A stretch of DNA of 64,000 bases from Polymyxa betae A26-41 (lineage: Eukaryota > Protista > Endomyxa: Phytomyxea): assembly GCA_003693705.1 (NCBI GenBank), contig RBZT01000404.1, positions 1 to 64,000 on the forward strand, in the 5' to 3' direction. The notes beneath the pieces are model-generated. The model was not told the origin of the DNA. It did not search any database and saw only the letters and a program-made list of their open reading frames with translations. Each line of letters begins with the position of its first letter. The stretch's first letter is position 1. The translations under genes were made by a program, and so were the position numbers. Below, one piece after another: positions 1 through 64,000 of this stretch.

Positions 1-211
1 AAAACCCTACTAAAAATATGCAATTCTCTCCATATCATACCCGCGTCAATTCCAACCCGATTCCAGCAAACGAACATGATCCGGAACCGGCTCGACGAGC
101 CTGAAAACATTGAGCAATCACACGACCGCCAACTCCAACAGCAATCAGGACCGAGAGCCACGACACGGCTCCTGCCAAAATGGGCCAGTACGACCATACA
201 CCAAACACGAC

Positions 212-361
212 CAGCCCACCATCATACCCTCTATCACCTCTCAGTAACATTACATCAAATGATCTGATCGCAGCCCATCATCATACCCTCTATCACCTCT
301 CAGTAACATTACATCAAATGATCTGATCGCAGCCCATCATCATACCCTCTATCACCTCTCT
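212..361. repeat. 59-bp tandem repeat, ~2.5 copies
   Basis: Unit cagcccatcatcataccctctatcacctctcagtaacattacatcaaatgatctgatcg starts at 212 (one mismatch), 271 and 330 (partial). Confidence 0.95.
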
Positions 362-2140
362 GTAGCAGTGACCTAGATTCTGGATTTCTATCTTTAAAAG
401 GAGGTATTATAGTAATTATACATTACCTCTACAATTGTCTCAATAGAAAACACAGCGCCTAAACGCAGAGATTCAGATACAGATACAGTACAACTTCTTA
501 GTTAGAGGTTTTGTGACGGTTGAACCTTGTTGAACTGAAATCAGGTTTTTTTGGTCCTTTTCAGATTCAGAACAGAATCAATTGTCGCTTTCGGATTCCC
601 AATTGAGAATCAGATACGTTTTATTAGCGGTCGCTACTTATATGTTTCATATCCCATGATCAAGCAATACAATTGATTTGAATTTTATGTTTGCAGGGAA
701 CCAAGACCTAGACGCTAGAGATCTCACGAACCGATCAACGACGCCACAGCGTTAGTTCGTTAGATTCCCAATTCGAGAATGTTGCAAATACTGAGTATGA
801 TTGAAATCTTATGTAGAGATGAAGTTGATCCGACTCCAGCTCTGGAATAAACGTGAAATAAAGGTCTGATAATATGAATATAGAGATCTAGTTTATTATA
901 TATCAAGATGCACTAGGTACATTTACCCATCATTTGTACCATGGTGGAATGTTGCCTTCAAATCAGCCTGATCATTGCATTGTGCTGATCGACGGTCGTC
1001 TTCACGCTTGTCTAGTTGCAACGGTTTGCCCTGAAGCTGGAGTTTCCGCTCGTTCATACCATCAGAATCTACAAGTGCCTTTTTGATTGCACTAACAAGC
1101 CATGTCTAACTTGTCGAGTTTTGCTTGACGGTTCTCATTCTCTACACCTTCTCTGTCTTCTGTTCCTTTGATCACCAAGCTGCCGATGATTTTGCCACAA
1201 TTCTTAATGCCCTTGGTCTTAGCCTGTTCTTCATCGTTGGCGCATTTAAAGACACTGATTCAGTCGTCCTTTCAGCATTCGATATCGGTAAGAAGCTGTG
1301 TGCTCACGTTCATGGATCTCTTCAGTTGCAGAAGATTTCCTTACCGAATCCAGTTCATTCACATCAAATGTTTAGCAAGAGCTCAAACCTTGTTTTAAAA
1401 GCAGGTCATTTTTTGTTTTCTCTAAACAATAGGGAGCGTGGGTTTGATTAGCAGGCATCTAACGAAGTTTGCATCATTCTCGTGATGAACTTAAATACTG
1501 GACCTGAATCTGAATCTCGATATTGAATTCGGTTATTGATTTTTGGCTGCTACTTTGTCTCAAAGATGCAACGTATTGTCCAATTTTCGGCATTTTGGTT
1601 TTGAACCTCTGTAGTTGAATTCCTTTCATACGAAAATACCAACGACAATATTATCCTTACTGATCCCGATTTAGCAGACGATGTAAAGCTTTCACAATCA
1701 GTTCACAATTTTATGGAAAGCATCATACTATATACAAAAGTCACATCAGAACTTGATGCCGGTTAAGCGATTGGAGTATTAAGTAATTGGCTGCAGGTTA
1801 ACGTGCATATTGTAGAATGTTGAGTTAGACAGAAATGTCAATTGCTGGATGATTGCACTGTTATTTTCATATGAGCTAAACCCAAGATCATTGACATGTT
1901 TAAGTTGATTGATTTTAGACTTTCAGTTCCTGTATGGATATTCGATGAAGATCTCGAAGAGACTACCACAGAATACAGATCTCAATACGAATGATATCCT
2001 GCATATATGAATGAACATATCAGTAATGTTTTATTGTACGATATCATACAGCATATTCCTAAAAGATCGTATCATCTACCAATCCATTACGTATGTTATG
2101 GCGATATCCATAACAAAATATTCAATATTTAAAAATTTTA

Positions 2141-5100
2141 CTATCTATTGATTAATGAATTTCTTGATGTGGTTCCAATTTGATTTGCAGACTGCAATGA
2201 TGCCAATCTAGCAGATGCGATTATATCCATACTCAGATTTGGAATACCATTGCGTGAACTTGATCGGGGACCATTGACAAGATCAAGGGATAAGTCAGGT
2301 AAGTTAATTGGCGAAGTTGATGAAGACAGTGATGACCTCTTTTGAAGTTTCTTTAGGAACACTTTTAATTTCGGTGCTGGCCCTGGTGTTATACTGGCTG
2401 TAGCAGGAAATGTATTGGAGATATTGATAGAATGACGTGATTTAGGTTCAGGTATGATAGGATTGACAACTGCTAATGTAGGAGGTGACTTCTTAGTTGT
2501 ATGTAGTTGATTGGATCTTGTTGATATATTGTTAGTATTAGTATGTACTATAGGATTAGATATAGATGCAATGGGTGATGATGATTCAATCCTGCTGCTA
2601 CCTACATCAACATCATCCATTAATTTACTTCTCTTCATTCGTTCCCATCGCTGCCTCCACCACTGCAACATCTTCTCCATTTTGCTATCAAACATACCTC
2701 ATTCGGACTGAATCAATACATTACGAAATCGTTATACCTGATACGCTTCTTAAGCTCTTGATCAGCAAGCGACGAATCGCTGATAAGACCGGCAACCTTC
2801 TCTCCCTCGTTTTCCAAAGAACTGGCAATCTGATCACAAAGATCCTGATTCTCACGTAGCAAACCCGCCTTCTCTTTACGTAATCTGACATTGTCAGCCC
2901 GTAAATCAATGAGAACTTGAGGCGCTCTCTCCCCTCGTATTTGAGCCTGTAGATCTGCAACTGTATCTTGCAGCGATGTATTCAATGACTCCAATTCCTC
3001 CACCTGCTTCCATGTAGCTTCTAACTCCTTTTCACGCTCGTCTAGAACTCGTCGTAGTTTTTTAACCTCAGCTGGAGTAACTGATATTGAGGATGACGAT
3101 AACGATGATGATGCCACAGCAGTTGCCATCCGTTTACGTCGAAGAGCGCTAGCAGCTGCTGCCCAACCCATGAGGGGTTTTAAGCCATCAGAGGGACACA
3201 AAACATCTCCATTAATTGTTGATCTCAGATCATTATTATCATCAATCTTGTGATTCTCAGCACCCAGAGACAAACGATCGTCAATATTATCATTATCCTG
3301 AGGTATATCGCTGGAAATCCTGTCATCGATTCGAGTTTGATTGTTGATATAACAAGCAGCCGAATCTACATCAGTTGAGACCGTTTTAGCGATGATGTCA
3401 GAAACTGGATTCTGAGCAATCGCAATCGAAGGCTCTGAGAACCCACTCCTTTCAATTGTCATCTGGTCATCGATCATTGAATTTGTTTTAGAAAGATCTT
3501 GTACGATTGGTGACATAACATTTGAATTGAAAGTCTGGACATTGTCTTTATCGATGACGATCCCATTGGCAACTTCTGATTTAACTGATGATGAAGGTGA
3601 AACATCGCTTTTAGGTTCCTCACTGGTGCTTGATTGTGATAAATACGTTTGTGGCGGTAGGGATTGAGCAGCTTTTATAGATCGATTCAGAGCTGAATTT
3701 GAGAACTGTGGATTCGATATATTGGATGATTGCACAGTTGCAGACTGAACCCGTTCTAATACATTATTGAGTAGAAGTATCCTGCACATAGCTATAAAGT
3801 ATCTCCCCAGTAAACGTCGATATCGGTCTATATCGATTTGATTGTTAGATGAATGAACAGCTATCAGCTGATTATCAGCATAACGATGCTCGTGTTTATG
3901 CTCACTAAGGGGACTTGATAAGGGCGATGATGTCGAATTCATGAACACTTCAGGCAGCATTGTGCGATTGTCCAGATTTGAATTGGTCAATTGTTGAACA
4001 TTACCGAGCTTTTGACCAATGGAGCTTGTAATAGAAGTATTACTGGATGATGATGTTATCTTTCCATTAGAAGCCTTCTGTTCCTGTTCATTTATATGAT
4101 GTAATCTAGGAGATGATTCTGACAATAAGCTTGTAGTCTGCTTCGGCATGTTCTCAGTGATCTTGTCCTTCGTTAAACCGCCAATATCATTAACCGAGCT
4201 ACGATCGATGGAAGATATTCCGCTTTCAATTCGACTGGTAGAAGGTGATTGTAGAATATTTCCATGATTAATAGGAGATTGAGCAGATTCAATGACATCC
4301 TTTCTATTGGAAGATTTTACCCCAAGTCCAATATGATATTTAATTGGATCTGTCTGAACACATTTATCTTGATAAGTTATCCCAACTTCATCACTGTCCA
4401 TTGGCAACGAATTCTTCATAGTGTTGATCGCAGGAACTGAATCGTTCTGTTTAGCAGTTAACCTTTGAGTTTTAAGATCATTGGAATTGTCAGAAGGAGG
4501 TCTCAGTATTGACTCAGATTTTGTAACAATCGAAGACATTGGTGACTGCCTCCCTGATGAGGAAGATATCTCTGTAAAGCTTGAAGTTGATAGATTAGGT
4601 GTGTTAGTAAAACCCGATTTCAAATGATATGGATGTTCGGAAGGCGATTCAGATCCAGATTTGTTCAGTAAAAGATTGTTTTGTGGTGTGGCTTGTTCAT
4701 TAACGGGCTTCATTATGGCATCCTATAAACAAATCATCCAAATAAGATGGATTTAAGAGTGCAGCAGACAACGGATTTACGATTTGGAATTGCTGGATTC
4801 CAAGTGAGCTTTTGCCATTAACTAGCTGTTGCAGCAGCTGTTCAAGATGGGCTCGCTGCCGTTTCTCTTTGTCTAAATCCGATCGCATAATGTCTAAAGC
4901 TGTTAGAGAGTCATTCAGCCTCATTCGCAAATCGTGTTCTTTTTCCTCTTCAATATCCTGATCAGCACTGTTCTGTTCTTGGGCGTTGTTTTCCATAGTC
5001 TTTGACATGGATTCAACTAGAATGGATTCACCTGATAGCTGTCTGCGAATAGCCATCTTTAAATGACGAATAGTGTTTTCCAAACGGTCAATCTGTTCAT

Positions 5101-6752
5101 TGGCTTTTGATAGCTCACTCTACTAAATATTTAGTTGAATAATTGTCAGATTATTATACACATACTTCATGAATCTTATGTGATTCTTCTAAAGACTTTA
5201 CGTACGATATCAACCGGCGACCTCGATCTGATGTTGACTCTGGTTCAGTTATTGGATTTGGTTTCTCAACAGGAGGTAAAGCATTTAGCTCCCGGAGGCG
5301 GCGTTCGAGTTCATGAATGCGTTGTTCATTGTAAGCATTAACAATCTCAGCACAAAGCAATGCATTTTCCGAATTTGCACCATCCTGAATGTCACCTTTT
5401 ATGGCCGTTATAAATACTGATTGTCGAGCTTGATCTAATCTAGCCAGACGCAATGCTTTCAAGTGTCGGCTGAGAAGTTTCTTCTTCAGCAGCTGTTGAT
5501 GACTGAGATATTCCAATAAATCCTGACGACTTATTGATATATTATTCTCTGAATCAGCAGTTGATAACTCCCTGTTACCATTCTCGTTAGCAATAAAAAC
5601 GACGATATCCAGAAACTGACATCATTGATAAACGTTTTTCTTCAGTTTTCTCTTTCTCCTTCGAGCGCTCAACGATACCTCCCATTTGGTCACGAAGCCC
5701 AGCAGCAAATTCAGCAGACTTCTGTATGTCTTGAAGAGCGTTGACAATGTTGGAACGCAACATGTAAAAATCGTATTCGCTTACTGCCAGTTGATGTTCA
5801 GATTGATCTACATATTGGTCATTGAGGAATGCAATCGTCCCGTTAAGTCGAGTAATCAGTGCCCGAATCACAGTAAAGAAGTGTTGCCTCTTTGAGTTCA
5901 AAGCTTCCCACGTCTGTTTTCGTGTCATTTCTGATATTGCCAGCATGGTATCGGCATCATGTCCAAATGTTTCTTCGAAAAATGAAGAAAGAAACTCATT
6001 CAAACGAGATGGGTATGTTGCGGCTTCTTGGAATACTGAAGTCGAATTGTTTGGCACTCCCAATTCTTCTGTAGATAACGCCCTGACTTCTGGTAATTCG
6101 ATATCATTTGATTGATCATCAGTAATGTGGCTTCTAACAGCATTCACAGCATCAAGCTCCTTCTCTGATATTGTTTCTCGTTCCCCTTCATGCTCTATGG
6201 TAAGCGGAACCTTAAAGCTGGTTCGTCGAATGCTGGAAGCTCTTTTTCTGAGCAGACGCGACCTTCCCTGAGACGAATCTTGACGTCTACGAGCATATTT
6301 TGTTCTGCGGTTGAGATCTAAAGATACATCGACATTCAAATCTCTGGCCTCTACTTTCTGATCTGGTTCCAAATTAGAATTAGTAAATGCAGCCTTTTGG
6401 GAGAAATTTGGAGCCTTGGTTCGGCCAGGTTGAAGCTCTGTTAATAAAGCGAAATCATTAACAGATGAATTATCTGTCTGCAATGACGAGATTAGAGCAA
6501 CTGCCTTGCTATGGGTGCGTTCAAGATCTTCAAACACAGACGGTAATTTCTTTAGATAATCGTTATCGATACCACCTGTAGTTGACAGCCTTTGGAGCAT
6601 TTGTTCATGGTGTTTGTGCCCCTGATCTTCTCCATCGACCAATCCCATAAAAACAAAGATACGAATTCAATGCCGACCAAATAACAAATCCTAAAAATAT
6701 CTGGTTGTTGTAGTGATCTCGAACACTGATCTTCGATAACAGAGTTCTGCAT
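2141..6752 (-). CDS. Large multi-exon Ser-rich/coiled-coil protein of unknown function (~1400 aa)
   Basis: ORFs 5587-6648, 5154-5516, 4700-5083, 2713-4713 and 2141-2695 join in frame through short GT-AG introns (e.g. 4723-4780 gives QQFQI|DAIMKP). Heptad segments such as EVKKLRRVLDEREKELE. The start is uncertain. Confidence 0.75.
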
Positions 6753-7661
6753 TATCTAGGTATGTATATAAGTCCTAATATTAATAAATCCAAATCACTA
6801 AACGAGCAATCATAGAGGTTGTGTGATTCATGTGTGATTGGGTACTGTAAAGTGTAAATCGCCAATAAGTGACGCACCGGGGCGTTGCGCACAAAATCCT
6901 GCAGCGTAATTTCGAGTGTTTATACAGTGGAGCTGTGTGATAAGAGTCTGTCTAATAAGCCCTGAACTTTGAATTGTGGACCAAATCTTGAATTAAGATT
7001 AGACCCTGGACCATCATTTGGGGGTTTCCCACAGTCACATTAGGGGCCCGCGAGAATCGTCGCTTTTCCTGATTCTTACGGGAGAACCGAATATCATGGG
7101 AGAATCACGGAGTTAATTTTGCGTGACAAATTCGTCGCGTTTATTCCCCCCCCCCCCTCCCCCTCGTCATGGAAAAAGCCATTTTCTCTGTATCTGCATA
7201 ACAGCTCGTTAAAAAGGAATGAGGACGCCTGCCCCCCAGACGCGTACGCCTGCACGCTGCCCTTCTGCTAAGACACCGCAAAGTTCTACGACCCCTAATG
7301 CAGATGTCGGTAACGATAAATCCGTTCTAGCAAGCTAGAATGAATTTCTTGCAATGGTTTCTTGCATCGAAATACTTGAAAACTTTGACTTGTTGGAGGG
7401 AAAAGCGGCCATTCATTATTTCAACTTTGATATCCCCTCCCGGAGAATCGTTTCTTAACGAAACTTTGATACTGTACCCCCTACTATTATCTATTCATGT
7501 CAGATAAGACCGAAAACGCCAAAACGTGGGTTAGGACCCTGAACCCTGATCAACATTACCATACTCTTATTACCCAGAATTACTGTATTTGGCGTATGGA
7601 ATCCCGCATGCGTTTAGGGGTCAAATTTTTCTAGTATTCTCTCTGTCTCAATGGCTCGCAC

Positions 7662-8010
7662 TTGTGTTCGAACGAAAACAAGCGACTCTGCGTGGCCTGG
7701 GCCAGGATCCCATTAAGGGCAATAACAAAAAAAAGAGAAGGTTCGTGGAACAATATCGCCAACGTCTTTGATGATACTGTTCAGCCCGAGCAAGAGGGCT
7801 ACCGCAATGCTGAGCAGTTGTACAATCGGTTCCGGGTTCGTCAATCACAACTTTGAAACGACCTGATTGCATGGATATTAGAACTTTTATTTGAAAACTT
7901 CCAATCTCGCACGACAGATACCCAACCCGCTGGGAAAAAACCCCAACGCGTTTATTCAATGCGTGAGAGTTCGAAGTCAGCAGGAATTGTGCGAATTGTA
8001 TAAATCACGC
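7662..8010 (+). pseudogene. Frameshifted relic of a PIF/Harbinger-type Myb/SANT-like accessory protein
   Basis: Switching frames gives ENKRLCVAW / QDPIKGNN / SWNNIANVF...RNAEQLYNRF...NPLG...ELY. This matches the EDxxLxxAW-xDPxxGxxQK-FWxxI-RxxxxLxxR pattern of Harbinger Myb-like proteins. No transposase or TIRs were identified. Confidence 0.55.
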
Positions 8011-9338
8011 ATGAGAATCCCGCTGAGTGTAAGCCTACGTACGCCCTACGGGCTACGGTGGGTAGGCAACACTCTGGGAAAACTGCGCACGGCATAGAAT
8101 TTGCAGAATGAGGTTCCGTCGCTGAAGAGAGCACTGTCCTCAAAGGATTCGTCGCAAATAGGAGAGGCTTTCCTTGCATCTCCGACTGAGATGAAGGCGA
8201 AGATTCTGAATGACGAGAACTCACACAACTGTCACAAATATATTCTGCTGTCGAACTCGTCGGCACGTTCGTATGTCAAGGCCATGCTACACCATCAACT
8301 AATCATCCAGGCCCGTACGAAGTCGTATCCATGACGGGTCGTCTACGGTAATGATCAACGAAAACGCAAGCTGGTTGTTTGCTGCTGTATAGTCGAACAC
8401 AGACGATTTGCCTACTTTTCTTAGAGGACCAGTATCATTTGCGCTTTCTTTTCCTTGAGGTTTTCCTGATAACTTGATCCTTCATAAAAAAATAATGTAA
8501 TTTATCTGTTACTGTACTCCCATCAATGAATCTCTTCGCGCTCTGCACCATTCTGAAATTCAAGCTGGCGAGCAGAATTCGAGGTATTGATCGGCCGGAT
8601 TTGCACACTTCGAACTTGCGTTCGCAGGATCGGTTCATGCATTTCATGCTCGATCGAGCAGTTGTATAGACAAGGGACCCAGCGCAACCGGCGGTTCGGC
8701 CGACGGCCGGTTGTCGGCCTCCATATATGCGACCGGCAAATGAATGCTGATACAGAGGTGGAACGAGAAGATCTATGAACGCAGACCCTACGTTCCAAAA
8801 ATAACTTCCGATATCTCTATTCACCAAGATTTCTTATTCCAAATAATCGCGGTCGCACTCTGGACCGACCGGTTGAGGATCTGGGCGGAATCACGCTCCT
8901 TTTAATTTGACATTCACTGCTCTAAAAATGGATCCGAAGCGCTCTAAGCTCTTCCCAAGTGCAGAATCTCTCGTAATCTTCTAGCAATTCGGACTGATCC
9001 ATAATAAATGAATCATAATCTTCATTTTACAAGGAGGGACTTCGCCCGATCCATGACCCTAATCCGAACCATTAGTCTGAATAGCACCAACTATTGGATT
9101 GTGCTGTTTATTGTAAATACGCGATAACACGGCTCCATTCCAAATTACGTAATCAAGGAGGATTGTTATGTGAATCCAGAGCGGTCAAAACCCAATGTTA
9201 GAGCGCTGCGCGCCAAATTACAAGCACATCGCCATTTTCCTCGTCAATCCTCGAGGGTTGGCTCTTGGCACGGGGTAGGCCATATTGCCGCTACTTTTGA
9301 CCTGATAAATGATGTGACATGTAACAATAAATACGGGA

Positions 9339-10274
9339 GTGTTGGCGCAGCCCTGGCTTCCCTCTTTGCTCTCTTTGTTTGGGACATGTCATGACGCCAT
9401 GACTTCGCCTCCGGCTCCATCGTTTATAGATCCATTCTATATTCCGCCATCACAAGAAATTCTTGCATCACAACCGTATAGTTCGCCAGCAATACCAGGA
9501 GCTAATAATGGTTTTTCCAAAATATCAATATCTTCGAAGAATCATCATCGCCCTCTTGATCGCGTGTCAACTCTAGACCAGTCTGATGTGGAATGGAGTA
9601 AACCCCTTCTTAACTGCACAGAAGACATAATATTCGATAACCAAACAACCCAAGCCACGTCTACTGATGCTGATGACTCAAATACGCCAAGTAATGATTT
9701 AGGGTCATGCCCATCTCTCGAATGCGGGATCGAAGAATACTTTTCAATTTTGCATGCCCCGTTGGGACCCAATTTAGAGGCACTAGAGAATCCTCCATCC
9801 CCTAAAGTTTATTCAGCTGGATTCCCAGAATCATTGTCTTTACTGTCGAACCTTGATTCTCAAGATGATACAGTACACAGAAAACATGGTTTCAGTCAAA
9901 ACATAAAATCAAGTGGACAGAATATCCCAAGCCCCCATTCAGCAAGCCTGTATCCGTTCGATGATGATCAATCAACATCTGACACATCAAGTCTAGTTTT
10001 TGAGTTCCTCTCGCGAGGGCTACGAAACGACTATGATGATGTCAGTCAGGTGTTTGATTTCGCTGACAACAAAGACTCTTCAAAGAAGATCAGGTGTCCG
10101 TTGTTTCCAGCCATGAAGCTTCATTGGTGCCAGACTACTCAGCCCAATTCTCCCACAGCACCTTCTGCATCTACAGGCGGTTTTATTCCCAAAATCAGAC
10201 ATTTTAAGAGAAAAAACAGGCTTTTTAAAAAGTCTTTTAATTATAAACAAACTGTTCTAGAGCAGTTTCATTGA
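9339..10274 (+). CDS. Hypothetical Ser/Pro/Asp-rich protein (likely ATG at 9399)
   Basis: 311-aa uninterrupted ORF with low complexity, a basic C-terminal tract (RHFKRKNRLFKK) and no recognisable domain. Confidence 0.45.
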   Translation: MLAQPWLPSLLSLFGTCHDAMTSPPAPSFIDPFYIPPSQEILASQPYSSPAIPGANNGFSKISISSKNHHRPLDRVSTLDQSDVEWSKPLLNCTEDIIFDNQTTQATSTDADDSNTPSNDLGSCPSLECGIEEYFSILHAPLGPNLEALENPPSPKVYSAGFPESLSLLSNLDSQDDTVHRKHGFSQNIKSSGQNIPSPHSASLYPFDDDQSTSDTSSLVFEFLSRGLRNDYDDVSQVFDFADNKDSSKKIRCPLFPAMKLHWCQTTQPNSPTAPSASTGGFIPKIRHFKRKNRLFKKSFNYKQTVLEQFH

Positions 10275-10489
10275 GGAATGAGATTTATTATTTAAGTTCC
10301 AGATATTTGTTTCGCATCTTTATAAAACTGCGAAATTCCTGACTCCTGCACCGGAAGCTTCAGAAACTGCGACACTGACGCAGTTTCTGAACTGATCTGT
10401 TTCTTGACATCCACACTTGCCAGAACTCGACCGATTCGTATTCTGATACTTTCATTCCTAAACGATATCGCCATCAGTCATCAGGCTTA

Positions 10490-12662
10490 ATGACCAGTGA
10501 ACGACCGCCGGGGGTCCCACCGCCTCCTAATGCCAAAACCTTGGCCAGGAGCAGTAATCGTCGGAAAGGCCCCCGTCCCTATAATCTGCCCAGCATGAAG
10601 AAGAGCAATATTAGCGATTCTAACCATGTGGAAGTGATTCCATCTGGCACTACTGGTTGGGCTAAGACTCCAAAACCATCACAATCAGAAGACTCTGCGG
10701 TTTCGAATACCTGGACTGTCCCTCCTCGAGTGGCTGCAGGTAAGCCTTGTCCTCTGACCATGTGGTTTCATATTAAACTTCTATTTAGACAGGAAATTAT
10801 CAGCTTTGAAAACTGTTGAATCCAGGACAAATGAAGTTACAAAAGGACTCGATCCGAAGCCAACGCCAGCGAAGGTGCCAGAGCCTGTGCCTTCGACATC
10901 TTCGGTGATTGAGAATCCATTCGGTGTTGACATCAATGTGACATCGTGGGCTCGCGAGGTGTCTCCACCGCCTCCTGCGAAACGAGCGTGGAGCGATGCT
11001 AGCCCTATGGATTTCTCTAAGCCCGTCGTATTCGACCAGACTCCTGTTGTACCAGCCGTTAAACATGCTGGCCCACTGCTTGATAATGCATGGAGACCAG
11101 CTGTTGTTAGGAAGCCAACTGTCTCTAGCATTTTGAAGAAACCGGAATCTGAAAAACAGCTCCAGAGACTTGATTCTGAAAAACAGCCCCAGAGACCTGA
11201 TTCGGTGTCGTCAGCGACTCTAAATGATGTTGCTCAGGTTGAATCAGTCATACCTGGAGACCAACAGATACCAGCTACAGTTGTTGATGAAGCTGTTCAG
11301 ACTATGACAATGAAGCAGAAGGCTATGGAGGCCATGAAAAGACGCCAGGAAGAAGAAAGGCTCCGAGAGGAAGGGAAAAAGGCTCGATTAGCGGAGAAAC
11401 TGGCAGCATTAGAAAAAAAGAAACCTGCAGCTGCAAAACCATCGATAACATTGGCAACTATCAGTGTCATGCAACGACCTAAAAGCGCTGATGAAATGCC
11501 TGCAGCTGTTGCCGATTCGAAGTCTAGCGAACCTACTCAAAGCAATGCTGTCAAAAATTCAACGGCCGAAACAGAACCTAATTTCACGAACGTTCCTGAA
11601 CCTGCCGTCGCTGAAAATGTCCATTCTGAGAAGGGCCAGGCTGCTTTTGCCTGTACCCAGAACCATCCCGAAAATGCTCGTCGTATTTCTGATGCTCGTG
11701 AACATCTTTCCGAAACTCAGAAACACTCTTCTGATTTCAGGAAAAATCGCTCTTCTGACATGCAGGATCGTTCAGAAGATCAAAAACCGTCACGCTCAGG
11801 TCGTAATCAGCGTCGTCAGGTTCATCGACGTCATCAAGACGTACCGGGATCTAGGTCATCTAGCAACGTTTGGCATCGAAGGTCAAATAGTCGAAGCGTT
11901 GATCAAGATGATGGGCAACGTTTGTTAGAAAAAGAGACAAACGAAGGCGAGAAAATGGAACCTGCGCCTGGGCTTGATTTTCCCAGCGGTGCAATTACAG
12001 ACAGGGATGTCTCCAGAAGAGATGACAAGTCTAAGAGAGCACCTAAGATTATGGCCAGGAACCAGCCAAAACCGCCCGTGTCGCCACCGTCTACAGAAAC
12101 CGCTCCTGCTCAATCTACGGTTCCTGTCGTCACGTCTTCCAAACTTAAATCTAAGCCGATGTACAATCATCGTAAATGGCGTGCCAAGGAGCCAGTCTCA
12201 CCTTCATTACCATCACCACCGCCATCATCATCATCGCCCGTTGTTGAACAGAAGAACGACGTTGTCAATGAGAAGAAGCCGACGCCAACACTCCATCACC
12301 AGCACGGCCCTCGGCAATGGAAATCGAGGACATCTGATATTAACCAATCAAGACAATCCGATAGTTTTCCATCGTCTTCGGAAAATCAGAAGAACCTGCA
12401 CAGACGAAAGCGCTTCGGTCCCGTGTTTGAGAATTCTCCAGTGGTTGGCAGTCAAGCTGGGTCATTGATGTGGTCGGCGGCTGCACCTGTAGTTGCCACA
12501 ACACCTTCACCATTGCCTCCTCCCAGGTCATGGTCGACACCCAAGTCCAATAGCCACAACGCCGAACTCTTGAACCAGCAGCAGAGCCGAGCGAAAGGTT
12601 CACCGAGCGCAGCTCTTGCTAAACGGGCTCTAGCCGAGACGTTAGCATCACGATCGAGTTGA
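10490..12662 (+). CDS. PRRC2/BAT2-like (MOS1-like) protein with BAT2_N motif
   Basis: N-terminal RRKGPRPYNLPSMKKSN...VEVIPSGTTGWAK resembles BAT2_N (PxNLPSLK...LVPxxGTGW). It also has the PRRC2-like coiled coil AMKRRQEEERLREEGKKARLAEKLAALE and one intron near 10740-10790. Confidence 0.7.
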
Positions 12663-12745
12663 TAACGATGTCTTATTATGTATACAGTATAGATAGCATC
12701 TCTAAACATTGTAAACACGCCTCTGTATTCTGCAAATAAACTTCT

Positions 12746-14088
12746 TCATCGAGACGAATATGCAAATCCAGATAGAGACAGATCCAACCTGGAGCTGCTC
12801 TGCTGACCTGGTGCACGTCTACCGAATCTGATAGCAGGCTTTGGTTGTTGCCTTTGTTGGGATTTTGCCAGTCTTGGGACTAGACCAGGGAATACAATCT
12901 TGCCATCGATACGACATGCGACCTGGCAGTCGTCATGGCCCATGCGATCCCGAAGGCATTGCTCATGGACGTAATGATGGCATGGGATCTGTATCATGGC
13001 ATCTTGAATAGTGTTATTATTGCAGAATGAACATGTCATATTGGAGCAAGAAGCGGGTTCTAATATCCCTATTAACACATCTATTAAATGACCACCAGAC
13101 ATTGTCTTAAATCTCTGTCCGGGAGATGTCTTTACTAGAAAGGCAGCAAGACCATGATTATGACGTTGAATCTGAGTCCTAGCACAGACCTGACATAGAT
13201 CGTACTGATCACAACAGGCACAAGTGTATCGAGTGCCAAACACCCGTCCAGAGCATGCAGCACATTGAACATAACGATGAGGTGAGCGCCGAGTCTCTGG
13301 CAGTGAAGATCTTGATTTAGGTTGAGGAGGTAATGGAGCCCAATCTGGAGCTCGACATAATGGACATGATACCTGTATATGGTTAATGATCTCTGTTCTC
13401 CAATAAATAAACAACATTTAACAGATTCAAACTTCAATTGCAATTATGCCAGCAGTATTAAACTGATAGGAACACGATGACAATGAAATGGTAAGACAGA
13501 TATATATAGATATACCTGTTCTCCAATACTTTGTCTATATTGAGCCCATACTCTCATACATTGTTGATGTACACTATTACCACATCCACTCCGACAGAAT
13601 GTTAATGCTTGATCATCATTGATCAATACATCCATACATATTGAGCATACATCATCTGTACTAATCTCTCTCTGTAATACACCTTCTACTTCTCCTGTCA
13701 TCGCCTTCCCAGGTGCATTATTGACAGCGACTTTCCTCACTGTAGAATGCTTGCCAGATAGGATCTCAGCAACCTCTCGATCTAATAGAGCCTTCTGCCA
13801 TACTAATGGATTATCAGGAGATAGACGTAAGACTTTGATCATGATAAATAATAGATGTATACATAGATCTGCTGAATCTCTACATGAACATGTCTGTGGT
13901 GATCCTATTAGAACTCGATAACGTCTTTTACATGTGCTACTACTAGTTCCTTGATCATGAGACATCACTACAAATGAAGTAGGTCCTCTCTCTTGTACCA
14001 GATATAATCTTGATGTTTGTGCTGATGATATTCGTGCAGATACCAGATCTCCAGATTTATCTCTCCATGGATACATTCGTTGATCCAT
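12746..14088 (-). CDS. ZSWIM2: ZSWIM2-like E3 ubiquitin ligase (SWIM-RING-ZZ-RING)
   Basis: SWIM CSC...CIH; RING CSIC...CRSGCGNSVHQQC...CPLCR across intron 13373-13515; ZZ CAAC...YTCACCDQYDLCQVC; second RING CSFC...PCHHYVHEQC. Confidence 0.85.
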
Positions 14089-14222
14089 AGCTGTATTAAG
14101 TATACTTACTGTACTATGTGATCTGTTCCAATGACGAACATGTCCTTGTATGGTACAAATTCACTTCTCAATGATACATCCTATATATTCGTCATATTAA
14201 TACATATTGAATCTGTATACAA

Positions 14223-16116
14223 TCATGTACATACAAATGGTATTGGTATTATATCACTATCTTGATATGTTCCATATTCACCTTCATATAGATTATGTAA
14301 TAATATAATCTCCTCATGAATATGATTACGATCTTGATCATTAATACAGTTAGATATATGTACTGATTTCAGCAGATTGATGAGAAATGTTATATCAGCC
14401 TGTATAGACATTATTATTGCTTATCTCATTATTAGACACATTGACTATTACTTGATATTGAGGTATCATTGCAACTCCAGGTCGATACTGTTCATATCGG
14501 CTTCTGATTAGTTGCACGACCTGGACCAGTACGGCTGCGAATATGGTCTGATCTTGATGCTGTTTATGCAGATAGATACGTTGTAGATCACGATATAGAC
14601 CACGTAGAAATAGATTGAAGACAAGAATGGGATGGGAGATATGATCGACAGGAATGGGACGAGTACGTCCTGGTCTAGACCAATGTATATGATCTAATGC
14701 AGGTATGATTATATCATTACATAGATATATACATGTGTTGATTAATGATGTAATAATTACATATTGATGTTCATGGATATCATTATGGATATCATGCAAT
14801 ATTGAATATACAGGATTAATAGGATCACGATCTGATCTATTCATATGTAATCTGTCAGCAACGTGATCGAATAATTGGTCAAGTATTGTGCAGGTATTGA
14901 TAGCAGCTATGAGTATGTGAATAGATCTCTGAGTATTAGTATTACATAGAGATATAAGAGATGTAATAGCAGATTGTATATGGAGTCCTATATCTGTATC
15001 TACATGTACATATATAATCAGTAATATGATAGATGTATATACATGATTACATACCTGTTATATGCATACATGGATATATAGCTAATATAACATTACTAAT
15101 CATATAACCAGCATGTAATATATCAATACTATCAGTACATCTCATATTGATATAACATCCTAATAATGATACTGCACTTAGACATGTTACTTGGAGATCA
15201 TCATGACCAGCTAATGTTACCCTAGGTGTAACCCACTCTATAGTATACCTCAGTACTGTTATGTTACATGTCATGTTACTACACCTGCAGATACATCTAT
15301 AAAATCAGGAATATTGGGAAGTATACGTTGATATATATTGGAGATATGTATATGAGTATTATATGATGATATATGATGTAGATATGGATCTAATACAGAC
15401 CATATTGCACACAATGTATCCAGAATATCGTCATCATATAGATGATGTTGAATATAATATCGAACTTGATATATAACTGGATCTATATGTAGATCTGTTA
15501 GAAATTCAATCTCTGACTTGATATGTTGGAATATAGTCTTATATATAATATGATTACAATGTACTTGTTGACCTTGATATTGTATAAAGTTCAATACATC
15601 TGATATTGAATAATTCTTAGACCATATTATATAACGTCTATTAAATAGAGATATATAACGATTATATAATATATTGATATCTATCACATGTGACATTAAT
15701 ATCAATATACCATGCATATCACCAATACCACGATTTAATGCATTCTCCAAATGTTCTAATATCACTTGACGTGATCGTAATGACAATCTATCAATACATG
15801 TAAACATCGCTTGCCAATGGAAATATTGAATGATTACTTACAGATAGATAGATTCAGTATCATGTAAATTGATGGGTAATAATGTAATTGGTATATTGAT
15901 ATTGAGTATATCAGATGTGATATTGATATTATTAATAGGTGATATCCATGATATTGCAATTGGATGATGATCATGTAATAGACCAATATACAGATCTAGA
16001 TGGAGATATCTGCCTATAATCACACCTATCTCTTCCTTACATAATAACGCATTATATAAATGATCTGCTGCTGTAGCTAATATATCATTAGTATTGACAT
16101 CCATTATATCCATCAT
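14223..16116 (-). CDS. Hypothetical multi-exon Ile/His/Asp/Tyr-rich helical protein in an AT-rich island
   Basis: Chain of same-strand ORFs (15838-16116, 15271-15807, 15047-15274, 14395-14844, 14223-14411) separated by intron-sized gaps. No family recognised. Confidence 0.5.
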
Positions 16117-16204
16117 CTCTCTCTCTATACCAACACCATATCATGTACTGCTTAGATCGATCCATCTCTATCATGCTATTACAGACCATAATCCCAGATA
16201 GATC

Positions 16205-19200
16205 ATGTCCAATACTGCTGGTCTTGGTCTGAAATCCTCTTCATCATCACGTCGGAAATCGATTCCTGATTCAGGAGGATCTGGATCCCGAGCACCAGCT
16301 ATTGTTGAGAATTTATTAATAGATCTCGGCAAAGATCAGAAATCGAAATTACGTGATACATTGAGAAAGCAGGTATCTGTTAATGGACGAGATCGTACTA
16401 AACATGAATCAGCATCAACTGCTGCTTCAAATCGACGTCTTACTGTTAATAGTGTATTTAATCATTATTGTCGTGGATATTTACCACCTGGACAAACATT
16501 TGAATATATTGAGAAGAAAGCACAAGTTATGGATTTGAAACATTTCTATGATTTTATGAAAGATTTCGGCCTATTTCCAGGATGCTTCTCATCACGTCAT
16601 GAAGTCACTCTTCTATTTCAAAAATTAAATCTCATGTCAAAGAAGAAGGAATCCCGAGTCGAACTAGGCCGAGCCCAATTCGAGACGTTTATTCAAGGCG
16701 TACTGGACCTGAAGGCACCAGCACATCAACGGGGTATGACCAGTGAAGATGCATTAAATACATGGCGTCGTGGGAAATTATCTGGAGATTTCTCATATTG
16801 GAATGAGATTATGAAACCTATGACATTTGATGATATGGATAAACTTGAGGCCAGTAAGTCCTTTAATGCAATCAACAATAATTTAATAGCGATTTATTGA
16901 TTTATGACAGTTACTGAATCCCTCGGTGATGATATTCATGACCATGATGATGATGATGATGATACTCATGATATTGATGGAGCAGTACGACAGGAGATTG
17001 GAGTTCGTAATGAGCAGATACGTGAATTAATCGAGCTAATTTGTGGTCATGAACACATCCCATCACTTCCATTTTTAAAAGAATCTGTAAATATATTGTA
17101 CCAAGTTATTTGCACATATTTCTATTAATTATATTGTGTATAGGGAATATCACTACCATCTCAACCAACTCATATTCAGCGATTACGTATAGAACGTGAT
17201 CAGATACAGGAATGTATTACATGGGTTGCAGATCATATCAATGATCTTCATCATGATCAGATCGATCGATCTACATTACAGACTATACAACATCAACATT
17301 CTCGATTGATTCAGGAATTCAGTAACATCATCATACAGAAATATGATCTACAACATAATTATCATCAGATAATAGAACAGGTTCAGTTACCAATATGTAT
17401 CATGAATTAACTGAAATATATTCTTCAGATGGAGCTCTATGAAAAACACTTTCAACAGATACAGCTATTATCTAATAATCATCATTATTTACTTCAACAT
17501 CATCTGGTACAATGCAATAATCTCCTGCACATTTCTTCAATGAGTTCACATTGATCAGGATGCTGAACGTGATCGAAGCTGTCAACTACAGAATGCCAAT
17601 AATGTATTGGAGAATCATCTACATGATAAGCAGCAAGAACTTGACCGATTACGATATGAATATGAGCAGAAAGTTTCATCTGATTTTCTATTTGTTACTC
17701 TGCAAAGTTTACTGATGTGATACTCAGATGTCCATTATAAGAAGTGAGCTGGAGGCGGCTACATCAGCATCAATGAAGACGAGATCCGATTTAGAATCAG
17801 AATGTCATCGTAACCGAATTCTGCAACAACAAATCGATCATGAACGTTCTGAGCGACAGCATTTATCAACACAATTAAGCAGCGTTATGGAACAGATTGA
17901 ACGTGATCATGACGATCTTGTACAACGACAGAATGCCATCAATGATACAGTCGTACAAGAATTGCATCAGGCACGGGAACATGAAACGGATCGCACTCGA
18001 TATCTCAATGATTCTATGAAGACATTGCTGGAGAAATTCCAAGAGATTCAAACTGAGTCACTGCGCTATCTTGATCTGTATATGGAAGAGAGACAACAAT
18101 GTCTCACACTAAAAGCACAATTACTGCAGATCAACACATGCTTGGAGACCTCCCAAACACAATCTGCATCATTATTAACGTCACTGAATAATAAGGTGCA
18201 AGAATGTTCGGGATTAGAGCAGCAATTACAGGATCTACAACAAGAACGTGATCGACTCATGGAAATCAATCAGCATTATGTTGCCAATCTAAAATCCGCA
18301 TCAGAATCATTAACCAGAGTTCAGTCGGAGCAATGTGAACTACAGCAATCTCTAGAAAGTAAAATCGCAGAGATGCAGCTGTTATCACACGAGAGAGAAT
18401 CGGCTATTGCAGATTTGTATCTGACCAAATCTCAGCTTACAAATGCAACTGAGAAATCGCAACATTTGCAGGAATTATATGATCGTGAACAGCAACGATT
18501 TCTACAAGTCGGTAAAGTAGCAGTCTGGTGATATTTCATATCCATAAACAGTGCAGTAACTCAGGTCCAGCATGATTATCAATGCACTCAGCATAAGATT
18601 ACCGAACATGAATCGCAACTGAACGAATCCAGGCAGGCCAATGCCCTATTATCGGCCACAGTCTGCAACCTGGAATCACGGCTAGATCACGTGATTGATG
18701 ATATCAAACTACAAGTTGAAGACGCGATCTGTAGTAACACTCGAGCGAACAGTGACATTGAACATGTAAGCTAGGACATTAGTAGAAATATACACAGATA
18801 CTCAGATCATCTCTATAGATAAACAGGGCATTGCTAGACAAACAGAATGAATACCTGGTATGTTCGTACTCTCAAACAGATGGCAACTGATCTGATCCGG
18901 ATTCTTCTTAGATGGCTCAAGCTGAAACACAACTTATGTCTCAACGTCTATCTGCATTAGCAGAGGTAGATATCGTTTCCAACAGATTCTATATAGAGTT
19001 GAATTGTTCGATCAGGCTGCGGAACAACGTGAACAGAATTTGCTGGAAAAGGTGGCGGTCTGGGAGGCGACTAGCGCATGTCTGAATCGGGTATTGGATC
19101 GGAACGCAGATAGATATCATCATTTACAGGACGATCTACGAACAGAAAGGCAACAAACTGATCTATGGCACAAGCGGGCCTCTCAACTCAACATCGTACT

Positions 19201-19249
19201 GGACCAGATCCGGGCCATGGCTCACATCATACCGAAATATAATGAATGA
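16205..19249 (+). CDS. Multi-exon protein with an EF-hand-like N-terminal region and a long coiled coil
   Basis: MDLKHFYDFMKDFGLF...EVTLLFQKL...LGRAQFETFI is EF-hand/p25-like. Gln/Glu-rich heptads run through 17728-19249, with short GT-AG introns between ORFs. Confidence 0.7.
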
Positions 19250-19274
19250 AATTTGTTTTTACAAAACTCGGTAT

Positions 19275-22200
19275 TCAATCTCGTGAGCGGTCGTCGTGGA
19301 AGCTACCTGCGAAACTTCCTCGATCGACCTGTCCTCGAACAATAGCGAACGCTTTGAACTTGATGGGGATGTCAACCAGTAATAAGCGAGAAATGCCTAC
19401 GATCGACAACGTCAGAAGAACGTCCATTGATATTAACAAAGACATGCACAGACCTGATCTACCAATCATCTGATTACGAGATAGATCTATCTGATGAACA
19501 GTCTGCAGGTCTTGTAAGGCATCCGCTAGTTCAACAACACCACGTGATGTCAGTTGATTCTGTGCCAGCTGTATCTCTTCTATAGGACGAGGATTAGCTC
19601 GTAGGGCAGCCGCTATAGCACCCAGCCCGACATCTGTAATCTGATTCCTGCACGAATTAGCGAAAATCAAAAATCGGCACACTCTGGTACCTGTTTAATC
19701 GTAAACGTATAATCGTAGCATTACTTCGGAGTAGATCGGCAATAGATTCACAACCACGATCCCCAATGCAATTAGAAGATAAATCCAGGGTCGGGAATAC
19801 ATGCTCCCAACGGAACCTCTGCGAACTACCTCGGATGCCATTACATAACCTAAAGTGTATTTAGCAAACTCACACGTACAGGCCGAGAAGTTTATACCCG
19901 GTTACTCCAGCGCAGCTGATATTATTGCCTGAAAGACGCAGAGCTCGTAAGCGTGGATGATAGGCTAATGAATCTGAAAGCATCCGCACGCCATCGTCTT
20001 TGATATGATTGTTGGACAGTGACAGCTCTTGAAGACTTCGATTAACTTTAAGAGCTTCGACCAGAGGTCTAATAGCCACCGAGCTAATCTGATTATTGGG
20101 AAGCTTCAGAACCCGAATCGAATTGTTCTTCGCTACGATCTCGCCAATGACTTCCAGAGACCTGAAAAGCATAAGCAATATTTAAACCGCAAAAAGTCAC
20201 ATACGAAGGTGATAGAGCGACATTGTCGATGATCAACGATAAATTTTGTCGCATAATCAATGATTCCTTGAACACTGCTAAGACACGATGAAGATCATGC
20301 GGTTGATCGCAGATAGACAGAATATTTCTGGATGGGTCTGCTACGAAATCGATAAACTCTTTACAAGTACTTGCAAGGCCATTCTCGACATCTCTGAGAT
20401 AATCTTGTAAGGCAATTTGGTCATTAATTTCCTGCTTCCACACATGAACATCTTCCTGGAATTCATCATCAAAAGACTGAACAGCAGCCAGCTCATCTAA
20501 AACAATATCAGAAAGGAACATTTCAGACAAGCCTGATATAATCTATTACAAGAGTTAATGCCGGCTTTATGAGACTTAGAAATCAGTCTAAGAACCATCT
20601 GACCATCAGCACCATCATCTGTCGTATTTCGAGAACACGACGCCCCGCTGATTAACAGTTTAAAATCCTCGTACAAATCCACCGGCTCGGACTCGATCTC
20701 CAGTTTTTGATACTGCGAAAGCTTGATCACTGCAGAGAGAGTTAAGAAACCATTCCGTAAAGCTCAAATAAAAATACTTTTGCAGGATGAAATGTTTGCT
20801 GATTTCTTATCGGAATGATACAGGCAATCTCCACGCAACTCAAAATATCGCTTCTTCGGTTTTTGTTTGACGAAAAATCCTCCCCCGATCTTTCTTACCA
20901 TTAACCATCCTTTACGAATCGGGGCCTGTGATAGCAGCTCAGCTGCAGCTGCTCTCAAATCATCTTTCGATAATCGCGCCCCAGCAACTTCAGTCTGAAC
21001 AGTCAAGCTTAATCGAACAACAAAACCATCAAAATACAACATTGTACCTGAGAGCTGGGTGTGCTATCAATCTCAATACGATTTTCTTCAGACTGAAATC
21101 GGTTCTGAATATCCATAGCTTCAATATGTATGGCGTAGACTTCAGATTTCAAACGAGCATTCTCAGTCTGAAGTTCGGCGATCTGACAATCGCGCTTTTC
21201 GACAGCAGCATCGAGTTCGTCAACTCGAGCGCGAAGGTCGGACTCGGAAGCTGATAGCTGCTGGAGAAGCTCATGACTCTTTTGACTGTGCTCTAATAAC
21301 TGGTTATATTTGGTCTTGTACTCAGCAAGAGCCATTCGCTCCTTCGATGCTGCTACCTGACTCGCTTCCTGCACCATTGTTTAAGCATCACAACAATAAT
21401 CGAGTTCTCCATACAATCATAAGTTGCATCCGCATTTCGTTTTCTTGCATACGCTCCTTAATCTGTTCCATCTCTTTTTCCTTCTTTAGCTTGATAGCAT
21501 TAACTTGTTCCAAAGCTGAAGAGTCACGTCTACGGGTACCAGCAGCAGAGCTGACCAGCATCGAAATATAAAGCTCAACAGCCGCCTCATCGGGTTTACG
21601 ATCGGTACAGAAATCTTGCGGTTTCAAAATGGCAGGAATCCCTAATAATATTGTGAATAACTATGTGGAATTATCGCTCTGACGGTGACCTAATCTCTCC
21701 TCTGAAACACGGAAAGCTAAGGCCAGTTTCTCAGCAGAGCTTTGACATCGAATCGCTGCAAGATCAATGGATCCAGGCACCAAACTTTCAATCAGACCAC
21801 AGAACACAACGCCATCCACGAAACTCGACCAGAAATTATCAATCTGGAGGTTGGGAACGATTCCGGCGAACGTATCTGAAACCCACCGCAGCAGTTGGGA
21901 TCGAAACGATGGTGCTGGAATAGCGAGATTATCGTTGTGATCGTAAGCAGAGTGATTGAAATCTAAACAAAAATCCAATCAGAAAGATGACACTTAAGTA
22001 CTGGAATGACCTTTTAGGCCCTTGATAGTTAGGGCTCGTAAAAGCGACTGAAACAAATTCAAAGTCGATTTCACAACGCCATTCATAATACTATGTGGAT
22101 CGATATTCAATAACAAAACGCCATGTTCTGAACAAAACTGAAAAGCTATAGCAAGGTTGTCAAGACGATGAAATCTGAGGGAAATCAGTTCCAGAAGATA

Positions 22201-22460
22201 CGAACTGGTCCCTTGGAGTTTACGTACGACAGCTTGGGTCGCGAGTTATACGAAGGGATTCTGGCGTTGAAAGCTATTTCCAGAAGCACAATTAGACGAA
22301 CGCCATCGCGAAAATCAGTCTCGATTGAGTGAGCTGGACAAGATCGTTGCTTCAGGTAGGTATTGACCCAAGCCATTATAGCACCGATATCCTGATCGAG
22401 ACGGTGCCTTTCATGACGTGATAATTCAAGATCGGAAGATGAATTAGCCAAAGATATCAT
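19275..22460 (-). CDS. Tandem calponin-homology + coiled-coil + PH + RNI-like LRR protein
   Basis: CH1 AWVNTYLK...DFRDGVRLIVLLE; CH2 LLRWV...NFWSSFVDGVVFCGLI...ALAFRVSEERLG...PDEAAVELYI; PH IRKGWLMV...KPKKRYFELRGDCLY; LRRs LQELSLSNNHIKDDGVRMLSDSL and IEEIQLAQNQLTSRGVVELADAL. Confidence 0.85.
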
Positions 22461-22721
22461 CGATTGTTGTAAAAACCAGGTCTAAAGATGATGTTGGATC
22501 CAAATGGGCCCATATACAATAATAAGACTGATATAGGCGGACAGGATTAAAGCAATGTATAGACCGCAATTAGCTCATGTCTTACTAAACGTAGAGACCC
22601 TTTCCTTATACATATCTACCCATATGACACAACCATACGGTTTACAGCCAACTTCCACATAAATACATGCATCAGTGAGCACAAATGCCCAACCTGGGTA
22701 ATATTACCGATAGTTTACTAT

Positions 22722-24953
22722 TTATACACTATGGTTCAATGAAAATTTATCACATCCGTCAAACAGGTGACAGAGAAATTTATGCCCATTGGTTATGTGA
22801 GTGGTTAGAACTATGTATTCCCGATCGTGATCTTCTCGCCCTGGAAGAGTCGCGTTAACACGATAAATGATGGCTCAAAGACATGTCGTTACGGCTAAGC
22901 CAGCGAAGCGCTGAGATCTCTGCGAATGTTACTCCACCAATAAAACAGACCAGCACTACTTGCTTCCTCTTTTCTTGCACGCATTCTGTTGTATGATCTG
23001 CAAATAATTTTCCAGGAAGGGCTCCTAGCGCAAAGAAATAACAAACTAGAAACTGAGAGATACGGTGCACGCTACTGACCTAACGCGTCACGAATTGGAT
23101 TTTCTGACCAACCAGGTTTCAACGATGATTCTACTATCCTAATAGATAGTGGAGCATAACCATGATAGGGAAAGTGCATCGAGGTTGGAGTCGTAGGAGC
23201 AGATGATGTCGCAGGTTCCCCTATTAGCGAGAACCCAGCGCGAACGCTGGAGTATGTTGATTTTGATTCCCTCTTCAGAACGTAAGAGAGCAATCTAAGA
23301 TGAGATTCAGAGAAAGCAGACCTTGATAAGAAGCCCAGCGTTCTCAAGATTATCAAGAGCAACTATATACTTGAATCCGTCTAAAACAGGCGTAATTCAG
23401 CGGTGGGATGCATTAAACGTTCTCGACTCACAAGTTTGAAGGATCTCTCTTCGAATGAAATCAAACGTCTTTGCTTTGAGTCCGTTACCAACGACCGACA
23501 TTAAACATGCGATACGAAGAACTTGAGTCAATGGCGCCCTTTTACCGATGAGTTCTTCAGTGTACGATTCAGTTTCGGTCATATCGGCGTTTGAGATGAG
23601 ATCCAGTTGAGCTTGTGCATTCCGAAGGAATGAAGGCAACTTCGTCACCTAATTCTGCAAGTCGATATTTTGGAGATAAAATAATAATGAAGCGTAATGT
23701 CCAGGAAAAATTGAGATTAAAGATGATTTGCATCAGCCGAGAATAAAGACCTCTGCGATACGTTCAGCAATGCTGATGTGTGTCTGCAGCGCAGCATGTT
23801 CCGGCTGTACCGATTTAAACTTCTTCATGAAAGACGACATTTGTTGAATCGATTCTGCAGAATGTCGCTCCTCATACGTCTCTTGGATATGAGTGGCACG
23901 CTTTTTCAGAATGTACTTGATGGAATGGAAATTCACATCTCGAGTCTGTTTGAAGACGTCATCGTTAGAGTTTAAAGGAATTTTGGCCATTCCAGGTCGA
24001 CCCTTTGCTCCAATAGTTTTCTTATCAACTTCAATAAATCCGTTTGAGATCCCAATGATTTCATCCATAAGGCCCTCATAATTCACTGTCAAGAAATTAT
24101 CGCGAGCAGAAGCAAAACATTGCAGCATTACGCTGCTGTAATAAAACGCTGATCAAATCGACACGACGATCTAACAATATAATCTCGCTCACTTCCGAGG
24201 CGGCATTGTCAGGAATAGGTCGTTCATTCTTCATCTTGGAAAGCAGTTGTAATGTTCTAAAGGCCCAATCGCCTTTTCCGGAAATCTAATACACCTTTAG
24301 CAAAAATTGTGGATACAGGTATGTATGGAAAGCCTGAACCTTAGGAACTTTTCCAAACAGTTCTTCAATACTATGAATGGCCGACGCGGTGTAGAACAAG
24401 GTTGACGTATCTCCATCAACCACCATCTCCTTGAAACTGTTTTCCATACATAGGCTGATAACGTCGTCATCGCAAGGAAACAGCTGCGTACAAATCAATT
24501 ATCAGAAACGCATTGAATTGAAAATACCTCAAGTTTAAGCTCAATTCTAGTGACATTTCCATAAACTTTTAGCTGAACCAATGCTGCCTCACTTAGCAGA
24601 GTACATCGTGGAACGAAACAAATATAATGGCGACGTTCAGGTCCATATTGATGAAACTGAGCAGCTAATGTCTTCAGCGCACCAATGTCAGTGGCACGAA
24701 TGATATATATGATATTTGTAGATGAAGCTGGGATCGGCGAAGGGCTTAGTTCAAACATCGAATCCACTCCATGTTGTTTCAACAACGGGACCTCGATAAG
24801 TAAACCGAGCGGGCCGGATAAATTTGGGCCCAGCACCAGCGATTTTGGTCCATCAATCTCATCGAGGATCTGGGAGAAGCGTTCAGCAGATCGCTGGCGA
24901 ATCTGAATTAATGGAATGCAGGCGTTTCGAAGATGGCATGTCCCAGAAGACAT
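22722..24953 (-). CDS. VPS33: Sec1/Munc18 family protein Vps33
   Basis: GPKSLVL...LSGPLGLL..LLKQHGV; LFPCDDDVISL; NYEGLMDEIIGISNG; LNSNDDVFKQTRDVNF; YHGYAPLSIRIVE; LVCFIGGVTFAEISALRWL. Multi-exon. Confidence 0.92.
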
Positions 24954-25209
24954 GACAAAATGAGATCCGAATGGAAAGCTAAAGGCGCTGCCACCTGCGT
25001 GGCCTCATGTAACAGTAGCTACTAACCCATCACTTACCTTCATTTCACCTTCGAGTTTCACGATTCCATTGTTAACCATCAGAGGTTGTACTTGGAAAAA
25101 GAGATGGGCATGAATCACAATAATCATCCCAATTCATCGAATTAATTTACACAAACCCAAAACTATGAGCTATGATGCAACATTCATGTCTGTATTGGAA
25201 CAATATTAT

Positions 25210-27368
25210 TTACAATTCGTCATCCAGACGGGCTTCGCGGTCAGCCTCACGTTCAGCCGCCCGAATTCTTTCAACGTCAATCTTTCGGTATTTGGCTGCT
25301 TCCTCCTGCATGGATTTGATTTCTTCGGAGCTTAAGCGGCCGGTGTCGTGTTGAACTTCAACATTGGCCTTGGCGCCAGAGATCTTGTCGTGGGCAGTAA
25401 CGGTTAGGAGACCGTTGGCATTCAAATCGAAGCAGACATCGATTTTAGGAACACCCTTCTTGGCTTTCTGGATGCCGTTGATGGTGAATTCACCAAGCAG
25501 GTGGTTACCATCAGTAAATCCACGCTCGCCTTCAAAGATACGAATGTCGACACTGGTTTGGTAATCTTCAACGGTGGTGAACTCGTGGGACTTTCGGCAA
25601 GGAATGGAGGTGTTACGAGGAACGACAACAGCGAAGACACCGTTCTGGCACTCAATACCAAGAGACAGAGGGACGACATCAACCAGAAGCAGATTGTCAG
25701 TAGCAGAGCTACGCATTCCAGAGAGGATAGCACCCTGGATAGCAGCACCGATAGCAACAGCCTCATCAGGGTTAACAGACTTGCAGAGAACCTTGCCACC
25801 AAAGTATTCGGAGAGGATCTGCTGAACACGAGGAATACGGGTGGAACCACCGACCAGAACGATTTCATCAACTTCAGATCGCTCACACTTGGCATCACGA
25901 AGGACGCGCTCGACGGAGACCATGCAGCGCTGGAAAGTCTTATCACAGACCTCCTCGAGAGTAGCACGGCTCAGAGGGATAGAGATCTCCTCCTCACCCT
26001 CGACGGATACCTCCACGACGGTCGATTGACGAGAAGACAGCTCTCGTTTGGCAGTCTCACAAGCAGAACGAAGCTTGCGGATAGCCTTGTCGTTGCCCTT
26101 AAAGATATCCTTGCCGCGTTCTTTGGCGACCTTGCTCTGGACCCATTCGCTGAGCTCCGTGTCGAAATCTTCACCACCAAGGTGGGTATCACCAGCAGTA
26201 GCCTTCACCTCGAAGACACCATTGTGGATATGAAGCAATGAAACATCTAAAACATCATCTTAGGTAATATAGTGCTTGGAAGATGACGGGCCTTACCGAA
26301 AGTACCACCACCCAGATCGAAGACGAGAACGTTGGTTGCAGGAACTTCTTCAACTTCTTCAGAAAGAGAGTTCTTGGCCTTGATATCAAGACCGTAAGCC
26401 AAGGCGGCGGCGGTAGGTTCATTGATAATACGAAGAACGTCAAGACCAGCAATGGCACCGGCATCCTTGGTAAGACGACGCTGAGCATCATTGAAGTAAG
26501 CAGGAACGGTAATGACAGCCTTCTTGACGGGTCGGCCAAGAGCAGCTTCAGCTGTTTGCTTCATCTCTTCAAGAACCATAGCCGAGATCTGTTCAGCCTG
26601 GAACTGACGGTTGTCGACTTCGATGACAGGGCGACCGTTGGAAGCATGTTCGGTGACCTTGAAAGGCATGGACTTGATCTCGTCCAGACATTCATGGTAT
26701 TGCTGACCAATGATACGCTTAATGTTGAAGAGAGTTCGCTGAGTGTTTCCAGCAGCCTGGCGCTTGGCGCTGTCACCAACAACACGGCGACCATCTTCAG
26801 TAAAAGCAACCCAAGAAGGGGTGGTCAGGTTGCCATTAGCATTGGGCAGAACGTGAGCCTTGCCATCTTTCCAGACAGCAACACAGGAGAAGGTGGTACC
26901 CAGATCGATACCGATGACGGGCTCGTTGGCGAGTTCATGCTTGCTGATGGCGTCCTGAACTTGCTCGAGGCTGTCGAGAAGCTGGCGGCTTTCTCTGTCG
27001 TGTTCCAGACCCGATTCATAGGCAGTCTTGGCGTCATACAAACGGTCAAGCTTGAAAAGGGCATAGCCAAGACGGAGCCAGGCTTTAGACCAGGTCGGGT
27101 CCAGATCCACAGCAGCCTGAGCATCAGCAGCAGCTTCATCGAATTTGGACAAAGAAGCATAAGCAGCAGATCGGTTCGAGAAGAAGACCTTGTCTGTAGA
27201 GTCGGCTTTGATCGCCTGAGAAAAGTGATGGACAGCGCCTCGGAAATCGCCCTTTGAGAAGGCTTCATTTCCCTTGGCCTTGGCCTTGGCAGCCCATACT
27301 TTAGCCTCTGGAGTACCAGCTTCAGGCATCAGGTTCAGATCACGCATTGATTGGTGCAGATTCGACAT
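25210..27368 (-). CDS. TPR (HOP/STI1-like)-Hsp70 fusion protein, ~702 aa, with truncated lid and C-terminus LDDEL
   Basis: Three TPRs (AKAKGNEAF...FFSNRSAAY...WSKAWLRLG) are in the same exon as Hsp70 [24 protein letters not shown] and [11 protein letters not shown] single intron 26247-26296 restores DLGGGTF|DVS, followed by [19 protein letters not shown] and the linker [12 protein letters not shown]. Exons of 1072+1037 nt give 703 codons. Confidence 0.93.
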
Positions 27369-28566
27369 GATGGGATATTGATTTCTGGACTGAGAACCGA
27401 CTTGCAGAGTGTCCTTACAAGGTCTGACGCCAAGATCCGATCCCCAATTCTTCCAGGCCAAATTCCGGAGTCCGTGGCGGTATTGTGTAACTGCGCAACG
27501 GATCGATTTGGCCGGATTAGTTTACAGCCCGTCCTGCGACCTGAATCGTTAAACTTAAGCATGAGTTTGCCCTTGTCTAATCATAGCATCCTAACAGGTT
27601 GAACGAATTACCGATGGACATCATCTTATACGTATCTACTTATAAACTGATAGTGTTAGGATGACAATACGCTCTGATGACTTAACAGATTGTGAGCCTA
27701 ATCATATGAGTTCCAATATATGACCTTGTGCACTAATGTTATGGACGGTATCCCAACTGCGTGTTCGGACTTCATATCGGGCTCATTCTGCTTCTTCATA
27801 CAATCCATCATGTTCAGCTATCTATTCCATGTTGGAATCCCAGTACGAAGCATACATTGTAATGGCATATAAAGCGCTGTATGATCGGTGACCATTATGT
27901 TCATGAATCAAAATCATGGTGGTCACACTCGATCTACGGCCGTCGCAATCTGCCCATATTTGATTATTTCGCATCATCATTACTGCATCTTACCATGCAG
28001 TAATATGGTGATTATTTAGCGATTCAGAATCTCCTGTATCACAGTCTATGAGATGCTGGAGCGAAACATCGCTATATTGAATGTATCTGATGATATATGG
28101 TTGCTGCTATAACCGTGGTCCATTGATCTCTTTTAAAATAGTCATGTGAGACCCCCGAGTAGCATTTACATTCTTTATCAATCAGTTTCCTATGATTTCT
28201 ATGGGATATCATAGATCCCCATTGATTTCACTGTATGATTGATGCCCATGTCCTGTATGCTAAGTCGTCATTCTATTATACTCTATATGATGTTGTCGAT
28301 GTTGACCAGGACCAGATTAACTCAGAGACTCTAGTTCTGCATTTAATTCCACACATTCATCATATTAATGGAATTATATTTCATTCGGTCTCACATCACC
28401 TCTCTCACTTCGTCATCACTGTATAATACACTGCATATGTTCTATCACACACACAAACACCTCTATGGGACTTTTGGTAGTTAGTCCAGATGCTGCTTGT
28501 TAGCTAACTTAGAATGGTACGGTCCTATCGAGTCGCCAGCTTTCTTGCTCGTTGTCGCGTCACGAT

Positions 28567-31500
28567 ATGGGCAGCATGTACAGCCTGGAGCCCATCAACG
28601 GTCAGATCTTGTCAGCATCGTGTCTTGCTCTGTTGTGACAGCTGGAATAAAGTGAATCTGCACGACCTCAATCATGCACTACGACAGCTGCGAAAGGTCG
28701 AGCCAGGGTTGGCGATCGGTGCCATAACCCGAGACCAGTTTATTACTAGTTTCACTTGTGTGCCTGATTCTGCATCTGTTTTCGATCGATTTGATTCCGA
28801 TGGAGACCGACGTAATGATGTTGCTGAACTACTCTCTATATTGATATTATGTGCTGATGGTGATCTCGCTGGCAAATGCACAAGTTGGTCACTGGATGCC
28901 ATATGCTGTCTGGACATCCCAATTGATGTTATTGTTTATCGCCAGGTGTGTTCCAGTTATACGATTTCGATCAGAATGGAATACTATCAAGAAGTGAGCT
29001 CGTACTATTAATTCGTGGTATGACAGCTGTTCCAGGATAGAATTATTTTTGCTAATTATGATGTCATCAGGCACATTACGAGCATTAGCCAAGGCGTCAT
29101 CATCATTACGTATGCCACGTCTGTACATCATTGAAGAAACGGTTCAGAATGTGAGCAAAATTTCACTGCTATATGAACCATTGATATTGTGATTGATAGA
29201 TTCTGGAGGCAGATCCTCATGATATCCAGGAATCGGTATCGATGACCAGATTCACACAATGGTGTCTTAAATCGGCCACATTCACATCTTTAATCGAATC
29301 CATTCGTAAACCGAGTCCTGTTCCCAGTCTGGTTTTCGATTCGATCGAGGAGAATTGCATCGGCGGCCACAGCAAATCTCTGGTATATATATGTTGAGAT
29401 TGCAACAATACGGCTGATACGAGATTAACTATCATGATGTAGGGCCGAATTCGAGGTCGATACACCTGCTATGAACCGACACCCGTAATATAATGAACTA
29501 ATGTTATCAGGTTGTTGGAGAGAAGGTCTATGTGCAGGTCTAAATTCAGCTGATAATCCTCAGGTTAGTGCCTCCAATCATCTCTATCTACAATCTAAGC
29601 CCGTGTTGTGCCTGAACCACAGTTTTTACTTCGTCTGAAATATCGATCCAGAGCCCGCTCCTCATCCCAAATGGTCAGCATCGTTTTAGAACGTGATCGT
29701 CTCTGCTCGGAATCGTCATCGTCACATACGCCTATGTACCTGTATCTATTCCGAGCCAAAAGCCGTTCATCTGGTCGTCTCCTGGATCTGTCATCGAACG
29801 AGCTTGTGGCAGTGACCCAGGCAGTGACAAGTGACACAGCTCATATCAATGTTAAACCTGTAGATAGTGATGTGTATATAATAATGGCGTGCCTTCAAAT
29901 ACGCAATCATACAGCCTCCTTCCATGTCAATGTTCATTCACAGGGACATCTAAGACCTTATCTATATGAACTTCCATTCATACAGACTCGTATCTGTAAG
30001 CTATGGTCAGGACAACATGCCAAGACGCCTCCCATCTCGGTCCAATTGGCGCCCAAACAATCGATTCGCATCGATCTCATTCAGCATAATTCGCCAGCGA
30101 TGGCGTCTTTAGATGCAGAGATGGATCGTGGAGCCAAGGTCGCCTTACGCTCTATTGACCGTCATGATCGTGGACGATATCTTGTACAGAATCTCTCGCC
30201 TGATTGGCAGTATATTAGGCTATCTCCGAAATCGTCATCTACAAAGGGTTCGTTCGAGATCGTTATCATATCCGATGATAATGTCAATGGCCGTCCTAAA
30301 ATCATGCCTTCGTAAGAATCAGCTGTAGTATAAGTTTCTCTTTTCAAATTGGTTGTTTTTTGTGTTTTACTTCTAGTTTTTGAAACGATGGTTTAGAGCG
30401 AATTCGACTGTGGTTGGCTACTGGCGCCCAGACGTCCTTCGGCAGATCTTGGTCCGATTTGTTGAACCGAAATCCGGCCTCGAACGCGTTCAGTTCGTCT
30501 TACAACTTCATGATATGAGAAGCAGCGAATCTAGCCTGTGTCTATGTTTATATCGAGTTGAAGAAGCGATAGGTCAAGTTAATCTATGTCGGCTACAAGT
30601 GCTGGCCCAATCTAGATTTGTATCTGGGACGGATTCAGTGTCATTAGATGTATCTCTGGCTACATCACAGATCTATATATTAGTCCCAATTATAGACAAA
30701 TCTCTTGATTTAACTCAGTTTACAGTGACATGTCAATCTCGATTTCAAGATCAGCTTCAGCTCCAGCTATTACCAGATCTATATCGAGTATCGGCCACTG
30801 GAACTTGTTCGGATGACGTCCAATACAATCAGCCACAGTTTCTTATCTCATGCTCTACTTTCGTCATGGTCAGGATCGCCATCATTGCCGATCAGGAGCA
30901 ACACATGTATGGATGTCGTCTGTATCGTTCAGGGAGTGGATCACGAACTGCTTTTCGACGCAAATTTCTCGTTGATGAAGACCTTTTAATGGAATCGGAT
31001 CAAGGTGGATCTGTTATACTTTACATGGAGCCCAGATTGACATCCTCCATCATAATTGTTATTCATGGGCCTCCTGGGCACTTCAAAATCGTACGTATGA
31101 TTTTGTTATGACCAAGACATACCAATTCAGTGACTTTTCCTTTCAGAATGTGACCTGTAGCTTACCTGTCAAATTTGAGCAATTATCGGGATCAGATGGA
31201 CCGAGACCGGTCGTTGAAGCGACTTGCGACGATGGCTTCTTATCTATGAAAAACGATTCCATTGTGAAGGTCTGCGAGCGTGCCGAGCTCAGATTCACAG
31301 ATTCTGAGTTCATTCCATCGCCTTCAACGCTCGGCTATGGCATAGACGATTGCCTGCGAGGATGGATGCGAATGGCAGATATTGCAGATCAGCCGCGTCT
31401 ATTCGATGAAGTCATCGATCTACATGATATAGAGATACACATGAAGGCATTCAGTTGCATTGTTCAGGCATTATCTGCTCTGGCTGTAAAAACTGATCTG

Positions 31501-32709
31501 ACATCATTCCTTCGTCGGATCTTCTCTACGAAGCAGGTCTCATACTGGTCTGTCTACAATTTGAATCTGTATCATATCGAGCTTCAGAAATGGGTTCAAA
31601 TTGTCACTGATGATTATGTCCCTGTTGACTATTCGCATCAGCCCTACTTCGTTCGATATCGTGATCCGGAAGTTATCTGGTTACCTTTACTTGTCAAAGC
31701 ATTGGCTAAATTACATGGAAGCTACAAGAACCTGAGTGAGCAGACCGATGTTGGCCGCCTGCTTGAGATCTTAACTGGTGAAAAACCTCTAGTATTGACC
31801 GATTTCGATATCGATCGCATCGCTGTGATATGCCCAGATCCTAGTTTTAGCATTCTCGCCATCCCGCATCTATCCAACACCAATATAGATTTGCTATTGC
31901 CATGGCATCAAGCTTATATTCTCAGTGAAATACGCCAGTCGAATGATGGACAAATACGATTAGCGGTTGTTCGACGCATTTGGGGTCGATTTGAATCATT
32001 TCGAGGAAAGTGGGCCAATGAAAGCGATCTTTGGACGTCTGTCTTGAAGAGCGATCTGGGATTTGATGAAATCGGCACCGATTCATTCTTCGCCGATCCT
32101 GTTGAGCTGGCGTTGATGTTTAAATACGTCTATATTGTTAGAGTCCCCAAGCCCAGCAATATTTTTGTAAGGCTTGTATCAGTGTGCTGCATCAAATATG
32201 CTAATAATAGGATTTGCTTGTAGAAATTTCTGACGAGCCAGGAAGGTGTATGGCACAAGTCACTATCAAATGGTATTGGATCTGTTCACAATCCGCAGTG
32301 GATGTTCGCAACGAAGCGTGTCTCTGTCGTCATCGCATTATCAACTGGATTCCGAGATAGAACGCACCAGGCCACCATAAGCTTGATTCTATGCCGAATT
32401 CGAGGCAAGCTTCCTTTGACCGACCTCAATGAACAGGACATCATTTCCAAAAACGATGCTGAAGGAAGTAAATGCAGTCAAATTGAAGTGACATTGCCTG
32501 GATCACGATCTGGAAAACCAGCTTTGTATGGGATTATTGCTTGGTTTGGCGGTCTGCCTGGCGAAAATCTTCAGGCAGCTTTCACTTTAACCGTTAAATC
32601 CACCGAGCGTATATTTCTGTCACGTTCACAGTTTGTTACTCAAGAATTGGCAGCTGACGTGCTCAGGAATAGACCCGACATTCTGAGGATACCCACTCTT
32701 ATTCGCTAG
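28567..32709 (+). CDS. EF-hand + calpain-III repeats + degenerate CysPc calpain-like protein
   Basis: EF-hands FDRFDSDGD and YDFDQNGILSRSEL; C2L/domain III openings (CWREG...NPQ-FLL, YNQPQFLI, HNPQWMF); CysPc landmarks FTDSEF, WVQIVTDDYVP, WLPLLVKALAKLHGSYKNL and LEILTG. The start (MGSMYS) is inferred. Confidence 0.75.
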
Positions 32710-32740
32710 ATAAACAGCGTACTAAAAGATATGATATCGT

Positions 32741-34631
32741 TCATTTGGATTTTTTGAAGGGAACGCGAAACTTTTTTTTCACTGGAATTCGCCGAATTTC
32801 AGATCTGGCCATTGTATCGGCGTGCGGCTCCCGCTGTATGGAGACAGGGACAAGACCTCTGCGAATAATTTCTGCCACCGAATCTGATCAATGCTCTAAA
32901 ATTATCTACTTAACAGGCCATCGAACATCATCTTCACCTTGAATCGATGTCGAAAGAAGATTGCTTGTGAAGTCCTCAATCGGTGCCTGCGGCTTCTCAA
33001 TATATTGCGATGCATTTGGTTTGCTCAAGCTTCACACCTGTTCCAGGATTGATTCGAATTGCTCGATCAAATTCTGGTCAAGAAGAGCACCGCTGCTTGT
33101 CAGCATATCTGAAACTGACCTGAGTTCGTCAGTAAACGCGATCCTCTGTTACATATTGTGATCCAAGCAATGAGCGTGTTTGGCGGGCTCAGTACCTTCA
33201 AAAGAGCATGTTCTATTACAATGTGCTTTTCCTGCTCAGAAGAACTTGTTGAGGTAAAAGGGAGAAGCACATAAGCGCTATCCGATGGAGGTGATGTGTG
33301 TTTGCGTCGATCGGTCATCGAATGCTGCTCACACAATGGGTTAGCCATTGTGATTACAGCAGCTTTGTTCTCCTGCCATAAATACTCAAGTAACTGATGC
33401 CACCATGCATCTTCAAGTCGGTCAGTTTCTGTGCATTGCCGTATCAGCAGCGGCTTAAAACTTTCTAAGGCCAGGGTTCGTTAGGTGAATATGAATGTAC
33501 CTTTCCAACTGTCAGTGCTGGGTTTATCTCCTGTTTCGGAACAATGGCGATGATGGATCCTGATAGCGTATCTTTTGAATGTACGGGTCTTAGAATCTGG
33601 TTCCTCATTGTGTACAATCCGCGCCCGATTTTGAAAACTTCGCAAGTTTGCATACATGCATGCGTCTTCAATTTGGGACATTTCCTGGGGTACCGGCGAT
33701 GGCATCTGCAAACACTGACGACAGTTGGAAGTTCGAGTCTTGAGTAGATTGGTCGTACGTTCGCCGTAACTTTGAAAGAAGCCTCTAGGTTGCAAGTAAT
33801 TTCCAAAACCCTGCCTCTTCTGGACATGTCGTTGTCATTTAGCTCTTGAAATATGGCTTGGATGTCTTGCAAGTCTACATTAACGATATTATGACTTATA
33901 TAGGATGATAAGTGGAAATACCATTTCGGGCGAGTGCTAACTGTAGATTTGTATAAGCGCTCAGACGATTTCTCAATTGAATAATCTTAGATACGGCCTG
34001 TTGGATAGGAGATCCCATAGAGCATGTGATGAAGGAAATGTTCACTTCTGGCAAAGCCTCCACCAATTCTAAAGTCGATTTAGAGAAAAAACAGGATTGA
34101 ATGGCAAGAGGAGAGAAGAACAACACATCTGACAATCCTTGACTTGGGGAACCTTTCAAAAATTCGTGTAGCTTTATGAGCTCCTGCAAGATAGAGGCAT
34201 CTAGTTGGATTCAAAATCAATTTAGAGACATTCTTGTGTTATACTCGATAGCGACTTAGTGGATGCAGCTGCAGATCGACTCGAGGAGCAGGATGGTAAC
34301 CACTTCAATGCATCATATGATTCTTGTAGACCATATGGTGGAGCCAGCAGCATGTGACTTCCTTTTTCTGTTAGTTGTGGGCAGATCAGTATATACATCG
34401 TCGGAACAAGCAAATTTCCAATATCAGGTCCGCCATTTGACCAAGTTCTCTGCTGGCATTGAAAATGCAACTGCATACGTACGTGTAAATGCACCCAATA
34501 ATGACGAACCCTCTATCAATTACCTGGTCCCGTAACGCTATTCGAAGCTGACTATGAAATTCTTGAGCACAGACTGGGGACATGTTCTGAGACAAGCGCA
34601 GGTCGATGACAATGGCTGTCGCTGATCTCAT
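32741..34631 (-). CDS. Multi-exon hypothetical protein, possibly M1AP/vWA-Ku-like
   Basis: Same-strand ORF chain with intron-sized gaps. N-terminal TAIVIDL is a vWA-like first strand; C-terminal PLLIR...WWHQLLEYL...SAYVLLPF...ALLKVL loosely recalls M1AP. The family call is weak. Confidence 0.45.
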
Positions 34632-34718
34632 CTTAGATATCTGATGTTCACACAGATATAACGTCTCTGCATCATGATAGAGCCCATATTGCTGTACTCT
34701 GTGTACTGTCATTCCATC

Positions 34719-37700
34719 ATGTTATGTTACTGTCCAACATATCATAAACACGTTACTTCTACTTCATTCAGTAAACAGGGTCTGAGCGTGTCTGAAATAC
34801 ACTGCAATGTGATATCGAACATCGAACTTCCAGCATCACAGACGTTGGAATATCGTGAGCTCAGCTACTATGCAGATACAGTGAATGAAAGAAGTCCTAT
34901 TCCATGGGATGAACGCAGCTGGCTGGTAATGAAATTGGTTTGGATGATCGATGCTGGTGCAGTCTCGGGAGGCGAGTAGGCTGCTGGGTGTTTTTAACCG
35001 TGTTTGCATGCTTGTTTATCAACCCATCATATCAGTGGTAGACTTGCCGATAAAGTTGTTTCGAGGCTGATTTTATACCCCGTTGATATTTTAACAGCTC
35101 TGAGATTGGAAGTAAATCACCCATCAGAAGCTTTGAAGGCCATGCCCTTTCGAAAAAGCGCCGCCTGTCCGGTAGTCAAATCGACTTGGGACAAGACCAA
35201 ATCCAAAACCTTTTCAATTGCGTTTTTGAAAGTACAAAATGAAGAAACATGGCATGCTACCAGTACCAGTAGAAAGATATGCAGGCCGACAGGTTGAATG
35301 GCGGAATCCTGAGAAAGAATAAGCCATCGGTCGCATGTAATTGGATGTGTTCTCACATCAAACAGCTGACACAAATATGTTTATTTCGGTTTCATGCATG
35401 ATCCGATGTGATTATCCATTCGAAAAAAAATGCCTCAGCTTCACTCAATGAAGTTGTGGTAATTTTTTGATCTGTTTGTTCCTATCAACAAAACTATATT
35501 GTCATTGTGGTTAGGACAGACAATCGTTCCGTTTTCATCTACGCTTTCAAACTGTTATGTCCAAAATCAAGAATGTTGCTGTCAAGCTTTTAAAAAAGTG
35601 CCCTTACGTCAACAATACGGTATATCGATTGATAGTGTTACTAAACGAGTTAATAGAAGTGTTATTATGAGATTATTGAGATTATACACTAAGACCGGCA
35701 TGTGCTCTTCGTATTCTGGAGAGCACCATCAAATAGATCGTTACACGCTCTATTCATTTAGTAGGATCAGCAAGAACAGGCCATGGACCAGATTAATGAA
35801 AATCCTTTACACATATCGATCATTACTTCAAGGTGCTTCTTGGTTTCCGACGTTTTGATGTTGCCACATACAATCATCAGAGCAAGCAGAATTTCAGTCA
35901 ACATAATGATCCAGTTGACAAAGTGAGCTGTGTTGCTCTAAGATGCCTTATCGTGTTTTATGAGATACATATCATACCAAGCACACTTTGTTAACTACGT
36001 TCCAATTTCGTCAATCACCGCCGATCACTTCTTTCGAATCATCTCTGAGCTCCGATGTAACATTCGAATGGATTCCTGTTTGCAATCATTTGACCTCATA
36101 TAAACGTCTTCAATTCCTTGAATGGATATCAAAATATCGCCAAGTACCATCACGATCACGTAAAATCATCGCCGGTTGCATACATAGGTTCTGATGTTCT
36201 CGTCAGGACAGGATGTCATTTATTCACCAGCAAGAAAACCTGATTCGAAATCAGCCGTTAAAATCGCCCAGCTTCAGGAGCTGATCCTGGCATTAGACGA
36301 GCTAGCAATCGAGACCGATGGTGGCACATATCCCGAATGGATATTCTCAGAAGTCAAGGATCTATATACATTGCTGCGTTCGACATTCGAGCGTCTCATC
36401 AATGGCGATATGGTGCAGACGACACGCCAGGAACTGCTCGATAAAGTATATCGAATTCGTAATGGGATTGAAGATATTAAACTGGAAGCCAAGCCCGAGT
36501 CACGTAAGGTAACATAACACTATCATATTGAATGGAGAGAATATCAGCTGATACATTTCATCATATTGTAATTAGAGTCGAAGTTCGTCACCACGACGTG
36601 AACCTCGACTAACGCCACTGATATCGCATTGTACTGGAGCCGAATATTGTAAGAAGGTATTCCATACGCAGCGACAGCGAGGGCGCTGGGTTCACACACC
36701 AGGGCCTCCCAATCCGCCTCCAGAAACGGCTCGAAACCATCAGTCACGACGATGGCTGCTCGAAACTGCTGCCCTATCTGGCCGGAAACTCAAGGTAATC
36801 TGTACTTTTTCTGTGTCCTAGATTCAGGGGTGTAATCTTATGCAGTCCACAAAAAAACAATCCAAATTAGATCTGCAATTACTGCTGCTGAAAGATCGAG
36901 CGCGAAACCTGGAACAACAGCTTCATTCGGAATTGCGACGGGAATTGCGATCTGAGCAGGCTTTGTCTCGATTACGTGAAGGTAATCATTAATCGACAAT
37001 ACAGAAATGACGCTGATACCGTTGGTAGAAGATCGATGGGGATTTCAACAGATGCTGGACAAGTTAGATGATCTGGGCGAGATTTTGAAATATCGCCCAG
37101 TTCAAAGACCGGAATCCCCCGCCCCCGTTCAACCTCCACCTCATCCTAGACGCGAAATCGTTGTTGATAACAGCCGCATTGATGAACTTGAATTAGAGCT
37201 CCACGATATTAGAAAGCGCTACAGCAAAGATGTTACTGACCGTGAAGGTCATTAGTGACTCTATTCGTCACATTTCGTTTTGTGTTCTTAACTCTGCACA
37301 ATTTTATTTGAGTCAAAGTGTTTGAATGTTTTGTTTGCTCATAATTGCTGATTGGAAATAGCACGCATTGAATCGTTGATGCAAGAAATAAAAACTCTGC
37401 GCTTGCAAATCGAAGAATTAAGAAGGGTAATCGCTTTTATTGACTCTTTATTGTTCTGAGTCTAATCAGACAAAATTGGAACTCGAAAACGAAATTGCAC
37501 GGTTAAAAGCTGATTATGGTAGTGATAAGAGACTCTTGCAAGACAAATTCGACAGGTTCCTGGGTAATTGTCAGATCCAATCAATATCTTAGCAGGAGAC
37601 AGGCTTCAAGAGAATGTCAGAGAACTGACACGATCCGAAAGGCGTCTTACCAAACGCGAACGTCAACTTACTGAAGACAAGGATGATTCAGAAAGGCGTC

Positions 37701-39258
37701 TGAAAGAGCTCGAATCAGAATTGACTCGGTATATTCTATTGGACTTTTGCCATTAACTGAAATTTCAAACGCGATCTGCTATTCCAATAGATGGTGTCAT
37801 TGACTTGTCTTAGATCGAGAAGAAACGAAGAGGAGCTACTGGCAAAGCTAAATTGTCAACCAGAGGTTGCTCCAGTAGCACCTGAGCCTCCACCGAGTGT
37901 GGTGAAACCATTGTTCGATGTTGTCTCCAGGGTAATGAATTTTAGTGTATTATAGGCGTAATTAAGATAAACATTCATTTTACAGGTTCTCTGCAGATAT
38001 TATCTGAACAAATTCAAAAAAGAATCCAAAATCAGGAGCGAACTGCAAGCGACTCTGGAGATGTGGGTCTGTCGCCATTGTTGATATCGAATTTTCAGAA
38101 TTTAAGCATCTCAGGACGGCGAATGCTGCAGAGCGAGCACGAAGATCATCAGAACAAGAGCTTAGTGCATTGCAAAGCGGCCTGACGCAGGAAATTGACG
38201 CGCTCCGTAATCAACTGGATTCCCAAGATTTAGCGAATCGACAGCTTCAAGGCCAAACAGAGAACCTTCTAAAAGAGCGAGCGGATTTAGAACGTCGGTT
38301 AACTGTTTCTTTTGATGCCGATCGTCGAAAATCCATGGAAGAAATCAAGGGTCTGCAATCGCAGCTTGCTCTGATAAAATCAGAGCCGAAACCTGTAATT
38401 CCAGGTTTTGTTAACTGCAAACCTCCACATTTATGTTTGGGTTTTGACATTGAAGATGAATTTAACTTACATAAATCGTCTCTAGGAGCCAGCTGTTGTG
38501 GATATCGAGCCGTTCAAAAGGATGCTATTAGAGTCGTTCCATGGAGATTATCTGCATTTAGAAGACAATCCATCTGTGTTACATATCATGTTCACTCAAG
38601 GTGATGAACGAGGTGATGTTCTTATGTATATATGCCACATAGCATTGTCTTAAATCACGTTTAGTCTTATTCTCCGATCGAATTGAAAAGCTGAATCATC
38701 GAAATTTCAAAGAAAAACGGATCTTAGTTATATCGTACAATGCTTTGTATCTCTTGATGCCCAAAGCATGGGAGCTTAAGCGTGTTGTGAAGATTGATGA
38801 TGTTGATAAGATAACGATGTCCAGGAGATCTGCAGATCATATTTGCATACATCACCGCAACGAAGAAGGTAAAAACATTTTGGTTCAGTAAAGCCTGAAG
38901 AAATACTAAACGAATCTTTTCTACAGATATGTTCTTCATCTCATCAAAAAGATATGAGGTAATGATGTTGTGTATTCAGATTTGGATTGCGTCGTTTGCA
39001 ATTTTTTAAGAACGAGTTCTTCTCATAAGACATTACAGATCATACATTTCCTGATGAATGCGTTTAAGCAAAAGACATCGACCGATCTGCCGTACCATTT
39101 TGCAGAAAGGTACCGCAACACGAACTGGGTTTGCTGTTTGCTCATGCATTTCCAGATTCTATGTAGAGGATCACGACATGCATTATCGATTAATTGAGGT
39201 TCCAGATACGACAACAGTGAAACTGGGTCGATCCGTATTACTGGGACCAACAAAATGA
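34719..39258 (+). CDS. Multi-exon coiled-coil protein with C-terminal myosin-I TH1 (PH-like) domain and no motor domain
   Basis: The spliced 3' part reads SFHGDYLHLEDNPSVLHIMFTQGDER|VLFSDRIEKLNHRNFKEKRILVISYNALYLL...LKRVVKIDDVDKITMS...ICIHH|DMFFISSKRYE, a TH1 signature. Coiled coils lie at 36850-38400. The 5' boundary is uncertain and may belong to a separate gene. Confidence 0.7.
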
Positions 39259-39307
39259 AAGAATAATCGTTCCTTAATGGTTACATACAATAGCTCGAAA
39301 TTGATAC

Positions 39308-40930
39308 TTAGCTGAGTAAGCCAGAGCACATAACATCTAATTTCCAGAGAAGCAGAAGCAAGAATAACTGGCCTAATATTCCTAATGTCATAACGAAACA
39401 CTGCAAACTCCATGACCACGTTCTAATAGTGCTTAAACTTTGACGAATGCGCCATCGATGGCACCACCTCTCTGAACAGGTTTGTTCGTCGCAAGGTACA
39501 GATAAGGGAATCTTTTCAGTTTTTTTTAAATCTGAGCAGCATTGGATTGATCTTGCAATAACATCCTTGATGATGGAATCGACATCAGCCGCGATCACGC
39601 ATCGATCGGCAATTGAATTAATAACATTGTGCACCTCAGACTTGTCCACAGCAAATGATTTGATATCTTTGATTTTTGAGCTGCAATACGAATTTACGTC
39701 GTAGTCATGAATACGAAAACAGTCTTGAACCATCTTTTGAACGATCGCCTTACACATTGCGAACTTGTAGTTTGAGAGCGATAAAAAAACAATCTTGGAG
39801 ATAACAGAACGAACATCTTGTAAATGTCGTCTGTTGACATCTCTGATAGACTTCGTGACAATCATGTCCATACTGACAGCAACAATGTCATCGCGGCTCT
39901 TCTTCCTAAAAATCTCGTGTATCAACTGATCGATAGTCGCTCGAGCAAACGCCCAATCCGCTTGGCGAACATTTTCTACGGCTGCCAACGTGATGCCCTG
40001 AACGATACTGGTAGCACACACAATATGTTCATCGCGAGATTGATGGATAACATGCTCGATGACATTATCAATAACTGAACGAACATCTCGCTCGTGTTTG
40101 ATACGAACTGCAGAATGGATGGTATCGATGATGACGGATTTGAATAAATTATGATTTTGTGAGCGCTCAATAGCAGAATCAACCAATGTCTCGATCTGGG
40201 CTTTTACGAAGGAATCACGCTTTGAGAAGGCATAAACGACAGCATTCGATAATACATTGGACAGTTCAGGATCGACAGCATTCGATTTCTGAGAATCAAC
40301 GACATCGAAACAACTTGTTAAAATATTATCGATGATAGAGCGAACATAGTCAGCATTATGACGATGTAAAGCACAAGCTGCTGCTTTGGCAAATGCAGAA
40401 TCGATCGTTCTTGTTTTGGCATTATCAACCATCTGCCGCTGATGAATAGCGAAATCAGTAATGACAACCTGGGCATTCTCTGGGTCTCGAATCTTAGGCC
40501 AGCGAAAATGATTCTCGGAATTTGAAACCTCGGAATGGACGGCGACAGATCCACCAGAATTGTCTGAAACGACTTGGTGATCCTTGCCGACAACAGCAAC
40601 CGCATCGTCGTCAAATATCTCGATGTGGGATGCTTCCGAGATCGGTGCAGGATTCTGCAATGGTAGAGAAAAGGAGACATGACGACCTGAAAGCATAGAG
40701 CCTCTGGTACCATTAACAGAAGGGGACCGAAACACATTCCGAACTGAAGATTGAGCTAATGGTTTTAGTTGAGAAGGAGATTGATGTACTTTGATAGCTT
40801 TCTCCATAGTGAATAAGTTGAGATTCATGAAGAGCACAGAAAGGAGATATACAATAGACGATCCACGATAGTCGCAATTTGACCGGATCCTGCCTGAATC
40901 ACACTCGGGATATCGAACAAGATTAATCAC
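39308..40930 (-). CDS. Intronless helical-repeat protein with a C-terminal transmembrane anchor (likely start at 40828 or 40807)
   Basis: 540-aa ORF with about ten amphipathic repeats of the type VRSIIDNILTS, and the terminal hydrophobic segment CFVMTLGILGQLFLLLLLW. Confidence 0.75.
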   Translation of the reverse strand: MINLVRYPECDSGRIRSNCDYRGSSIVYLLSVLFMNLNLFTMEKAIKVHQSPSQLKPLAQSSVRNVFRSPSVNGTRGSMLSGRHVSFSLPLQNPAPISEASHIEIFDDDAVAVVGKDHQVVSDNSGGSVAVHSEVSNSENHFRWPKIRDPENAQVVITDFAIHQRQMVDNAKTRTIDSAFAKAAACALHRHNADYVRSIIDNILTSCFDVVDSQKSNAVDPELSNVLSNAVVYAFSKRDSFVKAQIETLVDSAIERSQNHNLFKSVIIDTIHSAVRIKHERDVRSVIDNVIEHVIHQSRDEHIVCATSIVQGITLAAVENVRQADWAFARATIDQLIHEIFRKKSRDDIVAVSMDMIVTKSIRDVNRRHLQDVRSVISKIVFLSLSNYKFAMCKAIVQKMVQDCFRIHDYDVNSYCSSKIKDIKSFAVDKSEVHNVINSIADRCVIAADVDSIIKDVIARSIQCCSDLKKTEKIPLSVPCDEQTCSERWCHRWRIRQSLSTIRTWSWSLQCFVMTLGILGQLFLLLLLWKLDVMCSGLLS

Positions 40931-41121
40931 ATCTATCCAAGGTCAGGATTTTATTCTAGAAGGAGACTGGCGCCAGTTCATTGCTATTAGAGCCATCTTG
41001 CAATGAATTCCAATGCGATTGGTGCAGATTGTTTCTTGCCTGCATTGGTGAAGAAAACAGTCGGTCATTGTACTGAGTTTTCTTCTCCTCGATCGATCTC
41101 ATAATGTTGTCGTAATTATTC

Positions 41122-41906
41122 ATGTCAGCATCACGACCAACACGATATCAGCCATTATTCGGTTCAGCACACGATCCATCTTATTTCTTTGAAGTTAAAT
41201 ACGACGTTCTTCATCGGTTGGGCTGAGTAAATATGCTAATAGGACCAAGTTAAGCTTTTGTTAGATTTGAGGTCTACTATGGAATCTGTGTAGCAGTTAA
41301 CCTGGTACTATCGTCATGGGTTATTGTTAATTGGATGTATACGGATCCATCTATTAAAATCACGACCAATCCTACATGCGATACAGTTTTGAGTGACATT
41401 AACCGATTCGGGGTCATGTAATGATGTGAAAGATTCCTTCCCTAATGGCAGACTTATTAGACATACAGATGTATAGTAGCAGCATGTGCTAATGCATTGC
41501 TGGTTCTTATACTACCGGTCATGCTAAAAGCAAGACTGATATCAATACTGGTTATCAAACTTGTCGTCATTCAAGCTCTGCTTACTATAACCAGAGCAGT
41601 ATTCATTGGCATCGCCTTCGTCATCACAATCACAGAACATCTCAACACAGTCAAATGCGTTCGCGATTAGTGATATTCCCCAAAATCAAAGATTGAATTT
41701 TACTCTAGGGAATGAAAACGGGACTCTACGATAATTTTACCACCTTCACATCGTTCGCCTTCCTAGTCACTTTTTCAGAGCTAACCTTAGGCCACATGTT
41801 CTTATACGCGATCGGTCTGTTGGACGTGATCCAGGAGGCTGTTGGAATGTTCTTCCCCAGCCGTCCAATTGGCAGTGTAGACGACGAGATGAATAAACTG
41901 ATTTGA
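41122..41906 (+). CDS. Small multi-pass (about 4 TM) membrane protein
   Basis: Four exons splice in frame (MSASRPTR...|FEVYYGICVAVNLVLSSWVIV...|...CIVAACANALLVLILP...VKC|GMKTG...NKLI*), with several hydrophobic segments. Confidence 0.6.
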
Positions 41907-42142
41907 TTCAATGTGGTTTGGTGTTACATATTTAAACATTTGATTGAGTATAGCCTGAAATGGGGTCATGGGATCTGCCTTGATAAGACCCCAAGCTCTG
42001 TAACATAATAGACACTGCGTGTGAGTGTGTTGTGTTGTGTTGTGTCTAATAAGAGAAGGATAAAGGCCTCGCCTTTCTTGGTTGCTCTCTGTATCTCTCC
42101 CTATCATCTCTTAAGACATTCGTTGTCGTCGTCGTCCCCCTC

Positions 42143-43224
42143 ATGTCGTCCTGTCAGTATTGCACGAATCCCAGCCGTATTGGCCTGCTCATTTTGATTT
42201 TTAGATGACCGCGCGCTAACCACATTCAGTCCCGGTATGCCTTTCTGTATTCATGAAGGCATAGTTCATTCGATTTTGTCTAGATGGTCACCTGTTCCAA
42301 GTCGAATATGCGATGGAGGCTGTGCATAAAGGAGCTACTGCTGTATGCTGATAATGTCGAATTGCTGCTCAGTCTTACTGATTGCCCATAGATTGGAGTT
42401 CGAGGCAAAGACGCCATTGTTTTAGCAGTAGAAAAAAAATCGACTGCAAAACTCCAGGTTCTTTTGCTATAGTCAAAGGTATCGGCAATAAGATCAATAA
42501 TATTCTTTAGGATTCCAGGACCATTAAGAAGATTGCACGTCTTGACGATCACATCGTTCTGGCATTTGCTGGTTTGACAGCCGATGCGCGTGTTTTGATT
42601 AACAAGGCTCGGTTGGAATGTCAATCTTATCGTCTAAATGTCGAAGATGCTTGCACTGTTGAGTATATTGCTCAACATATTGCACGTATCCAGCAGGAAT
42701 ATACCCAGGTTTGCACTCGACATGAAACCTGTCTATTTCTTCATGTTGCATTTTGTGTTCCTTTCAGTTTCTAATTTGTTGAGTAGACGGGAGGATGCCG
42801 ACCTTTTGGTATATCAACCTTGATCATTGGTTTCGACAATGATGGCTCTCCCCGGTTATTTCAAACCGATCCTTCGGGAACGTACTCGGCCTGGCTTGCC
42901 AATGCTACCGGCCGAAACTCCAAAACAGTTCGTGAATTTTTGGAAACCCACTTCAAAGAAGATCAGTCTGCAGACGTAACTGAAAACAATTGTTCTTTGA
43001 CCGCAACTAATTTCAACCAGGAATCTGTCAAATTGGCTATTCGAGCTTTATTAGAGGTTGTGGAATCAGGTAGCAAGAATATCGAAATTGCTGTTCTGCG
43101 TCATGGTATGCCTCTCGAATATATGTCCGATGAAGCTGTAGAAAACCTTGTCGGCGTGATTGAGGCCGATAAAGCTGCAGAAGAAGCAGAGAAAAAGTCC
43201 AAGAAGACTGAGGCTCAGAAGTGA
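42143..43224 (+). CDS. PSMA7: 20S proteasome subunit alpha-4 (PSMA7/PRE6)
   Basis: [10 protein letters not shown]|[14 protein letters not shown]; [13 protein letters not shown]; [24 protein letters not shown]; [14 protein letters not shown]; [12 protein letters not shown]; [17 protein letters not shown]. Confidence 0.96.
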
Positions 43225-43265
43225 TTCTTCTCCCATAATGGTTAGATAATGAACAGAAGTTCAAT

Positions 43266-45480
43266 TCATCGATTGTTTCCGAAGTTTCGGTCCGTTAGGC
43301 GCTTTAAGAATGTAGCAATAATGAAGACGACGATCGATACAATCCATATTGCAAGGGCGCATATTCGATGGTATGCAGCCTTTTTGGTGACAACATCTTG
43401 GGTGAAAGGTTTATCTGTATCGTACCCTTCTGTTAACTGGATCCAGAACCATTTCCACAAGCCTGCTGTCACTAATCTTGTAACCAAATGCATCAAACCG
43501 CAAACTAATATCTGTGAAACCAGCATCAGCCTGGTTTTGACTCTCTCTAAGCCACCTACCTGAAGTATCAGATTGTTCCGAAATTCGCCAAGAAGCTTGG
43601 TCAGTTGCTGCTGAACGAAGATTATAGTTTCATGACCATCACATTCATTAGACGAACAAAGCGAATTTATCAATCGCCCATCAACCGTATCTGACGCTTG
43701 CCTGTGCCGTAATACATTAATCAGAGTTCAGTTTCTGGTCAGAAGTATATACCATTGGATTTCTGGTTGAATATCTTCAATTCCAAGTTCTCTCTTAATC
43801 TGGTTGGCATTGTATAAGAATCTGTTGAGAAGATCAAGGAAGTTCTTCAATCTCTGATTATGTTCATTGCCCAAGAACGGGAACACAGCTGGCATCCAAG
43901 CTAATTCTATATTACAGGCCCATTATCTACAAACCTTCTTCTTCCAAACCAACAACGATACGTACGTATTGTGACCGTTTGACGACAATGAGTTGACAAC
44001 TGCTTCCGGATAAACTCGCTGTGGTTGATACTGGCCCATTGGGCAACAAAATCGGCCAGCGCTTGGACAAGACATCCGCCAATAACGAGAACGTGTAGGT
44101 ACCTCAGAATATTATAGGCCAAGATTCGAATTTTCGTTTGAGCTGAGGTGATGTTTCGTTTCCTAATACGAAAAACCTACTGGATGAATTAGACCGGATG
44201 AATGCTTGCCGAGCAAATTCTTGGTCACTGACGTGTTGTGCACATCGAATATATGAAGCGATGCGTAAAGCAATATCAATGTTGGAGAGCAGCAGGATCA
44301 GACCCAGAGCAGATTTCAATAGGGCTTGGTAGTAATCCTGGCAATCTGATGGTTGCAATGATTCTTTCAGAGATAACATTGATAGTAGAGATGATAGCGA
44401 TGCTGGTGTTCTGTCGTTCAACTTGTCAGGCAACTGACCTAATTCTAAAAGATTCTATCAAGTATCAGAAGGGATTAGAACTCGGTACATTGCAGCACTG
44501 ACCTGGATTTCTTCCATTGATGGAACAGGGATTTTTGGCAGAGATATCTTGGGCCTATTACTGAGCTCAATTCCTGTCAGCAATCAGATTGTCCCTATCG
44601 TTGAACCAATCTGCTGATGCCCACCTGATGCTAATGCTGCAATCTCTGGGACATCACTCAGTTTCTCTGTGATCTTCTCCACTATGAAATCTGGCCACAA
44701 TTCCATATCGACCAGCTGGAACCCTTCCCAGATCACATATTTCAGTTGATCATCCAACTTGAGTAAAGTCTCAACATCCATGTTTTCAGCATTATCATCA
44801 ATATTCAGTAAAGCTGCGGTTGTGTCGATCACTAATTGTTCGCTTTCCAAAATCTTGGTTTCGAAATCACCTTAGAGGGGGAGTTAGCGTCAAAAGGCAA
44901 GTTTAGAAACAGAGATACTGGAAGCTTTGTCAAGAGATTGGAAATATTGCTGGCAACGGTTGCTAATAGTCTGATTCAAGAATGAGGAATATCGATTGAA
45001 GGTATCTGGAACCGAAACAGATGTCGGAAATGATGTAGAAGGCACCAATCCAATCCATGATAGAAATCTCAGCTGTACACAGCAATTAGGAAGGCTTCGA
45101 TCAGTGTTGAAATAGTTGATCATACGCTAGTCACTGCATGCAGGATGAAAATGATCACTAAACAGGTAGCCTGAGTCTGAAGACGAACACCCGTTGGGAC
45201 GTCAATCGCTGCTGTTAACCCTGGTTTCTTCCAGTCATCGTGGTCGTCGCCTTGCACAGATTCATGAGTCTAGGTTCATGTCATTGACGATGGTGTTGCA
45301 GACTCTTCAATACGGACATCATCGATTGAATTGAAGATATCAATGTCAAAATCATTGCCATCATCAACGGATCCTTGATCTGGCCATTCTAATGAAACTG
45401 CATCGTAGCCGTCTGTTGATTGTTCAACACTATCACGTCGCTGACGTTCATTAAGACTCAATGATCTTGGTCTCATTCGA
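43266..45480 (-). CDS. Hypothetical multi-exon protein with C-terminal transmembrane segments
   Basis: ORF chain with an acidic N-terminus, a helical middle and terminal hydrophobic helices (ICALAIWIVSIVVFIIATFL). No family recognised. Confidence 0.55.
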
Positions 45481-45626
45481 TATGAGATTTTGATTCGAAC
45501 ACTGAAAACTGACACACTGACAACCGTTTCTGATTCTGATTCAGACTTCCGATCTATCAAACCCATCAATGTGAAACAATATTTAAAGTACCCTGGGTTT
45601 TTGGGTATTATATATTGTATAATAAA

Positions 45627-47437
45627 CTAATCTAAATTCAGCAAGTCACCCTGTACTGCAAAGGTAGCAGTCTGAGCCTGCCTTGGGCGTCGATTGTTGA
45701 CGCGAGTTGGGCGTTCCAAATTAGCATGCGCTAAACCGGTCTCTAAGAGAGGTTCTACAGCCGTTGAAACCGAGCTTGATAATACAGGAGACTTCTTCGA
45801 ACAATCTGACTCAGGGATTGGACTACCTGGGGCTAAAGGCGTCTTCGTGGCATCACACTATTTCGTGAATTAAATTCTGGAAAACCGACCGTTCTGAGGC
45901 AGTACCTTGTCGTCGGAGGCAAATCCTTTTGACTTTTTCAGAGCCAGAGCTTTAGGCTGCTGCGGTCCCATAAACATTGCCGGATTTAGGTTGAGCTGAG
46001 TTTGTAAATCAGCAATTTTACTACTGGTTTTAGTACTTGATGCCCCAGCTAGTGTTTTCTGCTAGCGGTTTTTCAATTAATGGAAGCGTCTGTTAAAGGG
46101 CAATACTGACCTTATCGTTTTTGTTCTCTTCAACCACTTCCAAAGGAGATTTCACTTTTTCGTTCTCATTACTTATAATCTTCTTTTCAGTGATCGACGA
46201 TGGCTCCTAATTTGATACGTGATTAGGACATTTCAATAATGATCAGGATCCTGACCTCTTCCGTCTGAGATAAACTGGATAGAATCTCGGATACATTCGT
46301 TTTATGTCCAGGTCGAGTACGAACGATAAATCCAGAACTATCCAGTTGGGAGATATCGATGCGGTTTAAGCGCAGCGTCTGGATAAATAATATGACATTC
46401 TCCATAGCCTCAGAAGATATTTGCCCCATATCTTCACGAATCACATGGGGTAAGTCATTCTGACAATAATAAGAACAATGAGAGTTCATCAATTATTTGC
46501 TTCTACCATTATCTCTTGGTATTGATCGCGAATTGATTTCATATTTTCAGGGGGTACTGGCCCAGGTAATGGTCGATTATTGATCTTCGCTGAGAATTCC
46601 TCATATTCAATTTCTGCTGTCACCTGGAAACCACAACGTTAGATTTAGCGAAATATCCAACAAAGTGGAGGACCGCTTGCAACGCTTCTATCAGTGCATC
46701 GGATTGGAAGAAGTGCATAGCACAGCGATCTGAGGGTCAAGTTAGATCGGCAACCAATATATTACGTTTGTAGGACGTACAGAACTCCCTGGACGCACGA
46801 AGGAAATGGCTCTCAACGGCTCTGTCGGCATAATTTTGAGCAATATTCGCTGCTGTCATAAACTCGAAATAGAGGCATAGATTCCACTTGAACTCAGAGC
46901 CCATGTTCCGAAGGTCTGATCGAATGCAATTCAGAAGCCACGAGCACGAAATGAACTCGTCAAGGGCCAATCCGATTGCCTATTCAAACTTGAGTGGAGA
47001 AGAGAGAAGCTTATTGATCAGGGAAACTACAGTTTCGTCTGGAATCGATCCAGCAACTCTCTGACGGCCCATTTTGAGATCTTTCTCTAGCAATCTTATC
47101 CTCCTTTTACAATCGGCATAATCTGTGTCCTATAATCTTTTAGCAATTCGAAAGATATTGTTGGACTGTATGTTACAGCGATGTTGACATTAGTAACACG
47201 TTCATGTATACAGATCGAAGTTTGGACCAAAGCAGCTGCCTACACGCAGGCTCAGATATAACGACAACTATGTGCATCAGGGCCGACCTCATATAACATA
47301 TCCATTCGCTCTGATATTTTGGCATCGTCGCTAAGACGCTTAGCGATTGTACGTTGAAACTTACACAGCAATGGCCAGTACGATTTCGATTTCAGTTTTC
47401 TAAGTTTCTGTCGAGTCTTTTCATCTAGGAATGGCAT
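45627..47437 (-). CDS. Multi-exon protein with C-terminal CapZIP/FAM21-like capping-protein-interaction (CPI) motif
   Basis: The last exons (absent from the ORF track) read SKIADLQTQLNLNPAMFMGP and LAHANLERPTRVNNRRPRQ...DLLNLD*. The N-terminal helical region is unrecognised. Confidence 0.65.
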
Positions 47438-47763
47438 TTCCTAAGCTGATCTCGTTATTCCTGAGCTCATCTGCAAAGAAGCGGGAAATACCAGGAGCAA
47501 AGCCCATTCGGCCTTTAACTCGTCTTTCTTCAAAATGCATGATGGCGTTAGAAGCTTATCATTCTTGCTTAACTCTGTAAACAAGTTGTCCGATGCACTG
47601 CTGGGACCATTACCCATACTGGGTTCGAATTGCTTCGCTAGCGTTCTCGAATAATTCGGCAAATGGTTTGATCTCGGCGAGTACAGACATATGGTCACAA
47701 AAACATCAAGGCGTTTCAAAAAAATTAAAGACGAGCACGGTCGAAAATATCTGCAGATTCGAA

Positions 47764-50310
47764 ATGTCGAAGCTGCCGGTTCTGCTAGCCGATTTAACCG
47801 ACTTGATCACAGTCGCCTGCCATCGACAAGAGAGGACTGATAAAGGCGATCCTCCTCCTTTAAATGGTGATGATGCCCTTGTTGATAAAATGGCAATAAT
47901 GTTACTAACACAGTTACGTCAGATCATGTTACAGCAGTACATGAGGAGGAGAAGGAACCTCCTAACCTCTTCCAGTCATTTCGAATTGATGAGCCCTTAA
48001 GGATACTATCAGAGACAAAACCGCTCATAGAACGAGATCTAGATGGAATCAGTGACGAAATGGATCTGTCCGATTTTCAGGATGAGAGCTCGATGAGGCA
48101 TTGGCTACGCGAGTACCAGAAGAAGAAGTAAAATACGATAGTGTTGCGACTGCAAACGGCATTCGAATGATTTGGAAACAGGGTTTACGTTCGGCCGCTT
48201 GTAGTTTACCCAAGCGCTGTTTTCCGTGCTCTTCATGAGATCTATAACAGAGACGATGAGAAAGTTGTGTTCGACTTCATACGATTCCGAGCTGCTAATC
48301 TAACAGTAATATAACAGCCATTGACTTGGTGAAATGTATGAAACGATGCATCAGATCAATATGGGTCCCAGTGTTTGGGTTCAGCGACAGATGGATATTG
48401 CTTTGTGGACAAAAAACGCACATATGCTATACCGGGTGGTTGTCCCGAGCCAAAGCATAGAAGTACAACGCGATATTCGAGTTATACATGCCCTAATGCA
48501 ACAGCAAGGGTATTTATTTACGTTTGTATTTCCTGCTTTTCAACGTTAACGTCTGAAAAGTTTCACCTTGACAAGCGATGATGGTTGGCATTGTTTGTGG
48601 TGTGCAGAAGGGGTCCGGTTGCGGTTGAAACAATACAGGTAGTGATGTTTTGCATGCTGGAAGCCCTCGTTTTGATTGTCAGCGCAGAGCAATGGTCGAT
48701 GGTCAGAAGGTTAATCGATTTCCTGGAAGCTATTTAGTTACCTCGCCAACATTTTGGGCAAATTTCTCCATGGACCTGAAGAAGTTGCATGAGCTGAAGT
48801 AAGTTATACATGCAAACACTTCAGTATATACTGAACTTGAACAATGATGAAGCATCCCGGCTATGTTTCGTTTACCGGATCAAATGAAGCAGTTACAAGA
48901 ATTTCGTGAGAAGAACCCGAAGCACTGGATAATGATCGAAAAATTCGTGTCCCAATCTAGTCCCAGGGTGCGGAATTGTTGAAGTTTAAACTGTTTTATA
49001 TTAACTCGTTGCTCGGATAGGCACCTCAAAGAATACTTGTACAACCTGCTGCAAATCTTTCAAAGAAAGAAATTGGCCTTGCTGTAGCAACGCATTTTAT
49101 TGATAAGCCCAAATTGATAATGAAGCGACAGGTCCTTCATTCAACAAGCTTGGATTCTGTGGCTCGAGAACCGATTTTGTTATTAGGCTGAAATTATCAT
49201 GCACGCGTCGGTGACATGTTTCGACCCGCTTCGTTGCTATATATATGATGAAGGAATTGTATATTTACGCGAACCAAAAAATTGGCCGCAAACTGAACTT
49301 CATTACGGGTTTGCACGTACTTCACGCGCTCCTAAAAAGGTAGTCAAGACAGCCTTTGCGTTCAATGCAAAATCAAACAAAACCAGGTCTGGGGTATCGA
49401 CGATGACGACGATGTCGTACCAGTTGAAGACCATACTGGAAAGATCCACCGATCGTGGACTTGGTTGAAGTCGCTATTGCGATCAAAAGGACATAACGCT
49501 GAGGCATTGGAGAAAGAGATGCGAATCCAAATTTTAAAAATCATCATCAGGTTAAAAATGATACCTCGACCTATGATGTTCGATATTCTCATTTCTTAGC
49601 ATGCAACCTCATGTCATCAAATTGATGAGGTGCAACGTACATCGGCGCGATAACTGCTATGAGATATTTCAGTTTAAATACTTGCTCGATAGAGACTTGA
49701 AGTATAACGATTATTCTCAGAATATGCCAGACGATTTGCTTACTTTCACACATAGGCCCTGGTTAACTTCTATCAGAACTCCAGCTCTAAAGTGTATTTC
49801 GCCAATAGAGCTCGATGTTATCTCAGGGGCGGTTGCAGATACATTGAATATGGTTCACATCAGGCCACGATGGCCGATCACTATTCCAAGGTAAACTACA
49901 CTATCAGATTCTTGGTGCTTTTATAGAACAGTGTTTCAATTTTTGCAGGAAGAAGCCAAGACGGGCACGTCCGAAAGGTTTGGAGCCTTTTCAACGTAAA
50001 CGAATCCCATATCCACTTGAACATCACGTGGAAATGTCAACGCCAAGTGACCTTTTTCTCGTGAATTGTTCAAGCATCGACCCTTTACAGCTCGAGTTGG
50101 GCAACGCGATGTATAATGAATGTAATATTCAGACATGTATGCAGTAAAAATATAGGTAACAGTTTCCCAACAGGTATTTCGGAAGAAGAGCGAAAAGGTC
50201 GCTTCGTGAGATTATATCCGAGCTCAGATTACACGGACTCAAACGAAATCTTTGTCAACTCGGACGACTTGCAACAGGCAATAACCAAACGACTGAACAA
50301 ACTGAAATAA
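47764..50310 (+). CDS. Tubulin-tyrosine-ligase-like (TTLL) family protein, catalytically degenerate
   Basis: QKVNRFPGS; FIDKPKLI; VTCFDPLRCYIYDEGIV; NCYEIFQFKYLLDRDLK|PWL, all TTL-domain landmarks. Many short introns. Confidence 0.8.
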
Positions 50311-50407
50311 GCATATGCACTTCTCAAGACAAAATATGAAAATTGTTTATTCTTGAGCTGCGTATCGCCTATTATTTTGCCGCAAAAGGATTATAAGAAA
50401 AGCATCT

Positions 50408-51433
50408 ATTCAGCAGCGGCCGGAGCGGGCTCCGAATCAATCTGCTTTTCGGCCGGCACGCTAACCGGAGCAGATGGTTGATCCGACATGGCCTGACATA
50501 ATGTTAAGCCCCATATGAGAGAAACAACTATCAGGTACATTGTTAGAGGTCATATTTTCATCATTGCGACGAGGAGACCGCGAACGAGAGCGCGGAGAAC
50601 GAGACCTAGAACGAGAACTTCCACGCGAACCTAATATGATAGTTGTCAGAACTGACTGGAACTCTAAATCAAAAAGAGGTACCAGAGCGGCTGACAGCTC
50701 GGCGTGGGCTCGCGCTCCGAGATGATCGTCTCAAGTCTGATGCGCAATTACGCTCCAAGTGACCATCCTTACCGCATCGGTAGCATCGGTTGCTGGACGA
50801 AAAGTCAACTGAGTGAGCCATCGAAAACGAACAGGATAACAAATAAGAGACAAAGAAACAAGAGGTAATGATGCCATACAAATCGGAGTGGGAAACAACC
50901 ATCCGCCGCTCCAATTCTTCCAATAAGATCGCAAATGGAATTCGATAACGCATTACCTCCAGTCTCCAGCTGAGCAATCACGAGCCCTGAACTGAATCAG
51001 AACTCTTGCTGTCGCAATCAAATTTCAATTTACCAATGGCCTTCTTTTCCACAGTTATAGCATTTTCCACTGCCAGGTGCAGGTCGGCGATCCTCACGGT
51101 AGCCTTCGAAACTTACAAATTGAACTAAAAGGATTACTTTTTGGATTCACCTCGAGGATGGCGAGCACGTTCAACAACTAGACGAACGCCGTCTAAACGG
51201 TACCCATCGAGCTCATAAACAGCATCCTCTGCATCACGCGAGTCCTCAAATTCAACAAATCTAAGCGCGGAGGGGTTCAGTAAGCGAATGCGTCAAGCTT
51301 GGACGCACACCAACCCGTAATCATGCTTCAAATCGATGTCGATTACTCGGCCATACTTCGAGAACAGATACTCGATATCGCTGGTTCGGGAGCGGCGCGA
51401 GATATTGCCAACGTAAAGACGAGTTCGAGACAT
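50408..51433 (-). CDS. SR splicing factor with RRM, two CCHC zinc knuckles and RS domain (RS2Z-like)
   Basis: [13 protein letters not shown]...YG|[19 protein letters not shown]; [17 protein letters not shown]|[10 protein letters not shown]|[16 protein letters not shown]; [15 protein letters not shown]. The 3' end is approximate. Confidence 0.88.
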
Positions 51434-51929
51434 GACAGTAGAAATATAGTGGTGACGTCGGTGATAGAGAGTGAAGGTAAAGTCCGAAGCGGAATGTGGT
51501 CGAGATTAGAGCAATTGTTTTGCCAGGCCAATGGATTACACTTTCGGAGGCCAAGCCCTCCCCGCATTCCATACATAGATAAGTATCTAAAGTACTTTTA
51601 CACGATGTAACCTAGTAATTCTATACAGACGATAAAATCATACATGACTTGGGAACCCGAGTTTCATCTCTCGTTCCCATATTCATTCACTTTTTCTGAT
51701 TCTTCATGTACGGTGACATTATAAAGTACAAGTTTCGTCGCTGAAAGTTCTTCCTTTCAGAAATTCTCGAAGGTAGCCATTCTTCCGGTCTTAAGTTAAG
51801 GCTTCATTTGCAGTGATACAGCATTCATAGTAGTCAGTGGATGCTGCATTTAACAATTCTGATTGTAGACATGATTGGACCAGGAAACAGCTGCTATAAG
51901 TGTCTCTGAACGGAGTTGTTGAGGTCAGT

Positions 51930-52654
51930 ATGGTATCAGATCATCTAATAGCAGCTTTAAAGAAGCAAGTGCGGCGGCAAGTACTACAACGCTTGCAACG
52001 GATACCAGATACTGAGGTCAACGCGCAAAGCCAAATAATCACCCAAATTGTGGCAACAAGTGATGATTGGATCGGTGCACGAAGCATTGCTTTATTTTAT
52101 TCAATGCCACATGAAGTACAGGTCTGGATAATTATCCAGAGGTTAAATCGCTACCCAGGTCTCTGACAGTAATTACTATGTGTAGACGAAATATTTGCTG
52201 AAACTCGCTTTCGATGACGGCAAACGAGTTTACCTTCCCAGAGCGTATGGCCTCGATAAACTGACCATGTTGGAGGTGTTCAGTCCGGAAGAAATTGAGA
52301 GATTTCCTTTGAATGCATGGGGTATTCGTGAGCCTATAGGCGGTAATCGCCACGATCCGATGAAAACTGGCGATCTCGATATTGTGTATATACCAGGGCT
52401 TGCGTTTGATCATTATCACAATCGATTAGGTACCAAGTTGCATTCACAGCATATTCACCGCCCATTCATAACCTGCAATAGGCTATGGGAAAGGTTATTA
52501 TGACAAATGGCTCGACGAATGGCGCTCCTGCTCGCATCCGGTGCCAAAAATAATCGGCCTTTGCTTAAAAGAGCAGATGTTGGAAAAGGTCCCCATCGAT
52601 GAGCACGATATTGTGTGTGATCAATTGTGCTATAGTGATTTGAAAGCAGAATAA
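51930..52654 (+). CDS. MTHFS: 5-formyltetrahydrofolate cyclo-ligase
   Basis: LKKQVRRQV; SIALFYSMPHEV; GKRVYLPR; NAWGIREP; DIVYIPGLAFD...RLG|YGKGYYD; EQMLEKVPIDEHD. Two introns. Confidence 0.93.
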
Positions 52655-52699
52655 ATTGCAAATATGTGATTTGGTGATTGTACATATTGTCAAAAGAAA

Positions 52700-52771
52700 T
52701 ACCGCCGCCGGGACTCGAACCCGGACCTCCAGTTCCGAAGACTAACACGCTGACCATTGCGTCACCAAGCT
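52700..52771 (-). tRNA. tRNA-Arg(TCG)-like gene with mispaired acceptor stem (possible pseudogene)
   Basis: D-arm ACGC/GCGT with AATGG loop; anticodon arm TTAGT-CTTCGGA-ACTGG; T-arm CCGGG-TTCGAGT-CCCGG; downstream TTTCTTTT. The acceptor strands AGCTTGG/CGGCGGT pair at only 4 of 7 positions. Confidence 0.75.
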
Positions 52772-52829
52772 GACAGAATTCCCGCTTAAATCAATAATAA
52801 TGTATTGATATCAATATCGTAATTCATCA

Positions 52830-53739
52830 TTAGTCATCCTTATTCACAAAATCATTGAGAAGTTTGCAGACGATTTCCATATCAGTTGTGGAAAGATGAT
52901 GTCTGTGACTTGGCCTATCAACTTGTTTCGCGCTTTCAGGTAGCGTGGGCGATGTTGGGAACATCGAAACGCTTCTAGCTTTCAGGGATCTAACAGAAAC
53001 TGGAGGAGTCTGCCAAACTTGTTTCATGCATAAATCTGAAGATCTCTCTTTTGCTGTGTCCTGCATAATATCCAGAACATCGACTGATGTGGTCAACTGT
53101 ACGATAGCATTGGCATTTGAATTCTTGAGAAGATAAGAAGATTGAGAGACCGGCTGCTGCTCGCCAACCAGATCTACGATGACCTTACCGACGTTTTCAA
53201 TTTCCGATCCGGACTTCAACTGGGATGAGCGTTGGTGAGGCGTTTGCTTCAATGCCAGCTTACACGATGAACAGTGAGAACCAGATGGTCCGTTACCACT
53301 GAATTTGAGTCATGTGGTCTCAGCCAACAATCGGCAACGAATGGATGTCCAAAATTGACGGTCCCGTCTCTGACAACACAAGCTTGGGTCATCCCCGAGG
53401 AATCATCAGCTCGAAAACGTGAGAACACGCCACCAATGTTCAGTTTCCATCTAGCGCTTCACCATCAATTCATTTCTTTGTACCAATTCTATTGCTACTT
53501 AATGAATACCATCGACCCGTCATATGGAATCTTGCTGACACTGTCGATTACAGCACAGAGCCGGCAGTGAATTCGGTCTGGTTTGGACGTTGAACGAGCG
53601 CCTTCGAGCAGACTACGGAGCATAGCGCATTCGACCCAGCTGCCACAATCGGAAAATCTGAAGAGGCTTGCGAATGCTCTTCTTTACTGAATAGATATTT
53701 CGTTGATCGATCGAGAATCCGATTTTCAGCAAGCGTCAT
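52830..53739 (-). CDS. Hypothetical protein (probably spliced)
   Basis: 140-aa terminal ORF plus upstream coding-like segments joinable by GT-AG introns. No family recognised and the start is uncertain. Confidence 0.4.
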
Positions 53740-53817
53740 CCACGCTAAGAATTGTTTGAATAATCATTAATCAGAGGTTCACTTTTACAATGAATAGCAG
53801 AAAAGATAGACAGAGAA

Positions 53818-55548
53818 CTAAAGAGTCTTTGGAGAAACAGGTATGTGCTTGAGATCATCACTGTCGAGAGGATGGTAAACTGTTCGGGTTCCAATGTCGA
53901 TGATTTCATCAGTGCCTAACTGCAGCAATGTTAGGGCAAACATATCGTGCAGAAATTGTTAAATTATACACTGGACTGGTTCATAATTGAATTGGGCTCA
54001 TCCTCGTCTCTAAGATAAACATTTTCCTGCAGTTCAACAAAATCAGGAGCGAACGCACTCCAATTCTTATTAACATTTTTGCTCCACAAAACGATCTGTT
54101 CAGATTTAATGACTGCGAGCAGTAATGGTGTATTTGGATGCCATTGCAGCGACACGATTCCCAGACTAGTTCCATCGAGTAATGAGACTAGCGATCCATT
54201 AATAACATTCCAGATATAGATACTAAGAACACATTAGTGTTTGTTGGCAACTTGAAAAGCCTTCTGTCCAACCAACCACACCAAATCATAGTAACGAATG
54301 AAACAATACGATTGTTCAACCTGTGTGGAGAGTTCATGTGCAGTGCTCCTGCAGCAACATATTCACCATTATTCGACAAGCATGAGCAATAGAACTGAGT
54401 ACGGTTTACAACATCCACCACCTCTTTCTGTAGAGAGGTCAGGCAATAATCAATAACGGAAAACTGGCAACTACAAACCCGAACTTGAAGTGATGGAGCG
54501 TCGCAAACTCGTACTCCTAAAAACCTAAATCAGCTCTTTAAAACGTTGTTCGTGTTAGATGAAATTACGATCATTCGACGTGACCACCAATGTATCATTG
54601 ATTCCGATGGCTAGCTGTATTTGTGTTCCGTTTCCGGCAAAGGAGGCCGCTATAGACACATGGCGAAGTTATAAACGAAAATTCAAGCTGGCAACAGCTT
54701 ACATGCCAGCATTTCTAAAGAATGAGAATCATGTTTAGTGACACAAGCTAGCGACAACCCTAACGATTCAGGTTATCCGATGCAAATCTCAGCATAGCTG
54801 TCATTTGAAATACCGATAAGAAGTGCATCGCCATTTTCGCTGAAGCGAACACATTTCGGTACTGATTTTGATGAGGGCGCCGAAGCGTTGATAGTTGTTA
54901 AAGCAGCTTCCGTACCATTAAGTCGAGCTAAAACCGGAGGGCTTCCGTTAAAACAAATTGCACATCTGCTCCACGATCAGCAAATGTTATAAAGTTTCAA
55001 CAGCAACAGATGTTAAACCTACAACGACATATCAAATGGATGCTGGTCTGCATTAAGAACCGGGAACGGAAATGAAACTACATGATCTATAGTACCGGAT
55101 TTGACGTCCCACTGGACAATAACACCAATGCTTAGAGATCCAAGTAGCTTGCGACCATTATGTGTCCAGCTGACAGAATTAACTACACCTGCTGATATCA
55201 TGATTTAATATCAGCTAGAAAACAAACGAAAAAAACAACAGTCGAAACCGGACCAAAGAATACAATACAATTGACATTGGGTGATGGTAGCACACTTACT
55301 AGCAACGTCCTGTTCAAGTCTACGAGCGATCCCTCGTGTTTCGAAGTCCCAAATATTCACATTACCAGAGGATGTTCCTGCAGCCAGCAACGTTCCCCAT
55401 CGGTTGAAAGCGACACATGACGTCCCCTCAGTCCCGGCCATAACCCCATCGTAGAGTTCCGGGCAATCACCATCGAATGGGTTCCTATACAGGTAATGAG
55501 AGTCATTATGACAATACTACAGATAGAGCACAGGAGAGCCTTGTTCAT
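53818..55548 (-). CDS. RBBP5: COMPASS WD40 subunit RBBP5/SWD1
   Basis: MNKALL...CVAFNRWGTLLAAG...IWDFETRGIARRL; SVSWTHNGRKLL; DVVNRTQF; LQWHP; NWSAFAPDFVELQENV. Confidence 0.92.
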
Positions 55549-55700
55549 GTAGGATAGGGTCGCAGGGTTCTCGAGTCATGTAGAAATATGTAACGTAACT
55601 GATGACGTTTCAATGGGCGCGGACTGTTCTGCCCCGATTATCACTACATAATACACATACTGTAGCAGACTGAACAGAATATACAATGAGGTTTTAATCA

Positions 55701-58613
55701 TTATGACATTAGATGTCTGGTCGTGTATTGCATAGGAGCTTCCGCTTTCAGCAGCATTTCGGCGTGTTCGGATTCAGGGTCAGAAAGCGAGACGATCGCT
55801 CCGCCAGATCCTATTGATGTTGATGACGGCATACAGATCACAGTTCGAATAATAACACTAAAATCGGCGCTTCCATTAACAGAGAGAAATCCGAGGCATC
55901 CAGAATATATTCCTAATTACAATGGTTTAGACGGCCAATATGTCATTGCAAAAACAGCAACAAACTCAACAAAACGGAATATGAATCAAACAATTACCTC
56001 TTGGTGTTCCCTCGATTTCCTCTAATAACTGAACGGAACGCCTTTTAGGTGCGCCCGTCATGGACCCTGTAAAGTGTTAAAAAACAATATTTCGTTTCAT
56101 GAGATGTCGTGAAAGTAGACATCTACAATCAGACCTGGAGGAAACGCTGCTCGAATACAATCAACAGCTGTATGCCCTGCTGACAGCCGCCCGACAATCG
56201 TACTTGTGAGCTGAAAGACGTGCCTGAATCGTTGCAATTCGCAAAACCGATCGACGTGAACACTGCCTGGTATGCAGCATTGGGCCAGATCGTGTCGAGC
56301 TAAATCAGTGATCATGAGGTTTTCTGCTCGATCCTTTGAATGCAATTCAATGTCATATTATGCGATAACAGTTTTATGCCAACCTTGGAGCTGTTTTCCA
56401 GCTGGGACTGCAATGCATAATCTTCATCTTCAGAAGCTCCTCGTTTAATGGTCCCTTTGATCGGTTGAGAAATAACCTTTCAAATATTTCAAGCTAAATA
56501 TGGCGGAACAAAATGGGCGAACCTTTAAATCTCGATCAACCCTGACAAATCGCTCTGGTGAACAACTGCAAATAGCAATGTCGTCGAACTGCATGAAAGC
56601 AGAGAACGGTGCTGGGTTTGATTTTCGAAGATCAAGATATAGGCTTAACGGATCGCAAACACTATTCGCCTAAATGTTCAAACTAGTTAGAAGACAGATA
56701 ATAAGAAGAACTGCAGAGCAGTGAGATACACTAACCGAGACATGCTGTGTTGTTAGACAAAGTTCGTATGAATGTCCATCAGCAATGTAATCAAGACATC
56801 TCGAAACTTTTTGCTGATAAATTTCCTGTCGATCATTAATTGCCATCTCAATGACAATCGTTCATTTCACCTTGGGATCGCGACAGGTAAAAGCGGATAT
56901 CTTTTCGGCTTGCAATGACTTATCATCCTTTAATTGGATTGTACTTTCTCTTATCATTCTAAGCAGGATGCTCAAATGGTAAACATTGTGTAATGTCAAA
57001 ATGATGACTTACGATTCAAAGTCAGAAAACCAATTTTCAACGTTTAATTCTGATTGGACATCAGACAGATGGACAATGTATGCAATGTTATTTCGATGGT
57101 CTAAAGCGATAAATCTGTCTATGAATGCAAACGTTGATGCAGGATAATCTTGAGAACACCAGTTAGAGTTCGGATCACGTTCACCACATTCCTAGTTTCT
57201 TCCTTAGATCAGTTAATTAATAAGAAATGATATTTACCGATTTCATTTCATATGAAAGATAGCCAATATAGCCACCGACAAAATCAAACGGGAGTTCGGT
57301 ACTGGTTCTTTTCGCTTCTTCAGACAAGGTGAACGCTGAAAGTTTTGCCTATAGAACAAAATGAGCGGAAGACAATTCCAACTAGAAGAAGCCCTACACG
57401 TAAGACATCGAAAAACGATTCCGATTCGCTCAACATTGTGTGATAGGCGCCAGTGTCAGCGACATAACGCTGTTCGACATTGAAACTGAGACGATGATCG
57501 GTGCTGATGGATAGATACGAGAATTCTCCACCATCTGAACTATCTAGCCAGACACACTCTGAGCTGAACATATCAAACATCATTTACCATAATCTTCAAA
57601 CAAAGATTCAATCACCTTCGAGACGAAATGGATTTCAGCCTAATTCATAATATGACAATGGAAAGTGAAATCAGTAACGCAGTCTACCTAACTGCCAGAG
57701 ATTCAGCTGAGAACGTGGAAGAAAGTTTAACAGAACGATAATGAAGCTGGAGTCGCTTAACATCAATATGCTGTAAAGGCGAAATAACATTCTGATGACA
57801 GAATTCAGCGTCGTGAGAGCATTTCATGACAAGGAAACCTTCGGGACGGGTACGGCCGGTCCAGCAGTTTTCACATAGATAGACAGAAAGTTACGAATAA
57901 GGCAATCGCCATATTCAGTCAGATGGCTTTCTGGGTGGAATTGAATGCCGATTTGAGGCTGATTTGATGGTCCCAGAGCGTGTACTGCCATTACAACACC
58001 ATCTTCAGTCCATGCAAGCGTGTCGAAATTGGCAGTGCATCCAATGGCACACAGCGAATTATAACAAACGGCTATAAAAGGTGATGGGACATCTAGATAA
58101 TCATTAGAAGAGATACAGAATCGGAATTACGTCAGGACAGACCTTTGAATAAAGGGTGAGTTTCGTTGTGATAAACCGAACGAGGGAATCCATGCCTGGG
58201 ATTGGTAACTCGACCGATATCAGCGCCATGATGTGCAGCAATGCCCTGCATTCCAAGACAAATGCCTAAAACTGGAAGGGATACATGCTCCAGAACATGT
58301 TTATTCACACCAAAATCAGCAGCATTTAACGGATTCCCGGGACCTGATCACATCAGGTTTCAGATTCTTTTAAAAAACGGTGGCGCGAATAGCCTAAAAC
58401 CATACCTGGCGATAAAACGATAAAATCTGGATTGTAATCGTCGATTAGCAAGTCGAGGTCGGTCGGTGAGACCGTATTCGGGACCAGATAGGGTGCCACA
58501 TTGGTCACTTTATGAATCAAGTTACTGACATTGGCTGTGAATGAATCGAAATTGTCAATGATCAGCGCGCGTCGCCAACGACCGCTCTCGTCCATTTGAT
58601 CAGATCGGATCAT
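55701..58613 (-). CDS. pabAB: Bifunctional aminodeoxychorismate synthase (PabA-PabB fusion)
   Basis: GATase LIIDNFDSFT, VLSPG|PG, VLGICLGMQ and GIQFHPES; PabB WLDSS, GHSYELCLT, SSPERF, QPIKGT, KDRAENLMITDLARHDL, FPPG|SMTGAPK, DFSVIIRT and GSGGAI. Confidence 0.95.
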
Positions 58614-59545
58614 GAAATATATTACGCAATCAGCTGCTTTGGTAAAACACCAAACTTAATTTATCCAAAATATTCATGACATGATCGAGAATAAACATCC
58701 ATTTCAATACCACTGCCTTGCTGGTTTATCAGTTGAATTAGAAATGTGCAATTAGCATATCATGAAAGCGATCGACAGAATTAAGTATTAGTGCAAAAAT
58801 CTCTGACTGACCATTCTCGTATCAAAGGGAATTGTTTTTGTAATATGAAATCATGGCTACCAGAAAGGAATCACAAATCACGTGTAATCTAACTATCAGG
58901 CTAAGTGCATGGAAATAAACTTGTACAGTAATTGATTTGACATTTTCTTATCAATCTACACGAGATAATGATTGCACGAGGCCCCTAAGGCCACTGATAT
59001 CAACGACAGCCACCTGCTGCCAATGAGTCGAATTTACAGGGATCAGATGCTACCGGTTCTGGCACAATCAAGCGATATCCGATTTGTGATGAAGAAACGA
59101 CCTGATATTCGGGGGTCTAACCCAAGCACTCGACTCCTGAGGCTTCAAATGTTATAACAATAGAGATCATAAACTGCAGAGAGCCGGTCCTGAGAAAAAC
59201 GAGATTTGTACATTGTAATTATCCACAACACAGCATTGACAGTTCGACAATGCTGATAAGTTTGAAGTAAAACCGCTCCATTCATATCGTTCAGCAACTA
59301 TCCGAACCAAGCTAATGGACTCGTTATAGATACAGCACCAATTCGTTGTGATCATACAGAACGATGCCGTCTTGTGCAAGGTCATGTACTGTCATTCGGG
59401 CGGTCTGTTGGGACATTTTCAAAGGTAAAATGATTTCGCAAAAATTTTTCACAAATTGCGTTGTCGTTGGAACTGAGCCTGACGCCCTTCTGCGTCTGTG
59501 CCTCTAACCGGGCTCAAGGTCTCTGATTGATTACTGCACCGTACC

Positions 59546-59898
59546 ATGGGCAAGCGAAAGGCGAAAAAGCGTGCTGTCAGGAAAATTAGTGATAAGCTCG
59601 CGACGTCGTTTGATTGTCCGTTTTGCAATCATTCCATGACTGTCGAATGTAAAATGTAAAGCAGCATGTCAATTTGCTCTTGAAAATACTGAATTGTCGT
59701 ATAGGAGACCGCTTGAAGGCACAGCAGATATTGCATGCAGAATATGTGATGCCCATTATAGGATGCAGATCAATAGTAAGCTGCAAAAGGCACCGTGTTA
59801 ATTGCAATTGGTGATATTTTTCAGGCCTGACCGAACCGGTTGATGTCTATTGTGAATGGATCGACGAATGTGAAGCTGCGAATGCTCAAGAAGATTAA
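59546..59898 (+). CDS. ELF1: Transcription elongation factor Elf1/ELOF1
   Basis: MGKRKAKK...LATSFDCPFCNH...VECK|...ACRIC...|LTEPVDVYCEWIDECE. Two introns; the gene is missed by the ORF track. Confidence 0.95.
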
Positions 59899-60066
59899 TG
59901 AAGAGATTTTTCACAACTCTGCTCCAATTGCGTTCAAGGCATGCTTAACTTATTTGTAATCGTAGAGTCATCATAAAAAGAACCATGTCTTAAAACGCTT
60001 TTCCAATTGACCGAGTGATTCATCGTAGAAATCGTTTGTCCAGATGTTGCCTCCAGTTTATTGGCA

Positions 60067-60864
60067 TCATGCTGTACAGAATTTAATTCCGATTTCGTCT
60101 GACGACGAAGCTTCAAGGAGAGAAACTTTGCCTGATCGTTCCAGTATTCTGGCAGCTTCCACAATAATCATTGCATCAAGCCCATGAAATGCTACGTCAA
60201 ATAGTAAATATCGGCACATGATAAAAAATTGTTAGCATCAGGATTTGCATCCTTTTGAAAGAAGAAACCTCGGGTTACCTTGACCATGTGTAGCATCCCC
60301 TTCACGAAGCTCATAAACAGTACAGATTTCATTAACCAGGTTTGAATCTCGGGCCCAATTATGTATGAGTCCGGCAATATCAGAGATCGTAAGAGAACCA
60401 GAAACTACGACAGCATCGCGAGCGTTCTTATCTCGCCAGATACCATGTCCTCCAGATACAATCGCTTCAAGTACAGCAACGATGCCTTCGTATGACAGCC
60501 GACCTATGAGACTATTTTCATTTTGGAAAATCTTCGCGAAATAGCGATGAGAAAACTATTCAGAAAAACGGTACAAATTGAGAAGCTTACGATCAATAGT
60601 CTGATTATGAAATATATTGATGCCGTTACTGCCACCAGAAGGATTTTGCACAGGAATGCAGTTAAGACGATTCTGTTCGAGATACGCCAAGACGATATCG
60701 ACCCACATGGACACTATCATTCAATCAGCTTGAAGAAATCCACAATAAGGGAAAGTAAGACATTGTTTCTGACGGGTTGCAATCACCGGCTGCAATGTGA
60801 AGAATGGTGGCATTGACCACATGGCTAATACGGCTGCATCGACTTTATCCAGGGATAGAGCCAT
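60067..60864 (-). CDS. VPS25: ESCRT-II subunit Vps25
   Basis: MPPFFTLQPVIATRQKQ|LSMWVDIVLAY...IFHNQTID|RRLSYEGIVAVLEAIV...IHNW...CTVYELREG...FHGLD...GIKF. Missed by the ORF track. Confidence 0.9.
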
Positions 60865-60999
60865 AATTGATATTACGAATATGACTCCGGCTCAATTAAA
60901 CCGCAATTCTGAATTTGATCATACACAAATGATAATACGTGGTAGTACTGTAATCTAAACAGCAAACATCTTATAGGTTTATTTAAAGACAATACAATA

Positions 61000-63609
61000 T
61001 TAACGAAGCCATTTACGACATTTTTTCTTACCACATTGACATTCGATTTCTTTCTTTGAAGCGTCGAAATTGTAATCGAGAGCTGCGAATACGATTAGTT
61101 GAGTGCCGATTGAAAAACAGGTAGCTTTACTGAGCTCTTCACCAGCGCGAATCGCCCGTCTTGTGAAAAAGCAAACTTGCGGGACTCGAGGATCTCGGTA
61201 TTGCCTTTCAATACGACATGAGAACAGGTTCGGATCGCAGCTGTGATTCACAAATCGGCTGATATTTCCGTGAGTCGTGGAATCGATTGAGAAAGCAGAT
61301 TCGCCATTCGGCAACTCGAACGCTTATGGAAAGATTCAGTTGATGAATACACAACATTGAGGGAGCCTACAATCGGTCCAGATGTAGTTCAGTTGAAGAG
61401 GGAAATAAACTTCTTTTTGAAGGCGTTGTGCCTCTGCCTCACTGATAATCTGCCCGAAATACTCGCACACAAATTGCCCAACAGGAATTGGTAGAACCGA
61501 TACGACACCGAATCCGCATTTCGCTGTCTTCACGATTTGCAATGGATATCGCGCCCTCTGCCAAACACAGTTGACACATTTTAAAAGACGTCCATCAAGT
61601 AATGGAATCCAAAACAATTCCTGCACGATAGAGCAGGAAGTGTGAAGTGCGAACACTTAGAAACCCCTCAGGGAAAAGATGCCCTACCACAGTATGAACA
61701 GCTTTCTGAATAACCCTATTTCGACAGGTCTTCGGATCGCAGAGGCATTTATGATTGCATTCAACGACATGTCCAACGCCATTGAAACTCCTAAGCGGAT
61801 CTTAAAATGAAGTGAGAAGATTACACATCGATCATACAGAGAGCCATCTGGGGAATATGTTCTGCCACCCTCCATAACACATTCACAGGTTAACGGAGAG
61901 CAGATGCCGTCTTTGCAATGGCATCCATCTAAAAAGTCGTCAGATGCATCATGCAACGATTCTGCCAGAAAGTACATAGAGCTTCTGGGTCCGGTTCCGG
62001 TGCAGACTCTGTAAAAATATTTCGATGAATAGGAATGTACCTGCAAAATTATCATTCATTGAAACAACGATCAACACAAAATAAAGGGCAACCGTGGAGG
62101 TCGGTCAGAATCAGAAATGGGGGATTCAGCAGCTAAACTCGCCTGATTTTCATCCAGAAGATTGATTGCAGCCTCAGCAGTTAATCGCTGTTCCAGTAAG
62201 TATCTAGACCTAAAGTTCAGACTTAGAACTTACGCAAACACACGAAGACTCTCTGATTACCGTCGTGATAACCATTTCAGCTCAAGTTTGGCAGTGCGTT
62301 GAACAGCGATAGTTAATCGCGAAATCTAAACCAAATTTTAGACACAGAAATTGATACATTTGAATTCCAGTAATTATGGAATTCCGAATATACAGATCAA
62401 CCTGTGCCAGGTCAAGCGGGTTCAGCTGTCCAGCTTGTTCTACAAAAGCATCAAAATGAGCCTGAAGACCACCATCCAGCGAATCTGCTTTCAGATGTCT
62501 GCTGATTAGCAATTCCTGAATAAATCGATCAGATACGTGATCACTGCAAGTTCTTTGCTCACCTCCAGCTCGACGATACAATCCTCCAGCAGATGCTCTG
62601 GTGATTTATACTTAATCACTTTAGATAGGATATCTTCAGGCCTATACAGCACGGTTTGAGGCTCGGTCGTGAGATGCATAAGAGATTCGCGATACTCATT
62701 GGATGGGTTGCAAGGAACGCGTCTCCAAAGACGAGAAACAGATTTATATGATCGAGACAGAATGCTCGCTATCGCCAACAGCAACGTATCGTCTGAGCGA
62801 AAATTCGGAACTTGACTTAAGGCGAATGGATCTAGCAAATACCTCGACGAGGATATTTGATTTTGTACTTCGTGATGAGTTCAATTTCTTCATCAGACGC
62901 ATCTCTGGAGTCAAAGATCTCTGGACCTTGCTCCTAAAGAGTACTGGTTCAACCAAGGACGAATGAAAACCCAGTAAATTGGAAGGGCCCTACACTATAC
63001 AGCTGCCGTCGATGAGCTCGGTGATTCAACCAAAAGGGTCGACTGAAATCTTCATTGGCGTCTCTTATCCAGGCAGTCAAGCCAAGATTCACTCCTCGCC
63101 ATAGTGGTGCCACTTCCCACATTTGAAATGCTTCTCTCGTTGGAACCATGCTGCTTGAACAATCGTAAATCGCTACCCGGAACAGCGGAACAGCCAACAG
63201 CTTACTAATTAGCTGAAGAAGACTTCGATGACTGAGCTCGATTGTTAGTAGAAGAATGGCTGTCTTGGCGAAGGAGCTCTGTGAATTAGTTAATAACTGA
63301 TTTCAAAGTATAGGCAATAATTAATAGAATAATGATTGTTGTTGGAACAAACAGAAATTAATTCGCCCCACTCTGTCGTGAGTCCGGCCAGAACTTTTCA
63401 TCATCGAAGGAAATCGATTTCGAGCTGAGATCGGAATGTCTGGAGCCAGGTCAATGCTGATAAATGATTGTATATAGCAATTACAAAAGCAGACTCTGAA
63501 GTTCAGCGACATTGTAGGTGACATTATCTTGCTGCCCAAATGGAAAGAATCGCACCGGCTCGAGTTTATCTGTTCCAATCATCGGATAGCTGGGCGGATC
63601 GGGCGCCAT
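61000..63609 (-). CDS. Pre-SET/SET/post-SET histone lysine methyltransferase (SUV39/EHMT-like, likely H3K9) with a long unrecognised N-terminus
   Basis: Pre-SET GCHC...C...CEC...ECNHKCLC; KTAKCGFGV...GQFVCEYFGQII; IDSTTHGNISRFVNHSCDPNL; EELTLDY; post-SET CQCGKKKCRKWL. The start at 63609 is inferred. Confidence 0.85.
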
Positions 63610-64000
63610 AGAAGTCCAACGAAAAGATAAGCGACCCTTTGTTCAATCAGCATAACGGCACTCAAGCATACAGTGTTCGATAAGAATTAAAGCAAATGTG
63701 GTAACAATCGCAGAAAAACGTGAATAAACTTACAGCATCTTTATATTGAGATCCAAGCTCAGAAAACTGAGATCCATCTGTATCAAGAAATTCTCTATCA
63801 CGCCTTCTCTAAAAAAAAGAATTCCAAATTAGTGAACTTAGTTACTGATTTCAAAAATAAGATTCAATCGTAAATTGTAAACACAGCACCGAGCAATGAC
63901 CAATTACCCGTTTCGTTTGGATCATGCTATTGGGCCTAGAGAGACTGGACTGTTGATCTGCACATTTAGCCAGAATTGTATGTCGCTATGGTATGAGCGA

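What the first reader, a model, noticed from the sequence alone, without database searches (positions are those of the whole stretch)
25210..27368. HOP-type TPR domain fused in cis to an Hsp70: a candidate self-docking chaperone
Seen: a three-repeat TPR domain and the Hsp70 ATPase domain lie in one uninterrupted exon, so the fusion is not an artefact of splice prediction. All five carboxylate-clamp positions of HOP TPR1 (K8, N12, N43, K73, R77) align with AKAKGN, FSNRS and WSKAWLR. The Hsp70 nucleotide motifs and the hydrophobic linker are intact. Established: such clamps bind the C-terminal EEVD of Hsp70/Hsp90 and normally sit on separate co-chaperones (HOP, CHIP, SGTA). Inference: this Hsp70 could dock directly on Hsp90 or canonical Hsp70 tails, merging the Hsp70-HOP hand-over step into one polypeptide. 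I do not know a characterised protein with this architecture.
Basis: partly seen in the sequence, partly recalled or inferred. Interest (0 to 1): 0.85.

Follow-up and report, generated by a model that had tools for sequence, protein, structure and literature searches.

The report
Hsp70 with built-in HOP-like TPR clamp
This is a real gene for an Hsp70 chaperone that carries, at its front end, the kind of small docking domain that normally sits on separate helper proteins and grips the tails of other chaperones; it is not unique but belongs to a widespread protist and algal family that I could not find described in the literature.

Summary
On the minus strand, 27368-25210 encodes a 702-aa protein in two exons split by one 50-nt GT..AG intron. 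Exon 1 is one open frame. It holds a three-repeat TPR domain plus capping helix, then the first 207 residues of the Hsp70 ATPase domain.

The TPR aligns without gaps to human HOP TPR1. All five carboxylate-clamp residues are present. Its model superposes on the HOP TPR1-Hsc70 peptide complex at 0.9 A.

The Hsp70 part keeps its nucleotide motifs, linker and beta substrate domain. It stops after about one lid helix, has no EEVD and ends in RLDDEL.

The gene is not a one-off. At least 39 non-redundant proteins share the layout, from green algae, oomycetes, Euglena and unnamed MMETSP and metagenome sequences; an Atlas cluster adds diatoms. They form one well-supported Hsp70 clade apart from cytosolic Hsp70 and BiP. 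The clamp is kept in 93-100% of them.

The same genome, probably a plasmodiophorid, has a separate HOP, two Hsp70s ending in EEVD and an Hsp90 ending in MEDVD. The fusion therefore adds to HOP and does not replace it.

Docking on EEVD tails, most likely those of Hsp70, is the best-supported mechanism, but it is untested. I found no paper describing this family. No RNA evidence could be obtained.

The parts
25210..27368 (-). Whole TPR-Hsp70 gene from ATG to TAA: 702 codons in two exons
26297..27368 (-). Exon 1: 357 codons plus the first base of the split Asp codon. It holds the TPR domain and Hsp70 ATPase residues 151-357 in one open frame.
26928..27311 (-). TPR domain, residues 20-147: seven helices, that is three TPR motifs plus a capping helix, of the HOP TPR1 type
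   Evidence: Pfam. PDB sequence search: 1ELW at E=7.9e-21. AF2 model pLDDT 94.4. Foldseek to 1ELW: rmsd 0.9 A, TM 0.94.
27072..27281 (-). Span that holds the five carboxylate-clamp codons: K30 (27281-27279), N34 (27269-27267), N65 (27176-27174), K95 (27086-27084), R99 (27074-27072)
   Evidence: Gapless alignment to HOP TPR1. Kept in 37-40 of 40 non-redundant rows, the window included. Codon coordinates.
26916..26927 (-). Very short junction (NEP-V) between the capping helix and the first strand of the ATPase domain (VIGIDLGTT)
   Evidence: The linker varies from about 5 to more than 80 residues in relatives.
26247..26296 (-). The only intron: 50 nt, GT..AG, phase 1, in the Asp codon after DLGGGTF
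   Evidence: The same position and phase occur in two other Hsp70 paralogues of the genome.
25210..26246 (-). Exon 2: rest of the ATPase domain, interdomain linker (25692-25651), beta substrate-binding domain, one C-terminal helix, and the stop codon
   Evidence: Pfam HSP70 profile positions 200-536 of 599. 50% identity to the genome's own cytosolic Hsp70 up to its residue 538 of 657.
25213..25341 (-). Truncated lid and tail, from GRLSSEEI to RLDDEL. Only lid helix A and part of helix B remain. There is no helical bundle, no Gly/Pro-rich tail and no EEVD.
   Evidence: In the AF2 model of homologue P0008 this region is a single helix, 652-681.

Best explanation
The locus is an intact nuclear gene for a cytosolic Hsp70 of a distinct, conserved subfamily. 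Its members carry an N-terminal HOP-TPR1-like carboxylate-clamp TPR domain. In the window's subclade they have also lost most of the helical lid and the EEVD tail.

Shown here:
- the gene structure;
- the domain make-up;
- the complete clamp;
- intact ATPase, linker and beta-domain motifs;
- membership of a single Hsp70 clade in which the clamp is almost invariant;
- the co-existence in this genome of a separate HOP, two cytosolic Hsp70s ending in IEEVD and VEEVD, and an Hsp90 ending in MEDVD.

Inferred: the TPR grips the C-terminal EEVD tail of another chaperone. The canonical cytosolic Hsp70 is the most likely partner and Hsp90 a possible one. This would tether an ATP-driven, lid-less and therefore fast-exchanging Hsp70 module next to a canonical chaperone. 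Clients could then pass between the two without a bridging co-chaperone.

The fusion protein has no EEVD of its own. It can dock on other chaperones but cannot be gripped by HOP, CHIP or class B J-proteins. The relationship is therefore one-directional.
For: - Gene model and open frame.
- Pfam TPR plus HSP70 in one exon.
- Gapless alignment to HOP TPR1 with all five clamp residues.
- Window TPR model at pLDDT 94.4. Every top natural Foldseek hit is a clamp-type TPR domain of a co-chaperone family that binds Hsp70 or Hsp90 tails, several solved with the peptide: 1ELW at rmsd 0.9 A, SGT 2VYI, Sgt2-Ssa1 peptide 5LYN, RPAP3-Hsp90 peptide 4CGV.
- At least 39 non-redundant proteins with the same TPR-then-Hsp70 order. 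Named sources are Mesostigma, Ostreococcus, Euglena mutabilis, Saprolegnia and Bremia, plus an unnamed MMETSP transcript. The Atlas adds a diatom cluster.
- Clamp residues are kept in 93-100% of 40 rows. The mean top-residue frequency over the domain is 0.56.
- Careful ML tree: all 19 fusion rows and both window exon rows fall in one clade with support 100/99. The own cytosolic Hsp70 rows lie outside it, and so do the BiP clade and both exon fragments of the own BiP.
- The window TPR scores best against TPR1 in four HOPs: 110/39/77, 80/45/74 and 111/37/57 bits for TPR1/2A/2B, and 74.6/37.1/59.7 for human HOP.
- Candidate ligands in the same genome: Hsp70 ending PKIEEVD, Hsp70 ending KVEEVD, Hsp90 ending MEDVD.
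- A separate HOP at C482.
- No in-frame Met between residues 14 and 234.
- Relatives assembled from transcriptomes (MMETSP P0028, Euglena Trinity P0169) carry both domains on one transcript.
Against: - There is no binding data of any kind.
- There is no RNA evidence for this genome.
- The TPR-only tree is unresolved between fused TPRs and HOP TPR1, so ligand specificity rests on similarity scores.
- A few members of the clade lack the TPR (P0290, P0058, P0062, P0042), so the Hsp70 module can do without it.
- No orthologue at high identity was found, although Hsp90 of close relatives (95%) is in the same database. The gene may therefore be weakly expressed or lineage-restricted among plasmodiophorids.
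- No three-unit heat-shock element lies within ~1.1 kb upstream.
Confidence: 0.6

Rival explanations
1. The TPR clamp binds the acidic C-terminal tail of the same protein or of another copy. This would give auto-inhibition or head-to-tail oligomers, that is true 'self-docking', and not docking on canonical chaperones.
For: Tails of the short-lid subclade are acidic: RLDDEL here, and GDEDDM, EYEGTD, REVEE, YVDEE, LEAED in relatives. EYEGTD is identical in two Mamiellophyceae-type clusters that are less than 90% identical to each other.
Against: The last residue is not conserved (L, M, D, A, E, Y, H) and there is no family-wide motif. Mesostigma ends in AQTKH, and oomycete members have a long non-acidic lid end. 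In the AF2 model of P0008 the tail is the end of one continuous helix with low confidence, not an extended peptide. Coordinates could not be inspected.
Confidence: 0.1
2. The TPR recognises some other ligand with an acidic C-terminus, or serves as a localisation module at a membrane or organelle, and the Hsp70 acts there. EEVD tails are not the physiological partner.
For: Carboxylate-clamp TPRs also occur on receptors and enzymes: Tom70, OM64/Toc64, Sec72, PP5 and SGT all appear among the structural and sequence hits.
Against: All of those known clamps still bind Hsp70 or Hsp90 tails. The window TPR is 46-53% identical to HOP TPR1 domains, closer than to many TPRs of its own family. No transmembrane or targeting segment is visible in the N-terminal residues.
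Confidence: 0.15
3. It is an ER-lumenal, BiP-like Hsp70 retained through its C-terminal DDEL.
For: The protein ends in LDDEL, which resembles the H/K/DDEL retrieval signals.
Against: - The N-terminus has no hydrophobic signal peptide, and no in-frame ATG lies upstream.
- The genome's BiP is a different gene (C720) that ends in HDEL.
- The protein lies outside the BiP clade.
- Among complete relatives none shares the ending. One 603-aa model that breaks off inside the beta domain (P0030) ends HDDEL.
Confidence: 0.02
4. It is an artefact: two adjacent genes read as one, a pseudogene, or an assembly chimera.
For: No transcript evidence could be obtained for this genome.
Against: - One open frame spans the junction, with no stop and only four residues between the capping helix and the first strand of the ATPase domain.
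- The same junction occurs in dozens of independent genomes and transcriptomes.
- All functional motifs are intact.
- GC3 is uniform across the TPR and Hsp70 parts, 0.51-0.55.
- The intron sits at a position shared with other Hsp70 genes of this genome.
Confidence: 0.02

Closest known systems
HOP/STI1 TPR1 domain (human HOP, PDB 1ELW; the genome's own HOP at contig C482)
   Same: - Three TPR motifs plus a capping helix.
- All five two-carboxylate-clamp residues.
- 39-53% sequence identity.
- rmsd 0.9 A to the Hsc70-peptide complex.
   Different: HOP is a stand-alone adaptor of the form TPR1-DP1-TPR2A-TPR2B-DP2 with no ATPase. Here a single TPR is fused directly to an Hsp70, and no DP domain is present.
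Canonical eukaryotic cytosolic Hsp70 (HSPA8/Ssa type; own copy on contig C690)
   Same: ATPase motifs, hydrophobic linker and beta substrate-binding domain. 50% identity over exon 2.
   Different: - It has an N-terminal TPR.
- It lacks about 100 C-terminal residues: the rest of lid helix B, the helical bundle, the Gly/Pro-rich tail and EEVD.
- It forms a separate clade with 100/99 support.
Leishmania HRP4 (LmjF.29.1240), an Hsp70-related protein with a TPR domain (Drini et al. 2016, PMC4943205)
   Same: The only published Hsp70-family protein with an in-cis TPR that my searches turned up. Its authors also proposed interaction with Hsp70 or Hsp90.
   Different: HRP4 has a divergent ATPase domain only, and its TPR is C-terminal and of the TPR_12 type. 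The protein here has a full ATPase-linker-beta-domain module with an N-terminal HOP-TPR1-type clamp. The two arrangements are most simply read as independent inventions.
Truncated cytosolic Hsp70s of plants and green algae (Hsp70T, lineages T1 and T2; Chen et al. 2023, PMC10687569)
   Same: Cytosolic-type Hsp70s that lack the C-terminal EEVD and part of the lid. That survey included green algae.
   Different: The paper mentions TPR only twice and neither passage was among those shown, so as far as seen it describes no TPR fusion. Whether its algal 'type II T1' genes include TPR-Hsp70 members was not tested.
Bacterial Hsp70-plus-TPR proteins (ESM Atlas clusters from Thermodesulfobacteriota, Bacteroidota and others)
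   Same: The Pfam combination HSP70 + TPR.
   Different: These are bacterial DnaK-like proteins of about 650-800 aa with other TPR types (TPR_8, TPR_12). They were not examined further and are probably independent fusions.

Membership tests
Hsp70 (PF00012) | Actin-like ATPase domain with phosphate-1 loop (GIDLGTT), catalytic Lys (DAKR-type position), [16 protein letters not shown] and [11 protein letters not shown] | tested here: met
   Pfam E=6e-82 for exon 1 and 1e-111 for exon 2. The motifs were read directly.
Hsp70 (PF00012) | Hydrophobic interdomain linker followed by a beta-sandwich substrate-binding domain | tested here: met
   [14 protein letters not shown] at 25692-25651. The alignment to the own cytosolic Hsp70 is continuous through the beta domain.
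Hsp70 (PF00012) | Complete alpha-helical lid (helices A-E) | tested here: not met
   The profile match ends at position 536 of 599. The protein ends about 19 residues after the point that aligns with residue 538 of the 657-aa canonical copy. Homologue P0008 models a single terminal helix.
Canonical cytosolic Hsp70 (Ssa/HSPA8 type) | C-terminal EEVD motif | tested here: not met
   It ends in RLDDEL. The genome's own canonical copies end in IEEVD and VEEVD.
Carboxylate-clamp TPR domain (HOP TPR1 type) | Three TPR motifs plus a capping helix | tested here: met
   Seven helices in the AF2 model at pLDDT 94.4. TM 0.94 and rmsd 0.9 A to 1ELW.
Carboxylate-clamp TPR domain (HOP TPR1 type) | Five clamp residues equivalent to HOP K8, N12, N43, K73, R77 | tested here: met
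   K30, N34, N65, K95, R99 by gapless alignment. They are 93-100% conserved in the family.
Carboxylate-clamp TPR domain (HOP TPR1 type) | Binds a C-terminal EEVD peptide | not testable with these tools
   This needs ITC or fluorescence polarisation, or a peptide co-fold. Only single-chain prediction was available.
HOP/STI1 | TPR1-DP1-TPR2A-TPR2B-DP2 architecture | tested here: not met
   There is a single TPR and no STI1/DP match in the gene. The genome's true HOP is elsewhere, at C482:45.9-47.8 kb.
BiP / ER-lumenal Hsp70 | N-terminal signal peptide plus H/KDEL, and placement in the BiP clade | tested here: not met
   No hydrophobic N-terminus. The protein lies outside the BiP clade. The own BiP, ending in HDEL, is at C720. 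Only the DDEL-like ending fits.
TPR-Hsp70 subfamily (unnamed; e.g. O. tauri OUS48600.1, S. diclina SDRG_05778) | N-terminal clamp TPR followed by an Hsp70 of one specific clade | tested here: met
   43-61% identity over both domains. Both window exon rows fall inside the clade with 100/99 support, next to Mesostigma.
Leishmania HRP4 type | Divergent Hsp70 ATPase domain only, with a C-terminal TPR_12 | tested here: not met
   Domain order and content differ (against PMC4943205).

The most novel reading that the evidence does not exclude
TPR-Hsp70 is an unrecognised, ancient class of cytosolic Hsp70. It is spread across Rhizaria, stramenopiles, green algae and euglenids, and no animal, fungal or land-plant member appeared among the hits. 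In this reading it docks through a HOP-TPR1-like clamp on the EEVD tail of canonical Hsp70, and perhaps Hsp90. The result is a hard-wired two-Hsp70 relay in which a lid-less, fast-exchanging module works beside a canonical one, a mode of chaperone cooperation not described so far.
Probability: 0.35. Interest if true: 0.75.

Novelty: new variant of a known kind. Interest (0 to 1): 0.55.

Why it matters
Hsp70 networks are usually described as Hsp70 plus separate TPR co-chaperones (HOP, CHIP, SGT and others) that read the EEVD tail.

This is a conserved Hsp70 that itself carries such a reader, has lost its own EEVD and has lost most of its lid. That points to direct, directional Hsp70-to-Hsp70 (or Hsp90) coupling. 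It would add a new node to the chaperone network of many protists and algae.

No animal, fungal or land-plant member turned up, which may explain why the family has gone unstudied. Ostreococcus, diatoms and oomycetes are hosts in which gene disruption or tagging should be feasible (my own knowledge, not tested here). The clamp-peptide interaction can be tested with simple biophysics.

For this genome, probably a plasmodiophorid, the gene is simply part of the proteostasis machinery.

Tried and rejected

2. Close relatives in metagenome contigs. Only ordinary Hsp70 loci came back.

3. Literature. The other seven found no description of an N-terminal-TPR Hsp70. My recollection that trypanosomatid 'HSP70.a' carries a TPR was wrong: the TPR-bearing protein is HRP4, with a different layout.

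4. ER retention through DDEL. Rejected, because there is no signal peptide, BiP is a separate gene ending in HDEL, and no complete relative shares the ending.

5. Cis-docking of the tail. The AF2 model of homologue P0008 gives a terminal helix of low confidence. Model coordinates are not exposed, so contacts could not be measured and the question stays open.

6. TPR-only phylogeny. Fused TPRs, HOP TPR1 and HOP TPR2B separate from TPR2A at 100/100, but fused TPRs and TPR1 form an unresolved comb. Origin from HOP TPR1 is plausible, not shown.

7. Heat-shock elements. None within ~1.1 kb upstream at one mismatch or fewer.

8. Bacterial promoter and terminator scan. Irrelevant for a eukaryotic gene.

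All searches, alignments and trees used the two exon translations separately, and whole-protein folding used homologue P0008.
Full report
**What is in the sequence**

The finding's coordinates match a minus-strand gene. The ATG is at 27368 and the TAA at 25212-25210.

Exon 1 (27368-26297) is an uninterrupted open frame of 357 codons. A 50-nt intron (26296-26247, GTAAG...TTTAG) splits the Asp codon that follows DLGGGTF. Exon 2 (26246-25210) completes a 702-residue protein.

Every search, alignment and tree used the references window:26298-27368:- and window:25213-26244:- separately. The joined-protein step is left out.

Pfam results:
- Exon 1: TPR_1, TPR_2 and related models at residues 28-131, and HSP70 at residues 151-357 (profile positions 1-198, E=6e-82).
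- Exon 2: HSP70 profile positions 200-536 of 599 (E=1e-111).

The TPR and the start of the ATPase domain therefore share one exon. Only four residues (NEP-V) separate the capping helix from the first strand of the ATPase domain.

In-frame Met codons in exon 1 occur only at residues 1, 8, 14, 234, 264 and 269. No in-frame ATG lies upstream. A TPR-less but complete Hsp70 cannot be made from this exon.

**The TPR domain**

A phmmer search of solved structures aligns residues 29-146 without a gap to residues 7-124 of human HOP, which is TPR1 (74.6 bits). TPR2B scores 59.7 bits and TPR2A 37.1. 1ELW matches at E=7.9e-21, followed by SGT/Sgt2, RPAP3 and SPAG1.

The offset of 22 places K30, N34, N65, K95 and R99 on HOP K8, N12, N43, K73 and R77.

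An AF2 model of residues 1-150 has pLDDT 94.4 and seven helices. It superposes on the HOP TPR1-Hsc70 peptide complex at rmsd 0.9 A over 114 columns (TM 0.94). Every top natural hit is a clamp-type TPR domain of a co-chaperone family that binds Hsp70 or Hsp90 tails, several of them solved with the peptide.

In three HOP-like proteins recovered by the searches, the window TPR always scores best on TPR1: 110/39/77, 80/45/74 and 111/37/57 bits for TPR1/2A/2B.

**The Hsp70 part**

GIDLGTT, the catalytic Lys in [34 protein letters not shown] and the linker [14 protein letters not shown] are all present.

Exon 2 is 50% identical to the genome's own canonical cytosolic Hsp70, up to residue 538 of its 657 residues. 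The protein ends 19 residues later in RLDDEL. It lacks most of lid helix B, the helical bundle, the Gly/Pro-rich tail and EEVD.

I folded a full-length homologue (P0008, the cluster that contains Ostreococcus tauri OUS48600.1) with a 36-row family alignment. The model has pLDDT 85.9. It shows a seven-helix TPR, a disordered linker, the ATPase domain, the beta domain and one terminal helix.

**It is a family, not a one-off**

A word-indexed search with the 404-aa ORF found proteins of about 600-706 aa carrying TPR plus HSP70 Pfam domains at 43-61% identity. Named members:
- Mesostigma viride
- Saprolegnia diclina (SDRG_05778)
- Bremia lactucae
- an MMETSP transcript, whose organism is not given

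Cluster look-ups added Ostreococcus tauri, annotated only as 'heat shock protein 70, cytosolic', and Euglena mutabilis Trinity transcripts.

The exhaustive HMMER search of 1.84 billion representatives added many more 50%-identity clusters with the same domain order. The ESM Atlas lists a Chlorophyta cluster and a diatom cluster. It also lists several bacterial Hsp70+TPR clusters that are probably independent inventions.

Among 40 non-redundant TPRs, the window's included, the clamp positions read K 39/40, N 37/40, N 39/40, K 38/40 and R 40/40. The mean top-residue frequency across the domain is 0.56.

A careful ML tree of the Hsp70 parts (65 rows, LG+C20) puts all 19 fusion rows and both window exon rows in one clade with support 100/99. 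Both cytosolic Hsp70 rows from this genome lie outside it. So do the BiP clade and both exon fragments of the own BiP; the N-terminal BiP fragment did not join the BiP clade. The window rows sit next to Mesostigma.

Eleven rows in that clade were scored 'non-fusion':
- Five are N-terminally truncated gene models: four near-identical to a fusion row or beginning within the TPR or linker, and one fragment that starts inside the ATPase domain.
- Four seem to lack the TPR genuinely: P0290, P0058, P0062 and P0042.
- For P0056, which begins with a non-Met residue, the N-terminus is too short to tell.

The short lid is shared by the window's subclade. Oomycete members keep a longer lid, and none of the complete members aligned here ends in EEVD.

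**Genomic context**

The assembly is 27.1 Mb in 1001 contigs. Its Hsp90 is 88% identical to that of Plasmodiophora brassicae. The organism is probably a plasmodiophorid (Phytomyxea, Rhizaria); this is an inference from one protein.

The genome also contains:
- a cytosolic Hsp70 ending in PKIEEVD (C690);
- another ending in KVEEVD (C912);
- a BiP ending in HDEL (C720);
- a mitochondrial Hsp70 (C482);
- an Hsp90 ending in MEDVD;
- a separate HOP/STI1 with DP domains at C482:45.9-47.8 kb, whose TPR1 is the closest paralogue of the fused TPR (46-49% identity).

Only one TPR-Hsp70 locus exists. The downstream neighbour is a Sec1-family gene.

GC3 of the gene is 0.51-0.55 and is uniform across the TPR and Hsp70 parts. 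It lies between the neighbour's 0.37-0.44 and the 0.65-0.71 of Hsp70 and Hsp90. No three-unit heat-shock element lies within ~1.1 kb upstream.

**How it most likely works**

Shown: an intact Hsp70 engine with a complete, strongly conserved EEVD-type clamp at its N-terminus, no EEVD of its own, and a minimal lid. Suitable ligands and a separate HOP exist in the same cell.

Inferred, from established knowledge of HOP TPR1, SGT and RPAP3 clamps: the TPR grips the C-terminal EEVD of another chaperone. Similarity favours the Hsp70 tail (TPR1- and TPR2B-like) over the Hsp90 tail (TPR2A-like).

This would tether a lid-less Hsp70 beside a canonical Hsp70 or Hsp90 for direct client transfer. In DnaK and Hsp70 lid-deletion studies, lid-less forms exchange substrate quickly. 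The relationship would be one-way, because HOP, CHIP and class B J-proteins cannot grip the fusion protein.

I put this at about 0.6.

Rivals:
- Binding of its own acidic tail. The tails are acidic but not conserved, and AF2 gives no docked peptide.
- Another acidic C-terminal ligand, or a localisation role.
- ER retention through DDEL. There is no signal peptide, and the protein is not in the BiP clade.
- Artefact. The open frame and dozens of independent homologues contradict this.

**Comparison with what is known**

The protein is a member of Hsp70 by every sequence criterion except the complete lid and the EEVD. Its N-terminal domain meets the sequence and fold criteria of a carboxylate-clamp TPR. 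It is not a HOP, having no DP domains and only one TPR.

The only published Hsp70-TPR fusion I found is Leishmania HRP4, which has a divergent ATPase domain only and a C-terminal TPR_12 (PMC4943205). That is a different arrangement.

A survey of truncated cytosolic Hsp70s in plants and green algae mentions TPR only twice, and neither passage was among those shown, so as far as seen it describes no TPR fusion (PMC10687569).

Seven completed full-text searches found no description of this family. The searchable library is incomplete, so a description may still exist.

**Verdict**

The gene is a new member of a widespread TPR-Hsp70 subfamily that is present in databases but, as far as I could find, uncharacterised. 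As a kind of system it is a new variant of known parts.

Interest is moderate to good at 0.55. It is not a unique invention and nothing was tested biochemically. The conserved clamp, the lost EEVD and the lost lid nevertheless make a clear and cheaply testable hypothesis about direct Hsp70-Hsp70 coupling.

**Not obtained**

- Close orthologues.
- Model coordinates for contact analysis.

Noticed in passing
window 26247-26296; L005 about 2085-2126 (G000:C912); L012 about 2196-2239 (G000:C482): Three deeply diverged Hsp70 paralogues of this genome (TPR-Hsp70, a cytosolic Hsp70 and the mitochondrial Hsp70) have a short intron at exactly the same position and phase, G|GT..AG|AT inside the Asp codon after DLGGGTF. 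BiP (C720) and the intronless cytosolic copy (C690) do not. This may reflect parallel gain at a proto-splice site, or something else.
   Followed up: partly
window 26928-27311 compared with P0293:1-125, P0209:1-125 and L019:1489-1773: The fused TPR is 46-53% identical to three of the four HOP TPR1 domains compared, including the genome's own HOP (the fourth is 39%). It is only 33-46% identical to the TPRs of other TPR-Hsp70 family members. This suggests a shared ligand constraint or past exchange with HOP.
   Followed up: partly
G000 as a whole; L013 (G000:C877): The genome's Hsp90 is 88% identical to that of Plasmodiophora brassicae and 95% identical to unnamed metatranscriptome proteins. The 27-Mb assembly is probably a plasmodiophorid. 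Its Hsp90 ends in MEDVD, not MEEVD.
   Followed up: partly
L019/L024 (G000:C482:45.9-47.8 kb): A canonical HOP/STI1 gene (TPR1, DP, further TPRs, second DP) lies about 20 kb from the mitochondrial Hsp70 gene on the same contig.
   Followed up: no
ESM Atlas clusters: Several bacterial clusters (Thermodesulfobacteriota, Bacteroidota, Pseudomonadota, Actinomycetota) combine HSP70 with TPR_8 or TPR_12 repeats in proteins of about 650-800 aa. Hsp70-TPR fusions seem to have arisen repeatedly.
   Followed up: no
window 11583-11605: A run of overlapping perfect heat-shock-element-like units (GAAnnTTCnnGAA on both strands) lies inside a 618-aa ORF (10806-12662, +). It is probably coding sequence and was not examined.
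   Followed up: no
P0184, P0191, P0200, P0208: Proteins of about 1000-1200 aa from the representative library that appear to hold two Hsp70 ATPase domains in tandem, that is Hsp70-Hsp70 fusions. They form a long-branched clade within the cytosolic Hsp70 group.
   Followed up: no
window 23733-24953 (-): The downstream neighbour is a multi-exon Sec1-family (SM protein) gene with lower GC3 (0.37-0.44) than the chaperone gene.
   Followed up: partly
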